A DNA stretch of 64,000 bases, taken from Octopus vulgaris. Its lineage: Eukaryota. The DNA lies in the NCBI GenBank assembly GCA_951406725.2, contig OX597821.1, positions 75,950,001 through 76,014,000 of the forward strand, in the 5' to 3' direction. Made by a program: the position numbers and the translations under genes. This document shows positions 1-64,000 of this stretch, in pieces (within the stretch, counting starts at the first letter, position 1; each line of letters starts with the position of its first letter). The notes beneath the pieces are model-generated. The model was not told where the DNA came from. It did not search any database and saw only the letters and a list, made by a program, of their open reading frames with translations.

Positions 1-86
1 GTCCGATGTATATACCGTCGCCTGAAAAGCAACGAGATGCGGATAGAACCGGAAACGAACGATTGGTTTCACAAAAGAAAGCGAAA

Positions 87-463
87 AGTGGTTCTCAACG
101 AGGGTCTACACGACTCTTTGGGGTCCATATGACCCAAGGTGTGTGTGTATGGGGAAAGAGCACATAACCTTTGGAGGAGGGAGGGGTCTATATAAGGTTT
201 TGTTATTAAAATTATTTATGTGCAATAAATTAGTTATAATTTTACGGCACACAGATTATACTCTTTAAAACTTTCAGTCATTTGACTGCGGCCATGTTGG
301 AGCACCAAATTTAATCGAACAAATCGACCCCAGATCTTATTCCTGGTAAACCTGGTACTTATTCGATCCGTCTCTTTTGCGAAACCACTAAGTTACGTGT
401 ATGTAAACACACCAACATAGGTTGTCAAACAATGGTGGTGGGGCAAACACAGACACACACACA

Positions 464-507
<44 letters not shown>

Positions 508-805
508 CACACGACGGGCTTCTTTTCCGTCTACCAAATCCACTCACAGGCTTTGGTCGGCTCGAGGCTAAAGAAGAAGACACTTGCCCAATGTGCCACG
601 CAGTGGGACTGAACCCGGAATCATGAGGTTGGGAAGCAAGCTTCTCACTGCACAGCTACGCTTTTTTTTTTAAATATTATTCTTAATAATATTTAATTAT
701 GAAATATAATAAGACTTATTAAAACATGGAATGGCTATGAGAGTCCTTCTGAGTAAAACTGAAATCAAAGGACTCCATTGGTAAAACAATGGTTAGAAAC
801 CACAA
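87..805. mobile_element. Degraded hAT (Charlie-like) MITE interrupted by a SINE
   Basis: Left end AGTGGTTCTCAAC (~87) and right end GGTTAGAAACCAC (791-803) resemble CAGTGGTTCTCAACC-type TIRs; AT-rich interior. Confidence 0.5.
271..662 (-). mobile_element. tRNA-derived SINE, family A (tRNA head, CORE-like segment, internal CA/TA microsatellite, CR1-like tail)
   Basis: Reverse complement aligns by eye with copies at 23564 and 47026; head has A/B-box-like motifs, tail GGTGCTCCAACATGGCCGCAGTCAAATGACTGAAA. Confidence 0.9.
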
Positions 806-1262
806 ATCTAAAATACAATTAAAAATCACTTTACAAAGGTAAACTCTTATAACAATGATGGAAATGCTTCGCAATTATACTGAGATCTTGTTCTGCAAAT
901 TTGTCAATTCCATTTTTCTGAAAAATACTCTCCCTACCACAGTGAAATATTAATATCATTTCTATATCTCATTTCCGTAAATTGCTTTCAAACTGTTTTA
1001 TTGCTGCGTTTGACAAATTTGAACATTGGGGCAAAGTTGCTTGCTTAATCAATTAATCGAACGTCAGGTTCAATATCACGTCTATTCGCCTATACTGTCG
1101 TTTTTCATGTGACAGTGTATTTCAATAAAGACGGCAGCAGTTACTCCTTTTTGTGTGCTGCCGTTATCAAGTTACCACGAGCAGATAATGGATAAACAAC
1201 CAGAAACACATTAACCGGAAATTGGGAATATTTTACATATTTACATTTCAATAAGCGACTTC

Positions 1263-1322
<60 letters not shown>

Positions 1323-1327
1323 TTATA

Positions 1328-1897
1328 CGAGGGTGTGTAAAAAAGTAATGCCATTTTGTTTAGGACAGGTATAATTACCAACACAGGAACATGTATCATA
1401 CATCAAAATGAAACTGGTCCTCTGTGGATCACATCCCTGCTTTTCAACATAGTCACCTTTTTATTCTCAATAGCAATGTTCCACCTTTGAATGAAAGCAT
1501 GTATCCTTGCCCCGTAACATTCTGTTGACTGTTCTTTGAGCCACTTCTTCACTACAGTTTTCACTTCCTCGCCACAGGAATAATGTTTGCCTTCCAAACC
1601 CTCTTTCATGGAGCCGAAGAGATGATAGTCTGAAGGAGCTAAATTATTCCAGTGACGAGCAAGTGAAAACTGTAGTGAAGAAGTGGCTCAAAGTACAGTC
1701 AACAGAATATTATGGAGCAGGGATACATGCTCTCATTCGAAGGTTGAACATTACTATTGAGAGAAACGGTGACTATGTTCAGTAGTAGGGATGTAATCCA
1801 TAGAGGACCAGCTTCATTTTGATGTATGATACATGTTCCTGTGTTGGTAATTATACCTGTCCTAAACAAAATGGCATTACTTTTTAACTCACCCTCG
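1328..1897. mobile_element. Mariner-derived foldback element built from two copies of the transposon 3' end
   Basis: TA on both sides; ~257-bp inverted arms 1328-1584 and 1643-1897; spacer reads LAPSDYHLFGSMKEGLEGKH on the minus strand (mariner YSPDLAPSD region). Confidence 0.9.
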
Positions 1898-2024
1898 TAT
1901 ATGTATATATATATATATATATATTTACAATTGAGGAAAAAATCTTTATAAGAAATTATCAGTAGTTAGCGTGAAAAACCTCGTAAGAGAAAAAATCCGT
2001 AAGTTTTTCCACTTTGAAAATATT

Positions 2025-2090
2025 TATTTATATTATATTGAGGGTACTACTATTCATAGATACCGTAGTACCCTCAATATAATATAAATA
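2025..2090. repeat. Perfect 26-bp inverted repeat with 14-nt loop
   Basis: TATTTATATTATATTGAGGGTACTAC ... GTAGTACCCTCAATATAATATAAATA. Confidence 0.9.
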
Positions 2091-2539
2091 TATATATATA
2101 TATATATACCACAAAACTTTATTTTAAAGATATAATGCATAACATTGTAATTACATTTCATATATGTGTGCGTGTGTTTGTGTGTGTGTGTGTATATACA
2201 TGTGTATGTTCTCTTGTCTTTTTAATTATCTAAAGTCCTGCTCTGTGAAACGGAGCTGGTTTCTAAAACACGAACAAAATTCAGAGCTGAGTCGTTGAAA
2301 TGTAGATAATAGAACCAATGTCACATTCTAAACTTGTGAATTGTCTTGCAAATTTTAACTGTCCCACTTACAGATTGTATTGGGTTTTTTTTTGTGAAAA
2401 GCTTAACTTATCCGGATTGTGGCTTCCTCGTTTTCTCACAAAACCGAGTGCGATAATTGGTATTCGTATAAATGTGAATTTTTAATCTGTATACAGAACC
2501 TGGAAGTTGTCTCTTCTCTTTGATTTTCAAATCTATGTC

Positions 2540-3047
2540 TGCATGTATGTATGTATGTATGTATATATGTGTGTATATATGTATGTATGCAAGCATGTAT
2601 GTGTGTTGGTATGTATGTATGTAAGCATTTATGTGCGTACGTACGCATGTTCGTATGTATGTATTTATGTGTGTATGTATGTACGTATGTTTGTATGTAT
2701 GCATTTATGTGTGTATGTATGTACGTATGTTTGTATGTATGCATTTATGTGTATATGCACGCATGTAAGTGTGTATGTATGTATGTATGCATGCAACTAT
2801 ATATGTATGCATGTATATTTGTTAGTATGCATGTGTATATCAATATGTAGCTAAGTATGTATGCATGTATTTATGTTTATTTGTATGCATTTTTGTTAGT
2901 ATGCATGTATGTATGTATGTTAATACTTATGAATGTGTATATGTACGTACGTATGTATATATACGTACATGTGTGTACGTAAGTACGTATCTATGTATGC
3001 ATATGTATGTATGTATGCATGTATATATGTATGTATGTGTGTGTATG

Positions 3048-3080
<33 letters not shown>

Positions 3081-3154
3081 GTGTATATATGTATGTATTT
3101 GTGTGTATGTATGCATGCATGTATGTTATGTATGTATGTATGTATGTACGTATG

Positions 3155-3186
<32 letters not shown>

Positions 3187-3222
3187 TGTATGTATGTATA
3201 TATGTAAGTATGTATGTATGTA
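2540..3222. repeat. Imperfect (TATG)n microsatellite
   Basis: Direct inspection. Confidence 0.95.
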
Positions 3223-4154
3223 GGCAATATAGATTCGTGATTGTTTTTTAAATCTTTTCCTCCTTCCAGTAAAGTGAGAATAATCATTAGGTATCAACAG
3301 GTACAAAATACAAACAGGAATGGCTAGGATACTATCATGACTCAAGTACTCTCTAGTACGGACATGCCATTTACAGAAAATATACATTCTCCATTTATGA
3401 GTCCAGTTTTACTGCAGTGATCGTTCTGTTTTTCGGCAGTTCACTGGCTTTAAACCAGGAAACTGAAAATGTTAGATAATAATGTTGAGATGTTATCTGT
3501 ATTGGATCAGCAGCCTATTCGTGAGAGATGGTACATCTCATTCAGAGAATAACATAAAACGGGCAGTGAAAAGTGACACAGAAAACTGACACAGTTTAGG
3601 GTATCAGAAATGTTTACCCACACAATACAACTTACACGCACTCACACGCGCACACAAACAACACGCGCGAAAAGCACGATAAATGGAATAAAGACACATA
3701 TATGTATTTATATTATAATAGATATTAATTTTGCATAAAGGAATCCCATTAAACAGACGAAAAATATCATTAATATTTGAATGCTCCTAAATACATGCTA
3801 ATCTATGTACCCACCCACCCGCCCAACACATACCTACGCAAGCGCATGTACACACACACACACACACACACTTGCGTGTGTGTATGAGTATATACATATA
3901 TGTATGTATGTATATGCATATATATATATATATATCACATATTTACGTATATATATAATATATTTATATCTATGCACATATATACTGTTGATGAAGTGAG
4001 TTGACTACGTTGTGTTGCTTAATGGCGTCAACTATGCATACATGTGTACAGGACGTCACCAACAATAAACAACATGAAATACGAAAACAAATGAGTTGAA
4101 TACGCAAACAACGAGAGAAATAAATGGAAAACAAGACAAGTAACATGAAAAATG

Positions 4155-4213
4155 ACCCTTCATCAGTTGTCGGCTGCCTATCTACTCATCATTTCGAGCA
4201 ATGTTCCAAGTAA
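4155..4213 (-). ncRNA. Reordered hammerhead-like motif, copy 3 (both core strands intact, NUH strand degraded)
   Basis: Minus strand GCUC GAAA UGAU...CGACAA CUGAUGA A GGGU; homologous to 11831-11893. Confidence 0.55.
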
Positions 4214-4275
<62 letters not shown>

Positions 4276-4601
4276 ATACATGCAGGATTGCACCTAAGGA
4301 TTCATGCTCTGGTTTCTCCTATATCTTCGAAAAGTTGAACTATGAATTTTTATGCTTCTTTTTTCTTCTCTCTTTCCATCTCCTTATTCTTTTACTCCCT
4401 TCCTGTCATTTTATTAATATATACCATTCTTATTTTCCCTATTTTTCCATTTTTGTGTCTCATGACTGAATGTCCCATACTCGGGAATATACCAGCAGTA
4501 ATATTTTCAATTTCTTATAATAATATTGTATACGCCTTGGTATGTTCACTTTGCCTTAATACTTGCTGTCCTGTTTACCAATTATATACATATGTATGTA
4601 T

Positions 4602-4679
<78 letters not shown>

Positions 4680-4680
<1 letters not shown>

Positions 4681-4757
4681 ATAACAATATAATAAATAAA
4701 TAAAATATATGCATATATACATACATATATGTACATACTTACATCTACATGCATATA

Positions 4758-4803
<46 letters not shown>

Positions 4804-5700
4804 TACAGGACACCACAAATAAACGTAGAACACAACGAGAAACGAAAACATAAAATCAACAAGGAAACGGACTTTTTTTAACAACAAAAAAACAGAGTAC
4901 AGGACAGACAATACAAGGAAAATTCCCCTTCATCAGCTGCCCCTGGTTCGACTCAATGCGTGTTTCGAAAGTAAGGGCAGAACACGGCCAGGCCGAAGCA
5001 ATTCTTCCTGTAAAAGGAATTAAGTAAAATTCTTTTGCAGAGGGGTAAAACAAGTGACAAGAACAGGACGTAAAAGCAATACAAATGAAGAAAAAACAGT
5101 AGAAAAAACAGTACAAATAAAGAATAACATTTTTTAGGCCTAGACGGTGGAAAAATTAGTTAGAACGCATGTGAAAAATCGGCTTGCGAAAGACAGGGAA
5201 GTCGATGTATGCTTGTTGAAGCACGAAGCTGAAAGAAAGTTTTTGTAGCCCTCTGGTCAACGGCCAGAGAGAGAGGAGGAGGAGAGAGAGGAGGAGGAGA
5301 GAGAGAGAGGGGGGTGGGGAAGAAACCAGAAAGGGTGAAAAATAAGGGGGAGAGGGACAAGTAGAGAGGAAGACAGACAGGCAGGGAGGAAAGGTCAAGT
5401 AAAGAGTAAGAGTGCGCGTCATGATTATTCAAATAAAAACTTACTTGGAGAAGAGAAATAGTGAAATAACGCCTGCGTTCGGTCATATAATACCAATATA
5501 ATAAATAAAATATATGTATATATACATACATATATGTACATACTTACATCTACATGTATATATACATGCATATATATATATATATATATATATATGAGTA
5601 CAGAACACCACAAATGAACGTAGAACACAAAGAGAAACGAAAACATAAAATCAACAAGGAAACGGACGTTTTTAACAAAGAAAAAAACAAGGAAACACAC
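4680..5700 (-). mobile_element. Non-coding retroelement-like repeat with ~210-bp direct terminal repeats, carrying the reordered hammerhead motif
   Basis: 4680-4890 is repeated at ~5490-5690; interior partly homologous to 11560-12030 and 4050-4210. Confidence 0.65.
4925..4986 (-). ncRNA. Hammerhead-like ribozyme with non-circularly permuted strand order, copy 1 (best preserved)
   Basis: Minus strand CGUG U U|CUGCCCUU AC UUUC GAAA CACG CAUUGAGUCGAACC AGGGGCAG CUGAUGA A GGGG: full core plus stems I, II and III. Confidence 0.7.
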
Positions 5701-5729
5701 ACACACATATATATATATGTATGTATATG

Positions 5730-5799
<70 letters not shown>

Positions 5800-5884
5800 C
5801 ATAAATACACACATATTTATATGTGTGTGTGTGTATGTGTATGCATGTACGTATATATATATATATAGATAGATAGATAGATAG

Positions 5885-5951
<67 letters not shown>

Positions 5952-5996
5952 ATAGATAGAGAAACATATGAACACAAAGCAGCAGCATTTTATGCT

Positions 5997-6755
5997 TTAT
6001 ATAACGTACACGTGTTTTAATGAACCGACTGCCGTTTTCGCGTAAGCTAGTTAACGCCATTAAGCAACACAACGTAATCGACTCATTCCATCAACAGTAT
6101 CAATTGCAAACGTGATATATATATACACCAATATTCAAATTAAGTCCCGTCCAATTTTTACAATAGCGCAAGTGCATTAAGAGCAAAGCTGGATTAACCA
6201 TTAAGCAAACTTAGCATGTACTTAGGGCATGAAGGGAAGGCCACGGCACCTCAGAAATGGTAAATGGTTTACGGCACAAAAGAAATCACTTTAAACTTAC
6301 TAAAATAATATTTACGATGCTTTTGTCTCTACTAAGTATAGATGCAGATGTGTTACCTAAGATTAATTTTGAGGATCTGATCAAATATTTTGCAATTCAG
6401 ATATAAATAAAGCAGAAGTATACAAAAATAAACATTACTTTCCATCTTATTGTTTTGTTTCTTTTTGGAAAATAAAAATTTATTTTATGTTTGTTATTGT
6501 TTATATTTTGAATTACATAATCTTTTCTGAGGACACTAAAATCTTTTAAGTGCTTAAGGCCGCGATGTGTCTTAATCCGGCCCTGAATGAGAGGATAAGA
6601 ATGCGCTATATAAAAGGACTTGTAATCTTCTTTATGCTGTATTTTTGCTGATAAAGTAGAAGAGGTGTATCGACTATTTTGTGCCTCGTAGTAAGGTTAA
6701 TCAACATAGGTAATAACGGCCGTTGGGTTACTAAAACACGTGTGCGTTATTTAAA
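5997..6755. repeat. Old imperfect inverted repeat (arms ~5997-6085 and ~6668-6755) with hammerhead-like relic AAAACACGTGT
   Basis: Arms translate to similar strings on opposite strands (NGSRFIKTRVRYIK / NGRWVTKTRVRYLK); 6048-6100 also matches 3982-4035 in reverse. Confidence 0.55.
6184..6585. mobile_element. hAT-type MITE
   Basis: TIRs CAAAGCTGGATTAA / TTAATCCGGCCCTG; flanks ATTAAGAG and AATGAGAG match at 6/8, consistent with a decayed 8-bp TSD. Confidence 0.7.
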
Positions 6756-6943
6756 ACTAAAACACCGGTTACAGCCCTGTGTTAATTTTTTTCCTATATG
6801 GTGGTTCGGATTCTGCATACGAGACTATCTAGAATTATTAAGTTTTTTGTCAACCTCGTCGACGCTGACAACTTTTTGTAACCTGTCGCGCTTTCGGGTG
6901 ACATTATATATGTGTGTACATTATATATGTACATTATATACAT

Positions 6944-6976
<33 letters not shown>

Positions 6977-7108
6977 ACATTATATATATAATATATATGT
7001 GTGTGTGTGTGTATGTGTGTGTGTAACTACATATAAATGTGTGTGCATATATACCTGATAGGTGCAGGTGTAGTTGTGTGGTTTAGAGGCTGCTGTGCAA
7101 ACGTGTGT

Positions 7109-7170
<62 letters not shown>

Positions 7171-7737
7171 ATGCGTGCGTGTGTGTATAATTGTAGGGTT
7201 TCTGTGTTCGTAAAGGTCTTTCGGTTGCTCAATTGTCTGGAAATGTCGCTTGAAGCAATGGCTGTCTCGTACATGGCGTTAATATTGCAACGGACCGTTC
7301 ACCTTTTCTCAAACGATACTTGATTATTAAAAGCTACTTTCTTTTCCTGTAAATCACTGATTAAAAACATAAATAAATAAAATAGAACGAGAGAGGAAGA
7401 GAATAAGAGAGAGAGAGAGAAAAGGAGGGAGTCAGACAAAGAGACACAAAATGGGAGATAAATAATATATGCCCCTATCATAAAGAAACAAAATGGCTGT
7501 TGTTATAAAAAGAAGAAAGAAGAAATGTCGTTTGACGTGCTTTTTGTAATATATTGCTTTTGTATGTGTAAATGTTTATCGGACTGTTGTGTGAAGTAAT
7601 ATCTATGCTTGGGTTTATTTGATTCTTTTTTTATTATTACGTATTTATATATTTACTTCTTTAATTGTCTGTTAATTTGTTTGTTGGTTTATTTCTTTGT
7701 TTATCGCTTTGTGTTGTCGAATACATTAACAACTCAG

Positions 7738-7797
7738 CCAACATTTACTCTTCTTTAAATGTGTACAACAAACAAACAAAAATGGGAAACGGTAAGT
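7738..7797 (+). other. Candidate short first coding exon (M-G-N) of a host gene
   Basis: U-rich tract and CAG at 7735-7737, AAAAATGG start context (ATG 7782), then G|GTAAGT donor at 7792; no downstream exon identified. Confidence 0.2.
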
Positions 7798-8479
7798 GTA
7801 CCTCTGATATCTATCCAATCTATCTTCGATATTGGCAAGAACGTCATAAGAGTAGTGTCCACGTGGCGCCACAACATTATAAAGCAGAATGCTAAATAAA
7901 ACTAAGAAACATTTTGTTGTGTAAAGTTTTCACTCATTTAGAAACGTTATCAAAAGGACTAAAGTTATTGTAAAACATCACCGTAAAAACCTAGTTCCCA
8001 TGTTTCGAATTTTAAACCGAACAGCAGGAGTAAAATTCAATTTATAGCGAAAACAAAATGAATATTTTGTTAATACTTTCGTGTCTATATTTCCAGCGAA
8101 ATACAACACAAACATTTCAATTAATTCTAAAACGAATCAAAGCAATTATTACGTATTTATAGATTTTGTTGTTTATTCTGATTAGGGAAATCAGTGCCCG
8201 TAACCCTTTAAAGGGCTTCATGTAAAGAAGAAATGTGTTTAATCGGGCATTACATTAACCCCCATAGCCAAGAATAAGATCGGTCACGTTCTGAAGGAGT
8301 ACCAGATGTTTCATTTAACTAAATTACATTTAGTCGGCTTGTGAATTTAGTATAAGTCATTCGTGGGGTAAAACCCGAAACGATGAACTCAAAAGAAGGG
8401 TCACCTTAACTACACAGTCATGCGTACACTCGGATATTTAGAGAAACGTAAAATTATGCTAGGAAGTTCAATATTTTTT

Positions 8480-8690
8480 TTTACTCTAGGCACAAGGTCC
8501 GAAATTTTGGGGGAGTGGGGCCAGTCGGTTAGATCGACTCCAGTACGCAATGGGTATTTAATTTATCGACCTTGAAAGGATGAAAGGCAATGTCGACCTC
8601 GGCGGAATTTGAACTCAGAACATAAAGACAAACGAAACACCGCGAAGCCTTTCGACCGGCGTGCTAACGTTTCTGCCAGCTCGCCGCCTT
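8480..8690 (-). mobile_element. SINE family B (tRNA-like head plus Meta-like central domain)
   Basis: Reverse complement of GGCGGCGAGCTGGCAGAAACGTTAGCACG...GCCTTTCATCCTTTC..GGTCGATAAATTAA. Confidence 0.9.
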
Positions 8691-8786
8691 GAAAACGTAA
8701 GAGGCCATACTATAACATATTGGCTGCAGTTCCACTGGACCTTGCAAGCCGACTGTCATTTCAATTTCAATACTGAACACATTAAA

Positions 8787-8997
8787 AGGCGTCGAGCTGG
8801 CAGAAGTGGTTAGCCGTATTTCGTCTCTCTTTATGTTCTGAGTTCAAATTCAGCCGAGGTCGACTTTGCCTTTCATCATTCGGAGACGATTAATTAAGTA
8901 CCTGTTAGGCACTGGAGTCAATGTAATCGACTTAATCCCTTTGTAAGTCCTTTTTTGTCCTCTCTATGTTTAGCCCCCTGTGGGCAATAAAGAAATA
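8787..8997 (+). mobile_element. SINE family B with Tx1-like tail
   Basis: Head GGCGTCGAGCTGGCAGAA, central domain, tail TTTAGCCCCCTGTGGGCAATAAAGAAAT. Confidence 0.9.
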
Positions 8998-9133
8998 TAT
9001 ACACTATGGTATAACTATCTGGTGCAAAGCTAAAAAGATATAATTTACAACATACAGTTTGTTTTTATAAAAGTAAAAAAAAAAACGATTTTTAATTGGT
9101 GATTAAATAATCGATATATTACGGGTCGAGAAG

Positions 9134-9960
9134 ACGGCGAGCTGGCAGAATCGATAGCACACCGGGCGAATTGCTTAACGGCATTTTTTCCGCCTTTACA
9201 TTCTGAGTTCAAATTCTGCTATGGTGGACTTAGGTTTCCATCCTTTCAAAGTCGATAACATAAGTACCAACTGAATATCGGGGTCGATGTAATTGACTTA
9301 ACACCACCCCACAAAATTGATGGCCTTTTGTACAAATTTGTAGCCAAAATATTTATTTCTTTATTGCCCACAGGGGCTACACACAGTGGGGACAAACAAG
9401 GACAGACAAAGGGATTAAGTCGATTACATCGACCCCAGTGTGTAACTGGTACTTATTTAATCGATCCCGAAACGATGAAAGGCAAAGTCGACCTCGGATT
9501 GAATTAGCACCAAACGACGATTGAAACCTCGGCCCAATCGCCGCTAGTTTTCCAAATTTTGGCTCAAGGGCAGACATATTTTCTAGGGGCCAGGAATCAT
9601 TGAATACCTTCATCACGAATTATAGAATATTCTATCCATGAGATGGAAGGTAACTTTTTGATTACGGTAGAGTTTAAACTTACAAATAAGGTAAGAAAAT
9701 AAAAGAGAAGATCGTGGCAAAACATTTTCCCCCAATGCTTTAAAATTCTCTCAACCCATCAGCTTTACATTATTCCTAGAAATAAACATTCTTACATATC
9801 AAACATTTGGGTGAATGTGCAATCAAATAAATTAATTGTAGGACTCGGGTGGATTTTACATTCTGATCAACCAGAAATTCAGGGAAAAGCTGATTCCTAA
9901 TGGATTTGAACTCAGAAGGCAAAAGAAAGGAGCCAAATACAATGAAGAATTTAGCAGGAA
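9134..9960. mobile_element. Cluster of SINE family B copies (9134-9350 +, 9352-9500 -, degraded minus copies to ~9960)
   Basis: Repeated matches to the family B head and central domain. Confidence 0.8.
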
Positions 9961-10351
9961 CCCTATACACTGCAACCATTCAGTGATGATTCATTTTCTG
10001 GACACCCTATACAGAGGGCTTATACATATATTCATACATACACAAATACACAGACACATATATAATATACATATAGATGTGTCCGTATAAATGGTATATA
10101 TACATATGTTATTCTTTTATTCTTTTACTTGTTTTAGCTATTTGACTGCGGCCATGCTGGGGCACCGCCTTTAATCAAACAAATCGACCCCACGACTTAT
10201 TCTTTATAAGCCTAGTACTTGTTTTGTCAGTCTCTTTCGCCGAACCGCTAAGTTAGGGGGCGTAAACACACCATAATCGGTTTTCAAGTGATAGTTGGTG
10301 GGGACAAGCACAGACACATACAGAAATCTATACATATATATATATACATAT

Positions 10352-10410
<59 letters not shown>

Positions 10411-10420
10411 CATATATATG

Positions 10421-10470
<50 letters not shown>

Positions 10471-10681
10471 CGTTTAAATATTTGTTGTGCAATATGACCA
10501 TTCCGAAATATAACAATATATATATATATACGGTTTAAGTAATTGAGATTCAAGTGAGTTCTAATGAATTCACATGAATATGGTCCTTAACTAGGATGCA
10601 CCGGAAATCTATATGGTGTTAACCATACGACAAGTGGGGTGATTACAAATAGGAAAAAAGCAACAAGAATGGGTTAAAATA

Positions 10682-10765
10682 TCGGTACAATTGTTTCGTA
10701 CGAGGACATCTTTAATAAGCTACAAAAAATGCAGTAAATATAGATGGCTCGTACTCGTCAGACGA
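10682..10765 (-). ncRNA. Type I hammerhead ribozyme (long stem II insert, palindromic stem III)
   Basis: UCGU CUGACGA GUACGAG...CUCGUAC GAAA CAAUUG UA CCGA; core intact, one stem I mismatch. Confidence 0.8.
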
Positions 10766-10997
10766 AAAAACATCAGAGATTCCCAAACATCAAAAGGAGT
10801 AGATACAAATGAGGGTGTGAATTTAACTGCATAACTTGATTAACAATTCACTATGAACTATATATGGACATGCACATATTCTGTAAGTTCAAGACCTTTC
10901 ATCGGATCTCCAGGAATCGAACTATCTTCAATGCAGTTAAACTCACACCCTCATTTGTATCTACCCCTTTTGATGTTTGGGAATCTCTGATGTCTTT

Positions 10998-11081
10998 TCG
11001 GCTGACGTGTACGAGCCATCTATATTTACTGCATTTTTTGTAGCTTATTAAAGATGTCCCCGTACGAAACAATTGTACCGA
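10998..11081 (+). ncRNA. Type I hammerhead ribozyme, A9U variant
   Basis: UCGG CUGACGU GUACGAG...CCCGUAC GAAA CAAUUG UA CCGA; stem I perfect. Confidence 0.75.
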
Positions 11082-11109
11082 TATTTTAACCCATTCTTGT
11101 TGCTTTTTT

Positions 11110-11168
<59 letters not shown>

Positions 11169-11188
11169 GTATATACATATATACATAC

Positions 11189-11221
<33 letters not shown>

Positions 11222-11280
11222 AATACATATATATGTATATACATATATATATGTATATACATATATACATATATATATAG

Positions 11281-12030
11281 GTATATGGCTTAAAAAGCCA
11301 CATCAGACGCCATGATGGTGCTAAGGTGTAGGTACAGGAAGTGGTCAAACTCTGTATAAGGAGTAGAAAACCACCACCACACACACACATACACATACAC
11401 ATACACACACACATATATATATGCCCTTTCGTTTCCTCTCTTCCTCTCATTTGCCTCCCCTTCTCCCTCTCTCTCTTTTTCTCTCTTATCTGGCCTCCAC
11501 ATTCTTTCCTCTCCCCTTCATAGTTGTGTGTCTGTCACTTTCTCTCTCTCACTATTCCTCCTTTGCTCCTGTGGCCTCCACGTGACCACCGGTTATTCTC
11601 CTAACTTGTGCTTTTCTCTCTTTCTTCTTGCTTCAGCTCGACAGTGAAAACATACTGTTCTCTGTCTCCTGTCCAGCTTTGTTTCTTCGCCTTTACCACC
11701 ACAACCTCGACTAGGCTCCGCAGCCCTTCCTGTTTGTTTTCACTGTCCTGTTTTTGTCACCATTTTGACCCTCCGCAAGATCGCAAATTTTATTTAATTT
11801 GCTTTGCGGGAGCAGCTGTTTTATCGAAGGCATATCTTGTCGTGAATTGCTCGAGATATGGTCTAGATAAAGAGCCGACAAGTGATGAAGGGTCGTTCCT
11901 TATGTTGCTTGTCTTGTTTTCCATTTATTTCTCTGGTTGCTTGCAAAAAATAGCCCTTATTCCATGTCCTCGGACTTCGTATTATTTGTTGCTTATGTTT
12001 TGTGACGGTCTGTGCCCACATATGCATATG
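11281..12030 (+). mobile_element. Pyrimidine-rich non-coding repeat of the reordered-hammerhead family
   Basis: 11730-11950 is homologous to the reverse complement of 4900-5110 and 4050-4210. Confidence 0.65.
11831..11893 (+). ncRNA. Reordered hammerhead-like motif, copy 2 (two core substitutions)
   Basis: CAUA U C|UUGUCG UGAAUU GCUC GAGA UAUG ... CGACAA GUGAUGA A GGGU; all three stems pair. Confidence 0.65.
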
Positions 12031-12107
12031 TATATACGTAAACATCTAAGTATGTACGTATATGTATGTATATATGCATATGTATATAATTTATTGATAT
12101 TTATTAC

Positions 12108-12138
<31 letters not shown>

Positions 12139-12177
12139 CACACATATGTATGTATATATATATATATATATACAAAC

Positions 12178-12224
<47 letters not shown>

Positions 12225-12255
12225 CATGTATATATATATATATATATACACACAC

Positions 12256-12296
<41 letters not shown>

Positions 12297-12416
12297 CTAA
12301 CGACTTTTTTCAGTTTCTGTCTACCAAATCCACTTACAAGGCTTTAGTCGGCCCGAAGCTATAGTAGAAGACACTTGCCTAAGGTACCACGCTTCTTATC
12401 ACGCAGCCACGCCTGC

Positions 12417-12546
<130 letters not shown>

Positions 12547-12552
12547 TGATTG

Positions 12553-13220
12553 ATATGTTTCTTTATTAGCCACACAGGGCTGCACACAGACAGGACAGAT
12601 TACAAAGTAGAGTTTTTGTTTTTTTGGGAGAAAAAAAAAAAGTGGGGTAGGTTTTCGATCAAAAGGGATCGTAAAATGGAAAGAAGAAAAAAAGGGAAAA
12701 AAGGAAAAGAAACAAAAGAAAAGAAAAAAGAAAATAAAAGGAAAAAAGGGGGGAAAACGATCAATAGGGATCGTGTATCACAGTGTCATGATGTACGGTG
12801 TAAAGGGGGAAGCAGATAAGGTTTATCCGTGGGAAGAAAAGCCTACGGAAAAGACCACGGTAACCTCGGTCAATATTGTTACATGTTACCACATTTGTTT
12901 GCAAGTGGGTAACCCTCTGTTTTCTATTTCCTGGTTCATAGGATTATGCTCAAGGTGGCTTCGTCATTCATACGTGCCATACTTGCTACATTCACCCATC
13001 TTTTTTTAAAACATTCGCTAGACAAAACTTGCCTCTCTACTCTCACTTTCCTTTTCCAGTGATACTTGAAGAAGTTGATGAGCGATTGACCAGAGAGGAA
13101 AGTGTTTGTCTCCAATCCTTTCAGACGCGTCCACCAGATACATTCTTTCGCCATAGCCACAAGGATGATGAAAATAGCTCTTCCTTCCCGTTTGAAGGAA
13201 GGAGGCATGACAATATTGAC

Positions 13221-13221
<1 letters not shown>
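12553..13221 (-). mobile_element. 3' end of a Tx1/L1-like LINE (ORF2 C-terminus plus 3' UTR) flanked by (GATA)n
   Basis: ORF 12936-13208 (...[15 protein letters not shown]...FKKRW) resembles Tx1-type ORF2 termini; ends in AATAAAGAAA. Confidence 0.65.
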
Positions 13222-13296
<75 letters not shown>

Positions 13297-13301
13297 CATA
13301 C

Positions 13302-13391
<90 letters not shown>

Positions 13392-13429
13392 TTGATGTCG
13401 GATTTTTACACAAGGTTAGCAAATCCGAG

Positions 13430-13600
13430 AGAGCAGGGTAAGTCGATTACATCGACCCTAGTACAATACTCAACTGGTATTTTATGTTATCGACCCCGAA
13501 AGGATGAAAGACAAATTCGACCTCAGTGAAATTTGAACTAAAAATGAAATGCCGCTAAGAAATTTGTCCGGCGCAGTAACGATACTCTCAGCTTGTCGTC
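13430..13600 (-). mobile_element. SINE family B, degraded
   Basis: ATCGACCCCGAAAGGATGAAAG..AA.TCGACCTC motif. Confidence 0.8.
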
Positions 13601-14451
13601 TTGCACATAGTATTCATACACAATCATATATGTGTGTGTTTGTATGAATGCATGTATGTATGTGTGTATGTGTGTGTGCATGACTAAGATTTGAAAAGAC
13701 CGATACATAGATGGTCTACATATATGTTCTATAAGTTTGAATGAAATATAAATTATTTTAAAAGATTTTCGTGATATAAGGTATTTATTCTTTTTAATAG
13801 CTAACTACATATATTACATTGATTTAAAGTGACATAAGATTAAAAAGAAACATATGATGTATATATTTATTAGATGGAAAAACTTTCGTGCAATCAACAC
13901 TTTCGTGCAATCAACACCTTTGAGAGTAGGTTGTATATAACTAGACTACCTTGGGAAACCAAGTCTTGTAATATTTTAGTTCGCATTTATATATATTATT
14001 TTATTTTATTATTTTTAAAACTTATACGCTTGATTACGTGCCGACTTAAATAATCGCCTGGAAATATCGATTTAGTTATATTTTTATTCATTTCTTTTTA
14101 ATGTGAATAATGATTTTTCTTGATGCAACGGTTATGTTTCTTGGAGTCACTGTGCTGTACAGGAGAGAATGTAGTGTGTCTTGAGTTCTTTAGTGATAAG
14201 TTCGGTCTTCATGCCACGCAAGTATTCCTGCATCTACCATTTCCATTGACTTGCCACACCTCCAGAGTACAACAGCTAAATTTCAGTTATAAATAAAACT
14301 TCCAATTGTGTTATTATTGCGTCTCATGCCCCACAGTAACGGCAAGAAAAACATTATTGTCAGATTCAGGTGCTTTAAATGAATTTCAGATACCTCAGAG
14401 CCAATCATATAAATTTCATATCGTCTTTTTTGTCATTAGAGTGTAGCCAGT

Positions 14452-14833
14452 GGAGACGCAACGGCCCAGTGGTTAGGGCAGCGGACTCGCGGTCGTAGAA
14501 TCGCGGTTTCGATTCCCAGGCCGAGCATAGGGAGTGTTATTGAGCGAAGACACCTATAGCTCCAGGAGGCTCTGGTAGGGTGTGGTGGCGAACCCTGCTG
14601 TACTCTTTCGCCACAACTTCCTCTCACTCTTTCTTCCTGTCTCTGTTGTACCTGTATTTCAAAGGGTCAACCTTGTAACACTCTGTGTCAGGCTGAATCT
14701 CCATGAGAACTACATTGAGGGTACACGTGTGACTGTGGAGTGCTCAGCCACATGCACGTTAACTTCACGAGTAGGCTGTTCCGTTGATCGGATCAACTGG
14801 AACCCTCGTCGTCGCAACCGACGATGTGCCACG
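14452..14833 (+). mobile_element. tRNA-derived SINE family D with RTE-like tail
   Basis: A box CGGCCCAGTGGTTAGG, B box GGTTTCGATTCCC; tail CCCTCGTCGTCGCAACCGACGATGTGCCA shared with 56497 and 61540. Confidence 0.85.
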
Positions 14834-15999
14834 ACTGGTGCACTGTATTCAAAATTTTCATATTGCACGATGTACTTTATTTAAGTGCGTCTTTTATTAT
14901 CGACTTAAACTTATTGAGAAAACAGGGGCACCACATTTAGTGCTATAAGCTTTTAATTCACACTCACCTGCTACGATCTATGGAACTCTTTCTGATGGAG
15001 CGCGAGTTAGACAGAGCTATTCTTCTTTGTGTTTCCTGCCGCAGTGTTCGTCCATCTGCTACCTCAGTACCTCATGCCAAAATTTGCCTAAACTTTCAAT
15101 AGAAGCATCGATATCTACACTACTCCACTTCTCTCTTCTCTGCGGTCCTTTGAAACCTAATCTGTTACAGAACTGTATCCTTACTCTAGATTTATTCAAA
15201 CTTTGTCTCTTACACTTCGCTAACAGGTTATTAATCAAAATGGGAACATGGGAACATGTGGTTGCGAATTAACCATCTACACTCGATGATGCTAACATGT
15301 TTAGCATCAGACAAAATGCTGTTTCATTGAATAATAAGCTGAAGCGTTTGAACTCTTAATTATAGGTTAGCGGGAGCGATTTCATTTGAATACAGCCCTT
15401 AAAGCCGTAAAAGTGGGCAGCCACGTGGTTTTATATTTACACCTGAGTTATTTGCCAGAAACATTGTATACACCAAGGAAGCAGTCAAACAAATCTACAC
15501 CCACTAAAGCGTAACTGCGGTTATATGATCATGGTAAGAATCGTGGTAGTAGATTATTTGGTCACTAAACTAAGCGTATCGTGAAGAATTTAGAAATCCT
15601 GGAACCAAGCATAAACTTTGTCTACAAGATAAAAGTATATATAAGTAATATATATATATATCTAAATCACCTCTCATTACCTCTATGTGTGCACGCGCGC
15701 GCGCGCGTGTGTGTGTGTGAGTGTTTTCGTGTGTTCATGCATGTATACATAAATGTTTGTGTATGTTTATTATGCTTGTTAAAGATTAATAAATATGCAA
15801 TCTGCACAAAGAATTGAGTAATTATTTACTTTAATGTCAAATTGCTTGTTTTGTGGCTCAACATAAAGACAAGCATTAATGGATTCGTTTTATTTTCTGT
15901 AAAACACCAACTCACTCGGCGCTTCAAAGTTTGTTCATAAAAATGTTCCAACATTTCAAAAGCTATTATTTAGCGTTATAAAAGACAGTAATTGCTGTC

Positions 16000-16082
16000 A
16001 GGGGATCAATTAGCATAATGGTATGGAATACTCAGACAGAACTTGAGAGATACAGGGTTCGATTCTTTGTGCTTGCTGGCCA
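16000..16082 (+). other. Degenerate tRNA-like head
   Basis: TAGCATAATGGT (A-box-like) and GGTTCGATTC (B box) at tRNA-like spacing; no clean cloverleaf. Confidence 0.45.
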
Positions 16083-16181
16083 CTTTTTCCCTCTTTTAAG
16101 GGTATTTATACGGTCTTCTAAGCTATTTTCACAACTGTTTTGCATTCGAGTTTTACTTTATTTTCTTTAAAATATTATATA

Positions 16182-16340
16182 ATACAGTGATAGCTAGTTG
16201 ACAACTTAATGTGACCAGTCCCATGAAAGGGAAGAATCTTACTGTTATTGAGAAACAGCGTTTCTTGGGGCTAAATAACAGTAACATTCTTCCTTTCCCT
16301 GGAACTGCTGCATTAAGTTGGCAACAAGCCATCGCTTTAT
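16182..16340. repeat. Imperfect ~68-bp-arm hairpin related to the hammerhead-bearing repeats at 32691 and 48572
   Basis: Arms 16182-16249 and 16274-16340; shares GGGGCTAAAT..CAGTA and CATTAAGTTG.CAAC with 32819-32880. Confidence 0.7.
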
Positions 16341-16502
16341 CACGCTGTTACTGCAAAACTCTCTCTGAGAGATTTAGACATTTAAAATTTTTACTTTTGT
16401 AGATCAGTGAATGTATTTCACTTGAAATTTTTTCAACAGCGGCTTAGCAGCGACATATAGCAAGACCTAGTTACTCCAGACTGATGAAAGGCAATTACCC
16501 TG

Positions 16503-17381
16503 ATACTAGAGCCTTAGTGGAAGCCAATCCACGCACAACTGTTCGAGAGCTTGCTTCTGAATTAGACGTAACGTGGACGACAATTTCCAACCACTTGAAA
16601 GAGACTGGAAAAACAAACATACTTGTGAAATGGGTGCCGCACGAATTGAACGACAAAAAAAAGCCTTTTTGAAGTGTCGTCTTCCTTTCTTTTAACGCAG
16701 CAAGAACGGCCCGTTTCTCGACCGGATTGTGACTTGCGATGAAAAGTGGATTCTTTACGAAACCGGCGATGCTCAGCTCAGTGGTTGGACTCCGAAGAAG
16801 CTCCACAACACTTCCCGAAGCCAAAGCTGCACCAAAAGAAGGTCATGGTGACTGTTTGCTGGCTTGTGGCCGGTCTCATCCATCACAGCCTTTGGATCCA
16901 GGCGAAACCATTACGGCGGAGAAGTACTGTCAGCAAATGGATGAAATGCATAAGAAACTCCGACCATAACAGCCAGCATTAGTCAATAGAAAAGGACCAA
17001 TTCTTCTCCATGACAATGCTCAGCAGCACGTCGCACAACTGATCCTGCAGAATTTGAACGAATTGGGCTACGAAACTGTGCCTCATTCGCCATACTCACC
17101 AGAGCTCTCGCCTACAGACTACCACCTTTTCAAGCATCTCGACAACTTCCTGAGTGAGAAATGCTTCAAAAACCAAGACGATGCCAAACACGACTTCAAC
17201 GACTTCATGGCCACCAGAACGCAGGATTTATACGCTGCTGTCGTAAATAAACTTGTTTCTCGTTGGTAAGTGTGTTGATTCTGATGGTGTTTATTTCGAT
17301 TAATAAAGTTTTGTTTGAGCCGAGATATGGGCATCTGAATTTAATGAGCAAAAAACCGCAAGAACTTTCTTGACAACCTAA
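16503..17381 (+). mobile_element. 5'-truncated mariner (DD34D, Hsmar1/cecropia-like) transposase pseudogene with 3' TIR
   Basis: WVPHEL, IVTCDEKW, LLHDNA and HSPYSPELSPTDYHLF motifs across frameshifts; TIR ACCGCAAGAACTTTCTTGACAACCTAA then TA. Confidence 0.95.
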
Positions 17382-17853
17382 TAGATATCATTTAATGTGC
17401 ACAGTATAAAGTTATGAGTTACTACTAGTTTCATGCATTGGAGATGTGTCCTGGGCAAGTTTTTATAACACGCCTTGTGCCTCCGAGCATTGAGCCTGAA
17501 GTTTCCGTTGAGACACAGGGTTTGGAATAAAAACGGCATAGAATACATCTTCAATGCTTGAAACTTAGTAGCTCATAACTTTATACTGGGTACATTAAAT
17601 GAAATATATGTGTATATATGCATATCTGCAGGTGTATGTGTGTATGAGTTTATGTGTGTGTGTGTGTGTGTATGTGTGTGTACAAATACATTTATACAAG
17701 TTGTACATTCAATTATTTTCATATATACGTCGTCTATGATGACGAAAACGGCGAAATATAAGTGTCAATATACATACATACACACATACATACATACATT
17801 GAACGATATAACATAAAATTTGTTGCATAAAGCATGATATATTCACAAATATA

Positions 17854-17915
17854 CAACCGAGACACATAATAATATAAAATATAAACTATAGATATATTTT
17901 AATGTGTCTCGGTTG
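17854..17915. repeat. 14-bp perfect inverted repeat with AT-rich spacer
   Basis: CAACCGAGACACAT ... ATGTGTCTCGGTTG. Confidence 0.8.
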
Positions 17916-17978
17916 ATTTGCGAATATATGATGATTTAAATAACAAATCCTCTTACTTTATCTCTCTCCCCCTCCCGT

Positions 17979-18037
<59 letters not shown>

Positions 18038-19035
18038 TATATACATACATATTTATATATATATATGTGTGTGTGTGTGTATGTGTGCACTTACAGATAC
18101 ATGGACATACACACACACACATCTATATGTATGTTTGTATGTATGTATATATTTATACAAATCCTTCGCATTGTGTTTGAAATTATTTTCTCACATTTTG
18201 CTTTCCATTTGACTATAATGTATCTATTTTTAATGCTAAACAAATATTAGCTGACTTGAGGTGTTCGCATGGAATTCATCTGTATATACATGTATATATA
18301 CGTATGTGTACATGTATGTATGTAAATATGTATGTATCAAAAGTATTTGGAAATTTGCCCTATTCCCTCATGAGCCCCTATTCCCTCATTAGGTCCTATT
18401 TACTCATATTTACTCACGAAATTACGACAGGCGCACACTTACAGCAACGTTAGATCTCCAATCTTCATTCCCAATAAATAACTATTTAAATTTCTCAACC
18501 TTCATCTCTATAGCCATTTAGATGGGAAGCGAAGAAATGTTGTACCTCCATCCTGTTGACCAATGTTTGCCAAGTAAAGTTTAATTAAAAGCCCCACATC
18601 AAAATTCACCCCCACTCGGCATCCTAAGCTACAAAAATATATACCGTGTTCACCAACCCATGGAAAGTTGGTGCATATTCAATAATCAACGCAAGACAGA
18701 CAACCAAAAGATATCACTTCTCTTAATACATTGGATAGAGCTCCGAATCATTTCGAGTTGCTCAAGATTACTTGGAATCTCGAAGCAGCGGTTTGTTAAA
18801 CTGTTGTGTGTAATAATTTATACAGTACTAGGGATCTTGCCATACTTCTAGCTAACATCGCATAACATACCTCACCCTGAACATCAAACAGGGATATTGG
18901 ATCGATGCTATTTTGTCTTTAGGTAACTGGAAGCCCTCTACCAAATTCTTGTCTCATGTTGTGGCTCTTTCTTTACACGATCTCCACAACAGATAACATT
19001 TATGGCTTGTGTTCTTTTCGACTTCACTTACTACA

Positions 19036-19078
<43 letters not shown>

Positions 19079-19904
19079 GTCTTTTTTCTTTTTCTCCATT
19101 CACTTTTTGTTTCACGTTTTCCCTCCCGTTCTCCCTTGTTCCCTCTCGATTCTTTTCTCAAAGAGCAGTGATGAATTTTGGTTTTGGATGATTGCCTGAA
19201 AACGCACGGCGTACTGTACAAGTTTATCCGGCCATTGTATTTTTCAGCAGCATGACACTAATAACAGATCACGCTTGATCATCATAAGTTGTGTATTCAA
19301 TTTGTGGGACCCAGTGGCACATTGCTCTTCTTTACTCAAACCAAAAGTTGTTGAGGTATAATAATACCGAAACACATTCCGTGCATTTAGCACTCGGCCT
19401 TGAAAATCGGATACGCTTCCATACTGCATTTTCTGCTTTTTCTAAAAACTAGATTGATTTGTTTGATTGACGTTAAGTTACTTAGAATCATGTAAATCAG
19501 TTATTAAGTATATGTTATATACTTGTATGTGCATACACGCACTTTCAGCTGTGACAATGGTCCAATGTTAGTTCATAATTATCGTTGTACGTTCGCAAGC
19601 AAAATCTTATATTCCACATTGAGTCTGCATCGCATTCTTCGCTTGCTAAATGCTCAAAATTCCCCCAAATTTGCGACATATGTCTCATTATCATTTATTG
19701 TTCCGTTTTAAAGTCTTGCGTTGATAGATGTTTTGCGACCTGTGCAGGTCCAAAAAGTCTTATCCGTGTACATGTAAAGCTGAATGGGAAACGGCTATCA
19801 CCTGACAAGATGAGGAAATCATCAGCATTTGTGTGTATTCATTCATATATCAAAGAAGAAAGAATAAACGATCAAAGGTCCTTCCGCGCCCCTGCTTCAT
19901 AGTC

Positions 19905-20114
19905 CGCCACCCCGTATTTTGTGACTCGTTTATTCTCCCGCTGGATAGGTCGCTGGTCCATCACATGATAACTCACTTTTGACAGCTGAGTGAACTGGAG
20001 CAAAGTGAAACGAAGTGCTTTGCTCCAGAACTGAACACATCACCCGGTCCAGGAATTGAAACTATCATCTTGTGATCATGAGTGCAACAACCTAACCACC
20101 AAGCTACGCGCCTC
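19905..20114 (-). mobile_element. tRNA-derived CORE-like SINE (family E)
   Basis: Minus-strand A/B boxes, then GAGCAAAGCACTT...CCAGTTCACTCAGCTG; similar to 29010 and 56497. Confidence 0.75.
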
Positions 20115-20919
20115 CTCCCCACAGGTACACAGAGAGGGAGAGAGATAGAATTATCTATATGCTGTGTGTGTGTGTGTGGTTGCACGTGTGCGTGTGCTTA
20201 TGCATATATGTATTTATGTCGATATGTACGTATACTTATGACTGATGATGGTGTACGAGCTAATAAGCAGCAGGAGCATTTGTGTTTATGAACATTTTCT
20301 AGAAGTATCAATTGTTTTTGTAGTTCTCCGAATAATGTGTGCTGAAAGAAGAACAGACGTGTCAGCGAGCATGCTTGAAGCAGGCAGGGAGAGAAGCAGT
20401 GAGGAGAGGCAACAGCCATCTCAATCAACACCTCGTGTATATAATAACAGTCCCAAAATAAAGAGCAACCCAGTAAGTTGTAAATATAATTTAGTCAATA
20501 GCTAGTCCTTATTATCGATTTGGACAGCTGGTTTTCTTATTGGTACAGAGTAGATTGGCTTGGAGGCATCTTACGCGCTATGTTTTAACTAATAACTGGC
20601 ACGCCCTTTGGGATGCTGAAAGAAGACAAACGTGAGAAGAGGCGACGTCATTATCTATCAGTGGTTACAAGTTGAATAATTTGAATCTGCCGCATGTACA
20701 ACTATGAGGAGCATTGCTGTGTGATGATAACGTGGCCACAAGGGGACGTCACTCCGGCCAAATCAATAGCATTGTATTACCGTTTTGACTAATATATTAG
20801 TTTACAAGAAAATGGCTGTCCTTGTGTTTTTCAGTTATTTACTGACGGTCACTGCTACACCGAGTGAAGTCAGGTGAAAAACAAAGTCACTCCAGCTCTT
20901 CTCCCTTATCTTTCAAACC

Positions 20920-20960
<41 letters not shown>

Positions 20961-21790
20961 ATTTTCTCCCTCTTTCCATCACACGTCGCTTTTGGCGATA
21001 GACCTTATTCCACTTATCATCAACTCATCCCAGCTACACACACACACGTAGATAAAGAAACAGAGAGAAGTGGTTGTTGAGGGCGGCAAAATAGCAACGT
21101 TTTAGGAAACAATTGAATGAAAATTTTCTCTTGACCAGTGGAAAATATGATGGAGATCTACAGCAAGATGTGCACGATGACAAACGGTTAATTTGCTGTC
21201 ACTATGGCACCTGGGAAAACACTATTACTTTACTGGCATCCAATAATTCTGATTCTCATCATGCGAAAAGCATTAGAGCATGACATCGGAGTTACGCTAT
21301 ATTCCACCTCAGGCAAAGCCATACTATAGAAACTGCGCTGCAATTAATACACACAAACGCGCATGCGTGTTCGCACACATGTGCATATACGTATGTTCAG
21401 ATATATATAGATTCCAGATATACACATGTGCGTTTATGTATCTCTGCACGTATGTACATATAAAATACATCAAACACAAATATGCATAGTTATATACAGA
21501 AAGAGATTGCGAAGCGAACTTCTCAACCATTCAGTCATATTGCACAGATGCATACATATGTGTGTGTGTGTCTACGTACATATATATAAAAGTAAACATA
21601 TGCATTAATATACATACACACATATATATATATTACATACAAAAATATAAATAAATAATATTACATACATAAAATAGTATGTATGAAATAGTATTTACTG
21701 AATCTCAGTTCTTTTTATATGCTAGACCACTGGTGTTAAAATTGATGTTATCAAATTAATATCCAATTATTCACCCTTATTTTGATTTTA

Positions 21791-21829
<39 letters not shown>

Positions 21830-21856
21830 CCTATGTATTTATACACGCGCGCGCGC

Positions 21857-21974
<118 letters not shown>

Positions 21975-21984
21975 ACATATATGC

Positions 21985-23545
21985 CTTAAAAGAAGTATTA
22001 TCTGCATTGTCCATAAGGAGGCAGAGCAGATGCTAAAAATGTCAGGCCTATCTCTCTGACTTCACATGCTAGCAAGGCCATGGAGCGCATTGTCCGAAGG
22101 AGGCTGATCTCCTACCTAAAAGAATGTAGCTTGCTCACAAGCACGCGGCATGGCTCGTGGGGAGCTGCCTCACACAGCTACTCCAGAATTACGAGTGGCT
22201 ACTGAAACAGCTACTCAATCACTCAAATGTGGATGTGATGTATCTCAACTTTGCCAAAGCCGTTCAAAGTTACAGAATGTAAGCTGTGATGGTTGAGACC
22301 GGCGGCAGACCACCAAACAGCCACCATGACCTTATTTTAGTGCAACTTTAACTTCGGGAAGTGCCGTGGATCTTCGTCGGCGTCCAACAACTGAGCTGAG
22401 CGTCACCAGTTTCGTAAAGAATCCACTTATCATCGCAAGTCACAAACCGGTCGAGAAAAGGGCCGTTCTTGTTGCGTAAAAGAAGGGAAGACGACACGTC
22501 AAACGGCGTTTTTTTCTGGTTGTCGTTCAATTCGTGCAGCACCCATTTCTCAAGTATTTCTGTTTTTCCAAAGTTACGGGATGATACGTCACAATTTACG
22601 TGACATTTGTATGGCTGGAAAACTGGGAGGGTGGTTGTATGAGTATCTAAAAAACAGAGGTCAGCCAATGGTATTCTTTCTGGGGAAATATCAATTCGAA
22701 GCGAAATCCCTTAAGGAACTGTATTGGGACCACTACTGCTTGTGGTGGTTCCCTCAGACATATCCTCATCCAGTCAGCCACTCTCACCAGCTATGCTGAT
22801 TATACAAAAGTAGTCACAGGTGATCAAGCAATCCACATAAGTAAGAGTATAACGTTCCATGTTCATTTTACCAAGATGGTAACACTGTGATAGCGGGTAG
22901 CATAATGGAATCTAAGATCGTTCAAAAACCAGGCAAAAGGATACCATGCTACTCTTATGGAGAATTTTCGCTCTCAGTTGACTGGATTACCCCTCCCAAC
23001 TATAGTCAGCGCAGAGTTTGTAATTGGTAGCGGAACTTGAGGAAATCAAGCACCACTACACAAAGAAGATTGGTTCGGTGAAACAGATGCGCTACCGGGA
23101 GGAACTAAAGAGGCTGAAGGTCTACTCAATGAGAAGGTGAAAAAGATGTGCAGTGATGTACATATGGAAGGTCCTGGAAGATCTAGCTCCCAACTTTAAA
23201 ACTGAGAGCTATAGCAACTACCGAAAAGGCAATGGAAGGCACTGCATAGTATCGGGCTTCTCTCCTACTCCATCTAGAATAAGGACCTATTACTGTAACA
23301 GCTTCGATGTCAAGAGTCCACAACTGTACAACGTTCTGCCAGTGAACCTCGGAGGTTTGCGAGGTGTAGCTATGGAGGTCTTCTAAAATAACAGATGAAC
23401 CCACATCGTGGTAGAAGACACAAAGAAGAGCAACTGCATCCAACTCGCTACTTCACTAGAAACTGTAGAGAAAACAAACTCAAACGCACTGAAAGGCGAT
23501 GCTCAAGAGTGGCATCAGCCTCTGACTGAAACTAGTAAAAGATAG
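21985..23545 (+). mobile_element. Degraded, internally deleted CR1-like LINE (RT and 3' end)
   Basis: [45 protein letters not shown] and YIWKVL motifs; ends in the tail shared with SINE A. Confidence 0.85.
22285..22572 (-). mobile_element. Mariner fragment (same family as 16503) inside the CR1-like LINE
   Basis: KWVLHELNDNQK...FLDRFVTCDDKWILYE. Confidence 0.9.
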
Positions 23546-23563
23546 GCGTGGCTATAGACGTCG

Positions 23564-23715
23564 ACGTGGCTGTGTGGTAAGAAGCTTGCTTCCCAACGAC
23601 AAGTTTCCAAGTTCAGCCCCACAGCGTGGCACCTTGGGCAAGTGTCTTCTACTATAACCTCGGGTCGACCAAAGCCTTGTGAGTGGATGTGGTAGACGGA
23701 AACTGAAAGAAGCCC

Positions 23716-23750
<35 letters not shown>

Positions 23751-23846
23751 TAATAGTACTGGTAAGAAAACAAAAGAATGAAAGTCACCTCGATATTATG
23801 TAAATAAAGGAATTTATCTGTACAGATATATATATATATGCATGTG

Positions 23847-23902
<56 letters not shown>

Positions 23903-24125
23903 CAAATATATATATATATATGTATGTATACATATGTATATATTTGTGCGTGTGTTTGTCCCCCTCTCCATCGCTTGACAACGAATGTTGGTGTGTTTAC
24001 ATTCCCGTAACTTGGCGGTTCCGCAAAAGTGACCAACAGAATATGTACTAGGCAAACGAAGAATAAGTCCTGGGATAGATTTTTTCAACTAAAGGCAGAC
24101 AAATGATTGAAAAAAGTAAAAGAAT
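23564..24125 (+). mobile_element. SINE family A
   Basis: GTGGCTGTGTGGTAAGAAGCTTGCTTCCCAAC head, TA tract, tail. Confidence 0.9.
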
Positions 24126-24805
24126 AAAAGAATATATGTATGTATGTATGTATGTATGTATATAGAGATCTTTATTTTTCGTGCAGTAATGTAACTTGTA
24201 ATTCCTGAACGTTAAAATTTTCATTCTCTTCTTTGGTAATCGGCCGCATTTCCACTGGGTGTTTGTTCACGTCCTCTCGAATCAAAGATAATTTCAGTGA
24301 ATGAAATACTGGGTTTTTTTCTTATTTGATATGACTTTCTTCGAATTGTTTGTCCAAATTCATTGACACTCAATTATTTTACTTTATTTTGTTGTGATTT
24401 TGGAATTTACCAAACGTTATATACATTCTGTCTAGTATTTAAAGTAAGAAAATTGTTGAGCTGACGCAGTTTATTAAAGCAGAAACACGTTTCTACAGAT
24501 TGCTTTCATAAAATAAACACGATTATCAATGATCAATTATCAATTCTCGAAAATTCTTCATTCTTGAGATGATTCCTCATTCTCAGTTCAGCTTCTATCG
24601 CGTTTGGCGTCACACAATATTTCATTATCTCTCAAAGTGAAGAGGATTTCAATAAATCACGCATTATCTGGGGTGTAATGCACTTCATTCTCTAAAAAGA
24701 AAAAAAAATGAGATTGATTCATTCGACTAAAAAATCCTGAAGATGGTATTCCAGCATGGCTGCAGATTAATGACGGAAACGAGTAAAAGATAGGGTACAT
24801 ATATA

Positions 24806-25674
24806 CGAGGGGCTATCCCCACAAAAGCCGGAATTTGCAATATTATTTTATTCACTTATTTTTTCATGGTTACACTTTAATCGCCTTCAAAATATTCTGT
24901 TGAAGCAATGCATTGTTCCAGACGCGTTTTCCATTGTTCGAAGCATTCCTGGAAGACTTGCAAAGTGATGCCTTTTAAAGCCTCCGTCGTATTTTACTTC
25001 ACCTCTTTCACATCTGCAAATTCCGTAGCCCCAGCTTTCGTCGCCAGTGATGAACTTCCAGCTGTTTTTTCAGTTCACGACATACATTCAGCCGTGCCCG
25101 CTTTTGATCTTTCGCGAGCAAGCGAGGCACAAATTTTTGCTGCAATTCTTGTTATTCGCAATTCCTTGCTCAAAATTCGTTGACAGCAGCTCGAGCATAT
25201 ACCAGTCATATGAATAAGTCAAATTTTCGGTGACGGTCCCTCCAAAATCAGTTCATGAAATATCATAATGTTTTCATTCGTTCGGGAGATCGACGGACGC
25301 CTTGAACAAGGCTGGTCGTCAAACAATAAGTGGCTATTCCTAAAACACGAAAACCACTGGTAAACTGGTTCTTTACTCATGGCATCAGCTTTGTAAGCTG
25401 TCTGAAGCATGGCAATTGTTTCGGTTGCCGTTATCCTCAGAATTTCACGGAAGCACGCTGGCCCTTCTTTTCAGCCATCGCAAAAATCGACGAACGAGCA
25501 AGAAGCTCTGGAAAACAAAAACGCACCACGTGGCAGTACGACTTTCATCGATGACGACGGTTGGTATACTGATGCCTGAGGGTTGCATCAAGTGATCTCT
25601 AGCGGCAGAAGCCTGAACTATATCGGGCTTGTCCTACAGAGAACGTTTTTCGCTTACTTTTGGGTACCACCTCA
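24806..25674 (-). mobile_element. Internally deleted mariner-like element
   Basis: Minus strand encodes HTH region VYQWFSCFRN...DQPCSRRPS and C-terminus FQECFEQWKTRLEQCI...YFEGD; decayed CGAGGGG / CCACCTCA termini. Confidence 0.85.
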
Positions 25675-26239
25675 ATATATATATATACAGAGAGAGAGAG
25701 AAAGATACACACATACAGACACATTCACACACATATATTTATGTGAGTATATACACGTTTGTGTGTGTGAGTGTGAGCGTATACGCGCATGAGCGCAGAC
25801 GATATATAACGGTTGGTTACTAATAAATAGTTGATAAATACTTGGTAATAAATACTTGATAATATCTCATAGTAAATGACACTAGTCATATGCAGATATG
25901 CTTTCTATTTGATTATTTGTTTACAAATATATATACATTAGTATAGCGTATACATTGAGACTTGTTGTCTGCCGATATATTTCATATTGGAAAACGGATT
26001 ATTCTTATTGCTGTATTTGTGCTAAATGTATTATTAAGCAGCATACTTGGGGTCGCTTATCAATCTAAGTAGTTATGATTCAACATTATCAGGTCGGCAG
26101 TGAGAAGCTGAACTACATACACCAAATAAGTCAAAATTAATTGAAAAATGCGTCGAGAAAGAGAAAAAAAAACAAAAGCAGTTATACTCAGTAACAGTCA
26201 AATAAAAACAAAATTAATGTGAAGAAGTTATGAAATTAG

Positions 26240-27006
26240 TTTCTACGTTTAGTGGGAAATAGTTTTGCTTTCATTCTTTCGAGGTCGATAAAATAAGTAC
26301 CAGTTGAATACTGTGGTCACTGTAACAGACTAGTCGCCTCCCCTCAAAAACTGTAGCTCTTCTGTCAAAACTTAAAATCATTATCCTTTTCTGCTCTAGG
26401 TACGAGGCCCGAAATTTTTTTTTGGCGGGGGGAGGGGCAGTCGATTAGATCGTCCCATGTACGCAACTGGTACTTAATTTATCGACCCCAAAAGAATTAA
26501 AGGCGAAGTCGACCTCGGCGGAATTTCAACTCAGAACATAAAGACAGACGAAATACCACCAAGCATTTCGCCCGGTGTGCTAACGTTTCTTATTTCTTTA
26601 TTGCCCACAAGGAGCTAAACATAGAGGGGACAAACAAGGACAGATAGAGGGATTAAGTCGATTACGTCGACACCAGTGCGTAACTGGTACTTAATTTATC
26701 GATCCCGAAACGATGAAAGGCAAAGTCGACCTCGGCGGAATTTGAACTCAGAACGTAATGGCAGACGAAATACCTATTTCTTTACTACCCACAAGGGGCT
26801 AAACACAGAGAGCACAAACAAGGAAAGACAAACGGACTAAGTCAATTATATCGACCCCAATGCGTAACTGGTACTTATTTAGTCGACCCCGAAAGGATGA
26901 AAAGCAAAGTGGACTTCGGCGGAATTTGAACTCAGAACGTAGCGGCAGTCGAAATACCGCTGAGCATTTCGCACGACGTGCTAACGTTTCTGCCAGCTCA
27001 CCGCCT
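26240..27006. mobile_element. SINE family B: degraded + copy (26240-26380) and head-to-tail minus-strand trimer (26390-27006)
   Basis: Three successive central domains with two alternative tails. Confidence 0.9.
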
Positions 27007-28436
27007 TCTTAAAATCCTTATCATTGCTGCTGCTGCTGCTGCTACTGCTACTACTACCTCTACAACTACTTCTAGTACATATATATGTGTGTGTGTGTAT
27101 GAACCACATTGAGCCACAGCAACAACAGCAACAAATACGTCTAGAAATGATGCAAGCCCGCACAGTCGTTCGACCGCAGACAATTCTCTCTTAAACCGCT
27201 TTCTGTTCTTTTAAATAATAAAACTGACCTCAAGTTTTCTTGATCAGGGTCGGTTTGGAGTTAAAAGGGAAAATTAGCAAAACAAAAATCCCAACAACAA
27301 CAACAGCGGCAACAGCAATAAGCAATTATGAAAAATACATATTTGGAAAATAGAGAATGGAGAAAGAAAAGAATTCTGAAGTTACTATTTTAATGAGTTA
27401 GATTGATTTTTTCACTGCTAAATATTTCATCATAATTATTTGAATATTCCATATATTGCGTAATTTTGCAATATAACCTTGGGTAGATGCAGTCTTTACG
27501 TAGCTTCGATACTTATTTATTTATCAGCTCTACTTCACTTGTTACACATCTCTGAATGCAGTTCCTATTATTGGTATTTTCCTTGAGATGAGGGAAACAT
27601 ACCAAGATTTTTTAAAGGACTTGTTTCTATTTTCTCATTCTTAAAGCAAACAGTTATTCTAAAACAGTCCATGAATTTGGACAAGATGAAGTAGAATTAG
27701 ACGTGAGAGGAGAAAAAATTATTTAAGCGTTTGCTATTACCTCTCCTTCTTTTCCTTCCTTTCGCTATTCCTTTCTCTCTCTCTTTCTCCCTTGTCTTTC
27801 ACATACACACGCAAACACATATACATATATAGTTCAATGTGTGTGTGCATTCACATAAAATACTCACACACATATATATTAGAGGAGAGAGGAAGAGAGG
27901 AGAAGAGAGAGAGAGAGGGGGAGAGACAGAGAGTGGAAGAAAACAGAAGAGAAAGGGAGATGGAGAGAAAGAGTGGGAATGGCCAAAGGAGAAAAAAATA
28001 CGGACAACAGCAATATGAATTCACGACTAACCTAATTAGTTTGATGCAGAGTAAAACAGAAAATGAAAAAGAAGTCGTTTACGACGTTTCTAACAATATC
28101 CCTTTTTCAAAGAGATATTTATAGAACAAAATAAAGGAGCTAAAAATTTACTTATTCTTGGAAACACACACATGCACGCACAAGCGCACAAACGCACAAA
28201 TGTACATACATACATATGTATATACACACATACTCAGACTCACACACACATATATACATATATGCACATATATATCATATACATTACATGTATATGCATG
28301 TGTATATATGCATGTTTGTATATGCCTATGGTATAAGACATGTATGTATATACACACACTCACTCACGCACATACATACATACATTCATTCATACATATA
28401 TGCATATATATATATGTGTGTGTGTGTGTATATATA

Positions 28437-28492
<56 letters not shown>

Positions 28493-28585
28493 GAATCCAA
28501 ACAAAGTAGAACAAGAAAAAACAATAACGTGAAGACGTGGTACAAGTACTGCATTATCAGACGTTCAGGAAAGGAAGGAAAGAGG

Positions 28586-28620
28586 ATTTAACGTTTCGAG
28601 CCTTGCACTTCTTCAGAAAT
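28586..28620 (-). ncRNA. Minimal type I hammerhead ribozyme in a Penelope-like fragment (~28490-28690)
   Basis: AUUU CUGAAGA A GUGC AAG GCUC GAAA CG U U AAAU; palindromic ACGU at stem III. Confidence 0.75.
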
Positions 28621-28691
28621 AGAAGAAACACAAAAGGAAGCGAAGACAGAGGACGAAAATCGCCAACGATACACACGCGGTTATACTTTGA

Positions 28692-28732
<41 letters not shown>

Positions 28733-29009
28733 CAGAGTTTTAATATGAGAAAGAACAGGCCTTAATACAAAAGGCCTATTCATTCCCTTTTCTCGTATCA
28801 AAGTTATTTTGCAAAGACTACAGACATTCTCAGATTTCCCCATGTATATCCAGTAGAAGGAGCAGCCCTACCGCATGATAGCATGGTAGTCGATGACCGA
28901 AGAAGAGCTTTGCGAAATATGAGCACGCTATAAAGTTATAGATAAATAGATAAATAGACATATACCTGCATCTAGGTGTTTGATGTGTTTCTATATATTT
29001 CTATCTGTG

Positions 29010-29340
29010 ATGGCGCATGACTCAGTGGTTAGAGTGGCTGGCTCACAAATAATGAGGTAATCATTTCGATTCCCGGACAGGGTTGTGTGTTGTGTTCTTG
29101 AGCAAGGTACTTTATTTCAGGCAGTTCAAGTTCACTCAGCTGCAGGAATGAGTTGCGACGTTGTCACTGGTGCCAAGCTGTATCAGCCTTTGCCATTCTC
29201 TTGCCATTCTCTTGGATAACATCAGCGGCGTGGAGAAGGAAGGCTGGTATGCATGGGTGACTGCTGGTCATCCTTAGAACAGCCTTGCCCGGACTTGTGC
29301 CTCGGAGGGGAACTTTCTAGGTGCAATCCAATGGTCATCA
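29010..29340 (+). mobile_element. tRNA-derived CORE-like SINE (family E)
   Basis: TGACTCAGTGGTTAGAG ... TTCGATTCCC; GTGTTCTTGAGCAAGGTACTT; AGTTCACTCAGCTG. Confidence 0.8.
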
Positions 29341-29566
29341 ACGCCTTTAGGTGGTGGGGTCTTTACTTTCCATGTTTCCATCTATGCATTGGTATGCTGA
29401 AAATGTTTAACGCAGATGCAAATGTCAATAGAACAATCACAGATCACAGCTAGAACATTCTGTCAACGCAAACAAACAGCACTCGTGCAGATATACCTAT
29501 GGTAATAACTGGTACCACATTTGGTAAATGGAAAGAAAGGACCGTTGAATTAAATTACATGAGTGT

Positions 29567-30002
29567 ATGATGACGATGATGATGATGATGAGGAGGAGGA
29601 GGAGGAGGAGGATATGGAGAAAGAAGAGGAAGATAATAACCGCTGACGATGCTCATGTCAATTTCGTTACTTGATGTTATTGTAGTTGATAATGATGGTG
29701 AGGATGACCACGATGATGATGGTGGTGTTGGTGGTTGTGGTGGTGGCAGTGGTGGGGGTGTAGGTGACGGTGATGATGATGATGATGACGATGATGATGT
29801 CAAGAGAGTTTACGATGAAGCCGCATCTCTTCTGGGTCTTTTATCTTTTTTCTTCTGCTTTCACCCTCCTCCTTCCCACCATTCCACCATCTCACCACAT
29901 TTACTACCGACACTATTACAGTCACTATCGCCACCATCGCCGTAGCAACTACCACCACCACCACCACCACCACCACCACCACCGCTGCCGCCTTCGCCAC
30001 CA
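29567..30002. repeat. Compound trinucleotide low-complexity region (GAT/GAG/GGT/CAC)
   Basis: Direct inspection. Confidence 0.9.
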
Positions 30003-31054
30003 TCTTATCACTAAGATGTAGCCGCCATGTTGACTGCAAAGCTAGAACAAATAGAGAAAAATAAGCAAAGAAAAATTGTCGTTTTTCCAGAATGTAAGCG
30101 AGGTCTAAGTGAGTTCACACTTTCTTCATTTTCCTCTCGCCTCTTTGGGACCCTCGCCGGAAGAAAAACGAAAAGAAAAAGACATCTTGGTTGTAAGAAC
30201 TACTTCTATAATAAACTTTATTTCTCTCTCACACGTATTCACTTTCCTTCTTATATTCTCTCTCAATCTCTTTCTCTCTCTCTCTCTCTAACACAAATAC
30301 ACACTTTCAGTCTCTCCCTCTCACTCGTTCTCTTTCTTATTCTCTCTCTCTCTCTCTCTCACTCGTTCTCTTTCTAATTCGCTATCCCTCACTCTCTTAC
30401 CTCACTACTCCATCGCTAGATTCGTGCTTATGAAATCATAAGAAATAATCAGTGATATCATGGCTTGAAATCACCGTGACCGAATCGACAGTTGTCGTCT
30501 GCTTAATATTATGCAGCCACACTCTTCGCAAAATATTGGGGGCAGATTCATAGTAAAACCAAGAGTGTTAATAATATAAGAACGTTAAAGGCAAGGTGGA
30601 GAGGATTAGAGACAGAAAGAGTTCATAACCAAACGAATTTTCGCTTATTTCTATTACATTTTTTCACTGTGTATTTATTTGTACATCTCGTTTTGGTGGA
30701 CTTATTTTTTTGTCTCTATAGTATGATTTTGCTGGAGAGTTTTCATTAAGCTCCATTTTGCTCCAGTTATTAATGGATTGTTTTGTTTTTATTTGATATT
30801 ATTTTTTTTAGCTGTTCATCAATCGCGGTTAGAGTATGAGAGTTCGTGTGTGTGTGTGTGTGGTGGGGGTAGAGATAGTAAGAACTTGATAGATTTACTT
30901 TTTGTTCTGATAGTGTGTGATTAATTTTATGCATAAACACCGTAGATAAATGTATGTATGTAAGTATGTTTACGTATACGTGTATGTATATATGTGTATA
31001 CAACGATGATACGTATATATATATATATATATATATATATGGAGAGAGAGAGAC

Positions 31055-31175
<121 letters not shown>

Positions 31176-31469
31176 GAGGTATGTGTGTATATATATGTGT
31201 GTATGTATATATATATATGGCGTTTATATTTATATCTTCTAATATAAATGTTTGTATAAATATGTTTATATAATGATAAGTGTACTTTTGAGTGATAATG
31301 TCTGAAGGGCAGAAGCGATCACTTGCACGCGTGTTGGTTATTGTATGTGAATGACGTATTAGTCGCAATGTAGCCACACTATAAGGACGGATACCAGCAG
31401 AAACAGCGAAAATGCGATTGCATGCGCGCTTTCTAACATCAATAACTCATATGCATGTACGTATGTATG

Positions 31470-31502
<33 letters not shown>

Positions 31503-31585
31503 GTTTCAAAACGATACAAAAAACAAAAGACAGACAAAAATCAGGACGTAATAATGTGACGCTCAGGAAAAAATTGAGCAAGTCA

Positions 31586-31619
31586 TTCACGTTTCGAGCC
31601 TATCCTCTGCTACAGGAAT
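31586..31619 (-). ncRNA. Degenerate minimal hammerhead relic (same type as 28586)
   Basis: AUUC CUGUAGC A GAGG AUAG GCUC GAAA CGU GAAU; core mutated. Confidence 0.5.
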
Positions 31620-31640
31620 ACATGTAGCATATATATATAT

Positions 31641-31990
31641 ATAAAATATACATACAATATTAGATATGTACATATATACACAAGGGTACTACATAAGTAC
31701 CTACATCGCTAAAAAATAGAAGTCAAAAATACTTCTGTACCACCAAATAGTCACAAATCTGTTACAGACATGATAGGAAAAAATATCAGTGAACAATAAT
31801 AATGTCTTACCATTTGAGGTAAGACATTATTGTTGTTCACTGATATTTTTCCCTATCTTGTCTGTAATAGATTTGTGACTTTTCGGTGGTACAGAAGTAT
31901 TTTTTTACCTCTATCGTTAGCGATATAGGTACTCATATAGTACCCATTTGTATATATGTACATATCGAATATTGTATGTATATATTTTAT
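31641..31990. repeat. Imperfect ~350-bp palindrome (171-bp arms, 6-nt loop at 31812-31817)
   Basis: AATGTCTTACC ATTTGA GGTAAGACATT centre; arms pair out to the ends. Confidence 0.9.
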
Positions 31991-32179
31991 TAATTTGCCT
32001 GCACGGCAGATAATTCGCTAACCACTCGTGATGGTATTTTGATAATGCCATCCCTAAATTTTAGGAAAATAAAAATAAGATATAAGTGGAAATTTTACCG
32101 GTGAGTGTGTTAAATTATAAGGTACGAAAAGAAAACGACTCTCCCCAGACACAACAGAATATATATATATATGTGTATG

Positions 32180-32237
<58 letters not shown>

Positions 32238-32289
32238 AGCAGATATACCCGACCTTGCTCTAAATTGAAATGTCATAGTTTTTTTATTG

Positions 32290-32470
32290 CTTTACTTGTT
32301 TCAGTCACGTGTGTGGGCATGCTGGAGCACCGCCGTACAAATCGACCACAGGATATATTCTTTGTAAGCCTAGTACTTATTCTATAACGCCATTTTGCTG
32401 AACTGCTAAGTTATGGGAACGTAAACACACCAACATCTGTTTCAAGCAATGACGGGGATACAAACAAAGG
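32290..32470 (-). mobile_element. SINE family A, tail half
   Basis: CATGCTGGAGCACCGCC...GTAAGCCTAGTACTTATTC. Confidence 0.85.
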
Positions 32471-32499
32471 CACACACACACACACGCTCACACACAAAT

Positions 32500-32534
<35 letters not shown>

Positions 32535-32656
32535 CACACACACACACACAGACACATATATATATATATATATGTACATATACATGCATATATATGTATG
32601 TATGTGTATGCATATATGTATATTGATATGTGTGTGCAAGTGTGCACGTTTACTTA

Positions 32657-32690
<34 letters not shown>

Positions 32691-32694
<4 letters not shown>

Positions 32695-33290
32695 GATGAG
32701 CAATGACTCTGAAACTAGTCTCTGATGCTGGCTTTGCTGGGTGGAGGTGCTTATCTCCCCCTTTGAAAACATAAGGACACAGGAAATGTGTCAAAGCTAA
32801 CAGGATACGGTGTTTCCTAGGGCTAAATAGCAGTAGTGTTCTTCCTTTTCACGGGACTGTTACATTAAGTTGACAACACACCATGACTTTCTTGTGCTGG
32901 CACTGTATAAATCTCTGCCGTAAGGCTGTATTTCCACACACACGCCAACTTAATCTAACTCGTCCTTAGTCGAAAGACACTTGTTGTTATGTCCTGTTAT
33001 TTGTATTTCTGTAACATTCTCCGTTTTTTGTCCGTCCTTGTTTTCGTATTCATTCGCTGTTTTTTTCCAAGGGGTTAAATGCTCTTAGCTTAGTTTTTCC
33101 TTGGGGCTGGACGAGCAATCTCGTGTTTAAGAAACCGGAATTACAAAGATAATCTGGAACTCGACCGAGGAGAGAAAACTCCGAATGACTCGTCCTTATT
33201 TTCTTTGTATCTTCAATCTGGATGTTTTGTTGTCCCTTTTTTGTATCACCTAAATGTCTGGATTATTTGCGTTCTTGTCTCATTTTGTAT
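32691..33290 (+). mobile_element. Penelope-like non-coding repeat with a 5'-truncated type I hammerhead (32691-32727) and a reordered hammerhead relic (33115-33174)
   Basis: UGAUGA U GAG CAAUGA CUC U GAAA CUAG UC; flanked by TA tracts. Confidence 0.6.
33115..33174 (+). ncRNA. Reordered hammerhead-like motif, copy 4 (diverged)
   Basis: GCAA U C|UCGUGUUUAAGA AACC GGAA UUAC AAAGAUAA UCUGGAACUCGA CCGAGGA GAG. Confidence 0.45.
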
Positions 33291-33428
33291 TATATATATA
33301 TATACAGAAAGCTGCTTTAAACAGATTCGGCTATCGGACGACATTAAAATTTGGCATAGTGTACAGGCAGCTAAAATTCAGAAGATCCAGTCAATGAAAC
33401 TAATTCATGAGGAGTATATTGGTCATGA

Positions 33429-33541
33429 AATATATTCATCTCACATACCATCATGGTTCGTATATATATGTATATATATATATATGTATAAATATATATA
33501 TATATACATATATGAACCATGATGGTATGAGAGATGAATAT

Positions 33542-33544
<3 letters not shown>
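33429..33544. repeat. 31-bp inverted repeat around a TA-rich spacer
   Basis: AATATATTCATCTCACATACCATCATGGTTC / GAACCATGATGGTATGAGAGATGAATATATT, one mismatch. Confidence 0.9.
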
Positions 33545-33639
<95 letters not shown>

Positions 33640-34734
33640 TTGGCCGATAACTGATAAGGGATTGGTGACATAGCCTTTTTTCCGTTCTGTGCATTTATTA
33701 TACAGTTTAATAATTTATTATATATATACGTATATAAACATGTATAAAAATGTATATGAATGTATATGTCTGTCTGTCTGTGTGTATGTATGCATTTATC
33801 TATCTATCTATCTATCTATCTATTTATCTATCTATCTATATATATATATATACATATTTGCATATATATGTATATATATTATATATATATGTATGTATAT
33901 GTATATATTTGCCTACATGCTCACACATATACTCTCATATGTATGTGTGTTTGTGAGAGAGGGAGAGAGAGAGACAGAGAAAGAGAGGAAGGGAGAGAGT
34001 TTTCAACTGAAAGTGTAGAAAGCTTAACAAAACGGAAAAAAGAAAAAAGATGCGCGTAAGAAAGTGTAGAAAAGCAATTATTTGTAGAAGTCATCTTCGT
34101 GTAACTCTCCTAATTAAGAAGACTTATTATTCTATAAAACGTTCCAGTTGTGAGCGTTGCCATTCCTCCAACCAGTTTTCGTATTTTGTTCCCATACATT
34201 CGACCAAATGTTATCGAATGTGAATTTGCGATGCGATTTAGGAGTAATATAGCTGCCATTTCATACATTTCCGTGTGTCTTGAAGAACTCTTTCACAAAA
34301 ATGACTAAATGTTGCGAGGAATCGGTGCGTGGTAGGAGAGAGCAGCAAGTGAAACCATTCGCGCGACGTTTGACAGTTAGGATGGTCACGTGACTTTGAG
34401 AAAGGCAATGGGGGGGTATTAAAAGGACAATAAACGCATCACATATCCATATAAACGCCACACACAAACGCGAGCACGTGCAGACGTATACCTCTGACGT
34501 TTGTTTCCACACAGAGACACATACGCCGACAAACACGCGCCGCCACGAAATATATTATTGTATACAAGTATTTGTGTATGTATATGTGTGTGTATGTGGG
34601 TGTATGTATGTATGTATGTATGTATGTATGTATGTATGTATGTATGTACGTACTTATTAACGTACGTACGTATGTATGCATGTATGTGTGTATGTATGTC
34701 TGCATATGAATATGAATTTATGTGAGTATACATA

Positions 34735-35686
34735 CGTGGTCTGGTCAATAAGAAACTGAATTGTTGCCATAGTAACGAAGCTAAAGCGCGCAAAGTGAAG
34801 CCGCTTCGCACAGATTGCCCTTGAACGATGCTGTGCATGTGCTCTAAGTATTAACGTCCTAGCTCATTTCTGCTGTTTACAGCAGTGTTTGGAAAAAAAA
34901 AATATGTGAAGTGTGTGATCGTCGCATTGAACGTGACACAGAAAGTTGAGTAGAGAATCTGCATCAAATTTTGTCAAAAGCTTGGAGATACATGTTCAGA
35001 GACCTACGCAAAGTTTTCAAAAAGCTTTCACCGTTCTCAACACAATCAAGGAGATTTTGTGCAACTGAAACCCGAGTCACTTCTTGGTCAGCTGAAATCA
35101 GTTTTGGCACAAGCTTAGCAGATACGCATCTCATACACAAATCTTTAGTGATAATGGACTGAACTGAACCGTAACTAATCTGCACATCCTCTAATAACTC
35201 ACGATTGGTGATTCGGCGATTTCTCCTCACAGCTGCGTGTACATCTGCGATGTCTCTCCAAATTTTGCTGGTTGCGGGTCTCCCAAAAAGTTCGTCAATA
35301 TCGACATTTTTTCGGCCACCTTGGAATCGTCTGAATCACTCATTTCTGCTGTTTAAAGCAGTGATTGGAAGGAAGGTGTGTAGCGTGTGATTGTCGCATT
35401 GACAATGACAGAGAAAATTGCCATGGCCATACCTGCTCAGAGGTATGCTGCTCATACACTCCTCTCCATACACTTACTGCAACTTCGCATAAGCCTATGA
35501 GCAGGTATGGCCATGACAATTTTCTCTGTCATTGTCAATGCGACGATCACACGCTACACACCTTCCTTCCAAGCACTGATTTAAACAGCAGAAATGAGCT
35601 AGAACGTTAAGACTTAGTGCGCATGCACAGTAGAGTCCAAGGTCAATATTGTGCCAAACGGATTCACTCTTATTGATCAGACTACT
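34735..35686. mobile_element. Rearranged mariner derivative with both termini from the transposon 5' end and an inverted internal transposase piece
   Basis: TA-CGTGGTCTGGTCAATAAG ... CTTATTGATCAGACTACT-TA; RICIKFCQKLG on +, RCVSAKLVPKL on -; inner hairpin 35338-35600. Confidence 0.85.
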
Positions 35687-35709
35687 TATATATATGAGTG
35701 TATTTACTT

Positions 35710-35922
35710 ATTTTCTTGTACATGTTTCAGTCATTCGATTGCAGCCATGCTGGAGCACCACCTTTAGTCGAACAAATCGACACCGGGACTTATGCTTTGT
35801 GAGCCTAGTACTTATTTTATCGGTCATTTTTGCCGAACCACTAAGTTACGGGGACATCAACCTACCCACATCGGTTGTCAAGCTATGGTAGAAACACAGA
35901 CACACACGCACACACACACACA

Positions 35923-35988
<66 letters not shown>

Positions 35989-36145
35989 CGACGGGTTTCT
36001 TTCCGTTTCCGTCTACCAAATCCTCTCATAAGACTTGTCAGCCCGAGGCTGTAGTAGACGACACTTGCCCAAGGTGCCACGCAGTGGCCCTGAAACCGGA
36101 CCCATGAGATTGGTAAGCGAACTTTTTACCACACATCCACTCCTG
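35710..36145 (-). mobile_element. SINE family A
   Basis: Full-length match to 271-662. Confidence 0.9.
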
Positions 36146-36163
36146 TGTATATATGTATGAATA

Positions 36164-36206
<43 letters not shown>

Positions 36207-36719
36207 CTGTGTGTATATATGTGTATATATATATGTGTGTTTGCATGTATATAAGTTTGTATGTATTTAAATTCATTTATATGTATGTGTATGCATGTTT
36301 CTATGTATGCGTACCCCCATACACATATGTGATTACATGCACACACACACACGTACATACAGACTCAGATAGATAGATAATACATACCTACATATATAAA
36401 AACATACATGCATACATACATACATATACCCCCACCAACAGATACGCTTAAGCACGTGCACTTTTAACGCAAGCGCACTCCACATAGAAAGGAACGTATC
36501 TTGGCCTTTGGGGACACGTGTCCTAGCTCATGTGTGTGTGTATGTGTGGATACTGGGCGTATCAGCGGGCTGTGTTTATGCCTTTATGTATTGAGACATA
36601 TGTGTTTATGTCAGTAAACTCTCCCTCACCCACATACACATGCGTACACGTGTATACAAACACACACACATACACACATATACATCTACATATATATGTT
36701 TATGTTTGTTTATGTTTTC

Positions 36720-36925
36720 CAGTTTCAGCTCTTGAGCTGTGGCCATGCTGGGGCACCGCCATTGTGGTGAAAGAGTACAGCAGGGATCACCACCCCCTGC
36801 CGGAGCCTCGTAGAGCTTTTAGGTGTTTTCGCTCAATAAACACACACAACGCCCGGTCTGAGAATCGAAACCGCGATCCTGCGACCGCGAGTCCGCTGCC
36901 CTAACCACTAGGCCATTGCGCCTCC
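36720..36925 (-). mobile_element. SINE family D head joined directly to a CR1-like tail
   Basis: Head as at 14452; then GGCGGTGCCCCAGCATGGCCACAGCTCAAGAGCTGAAA. Confidence 0.85.
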
Positions 36926-37260
36926 ATATATATATACATATATATATACATATACACATATATATATATATACATACATGTATACACACATACTTATACA
37001 CACATATAGATACATATGTGTGTATATATATATATGTATGTATATATATATATACATATATATGTGTGTATATATGCACATGCACGTATACATGTATGCA
37101 TATATATTTATATGTGTGTATTTATATATATACACACGCATATGTAGTATGTGCATATATATAGATACATGCATACATATATATACATACATCTATATAT
37201 ATATATGTGTGTGTGTATGCATGTATAGATAGAGAAGTAGATATATATATATATATATAT

Positions 37261-37326
<66 letters not shown>

Positions 37327-37989
37327 GCAACACACATACGCATACACGTATATTTATGTATGTGTATTTTTTTCTGTGTGCATTTGTTGTGTACATGTAT
37401 ACACCCACATATAAACAGAAGGGAAATAAAGTAAGTTTTACGGAAAGCTACGTGATGCAATTTCAGAGGCTGAAATACCTTTTTTTTTTTAATTAATAGT
37501 CCCTCGTCGTCGATCTACGGACGATTATAAAAAACCGAATACATATACAGCATAGATAGGTTTCTGGAATTGCGATTGGTGATGGACGCTATAGAAATTG
37601 CATTGCTTACAATGAGTTAAGCGTATGATTAACATTTCATGATTAAAATTTCCTGAATCTTAACATAAGAATATTTGGTAGGGACATGATGTTTTCCACC
37701 TACTCTGCTGTGTATATAGTGGTTGCTCTATATAAGCTGTTAGATTTTATAAATACTCCTTGTTCTAATATCCTTCGTATTCGCTCCTTCCTATTTTATC
37801 GTTTCACCAGGCAAATGCTTTTCTTTCGGACAGCTATAAGCTACATGCAATCCGAGGGTGTGCGTATTGAGCGGGTTTCTTTAGCCTGCACGTAATACGG
37901 GTTCATTCATTTATGTGGGGTTCAGGACCTTATGATCATGTGTCAACACCCTAAACACGAGGCCACGTATCTTTATATATGTACAATGT

Positions 37990-38522
37990 ATCAAATTCCT
38001 CCGAGGTCGACTTTGCCTTTCATAATTTTCGAGATCGATAAATTAAGTATCAGTTGCGTACTGGGGTCGATCTTATTGACTTGCCCCCTCCCCAAAAATT
38101 TTGAGCCTTGTGCGTAGAGTAGAAAAGAATATTTTAAAGGCGGCGAGCTGGCAGAAACGTTAGCACGCCAGGTGAAATGCTTAGCGGTATTTCGTCTGCC
38201 GTTACGTTCTGAGTTCAAATTCCGCCGACGTCGACTTTGCCTTTCATCCTTTCGGGGTCGATAAATTAAGTACCAGTTACGCACTGGGGTCGATATAATC
38301 GATTTAATCTGTTTGTCTGTCCTTGTTTGTCCTCTCTGTGTTTAGCCCCTTGTGGGTAGTAAAGAAATAGGTATTTCGTCTGTCTTTACATTCTGAGTTT
38401 AAATTCAGCCGATACTGTCGGTGTCGATAAATTAAGCACCAGTTGCGTATTGGTGTCGATCTAATCGACTTGCCCGCTCCCTCCAAAATTTTGGGCCTTG
38501 TGCCTAGAGTAAAAAAGAATAT
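37990..38522 (+). mobile_element. SINE family B tandem copies
   Basis: Truncated copy 37990-38132 and dimer 38138-38522. Confidence 0.9.
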
Positions 38523-38699
38523 TTACAATAAATCTAAAGAGTTTAATAATTTAAAACACATATAAATGGCTACCCACCCAAGTAGCATCAGGACACCTAG
38601 TGACTCTGGCCAAATCTGGTCACCATTCAGGGCACCACCACCAAAGTTGATCTCTGGTTTGCAATAACAATTTATTCTGTTTGGTTTACGCTGGCATCT

Positions 38700-39250
38700 T
38701 TTACCTTTGGGTTCTCAGTTCCTATTTCAGGTAACCATGAAGTTCTTACATATCAAGTTAATGACCAACATCCCGTGGTTACTTTATATCACCCGTTTGA
38801 CATTAGTTTCTGCTTATCTTTACGCTTACTCTTACCCTCAATTCTTAATATTCCTGACGGTTTTCAATTTATTTTCCACTTCATCAATACAAGATCACAG
38901 GACTGAAGTGATGTCCGAAACTTTGCCCAACCTTGTGTGTGAGGAAGAATCCCTTTGGCTTGGTGCTGTGCTACCTTATCGGCCGCTGGTGTTGTTGACA
39001 TAGAAGATGGAAAGTCCAAGTTTGCCTCCCACCTATCAGTCTGTCTTTGGATCTGTGACATGTGTTCAGTGTAATCAATACCAAAAGGTATTGGCATCGC
39101 TTCAGGGGTCAACTGCTACCGATACCACTGCTTTTGATTAACAACACCTTTTTTTTTATTCTAATCTCCTCGGCAAAAGGTACTCATATTACTTCTACTG
39201 CCCTGTCTATAACAACTGGGCTTTCTGATTGACTCTCTCCTCGCTCTCAC
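38700..39250 (-). mobile_element. Possible highly degraded 5' region of an RTE-like LINE
   Basis: Minus strand T*YVRT near 38740-38760 resembles the TWNVRT endonuclease start; otherwise unalignable by eye. Confidence 0.25.
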
Positions 39251-39666
39251 AGGGAAAGCTAGGTCACCTTGAAGATGAATCAACACTCGGATGTCCATGC
39301 ATGCCTAAATCGACTGCATTTTGTGTGTGTGTGTGTGTTACCTTAGCACTTGTATTGTACTACAAAAGGGGACTACAGGTCGAGAATCCCGAGCCATTGT
39401 CCCTATCCGAAACAATTCTGTATCCCCCGACTTTGTATTACACTGATGTTGTGTAGACAAGTGGGCAAAACACGATATCTCCTTACCCCCTAAATAATTT
39501 AATAAAAAATCCCATAGGTCTGAATATTTTCGACCCCAGTCGATAGAACATATGTCCTGCCACACTTTGATTCACGTTCTTTCCAACTCCTTTTTCTGAA
39601 AACATAAAAACTGTTATAAGATAAATTCCTCTGATACATCACAGAGGCATTTTAAAGCTAATTTAC

Positions 39667-39742
39667 GCCACGGGTATATGGCGTAGTGGTTAAGAGCGCG
39701 GGCTACTAACCCCAAGATTCCGAGTTCGATTTCAGGCAGTGA

Positions 39743-39781
<39 letters not shown>

Positions 39782-39976
39782 CGATGATGATAACATCGAA
39801 AAATACCTTAGGAATTAGAACCTAGGTTCGAAATTTCCTCATGACACCTGATGAAGGCTGGAGGGTATATCAGCCGAAACATTGTGTTAACAACAAACAA
39901 GATGAGGACAAATATCTGTATAATGTAAATAATGTAAATAATGTAAATAATTCCTCATCTCTTAAATTCAGAACTG
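39667..39976 (+). mobile_element. SINE family C: tRNA-like head, (AAT)n, hammerhead-containing tail
   Basis: A box TGGCGTAGTGGTTAAG, B box GAGTTCGATT, (AAT)n, then HHR; further copies at 42633-42812 and 46530-46652. Confidence 0.85.
39843..39888 (+). ncRNA. Minimal type I hammerhead ribozyme within SINE C
   Basis: GACAC CUGAUGA A GGCUG GAGGGUAUAU CAGCC GAAA CA U U GUGUU. Confidence 0.8.
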
Positions 39977-40249
39977 TATTAACGTATCCTCTTTACTAGC
40001 AACACCAGCAAAAGGCGTGATTTTGTTTTTGTTGGTAATTTCGTAATTAGCTTTTAAGTTGACTGTTCGCTATTCTCTTTTATTTTGTTGTTGTTTTCTC
40101 ATTGTCATTGCGAAGGATTGTGCTGGAATGTATTTGTAATTGTAAGGTCTTCTATTTTAGATTAATCTGTTTTTATTCGTAAAAAAATGTAAAATGATAT
40201 CCCCTTCCCTCGCAACTACAAACTATTTGAAAAGAAATGAACGGGGCAA

Positions 40250-40585
40250 ACAATCCCAGCAATGCGATTGCACTTCAGGAACAATTATTGCAACAGCCTG
40301 GGTTTCAGGGGCCCACCGCTTTTCAATATTCCCCCAAAGAGCCTGAGAAGCCTACACAAAGTGGATGTAGGCGTTTTCAAATCAAAACTGGACCTCAACC
40401 TGTCGAGAGTCCCAGATGAACCTATCTCACGGCAAGAGGTGCAAATGAGGGTAGCGACATCAAACTCCATTCTTCACCAAGTGACACATATTAGAGGATG
40501 CTCTCAGTAATAACAGTGTAGCAAAACGGCGGTGCCCCATCATGGCCGCAGCTCTGAGCTGAAACTACAAAAGAAAATAAAAGAA
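40250..40585 (+). mobile_element. CR1-like LINE 3' end
   Basis: NSLGFRGPPLFN...FKSKLD...VPDEP...SNSILHQ, then tail GGCGGTGCCCCATCATGGCCGCAGCTCTGAGCTGAAA. Confidence 0.85.
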
Positions 40586-40641
40586 CAATTGTTTTCAGAA
40601 ATATACGTAAACCTTTTGAAAGTGTTTGATTGTGATTGTAT

Positions 40642-40876
40642 TACCTATTTCTTTACTACCCACAAGGGGCTAAACACAGAGAGGACAAACAAGGACAGGC
40701 AGACGGATTAAGTCGATTATATCGACCCCAGTGCGTAACTGGTACTTAATTTATCGACCCCGAAAGGATGAAAGGCAAAGTCGACTCCGGCGGAATTTGA
40801 ACTCAGAACGTCACGGCAGACGAAATACCGCTAAGTATTTCCTCCAGCGTGCTAACGTTTCTGCCAGCTCGCCGCC
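40642..40876 (-). mobile_element. SINE family B with Tx1-like tail
   Basis: Near-identical to units at 26770-27006 and 38138-38370. Confidence 0.9.
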
Positions 40877-41729
40877 ACTATTGTGATTGTATTACCATCA
40901 TTCAATGATAAAGGAGGGAAAAAAATCAGGTTTCGATACTACTCACAAGTTTGATAGTCTTTATTCGGGATTAACACTAAATATACCTTCTCTTCAACAA
41001 AACAGCTTGAAGCATATGCATATGATGCAAGCATTAAATATGGTTCCAGATGCAGAAAGATTTCACATAATGATGCAGCTTGATTACACACACATCTCTT
41101 TCTCTCTCTTTCTCTTATCCCTGCGTATGTGTGTGTAAGTGCATGGATGTGTATATGTCTGTATACGTGTGTGTATGTGCTTATATGCTCTTCTATTACT
41201 CTTGTCTTATTGGCTGTTTTGTGTCTTTCAATTTCTCTGTTTAAAGCTTCATATTTTTGACCGTCCATTTTCTCTTTACATCTCGTTCTCTATCGCTGTA
41301 TGTCTGCCCCCTCTCTCTCTTTCTCTCGTTAAATTCTCAGTCTCAATCTCTCCTCACATACCTTTGTATATATCTTAGTATTTCTCTCTCTTCGCTTTCT
41401 CTCTCTCTCTCATTTCCTATTAGTGAGTCTACCTTTCTCTCAGGTTCCTTCCTCTGTTGCTATATAAATCATTTGTTGATTGAATGCTTGCTCTCGGAGC
41501 CTCATCTCTTGTTGTTGTTATTTTTGGATCTTGTCATAATTTTTTTTCCTGCTACAGCTACAGTTTGCTTATTGTCGGATTAACTGTGCTTGTTCTTGTT
41601 ATTGTTGTTGATGATGTAAATAACCAGAAGAATTACAACGAATAACGAGAGAAGTACATCAAGTAATGAAAACTGACAGCATCCAGAGACTAGATTACCT
41701 CAGACCGGCTCCAATATTGTCCGCGTATG

Positions 41730-42212
41730 GTCATGTGCGTCGATGTGTGTGTGTGGTATGAGTGCGTGTGTGTGCAATCGTGTGTGTTTGTATATATGTG
41801 TGTGTGTGTGGTTGTTGTATGCGTACGCGTCTGTGCGTGTGTGCGTGTGTCTATGTGTGTATGTGTGTAGTATGTTGTGTGCACGTGTGTCTATATGTGT
41901 GCATATGTGTGTATGTGGGTGGTGTATATGTGTGTGTGCACGCATAGGAGTGTGTGTATGTGTGTATATGTGTATGTGTGTCTGATGTGTATGTGTTTAC
42001 GTGTGTGTGCGTCTATGTGTATGTGTATGCATAAGTGTGTGCGTGCGTGTGTGCGTATGTGTGTGTGTGGGTGTGTGTGTATGTTTGTTGTATGCATTTG
42101 TATATGCGTGTGTGTAATTGTGAATGTGTATGTGGTGTGTTTGTGCGTCTATGTGTATGCGTTTGTATATGTGTGTTCGTGTGTGCGTGCACGTGTGTGC
42201 GTGTGTGTGCTT
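41730..42212. repeat. Degenerate (TG)n microsatellite
   Basis: Direct inspection. Confidence 0.95.
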
Positions 42213-42279
42213 TAAGGTAATCTCGTTACAGTAATTGTCCTAAATACATAATTATTTTTGCATAAATTATCGTATGAGC

Positions 42280-42475
42280 ACGAGCAAGGAAAACCGTTAG
42301 CACAGCGGGTAAAATTCTTAGAGGCAAATCGTCTCGTAACGTTCTGAGTTCAAATTCTGCCGAGGTTGGCTTTGCGCTTAATCGATATAAAGAGTACCAG
42401 TTAAACACTGGGGTCGAAGTAATCAAGTACCTTCTCTCTCGAAAATGCTAGCCTTGTTCCAAAATTTGAAACCAT
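42280..42475 (+). mobile_element. SINE family B, degraded
   Basis: GTTCTGAGTTCAAATTCTGCCGAGGT...AGTACCAG. Confidence 0.75.
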
Positions 42476-42632
42476 TATTATCATCAACATATTTATTATT
42501 ATTTTTCATAGTAGTGGTGGTGGTGGCGGTGGTGGTGATAGTGCTGGTGATGGTAGAAGTGGTTGTTGCTGTTGGAGGTAGTGGTAGTGGTGGTGAGGTG
42601 ATTTGAAAGTTACAAAAATACGCCAAGTTCAT

Positions 42633-42812
42633 TCAGTTCTATATTTAAGAGATGAGGAATTATGTACGTTATTTACATTATTTACATTTGACGGATATTT
42701 GTCCTCATTTTGTTTAACATAATGTTTCGGCTGATATACCATCCAGCCTTCATTAGGAGTCTTGGGGAAATTTCGAACCTACGTTCTCATTCCTAAGGTA
42801 TTTTTCGATGTA
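42633..42812 (-). mobile_element. SINE family C tail half with mutated hammerhead (42716-42761, CUAAUGA)
   Basis: Reverse complement of 39792-39976. Confidence 0.85.
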
Positions 42813-42842
<30 letters not shown>

Positions 42843-42845
<3 letters not shown>

Positions 42846-43284
42846 TAGTTTTATTTTTATAGCGTGCTTTCACTTCACTACCGAGCGCAGCTCTGTGTGC
42901 TTTGGGTATGTGCTGTGATTTGTTGTGATGCTCTGATGGTTATTGTATGGAAAGTGTTCTGCGTAGGATGTGTGCAGTGCCTTGTAGTGCAATTTTCTGT
43001 ATGTTATATGTGTTTGTAAGTCCTGGTGTTTTTGTTATGTATTTGTCTGAATATTTTTTTATCATGCCTAATGCACCTACTATGATAGGAATTGTCTCTG
43101 TTTTCAGATTCCACATTCTAGTTACCTCTATTTCCAGGTCTTTGTATTTTGAGAGTTTCTCCATTTCTTTTAGAGACACGTTGTCATCAGCCGGTATTGA
43201 TACATCAATTAGAAAGCATTTTTTTCTTCATGGTTTCTGACAACTATATCTGGTCTGTTGGCTTTAATTTCTCTGTCTGTGTGT
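42843..43284 (-). mobile_element. R4/Dong-like RLE LINE, short 3' fragment in (TAA)n
   Basis: RPDIVV, FLIDVSIP, EKLSKYKDL, IPIIVGALG; near-identical to 43358-43800. Confidence 0.9.
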
Positions 43285-43296
43285 TATTATTATTAA

Positions 43297-43356
<60 letters not shown>

Positions 43357-43357
43357 T

Positions 43358-45752
43358 CAGTAGTTTTATTTTTATAGCGTGCTTTCACTTCACTACCGAG
43401 CGCAGCTCTGTGTGCTTTGGGTATGTGTTTTAATTTGTTGTGATGCTCTGATGGTTATTGTATGGAAAGTGTTCTGCGTAGGATGTGTGCAGTGCCTAGT
43501 AGTGCAATTTTCTGTATGTTATATGTGTTTGTAAGTCCTGGTGTTTTTGTTATGTATTTGTCTGAATATTTTTTTTATCATGCCTAATGCACCTACTATG
43601 ATAGGAATTGTCTCTGTTTTTAGATTCCACATTCTGGTTACCTCTATTTCCAGGTCTTTGTATTTTGAAAGTTTCTCCATTTCTTTTAGAGACACGTTGT
43701 CATCTGCCGGTATTGATACATCAATTAGAAAGCATTTTTTTCTTCATTATCTCTGACAACTATATCTGGTCTGTTGGCCTTAATTTCTCTATCTGTGTGT
43801 ATCGGCATATCCCAGAGTATGGTTGCTTTCTCGTTTTCTGCGACCTTTTCTGGTGTGTGCCTATACCATCTTTTTTCTGTTGTTATTCCATAATGTTGGC
43901 ATAGCTTCCAGTGTATGTAGGTTCCAACTCTGTCATGTCTGTGAATATATTCCTTCTTAGCCATGACTGGGCAGCCAGAGATAATATGATTTATTGTTTG
44001 TTGTCCATCTCCACATATTCTGCAGTTACTTGTTATATTTCTTTTCATTACATGTTTTTGGTAATTTCTGGTGGGTGCTGCAATTAAAAATCCCACTGTC
44101 TCTGCTTTGAGTCCTGAGCTTCTCAAACATTGCTGGGATTTTTCTTTGTCTATTTCTTTTGCATTTAGTTTAGTCCAGTATTTAACATGAAGGGGTTTTT
44201 CTTGCCATCGTTTTATCATGGTTCTTAGCTGTTCTAGTTTTAGTTTGGATTTCATTTCTTTTATAGCTTTGGTCGTTTCTTCTTCTTCTTCTTCTTCTTC
44301 TTCTTCTTCTTCTTCTTCTTCTTCTTCTTCTTCTTCTTCTTCTTCTTCTTCTTCTTCTTCATATTTATTAGGTGGTATGATTTCTTGTTTGTATTTGTCA
44401 GCTTCCTTAAATACTGAGAACAGTTTTTTGTTTTGCTCGTGTTTTGCCGCTATCTGGATCAGTTTTCCTTCCTTCTGAAGTAAATATTTTTGCAGTCCTA
44501 TGGTAGTTATTTTATAGTAGTTTTTCAGCTGTATAAGGCCTCTACCACCTTCTATACGTTGTATATATAGTCTTTCTATGTCAGATTTTGGGTGATGCAT
44601 CCTAGATCCTGTCACTATTTTTCTTGTATTCCTATCTATTTTGGTCAGTTCATTTAGTGTCCAGTTAAGGATATTGTAGCTGTAACTTATAATTGGGACA
44701 CCTAAAGTGTTAATACCTATTATCTTGTTTTTAGCATTGAGCTCTGTTGTTAGTATTGATCTAAGTCGTCTATAATATTCATTTTTTTATTTTCTCTTTC
44801 ATTTGTGTGTGTTGTGTCTTATCTAGTTCATGGATTCCTAAGTATTTGTAAGTTTGGCTTTGGTCTAATTCTTTTATATCATTGTTTTATCTAGTGTGAT
44901 GTTGCTACTCTTAACTAGTTTTCCTCTTTTCAGGGTTACTTTGGCGCATTTTTCTAATCCAAATTTCATATCTATTTCTTTGGTAAATCCATGAACTGTC
45001 TTTAATAGTGTTTCCAGCTGTTTGTCATTTGCAGCGTATAGTTTTAGGTCATTCATATATAAAAGGTGGCTGATCGTTTTGCCGTAACATTTATATCCGC
45101 ATCCAGTTCTATTTTAGCATATCAGATAGAGGTGACAGTGCCAAGCAGAAAAGGAGTGGAGAGAGCGTGTCTCCCTGGAATATTCCTCTTCTAATGGGGA
45201 TGGCTTTGGTTTTCATGAGTCCCTCTTTTGTTTGCCATTTATTTATAGAGTGTCCTATGAATTTTATAATTGTTGGTGCTACTTTGTTAATGGCTAGTGT
45301 TTCGAGGATCCATGTGTGAGGGATGCTATCAAACGCAGTTTTGTAGTCGATCCAGGCCATACTGAGGCCTTTCTTCTTTCTGTGGCTGTCTTCAGTTATG
45401 GCTTTATTAATCCTTAGTTGATCTTTACAGCCATATGAGCCTTTGCGGCATCCTTTCTGCTCTTCTGGAAACAGGTTGTTTTCGTCCAGGTGCTTGTTCA
45501 ACCTTTGCGATATCACTGCAGTAAATGCCTTGTACATTGTAGGGAGACAGGTTATTGGTCTGTAGTTTTCTGGTTTTGCTGTCTCATTTGATTTGGGGAT
45601 TAAGATGGTTTTCCCCTTCGTGAGTCATTCAGGCATTGTCTCTGGCTCTGCTAGTATGTTGTTAAAATTTTCAGCCAGCTTTTTGTGCAATCCTGTTAGA
45701 TATTTCAGCCAGAAGTTGGGGATCTTGTCATGCCCAGGTGCCTTCCAGTTGC
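43358..45752 (-). mobile_element. 5'-truncated R4/Dong-like non-LTR retrotransposon (RT, CCHC knuckle, restriction-like endonuclease), pseudogenised
   Basis: KAPGHD, AWIDYKTAFDSIPH, GIFQGDTLSPLLF, YMND (for YMDD), CRIC...HIISGC, RHD, NRPDIVV; flanked by (TAA)n. Confidence 0.92.
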
Positions 45753-45796
<44 letters not shown>

Positions 45797-46350
45797 GAGT
45801 GAGAGAGCAGTTCATGCCATCAAAGTGACACTGGGGTAAAATATACGAAGCCCAATATACCCATCATGACTACCCGTCTGATAAAGGTACACCAGGCACA
45901 TGCATCACAACCATATGTGCGCGACATGGTGATCTCATATCAAGATAAACAGCACATGACCTTGCAGGTGGGGCCCAGTTAGAATTTTCTTCAGGTTGAG
46001 TAGCCCATCCCGCTCAAAAGGTCCCTGAATAAGGGTTGTTTAAGGATGTTGAAAGAACCACCCATGTTTCCAGAGGTGAACTATTCAAGCCCCAAAAAAT
46101 CCCTCTCAACACATGGCTATGATGCTCCCCCACTACTTCTGCTCGTGATCAGAGATGCACATATCGTCAGCCACTAAGGGACATGCTCAACTGGTTAAGG
46201 TCAAACAACTGACAAGCAAATCTGTGGTATTGAGCAGAATATTTGCTGTAGCCCATCTTTTATACCAAGACAAAACAATGTACATGATAACACTTCCAAT
46301 CAGTTCAGATCAGAAGCCATGATAGCCACTGCCTGGTACTGCATCAGGGC

Positions 46351-46351
<1 letters not shown>
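45797..46351. mobile_element. Unclassified ~555-bp non-coding element inserted in (TAA)n
   Basis: Second copy at 50476-50985 with the same ends; no ORF, TIR or tRNA head seen. Confidence 0.8.
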
Positions 46352-46437
<86 letters not shown>

Positions 46438-46440
46438 TAA

Positions 46441-46506
<66 letters not shown>

Positions 46507-46529
46507 TAATGTTATTAATATTATTTTAT

Positions 46530-46652
46530 TCAGGTCACAGCCTGTAATCGAACCCCAAGACACCCGATGAAGGCTGGAGTGTATGTCAGCCGAAACGTTG
46601 CGTTAACAACAAGCAAGATGAGAACAAATACCCGTCAAATGTAAATAATGCA
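46530..46652. mobile_element. SINE C truncated head (minus, 46530-46555) fused to an inverted HHR tail (plus, HHR 46559-46604)
   Basis: CAGGTCACAGCCTGTAATCGAAC then GACAC CCGATGA A GGCTG...CAGCC GAAACGTT GCGTT. Confidence 0.8.
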
Positions 46653-47025
46653 AACAATATGAATACACGAAGTGTTTAGATTTTTAGATCTAAAATAATT
46701 CGGTACATATCGAAGTCAGCAAATGTCTTGTGAAAATGCTGTGAATAATATTTCCATTGACCAAATACTATTTTCAGAAATATACTCATGTCTATCTATC
46801 TTTGCCAGTAAACATGTTGCTAACTTTGTAGAAGCGACTCAGTGTTTCAAATGAAATCTAACAGAATTTCAAATGGAATCACAAATACAGGCCATCAATT
46901 TTTGAGCTCAAAACTTGTATCGGCATTATTCCTTGTGTTCAGGTTTTTTTTTAATCACACCTGCATAATATTTTAGTTTCTTCACATTGCTACCTGGATT
47001 ATGAAAATATTATTATTTTTTATAT

Positions 47026-47550
<525 letters not shown>

Positions 47551-47968
47551 ATATAGAAAATTATGTGAAGCTTCATGTGTGTTATCATTATGCCTGTTCT
47601 AAAGGCAGAGCCCTGTAGAATCTTATGGTAGATATTTCGAAAAACAGGCTGGCTGAAAGAATAAAATATCTGAGACAAAACCACGTCTTTGTTACTATTT
47701 AATTGCTCAGGAACATCAAGTAGATCAACTACCAGTCATGTACCATGGTCAGTTTATTTCCCCAAATCTTCAAGTACGAAATCATGTTAGAAATCATGTG
47801 ACGACGGATTTTCGTGTTATACCTTAAATATCCTTAACTATGGAACGAATTTAAAAACGAAAATGAAACATTTAAAATAAAGTATTTCGGAGCACAAAGA
47901 ACATTTAAAGAAAAGATTAGAAATGCTTGCAACCCTTTTGATACGGATCTATCTATCTATCTATTTAT

Positions 47969-48529
<561 letters not shown>

Positions 48530-48744
48530 CAATAATAATTCTCTAAATGAGATATAGACAGTAACTGCTCCATAACATAAGGGACTAAAGCCATCTGAAT
48601 ATGGCTAGGGACAGGGCAGGGTGGTGGGGGTGTTACTGTTGCATTTAGCCCCAGGCGAACATCAACGTCGCCAGATAGGCTTGACACCATCACGGCGTCC
48701 TCTATCCTGCAAAGGGAGATAATTCCCCGATGAAGCGGAAACCA

Positions 48745-48789
48745 CACACGGACCTAGGTTTCAAGGTGTTTGCCTATTATCAACGTATG
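48745..48789 (-). ncRNA. Type I hammerhead, U3-A8 core variant (left arm)
   Basis: Reverse complement of 49057-49101. Confidence 0.75.
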
Positions 48790-49056
48790 GTAGGCGCCGC
48801 TTCCTCGACGAACAACCCACTCTGCAGGATATTTATATATAGATTTTCAAGCAAAATACATTTGCTGATTTCGAAAATCTGTTCGACAGCAATAATAATT
48901 CTCTAAATGAGGGACGCCGTGATGGTGTCAAGCCTATCTGGCGACGTCAAGCCTATCTGGCGAACAGATTTTCGAAATCAGCAAATGTATTTTGCTTGAA
49001 AATCTATATATAAATATCCTGCAGAGTGGGTTGTTCGTCGAGGAAGCGGCGCCTAC

Positions 49057-49101
49057 CATACGTTGATAATAGGCAAACACCTTGAAACCTAGGTCCGTGT
49101 G
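49057..49101 (+). ncRNA. Type I hammerhead, U3-A8 core variant (right arm)
   Basis: CAUACG UUGAUAA U AGG CAAACA CCU U GAAA CCUAGG UC|CGUGUG. Confidence 0.75.
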
Positions 49102-49347
49102 TGGTTTCCGCTTCATCGGGGAATTATCTCCCTTTGCAGGATAGAGGACGCCGTGATGGTGTCAAGCCTATCTGGCGACGTTGATGTTCGCCTGGGGCTA
49201 AATGCAACAGTAACACCCCCACCACCCTGCCCTGTCCCTAGCCATATTCAGATGGCTTTAGTCCCGTATGTTATATATATATATATATATATATACATTC
49301 ATACATACATACGCACTCAAACATACACATATACATATGTAGGTGTG

Positions 49348-49378
<31 letters not shown>

Positions 49379-49415
49379 TTGTGTGTGCATGCGAGCGTGT
49401 GCATGTGTGTGTGTT

Positions 49416-49455
<40 letters not shown>

Positions 49456-50293
49456 TGTGTGTGTGTGCGTGTGTTTATTCATGGTGCTACCTCGATACAG
49501 CTTTGTCAAGCTATCTTCAGAACTTATTTGAGATGTGATCAAGTCCCCCACATCCTCTTACTCTGACAATATTCCCGCCAGCAGCGGGCATGACCATGCA
49601 ACCATTTCTGGAGTTTTCTCAACTTCCTCACCCACTTTTTACCCGGTCTGTAAACAGACAAAAATCCATGTGTTGTCCAACCGACGCACACACACAAACA
49701 CACACACACACACACATGTACACATACATACACATACATACACACATACCCACATTATTTAACCACAAACCGTGCCATCTCGGCTCTGTTTATTCGCAAT
49801 GTCATTCCCCGTCCATCATCTTTCGGGTTATTTTTCTCACCAATTCTCATACTTTTACCGATATTGTACTGACTTTCGTTGTTATTATTCGATTTCATTG
49901 TTGCTATTGCTGTCGTCTTTGTTGCTAACGCCATTCTGATTATTTTGAGGCTTTGTCTTGTTATCCGTGCTTTAGTGGCGCATGTTGTTGTTGCTGCTGC
50001 TTCTATATTTAATTTTCTTTTATTTTCCTAAAGATTATACGTTATGATTACCCACGTGATAGCCGTTACGGTCAGGTTTGTTACTGATGCTGTTGCTGCT
50101 GTTGTTGTATCTATAGTATTATTGTTGCTATTATTTTTATCATCGTTATTGTTTTTCTATTTGATTATCATTGCAGCATGTTGTGGTTGTTGCTATGGTT
50201 TCTTTTTCATTGTGTCATTTCGCAATGATGCTGGCGTTGCCTTTTCTTCTATAATTAAGTATAATGTTATCATATTTCTGATACAAATGTCAC

Positions 50294-50366
<73 letters not shown>

Positions 50367-50413
50367 GTTGTTGTTGTTGTTGTTATTGATGTTGTTGCTG
50401 TTGTTGTTGTTGC

Positions 50414-50465
<52 letters not shown>

Positions 50466-50475
50466 GCTAATGAGT

Positions 50476-50985
50476 GAGTGAGAGAGCAGTGCATGCCATC
50501 AAAGTGACACTTGGGTAAAATATACGAAGCCCAGTATACACATAATGGCTACCCGTCTGATAAGGGTACACTAGGCACATGATTCACAACCATATGTGCG
50601 CGACAAGATGATCTTATATCAAGATAAACAGCGCAAGACCTTGCAGGTGGAGCCCAGTTAGAATTTTCTTCAGGTCGAGTAGACCATACTGTTCAAATGG
50701 TCCTTGAATAAAGATTAAGGATGTTGAATGAAACACACATGTTTCCGGAGGTGAATTATCCAAACCTCTAAGAATTCCTCTCAACACATAGCACATATCG
50801 TCAGCTACGAAGGGACATGCTCAACTGGTTAAGGTCAAGTAACTGACAAGCTAATCTCTGGTACTGAGCAGAATATTTATTGTAGGTGATCTTTTACACC
50901 AAGACAAAACCGTGTACATGATAACACTTCCAATCAGTTAAGATCACAAGCCATGAGAGTCACTGCCTGGTACAGCTATGGGGCA
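50476..50985. mobile_element. Second copy of the (TAA)n-associated non-coding element
   Basis: Aligns with 45797-46351 with an internal deletion. Confidence 0.8.
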
Positions 50986-50989
50986 TATA

Positions 50990-51180
50990 TTTTTGTTATG
51001 TATTTGCCTGAATATGTTTTTTATCATACCTAATGTGCCTACTATAATAGGAATTGTTTCTATTTTTAGGCTCCTCATTCGAGTTAGCTCTGTTTCCAGA
51101 TCTTAGTATTTTGAAAGTTTCTGTTTCTTTTGGAGAAACGTTGTCATGTGTTGGTACTGATACATCAATTAGAAAGCATC
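50990..51180 (-). mobile_element. Diverged fragment of the R4/Dong-like family at 43358
   Basis: Matches 43030-43220. Confidence 0.8.
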
Positions 51181-51200
51181 TTTATATTCTTAGTTTTTGT

Positions 51201-51238
<38 letters not shown>

Positions 51239-51253
51239 TATCATTATTATTAT

Positions 51254-52643
51254 TGCCATTGCACAGCTTCTAACGCTGGAGATGTACTACGGTGTCAGCT
51301 GTTCACTACCTGTGAACTAAGGTAACACTTCTTATTTTACGAGCACCTTTCGGAGTATTCGTGCAGTTCCAAGCAGTTCTATTTTCTGCAAGTGCGCCAC
51401 CCTTATTGCAGCCCCTATTTGTTACACGTACTACTGGAGATTTTTGCTCACTGTTCCCTGAGCTCCGATAATTATTGGACCCCAACTGCTTAACTTCCCA
51501 AGATAACCTGTCATATCTTTCGACTTTTCTTTCTTCCTTATCGCATACCATGTTGTCAGCTGGACACGCTATATCTATGATTCAGCATACTTTGTTTACT
51601 TTCTCAATTAAGACTATGTCCGCCTTCCTATTCTCAATCTCATAGTCGCACTGAATCATAAAATCCCATAGGATTTTTGCAATTCTATTTTCGACGATAC
51701 CTTCAGTTTAGTGGTCGTACCAACTTTTTACTCTGTCAAGTTCATACGTGTTGCTAAGTGTCCAATAGACAAGCCTGGCTATATTGTCGTGGCGTCTCTT
51801 ATATTCCTTCTGGACTAGTGGCGTACACTGGCTGGTAATATGCCATACGGTTTCACCCTTTTGTCCACAGATTTTGTCACTTTCTGATATGTTGTCTATT
51901 CTGTATTTTATGTAGTTTCTTCTTAGTGCTTGCTCTTGGGTAGCACAGATTAGAGCTTCCGTTCCCGGTTTTAAATCACTTTCAGTCATCCATCTTTTTT
52001 CTCTGTCTGTCTTATCTTCAACATCCCTATGAAATTGACCATGCATTCTTTTCTTTACCCACCGATTTTCAATTTCATTCGTTTTCAATTTCTTGCATAA
52101 TCCTTTATTTTTGCAATCTTTCATAATACACAAGCCTGACTTTGTTCTAGTAATAGCGGTTCTGTGGCATTTCTTAGATACCATGTTATGTTGTTTTCTT
52201 CTGCTCTAATGCTGTGTTCGCATCCAATAAGTCCTCTTCCCCCTCTTTTTCATACAGTCTATCTGTGTTACTTTTTGGGTGGAGTAATCCATATCTAGTT
52301 AGCAACTTCCTTGTCTTTCTGTCTAAGCTGTTTAGTTCGTCTATTGTCCATGCGATTACCCCTGCTCTATATCTAAGGGGTGAAACCGCCCAGGTGCTGA
52401 TAGCTTCGATCTTATTCTGTCCATTTAATTTCGACTTAAGGATCAGTCTCAGTCTGCGTAAGTACTCCATCTTAAATTTTTCTGTCATTTCTTTCTCTAT
52501 CAATTTATCCTTTTCGAAAATCCCAAGTACTTGTAGCCCGTCTCTTCTATCTGCTTCAAAACCTCCCCCGATTGTATCGTTAGTCCGTCCATACATTTGA
52601 TTTTGCCTCTCTTCACCATACTTTCTCAGTCCGAACTCCATTC
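51254..52643 (-). mobile_element. Second R4/Dong-like family, 3' part
   Basis: MEFGL, RLRLILKSKLNG, LHPKSNTDRLY, MHGQF, RRHDNIAR; 3' end abuts (TAA)n. Confidence 0.88.
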
Positions 52644-52712
52644 TATCATCATCATCATCATCATCATCGTCGTCGTCGTCGTCTTCGTCGTCGTAGTCGT
52701 CGTCGTCATCAT

Positions 52713-52744
<32 letters not shown>

Positions 52745-52817
52745 TCGTCATCGTCGTCATCATCATCATCGTCATCGTCATCATCATCATCATTATCATC
52801 ATCATCATCATCATCAT

Positions 52818-53874
52818 TTCTTTTTATTTCAGGTTGTTGGAACTGCTGGAATCTTGCATGCGTAGCGGGCTTGCTGCCTGCAGCCCACGATACCATGCCG
52901 TCTGTTCTTTTCGACTATCTAATACTTTCCTACTTATTCTGGCTGTGCCAAGGAGACAAACCTTTTTTAACAGTTCTGCTGGGAACTCTATACCTATTTC
53001 CTATACATTCCTCTTGATGCCTTCTGATATTATTCCCAAAGACCCAACAATGATTGGCACTATCTTCACCTTCTTCATTTTCCATAGCCAGACTATTTCG
53101 TACTTAAGAGGGTTGTATTTATTTACTTTTTCATCCTCCTTAATGAATATTCGTGAGTTAAAGGGGCATGCAACATCAACTATATAGCATATGTGGTGTA
53201 TCGTGTCCACCACCACTACGTCCGGTCTGTTATACTCTAGTTCGTGATCTGCAAGTGCGTCACCCTTATTGCATCCCCTATTTGTTCCACGTACTTCTCG
53301 ATATTTTTGCTCACTGTTCCCTGAGTTCCGACAATTATTGGTACTACTGCTATCTTTTTCATCGACCACAACTGCTTAACTTCCCAAGCTAACCCTGTCA
53401 TATCTCTCGACTTTTCTTTCTTCTTTTTGCTAGTCTCCGACTCCGCCACTCTCTGCGGTTCGTGCTCATAACGCGTCTTGCTTCTCTCTAGCCCTCACTT
53501 TTCTCACAGTTTCCAATGTAGCACTTTCGCTACGTGATCGTGTTGCAACAACTTGAAGCGGTTTGGGGCAGGTCTAGGGCATTTGCACATGATATGGGCA
53601 ATAGTTTTATCCAGTCTATTGCAGATGTGGCATAGCGGAGATAGTTGCTCATTACTCAGATTGACCCACCAGTCCGTGTCCAGAACTTGGTCCTGCGGCG
53701 CCAGTATAATGCTTTCGATCTCTGTTTTTAGGGTTCCTTTCATCAGCCAATCCCACCTATTTTTTCCAGCAGCGTCTGTTGTGGTTACATGGAATTGATT
53801 GAGTAGTCCCTTCTTGCGTAATTCTTCTTCATGTTCATGTCCTTTTCGTACGTTTTCCTTTTGCTTAATTCTTC

Positions 53875-53967
<93 letters not shown>

Positions 53968-54070
53968 CATCATCGTCGTCGTCGTTGTTGTTGTTGTTGT
54001 TGTTGTTGTTGTTGCTGTTGTTTCGGACATGATACCATGCTTCAGTCCCACCTCCTTAAGTTTTTGAAAT
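52818..54070 (-). mobile_element. Mosaic of R4/Dong-like fragments (third family 52818-53243 and 53500-54070; second family 53244-53425)
   Basis: NRPDVVVVD...IVDVACP...EKVNKY; CHIC...HIMCKC; HDHVAK. Confidence 0.82.
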
Positions 54071-54744
54071 TAAATGCTGTTGGAGCAGGATTTGTCTTCT
54101 GTGATTGCAGGTTGAGTAAACTAAAGTACCAGCTATATATTAGGGTCGTTCAATTCGACTTCTCCCTTCCGTCCGTATTTCTATCGATGTCAGAAACAAT
54201 TATTTGATTTTGCTGCCAAACTGAAACGATTACCATGTTTGTTGCTGTGACAGCCATGCTTTTTGCGATCATTACAAGTGCTTTTGTGATTGATATGATT
54301 GTTATTCCGATCGCTATGAGTGTTGTTGCTGTAAGACTGTTGCCGTTGCAATGGCTTCTCTTAAAACTTCTCTTGCCGTTTCTGTTAGTGTTACCATGGT
54401 CAGTATTATGATCAAGTTTATACGAGAATTGTTGTTGCTGAAGTCAAACGTGCCAGCCTTGTTATTATTAAGGTTATTGTTCCGACAGCATTTGTGATGG
54501 ATGTATTTGTTAAAGTTGACAAAATGGTCAGAGGTTTTGTTGTTTCGTAAGCTGGTGTTATTGTTGCTGTTACTGCTGCTGCTGCTGTTGTTGTTGTTGA
54601 TGATGATGAGGCTGGTAACAGAATTTTCATTTAATTTGCTTGTTTCGTACCTTTCTTACGTTGGTCGATCTTAAGATTATGATGCCTGCTCCCGCTGCCA
54701 TTGTGATATTTTTACTTTTACGTTTACTTTTAATTTTGTCGATG

Positions 54745-54776
<32 letters not shown>

Positions 54777-55100
54777 GGTGGTGGTGTCATCACCAAGACT
54801 TTGGCGTTCATTTCATCATCTTCTTTCAACGTTATCTCTGTTTTTCACTACTTTCTTGTATTGACGTTTTATTTCATCCTTTGGTGCTCGTTAGTTCTTA
54901 TTATTACCACCACCTTATAATTCACTCTTTCTTTCTCTCCCATCCATCCCCCTCCTTCCCTCCCTGACTTTCTCTCTCTCTCTCTGTTATTCTTTGACAC
55001 TGTCTTTACTTTTCCACCTGTTTGTTTAACACATCGACTTTCACTTTCACATTTCATTATATTTCTCTCTACTCTCTTTTACTTTGTTTTAAGCCACAAC

Positions 55101-55140
<40 letters not shown>

Positions 55141-56496
55141 AAACTTGACAGAAGCATAAGTCGTTAATCTAAATTTCTCCCATGAAATTTCTGCCTTCCT
55201 ACCCCTTCTCTATCGAATCATAAAAGTTGTAATCATTTTTTTCCTCTTTTCAGAGAAAGCTTCCAAAATCTTCATGGCACCCAACACGGCATGACTGATT
55301 TCACATCTGCAGGATTACATATTTAAGAAACATCAACAAAGAATTATTTTCTTTTTCACGACGGCTATTCTCTCTGATTGCTTTTATTATCTTTTTTCCT
55401 GGAGATTGATTAAGACAAGACAGACAACTTTCACGGTTTTCTGTAGGTTTTCTTCTATAATTTTTCGAACAGCCTATGCTGATGCAGCTTTCAAAGAAAC
55501 GAATTGTTTTTATAACACTGTATTAATTCCCGCATTAATCCAGATATATCCATATACAGACACAAGCTAAACGAACATAAATGCGTGCGTATATGCCTAA
55601 AAAGCATATTCATACACACATATATACGCAGGTACACACGCAAACACAGACACACACATATATGTAATATCTCATAATTCAATCTGTCTTGCATGCAAAA
55701 ATGTAAACTTACATATTAATATACACACATACTAACATTACAGGTCTCAGTGCCTGACATATACGTACGTTTCTAGTAGCCAGGGATGTGGAAAGCCAAA
55801 CTACACGCGTGTAACCTTCGTCAAAGGTAGAATCCCAGCTCATATGAATAAGGAAAAAATACACTTGAAATTGTGCGAAAATTGGTAAAATGAAACGAGA
55901 CAGGTTTCAAATGCAAATAGAGTTGTAAAATAAAACGGTTTACAAAAACAACAGAACTCACAGAATTAAACATTTAAAGAATATTTTAAGGTCAAATAAA
56001 GAAATGATAATGTGGTAATACTGATAAAAGTTCTTTTCGTGACAACAAGAAGTCACTGAAAACAGAAGAAAAATATGGACGACTTCAAAAGCATTGATAT
56101 TTTGGATGTTTGTTTACAATTGCATTCAATATGGATGGCCTAGGAATATTTTCATGTAACAAAACGTTCTTTGTGTTTTGCGTTTTTGAGTTTTAAAGAC
56201 ACTTTTTCTCGTGAAGGATTTTCAAGTTATCATGAGAGATATTTTTACGTATTTATAAACCGTCATCATCATAATCATAATCCTCATCATCGTCGTCACC
56301 TGTTTGGTTTCCTGGAAGAATACATCTTCCTCTCAGTTGACTCAGTTGATCTAGGGTTAAAAAAAGCTAAAATACAAAGAAGGATAGTGTTTCATTTGTC
56401 AAACATACACGATCTGGGACTGACAAACATATTTATTACAGATGCGGTCGCTCTACTAGTCGTGTTCTAAAGCACAAAAATAGAGGTTCCACTCTC

Positions 56497-56830
56497 ATGG
56501 CACTGGTATTCCGTCGGCGACGACGACGAGGGTCCCAGTTGATCCGATCAACGGAACAGCCTGTTCATGAAATTAACGTGCAAGTGGCTGAGAACTCCGC
56601 AGACATGCGTACCTTTCACATATTTCTCAGTGGGGGCCTCAGCGGGACACAGGATGTGACAAGGGCTACACTTTCAAATACAAGTACTACTCAATTTTGC
56701 CAGCTGAGTAGAATGGAGGAACGTGAAAATAAAGTGTCTTGCTCAAGGACACAATGTGTCGCAGGGAATTGAACTCACGACCTTAGAATCGTCAACCGAA
56801 TATACTAACCACTTAGTCACGCGCCTTCAC
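56497..56830 (-). mobile_element. tRNA-derived CORE-like SINE with the family D 3' half and RTE-like tail
   Basis: Family E-type head and CORE-like segment; 3' half matches 14700-14833. Confidence 0.8.
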
Positions 56831-59800
56831 TTTCAGTCATATGTAGCAAATATGAAAGGAAAAATATTTGACGATAAACATCGCATCGAGATTGAAATTC
56901 ACGATAAGAAAGTAACTCCGAATGTGAATGTAGTGATCACCGTTTATATTGTCATAAGGGAACTTCTCCAACACTAAGGTTATATCTGTTCATTACACAC
57001 GCGATTCATCGAGGTAAAAGGTTGTTGAACCACTGCAGTGTGTCACCTCAGTCAAAGCTACCCATAGATCAATGAAATTCTAAGTGTATTGGATCATGTC
57101 TTTAGAAATTACTAAAGAGACTGCCTGTGATGTGTGCGTTATTAATGATCATCGGTCAGCATATTCCCGTTCGAATCTTCCAGAATGTATTAAGAACGAA
57201 TTGATACAATTTTGATGGATTCCCTCTGTTCTGCAGGCACATCATACATTATTATCATAGGCTGTGGTATACACAGACACTGACTGACTCAGTGCTGGTA
57301 AAAAGAATCAGAAAAGAAAAGACAGTATAAAAAATAAAACATTACCCGGAAGAAGAGTTACTTCGCATAGGCTGCTGTTAATAGTGTTTTATGTGTACTT
57401 TGTTGTTTGCTGGTTCAAGAATGGTCATGACCACGGTTTCAAAACGTAATTCCACATGTGATGACAGCAGCCGAATATCTCGCTTTTTAAGTTCAGAAAA
57501 GCATTTTGCTGAATGATTCTACTCTCCATAAATGAAAGTATATAGCTTAGCTCTAGGCTTTACATTAGTTTTCCCCAATTTTTAACGAGACTTTTACATC
57601 TGCCAGGAAGCTAATGTCTCACAACAGTGTATTATTTTACTCCATATATAACATACGACAATATCTGGCTATTGTGCTAACACTGGATTGCTGCTTTTAA
57701 TGGTAGGTTTCACTAGCAATATGTAGGTATTAAGGTGTGGAAATATTCTGGATCAAGTGTTAGTTTCGTATGGCCGCCAGAATAATCTTTCCTGTGTATA
57801 GCATTAGAAATGGTTTTAGCGACAATGTCATGCCTCAGGAAAGATAGCATCGTGCGAATATTTTTGAACAGCAACTCATGATATGAGTGGTACTTTCCCC
57901 GCAGAGATGGTATAACTAACATCAACTATCACAATATGGAGTTCTAGAGGAATATTTATCTCTCTTGCTGATCAGATACAGAATTTGTCCCGTTCTTGAA
58001 TAGCAAAAGCATAGTTTTCATGTGAAATAGAAGCGGCTACTGTCTCTTTTCTATTTCTTCAAGCAAAACTTTTTGTTGTTATAATGAACATTTCTCCTGC
58101 AAGGCTCTATCGCTGTATCTTAGTGAAGCCATACTTGGCTCACATGGAACAGGTTCTCCCCCTAATATCGCGCTATTTTCTTACCTTTATTCTTGAATAC
58201 ACACGTAATGTACACCGTTCTGTCTTTGCTATTTAACACACACACATAATTGTAAAAGAGGAAAAAAAGCGTTAAGACATGTCAACCATCTCAAGTCATA
58301 TACATTATTATTATTGGAAAAATCCAAAGACCTACAGATGTTTCTGGGATACACCAGTTTATGAGATATTCAGTCATCGGAGCCCTAGTAATCCGTTACA
58401 GCACTTACCTAGCGTACCTCATCGTTTAGATCACCTGTGAACTAAACTCCCCATACTTTATATATATATATATATATATATGAGCGTATAAGAGCTGGAA
58501 ACTCTGAGTAAAGGCACTCAATTCACAAATAAATTGTAATTATGAATATGCATTTGTATTCAAGAATTTTGTAATGTAGTATTCTTTGTTTTGTTGGTGG
58601 TTTCAGCCTTTTTTTTATGTACAAAGTTAGTTCAGATATTTATTATCGTGCGCGCGTGTGTGCGTGCGTTTGTGTGTATGCATTGAGCAAGAGACTGTCA
58701 GAGAGAGAGAGAGAGAGAGAGAGAGTGAGATGATGGTTGTGAGTGTATAGTATAACATTTTTATGTACAAAAACTACATGAATACCATAGAGTTGACTAA
58801 ATAGCAATACACGTGACCACTCATCGCTGCGCATGCACACACGTAGACAGCAGTCTGAAATGTGAATTGCCATATTTTTTTAGAAAGTTTCTAAATAATT
58901 CTCATAAAAAAAAGTCTTCCTCTCAAATATACAATGAGATGATCGGTTTGAGTGGACATTTACATAGATATGATAAATGCGTAATCTTTTATCTTTTATC
59001 TTTACTTCTCTATATCCCAACTAAAAGCATTGATTTGAATGAAAATCTCTGATGAGGAACTATTTCTCTGAAACACAAAGCAATATAGTAAACGACTTAT
59101 AGTTTATCTAAATTGTCTTAGTACATATTCGTGAGAAAAGCAAGAAATAAAAAGCAGACAGATGTATTTCGCTTATGATTTATTATCCAATTTCAAAATA
59201 ATGTTCCCAGAGATTATTTTATAGCTCTTTCGTTTTTGAAATATTATTTTGAAAACGACCAGATGTAGGTCTTCAACAAACATCATTTATTTGACGCTGT
59301 GGCCATCTAGCGTGTTTTCTTCCTAATAGTATATGCAAATGGTGCCGTTCTCTTTAGCGACAAACACCACAAATTTCAAATTATCACAAACAAAACCCGA
59401 AAGCTGTTTTCTTTAGTTTTACCGGAGATAACAGCATTAATAAAAGATATAATTCCGATTCGGTTAAAGAAGAAATACTTAAAACTAAGATTTTGACATC
59501 TTCCATATATACATCTACGCCATTGTGATAAACGAAATTCTAGATGGAAAGTAACACGCATTAGTTTTCTTCTTGAATAACACCTGTACGAATAACAGAG
59601 CAGTTTAAAGAGATAGGATGATAGACTTATTAAAATTTAAATGGCTCGTGTCTCGCCCTAGGCACTGCGTTGCATTTTTGCTTGAAGCACTCAATTCTCT
59701 GGAACCATGAGTATAGCTGCTAATAGATTTTATGTGTACATATAATTATAACTAGTTGCCAGTGAGTTATTTCCTTATTAGTAAGGGTTAACAAATTCAC

Positions 59801-60229
59801 TTACAATGATAATTTAAGAGTTGATGAACTAAGAGATACGCAAAAAAATTTCGCAACAAATTTATTAATGAAAGAAAAACAAAACTCTAACACAACCTAT
59901 TAGAGAGATTTGAAGGGAATGGGGCATAATTTCCTGAAGATAAGAATCAATTTCATAGAATTCATTTGCATACGTCCAGGGAAACGTTCCTCTTTGCAGG
60001 TAAGTTTCTGTCGTATTGGCCCTCGTCAAGAAAGCAAATTCAATAAATTAATACATGATTTTATATACAGAATATATAGTTACAATACATTTAGCTTGTA
60101 TTTGCATAACTGAAGCAAGTCGACCGCATTAATTTATAACAATAATTTAAGGGGTTCTTAATAAAATAACACAGGAAAACATTGTCAGTTAATGGAAATT
60201 CCTCATTTATTTTGTTTCAAATATTAGCA

Positions 60230-60372
60230 CAAAGCCAGCAAATCGATTGCATTGCCCCAGTGCTCAATAGGTACTTATTTTATCGATCCAGAAAGAATGA
60301 AAAGCGAAGTCGACCCCGGCGAAATTTGAACTCAGAACTTAAAGACGGACGAAATGCCATTAAGCATTTTCC
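60230..60372 (-). mobile_element. SINE family B, degraded
   Basis: AAGTCGACCCCGGCGAAATTTGAACTCAGAAC. Confidence 0.8.
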
Positions 60373-61539
60373 CTGATTCTGGAATGAGGGAAGCTTTGGT
60401 GGTTTGAGGTTTTGGAGTGAGAGAGGCAAGAGAGTTTATAAATGACAAGAAAGCTTGAAGAGTGTCTGTGGATGGATGAGTGAAATAATGTTGCTCAAAC
60501 GGGGTACGAAACCAGCACGATGCGGCGGGGGTAAACCAGCATATGCTGTCGAGCTCTGCTGCTGATATCGAGGTTGCTTTCTATGCCTTGATCCGAGCGT
60601 ATGACGAGGGGGGGGGGGATCACCCCTTTGAGCTGGGAAATGAATGGAATATCTGGTGTGTGTCTTGTTGTGGTTACTCTCTCCTAAAAAAATGGGGAAT
60701 AGGTTTGGGTATATATATAAAAAAATAGCTATAACATCAATATAAGTTCCTAATATTGGGGTAAAACTAGCCAATATGGAGAAGAGTAAAAGAATCTTCA
60801 ATAATACAAGTATATTACTGGTATTTCAACTCGCGTAAAAAGAGAAATAGTCATGCACTCTATCTCGTATATTATTATCTTATTTAATATCGATTAAACT
60901 TCTATGCGATCGCTCGAATTGCTTAAAAGTCACACTTAACCTTGAATAAATGGTAAATTGGGGAATGCAGTCCCTAATATAAACAAAAGGACCGGATAAT
61001 CACGTCTGGAACAGTTGACAGTCAGGCTGACCTAATCCTCAACAGTAGCTGTTACTACATCTAATATAAGGCTAGATATTTTAAGGGTCGGGGACACAGT
61101 TTATTAGGACTACTTCACTAATTCGCTGATAAATCCATGAAGGCAATAATCTACGCTAATTAGAGATAATCGGCGTTACCACAAGGTATTTCCTCGTTTG
61201 CTAGGGATTTTGTGAATAAATAATTATTACTAAGAACAGTAATGATTATTTAACTCAAAATATATATTCATTCTATCCATATCATATGTATATACAGGTA
61301 TCGGTCTCTTTCAGTTACGGGCAATTCGTTTCGCCTGATTTTGAAATATTCTATGTTTTTTAATAGTAAAGCGATTGAACCTGGATGAAATCCGCAGTTA
61401 ATGAGCGTTTATAAAAGCACATTAACCATGTGACATCAATAACATTTGTATTGAGAGAACTGCTTTTAATTCAATGCACACACACACAAATAGACATACT
61501 GGCATATGATACAAATATATATAATACATATAGTATATC

Positions 61540-61862
61540 GTGGCACTCCGTCGGTTACAACGACGGGGGAACAGCCTGCTCATTAAATTAACGAGCGAAT
61601 TGCTGAGCACTCCATAGACACGTGCACCCTTAGCATATTTTTCGTCACTTTTAAATACAGATACATTAGAAAAAGGAAGAAAGAGTAAGAGAAAGTTGTT
61701 GTAGAAGAATACAGCAGAGTTCGCCATCATACCCTGCCAGAGACTTGTGGAGATTTACGCGTTTTTGCTCCATAAACACTCACAACGCCCGGTCTGGGAA
61801 TCGAAACTGCGATCCAACGACCAAGAGTCCCCTGCCCTGACCACTGGGCCATTATGCCTCCA
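61540..61862 (-). mobile_element. SINE family D
   Basis: Head and tail match 14452-14833 with deletions. Confidence 0.8.
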
Positions 61863-61926
61863 CACACACACACACACACGCACGCTCACACACAGACGCA
61901 CACACACACACGCACGCTCACACGCA

Positions 61927-61972
<46 letters not shown>

Positions 61973-61997
61973 CATATTTATATATATATATATATAT

Positions 61998-62826
61998 TTG
62001 TTGGTTGGCATCCTTTCAGTCTCGGGAGACCATGGAGTTGCGCATAAAGTAGTCTAGTCCTGCTTTTATATTTCATGTCCTGATACATTTCCTGCTGTGG
62101 CTGTGTAGTCCTATCCTGGACAAACACTCCCTCTGGCAGGTACCGCAAATGTAGCGAAGACTGTTCCTGGCTGGTTGTAATGCCATAGTCTCTTGTTGGC
62201 GTCTCTTCTTTTCTTTCCATTTCTCCTCTCTCTCTCTGTCACTCCTTTGTATTCCCTCTTTTACGGTACGTCGCCATTCTCCACGGTTGCCGGCAACTGC
62301 CTCCCAACCGCTAATATTGATGTTGCAGACCTTCATGTCCCTTTTGCAAACATCCTTGTAACGTAAGATCGGTCTACCCACAGACCTAGCACCCCTAGCA
62401 AGTTCTCCGTAGAGTATGTCCTTGGGGATTCTGCCATCTTTCATACGGCTAACATGCCCAAGCCATCTCATACGTCTTTGTGTGAGGAGTGCAAACATGC
62501 TTGGTATTCCTGCTTGCCTGAGGACATCTTTGTTGGGGATATGATTCTGGCATTTGATGCGGAGGATTTTTCGGAGGCAGCGCAGGTGAAAGATGTTTAG
62601 GCGACGCTCTTGGCGTGTGTATAGCGTCCAGGTCTCACTTCCATACAGTAGAGTGCTGAGTACACATACCTGGTAGATCTTCATTTTCGTGGTCTTGGTC
62701 AGCTTATTGTTGTCCCAAGCCCGTTTGGAGAGTTGGGCCATCGCAGCAGCTGCCTTGCCAATGCGTATATTGAGCTCAGCGTCAAGGGATAGGTTGTAGG
62801 TGACGGTAGAGCCCAGATAGGTAAAC
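61998..62826 (-). mobile_element. 5'-truncated RTE-clade (BovB-like) LINE with an uninterrupted C-terminal reading frame
   Basis: FTYLGS...RIGKAAAA...LLYGSETW...RWLGHVSRM.DGRIPK.ILYGEL...C..C.R.C.SRIGL.SH; tail GGATGCCAACCAAC. Confidence 0.95.
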
Positions 62827-62923
62827 ATATATATATATTTACCCAGATAGGTAAATATATATATATATATATATATACATAATATATGTATGTACATATA
62901 TACAAGCATACAATATACATTAT

Positions 62924-62958
62924 AGGCGCAGGAGTGGCTGTGTCGTAAGTAGCTTGCT
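62924..62958 (+). mobile_element. SINE family A head, cut off by the downstream element
   Basis: AGGCGCAGGAGTGGCTGTGTCGTAAGTAGCTTGCT. Confidence 0.8.
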
Positions 62959-64000
62959 AACGCACATGCGCAATTAGTCAGTTGCTTCCTGTTCAGCCAG
63001 AGTGGACGCGAGTCAATCAGCTCCGTCCAATTAAAGAAAAAAGACCAAAAACGGAAAGTTGTCGAGGTAAGTGATTTTGTTTATTGTGAGTTGGGCATAA
63101 TTTATTGCGTGCCAATTATTATTTCAGTAAGTTGTGTCCAACTCTGCGACAATTTCGCCTGCTCTCGGCGGCTGCTGTTTTTGTGTTCATTGAAAAAAAA
63201 AGAAAAAACAGTGGAGGGGCGTATCCTCAGAATTCAATACAGTTACTGTTAAAATTACCGTTGGCGGTAGCCAGTGCTGTGTTTGGGTTTGTTGAATTTA
63301 TTCCCTTGTCAGAGTACTTCGCAAGAAAATTATAAAAATAAGCCACTATTGAATTACCTTTCGGACCCATTTTTGTGGAGGTTGTGTTGCAGTTGCGGCG
63401 TTCTAGGTTCAACCCAGGCCGGGAGTACCGCAAGGCCAGAATATTTTTGCTGTGTTTTTTCTGTTTATTAACTTTCTTTTGAACTTCATTTAACCCCCCT
63501 TTTGTTTTTTTTCTTTATTGCGACTTTCCGTTAATTTCTTCCCTTCTGTTGTGCTTTCTCCTTTTTGTTTTTTCAAAAATCTATCAAATTTTATTTGGAC
63601 TTTTGAACTTTTTTCTTCCTGCTTTTGAGTTTAATTTGAATATATTTAAAAAAAAACATGGCAATGAAAAATAACAAAATTTTGGAGTGGGAAATCATAC
63701 CACCTAAAAAGTGGTTAAAGACCGTGAAGATAGGACGGTGGTGTTGAGAACCTACTCCAAGGCACTTGACACCATCGCCCTATTCGAAAAGACGGCAATT
63801 GAAAAGGAGTTGGAAGAGTATTTGCCAACAATTAAATTCATTTCCAGAGGTGTCAAATATGCAACGGTGTGGTTGCTATTTGACACCCCTGAAGAGGCTT
63901 GCAAATTTGCTAGCAAACCCCTGGAGGATAAGGAAATCTTATTCCTGCCCACGTACAAAAAAAAGAAATTGATGAAAGCTTGGATTTGCGGACTGCCACC
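62959..64000 (+). mobile_element. Probable 5' UTR and start of ORF1 of a Tx1/L1-like LINE (runs off the window)
   Basis: ATG 63658; after a 1-nt shift in the A-run at 63706-63710 the frame stays open to the end (DRTVVLRTYS...FDTPEEA...KAWICGLP), resembling ORF1 RRM-type regions. Confidence 0.55.

Follow-up and report, generated by a model that had tools for sequence, protein, structure and literature searches.

The closest described systems are the type-SGC hammerheads (HRIMA-1 and its variants), whose S-G-C block order was proven in vitro, according to the available text of Eckert et al. 2023 (PMC10085705), which assumes CUGAnGA to be contiguous with its stem II arm. Octopus is mentioned neither in that text nor, by term search, in the supplement. 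Endonuclease-bearing Penelope-like elements are characterized in the accessible parts of PMC8557442 by tail, tandem, inversion, and (TA)n features; in the same source, the Naiad elements have no canonical hammerhead, and eight of them, Naiad_Ovul included, are marked 'HHR_half_core'. For a further Penelope-like element, Poseidon, hammerhead cleavage in vitro required protein and was dispensable (PMC11167929, available portion).

We analyzed a 64,000-nucleotide stretch of the Octopus vulgaris genome (the window), in which a sequence-only reading had proposed a reordered hammerhead at 11831-11893. Our preferred explanation, with a probability of about 0.72, is that this site belongs to a mutated and likely inactive copy of a predicted four-strand hammerhead near the 3' end of a non-coding, likely trans-mobilized Penelope-like element. 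The interest lies in the family and not in the window copy.

Structure and decay of the window copy

The proposal of a reordered hammerhead-like motif within a repeat family was borne out. The core pattern TCGAAA-N18-32-CTGAYGAAGGG gave 4,854 exact matches in the source genome (2.8 Gb in 227 contigs) versus 2 in the reversed control. The letters were also correctly read: CATAT-C-TTGTCG at 11831-11842, GCTC-GAGA-TATG at 11849-11860, and CGACAA-GTGATGA-A-GGGT at 11876-11893, with C17 at 11836. The features of this copy, all on the plus strand except the unstranded (TA)n tract, are as follows.

11426..12075, plus: non-coding element copy of subfamily B, 5'-truncated and lying between microsatellites (aligned with the B majority over 647 positions, 59 of them mismatched)
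11810..11814, plus: fourth strand GAGCA, predicted 5' side of stem II, supplying G10.1 (covariation, scan, and energies)
11816..11830, plus: CTGTTTT, the 5' arm of the stem III extension helix, and a GA-containing internal loop (subfamily majorities, by eye)
11831..11842, plus: cleavage-site block made up of a stem III arm, AUC with the cut predicted to follow C11836, and a stem I arm
11848..11860, plus: stem II arm UGCUC, GAAA (here GAGA, A14G at 11855), and stem III arm
11861..11874, plus: GA-containing loop, and the 3' arm of the helix that lengthens stem III, 2 of whose 7 pairs are disrupted in the window copy
11876..11888, plus: stem I arm CGACAA and CUGAUGA (here GUGAUGA, C3G at 11882)
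11889..11900, plus: short post-core hairpin AGGG/UCCU, which takes in the GGGU once assigned to stem II (predicted fold, 85 of 88 cells paired)
12059..12296: 3'-terminal (TA)n tract, the insertion target

Both core substitutions that had been claimed, A14G and C3G, are real. The expectation that the subfamily consensus would be complete was correct as well: the majority reads CGUAU-C-UUGUCG / GCUC GAAA UACG / CGACAA CUGAUGA, so that GAAA and CUGAUGA are restored and the cleavage-site block is present with both arms. Among the 29 relatives of the window copy (L002-L030), GAAA was found in 26 and CUGANGA in 23. The family thus carries the elements that define a hammerhead core (CUGANGA, GAAA, A15.1-U16.1, and H17), which the window copy, taken alone, does not. 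Since C3G abolishes cleavage in another Penelope hammerhead (PMC11167929, available portion), the window copy is likely dead, an ordinary mutated remnant.

The stem III letters CAUAU/AUAUG were as described, but their interpretation as compensation within the window copy is probably wrong. They lie two CpG transitions from the subfamily's own consensus, CGUAU/AUACG, and these transitions occur singly in 5 and 4 of the 29 relatives. About 0.7 double changes would be expected by chance among 30 copies, and one was seen. Because the single-change rates predict about one double case in 30, the double change is probably neutral CpG decay.

Further copies were found in the window. A relaxed-core S-G-C descriptor detected the site at 11831-11893 and an intact second site at 4922-4989 on the minus strand.

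4913..5008, minus: subfamily A ribozyme motif with intact core (descriptor)
4690..5700, minus: subfamily A unit, with the 3' part of a second unit ahead of it, forming a partial tandem (by eye)
3950..4216 (3' limit approximate), minus: subfamily C copy with no cleavage-site strand and an inverted tail piece ahead of it

The last copy had been cited as a relative at 4155-4213 (minus) with GAAA and CUGAUGA intact. Its G and C blocks are there, but it belongs to a different subfamily (C, with a UGAG-type stem III arm), is 5'-truncated, and has no cleavage-site strand; it starts some 9 nt past the predicted cut, on the 3' side, and adjoins (TA)n. We also observed truncated copies whose 5' junction holds, in reverse complement, the tail end (TCCAAGTAAGT), in effect a tiny inverted copy (window 4203-4216, minus; L146 and L243). 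A perfect splice-donor-like motif, CAA-GTAAGT, ends the tail in each unit and stands at the unit start, for example at about 5435-5450 (minus).

Rfam, whose hammerhead models are of types I-III, gave no hammerhead match at E ≤ 10 for either window site; among the 150 of 362 matches listed from its whole-window scan, most were microRNA models on microsatellites. A type-I (CGS) descriptor gave no matches in the window and in loci L001-L090. Separately, ordinary type-I minimal hammerhead motifs of Penelope-like elements lie at 39836-39895 (plus), a member of a very abundant family, and at about 28570-28616 (minus). The window also holds what we take to be broken open reading frames of non-LTR retrotransposons, R4/Dong-like and RTE-like by motif (43100-45650, 51700-54060, and 62076-63080, all minus), an inverted repeat at 48572-49274 with 318-nt arms that are 99% complementary and separated by 67 nt, and two 184-nt units in tandem at 26591-26958, with the same repeat inverted at 38122-38412 and 40642-40876.

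Covariation of the four strands

In an alignment of 22 copies chosen to span the subfamilies, 9 of the 11 pairs of stems I and III changed on both sides, none of 500 shuffles reached the score, and slid controls paired at 39-56%. The two stems covary across about ten subfamilies. Pairing had been said to persist despite turnover in all three stems, and this holds for stems I and III; the pairing GCUC/GGGU, proposed as stem II, showed only one-sided changes (its fourth pair is gapped in 14 of 22 rows, and its majority comparison is G-C versus U-G).

An unguided helix scan of a longer alignment returned as its top stem the 5' arm of the GAAA block with a strand 25 nt upstream of the cut. All 110 cells of this helix were paired, and 3 of its 5 pairs changed on both sides; in the window it corresponds to GAGCA (11810-11814) with UGCUC (11848-11852), which pairs the same arm as GCUC/GGGU. 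The original stem II assignment was not upheld. The reordering of blocks, described as Z-Y-X, is correct and had already appeared in print as type SGC (PMC10085705), but the plain three-strand wiring is not, because the covarying partner of stem II is an upstream strand outside 11831-11893, and four strands are involved. Since this strand builds stem II, A9 would not be followed by G10.1 along the backbone. For the four-strand fold as a whole, 95% of 439 cells were paired, 12 of 20 pairs were two-sided, none of 500 shuffles reached the score, and slid controls paired at 45-53%; covariation counts include relatedness among the copies. Stem II occurs in four sequences (GAAGG/CCUUC, GAGCA/UGCUC, GACACC/GGUGUC, and GGCUG/CAGCC), and every one of the eight subfamily majorities has C, A, or U as H17. 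Across 372 loci that had been selected for carrying these repeats, strict matches numbered 96, with 0 in the reversed sequence. At the level of aligned sequences, it is shown that the family keeps a predicted hammerhead core whose pairs are ordered as stem II 5' strand, cleavage-site block, GAAA block, and CUGAUGA block, and four-strand hammerhead wiring is the most likely architecture.

Stem III appears to be extended by a further helix whose arms, by eye, change together between subfamilies, with only 9 of 30 groups beating shuffles at p ≤ 0.05. A kink-turn consists of a 3-nt bulge followed by tandem G-A/A-G. Compared by eye with this pattern, the loop fits in Naiad, in a third family described below, and in subfamily B; GA/GA without the standard bulge is present in A2, C, and D, and the pattern is absent from A and A4. 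A search for an extra helix connecting the far sides of stems I and II gave 0 two-sided cells for the 5' flank with the 3' tail, and this closing helix was dropped for lack of covariation; one other 4-bp candidate had 7.

A type-GCS reading with a downstream U-rich strand gave 45 descriptor matches and was rejected because stem III extends only 2 bp beyond the A-U pair in most of them. Among 114 pattern matches in IMG/VR, none had the S-G-C pairings.

Repeat family and host element

The first search of the source genome gave 2,566 candidates for the stretch 11760-11960 and 3,095 for 4860-5060. Clustering of 176 of 253 copies (the other 77, 5'-truncated, were left out by the motif filter) yielded subfamilies A, A2-A4, B (window copy), B2, C (the copy at 4155), and D, with several singletons. 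Mean divergence from the majority, among the best-matching copies, was 6.1% for B and 2.0% for A. The units are about 800-900 nt long and are arranged in tandem or head to head. Seventy A-type copies extend to the unit junction; 23 of them stop 36-65 nt beyond it and 2 continue into a second unit, as counted by eye, with 9 pattern matches found to be false.

Partial tandems, inverted copies, a tail (for which the criterion is 30-40 nt), and a microsatellite target were all found in the short element, as in endonuclease-bearing Penelope-like elements. The tandem unit has no open reading frame, and the hallmarks of autonomous Naiads (N-terminal GIY-YIG, CxC, DKA, and RT) were not found in it. 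On these features, the host is a non-coding Penelope-like element of about 800-900 nt.

Two subfamily B copies (L023:1790-1810 and L253:1440-1470) are joined straight to Neptune-like RT fragments, and in L253 the same-strand run from tail into RT suggests a template switch. A young Penelope family, which we take to be Neptune-like by its motifs (L077, L121-L125, and L132), has many open frames of 1,000-1,200 aa and 4,874 candidates, and is a possible trans partner of the short units. As a carrier of the motif, the intact Neptune-like family was rejected, six loci being without the four-strand motif; the single Neptune-like locus read from end to end carries a minimal motif of type-I-like form and does not resemble the short units in sequence.

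The four-strand arrangement was also recognized outside the short family. By eye, the 3' end of Naiad_Ovul in the supplement of PMC8557442 contains GACACC/GGUGUC, AUGG-UA-CUGCCC, GAAA-CCAU, and GGGCAG-CUGAUGA; the supplement entry preceding it, with the same motif, is probably Naiad_Obim. In Naiad_Esco, stems I and III stand, by eye, in S-G-C order. The Naiad_Ovul motif has 239 exact copies in the source genome, and Naiad-type RT remnants lie upstream on the same strand in 2 of 30 Naiad-motif loci, one of them with DKAA. A blastn comparison of the Naiad 3' region with the window returned only microsatellite matches and no non-repeat similarity, so the Naiad link rests on architecture. A third short family with unrelated stems (GGCUG/CAGCC) and the same four-strand wiring gave 5,336 exact matches versus 0 in the control (loci L507-L518 and L131:9250-9340), and has a clear kink-turn-like loop. 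Three sequence-unrelated families have one wiring in common.

5' ends of genomic copies

To locate the 5' ends of copies, we used anchor sequences free of ribozyme sequence and situated about 160 nt 3' of the predicted cut. The sample, taken in genome order, comprised 92 copies from 1,456 A-type matches and 90 from 140 B-type ones; the subfamily C 3' pattern had only 10 sites and was left out. All 182 mapped flanks were distinct. In subfamily A, 36 of 92 ends fell at 0..29 relative to the cut, versus 1 at -30..-1 and 2 at 30..59; in subfamily B, the best 20-nt window started at -8 and held 21 of 90 ends. The end rate in -5..24 was 9.8 times (A) and 4.8 times (B) that outside, and none of 5,000 constant-hazard simulations reached either value; these windows were picked after the data had been seen, a choice covered by the scan simulation. 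With A and B pooled, the 35-nt window -5..29 held 59 of 182 ends, and the neighboring windows of equal length held 4 and 7.

Subfamily B had 10 of 90 ends scored in -30..-1, some blurred by TA-like letters and at least three (-10, -8, and -5) that look real, and its asymmetry, taken alone, was not significant (p 0.42). TA microhomology shapes insertion junctions, and the empty -48..-2 zone in A may result in part from a lack of it. Starts at 0..+10 were found at only 2 of 30 Naiad loci and 2 of 12 third-family loci, for patterns that require the GAAA block. Overall, the pile-up of 5' ends just past the predicted cut suggests that the motif likely cuts in the animal.

A fold that is real and is not, or is no longer, catalytic could also leave such a pile-up if it were bound by the element's protein and stalled reverse transcription or triggered template switching. 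The ends peak at +5..+20, inside the motif and offset from the cut, with a few upstream, and the dispensability of the Poseidon hammerhead in vitro would accord with this (PMC11167929, available portion). However, a stall on intact RNA would be expected at the structure's 3' edge (+30..+55), which accounts for only 5 of the 182 ends, and 32 of the 59 ends in -5..29 lie beyond the stem II arm on its 5' side, where the polymerase would have no further helix to encounter; this favors a genuine RNA end at the cut from which some bases were lost. In addition, families whose stems are unrelated retain the core bases and obey the NUH rule. We consider a non-catalytic fold unlikely.

Choice of stem II and proposed mechanism

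Alternatively, the motif could be a plain type-SGC hammerhead in which GCUC/GGGU forms stem II after a one-base bulge and the upstream strand acts as an inhibitor or an alternative fold. In vitro proof exists for type SGC (PMC10085705, available text), and the GCUC/GGGU pairing is possible at 4 bp in 63 of 79 short-family matches and in 27 of 30 subfamily B copies. The last, however, contain only one or two Watson-Crick pairs, two of the four pairs in GCUC/GGGU being G-U, whereas all five upstream pairs form in 23 of the 30 copies and are fully Watson-Crick in 20. Predicted duplex energies for the upstream and rival stems were -5.4 versus -1.5 kcal/mol in B and -4.6 versus 0.0 in A. GCUC/GGGU is reduced to 2 bp in 12 of 13 Naiad-type matches and has no two-sided change, as opposed to the three covarying positions of the upstream strand. 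The G residues after CUGAUGA fit instead the conserved short hairpin, which itself has no two-sided change. The plain type-SGC arrangement is quite improbable. Chance resemblance passed down in a repeat is barely credible: the window copy is defective, CpG decay can explain the double change in its stem III, and nested folding, which misses the knotted core, gave z-scores of -1.85 to 0.43, but covariation, the strict matches absent from reversed sequence, and the wiring common to three unrelated families argue against it.

For the four-strand hammerhead, we propose the following course. The non-coding unit would likely depend for its mobility on a protein acting in trans, either Naiad-type or otherwise Penelope-like. 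Its transcripts would fold into the knotted core and be cut after H17, and the stem III extension, with its kink-turn-like loop in Naiad and one short family, would bring the far end to stem I. The 3' cleavage product, minus 0-25 nt at its 5' end, may often be the template that is reverse-transcribed into (TA)n, and uncut RNA would give rise to longer copies. We infer that the family motif works like a hammerhead. We lean slightly toward the broader view that a naturally active four-strand hammerhead is the 'missing' Naiad ribozyme and that its cut sets the 5' end of about one-third of the insertions of the non-coding passengers.

If this is true, it would account for the failure of descriptor searches to find Naiad ribozymes and would provide genome-scale evidence of in vivo cleavage by a Penelope-type hammerhead. 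The 5'-end profile predicts an exact RNA end and so offers a direct test of in vivo cutting.

Comparison with known systems

In the open-access literature, with subscription journals outside the coverage, no report of four-strand wiring was found, nor was a tested precedent for a backbone break between A9 and G10.1; the sources compared include the available parts of PMC4209133, PMC13282606, and PMC3088659. The circularly permuted block order of hammerhead types I-III was not found at either window site with the Rfam models at E ≤ 10.

Like Naiad elements, the short element has (TA)n targets, tails, and tandem and inverted copies (PMC8557442, accessible parts), and the Naiad_Ovul 3' end shares with it the four-strand wiring, the Naiad stem I sequence being that of subfamily A. 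In contrast, the short element has no open reading frame, and no similarity to Naiad was detected outside the motif. The known type I hammerheads of Penelope-like units resemble the octopus motif in their position near the 3' end and in the extra base after CUGAUGA, but they have almost no helix III and are thought to act as dimers, whereas the octopus motif, with its 5-bp extended helix III, could fold as a monomer. Animal non-LTR retrozymes, as presented in the accessible portion of bioRxiv 10.64898/2026.07.22.740005, are likewise non-coding, hammerhead-bearing, Penelope-derived, and sometimes tandem. They are defined by type I hammerheads in tandem arrays, whereas the octopus units are mostly dispersed and 5'-truncated, and a type I hammerhead in each tandem unit was not found.

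The family is close to published type SGC in its cleavage-site/GAAA/CUGAnGA block order, pseudoknotted core, and conserved bases. The examples in the available text of PMC10085705 come mainly from metatranscriptomes and metagenomes, whereas the octopus family comprises thousands of genomic repeats in an animal, with stem III extended. In published block C, the stem II arm follows directly after CUGAnGA; in the octopus family, this arm appears as a separate upstream strand, split from the CUGAUGA strand. The S, G, and C order is present, but we did not assign the family to type SGC, because a contiguous block C was tested for and was not found. With the backbone broken between A9 and G10.1, the predicted fold lies outside the published six-permutation scheme and, if true, would widen hammerhead topologies beyond the three-block scheme.
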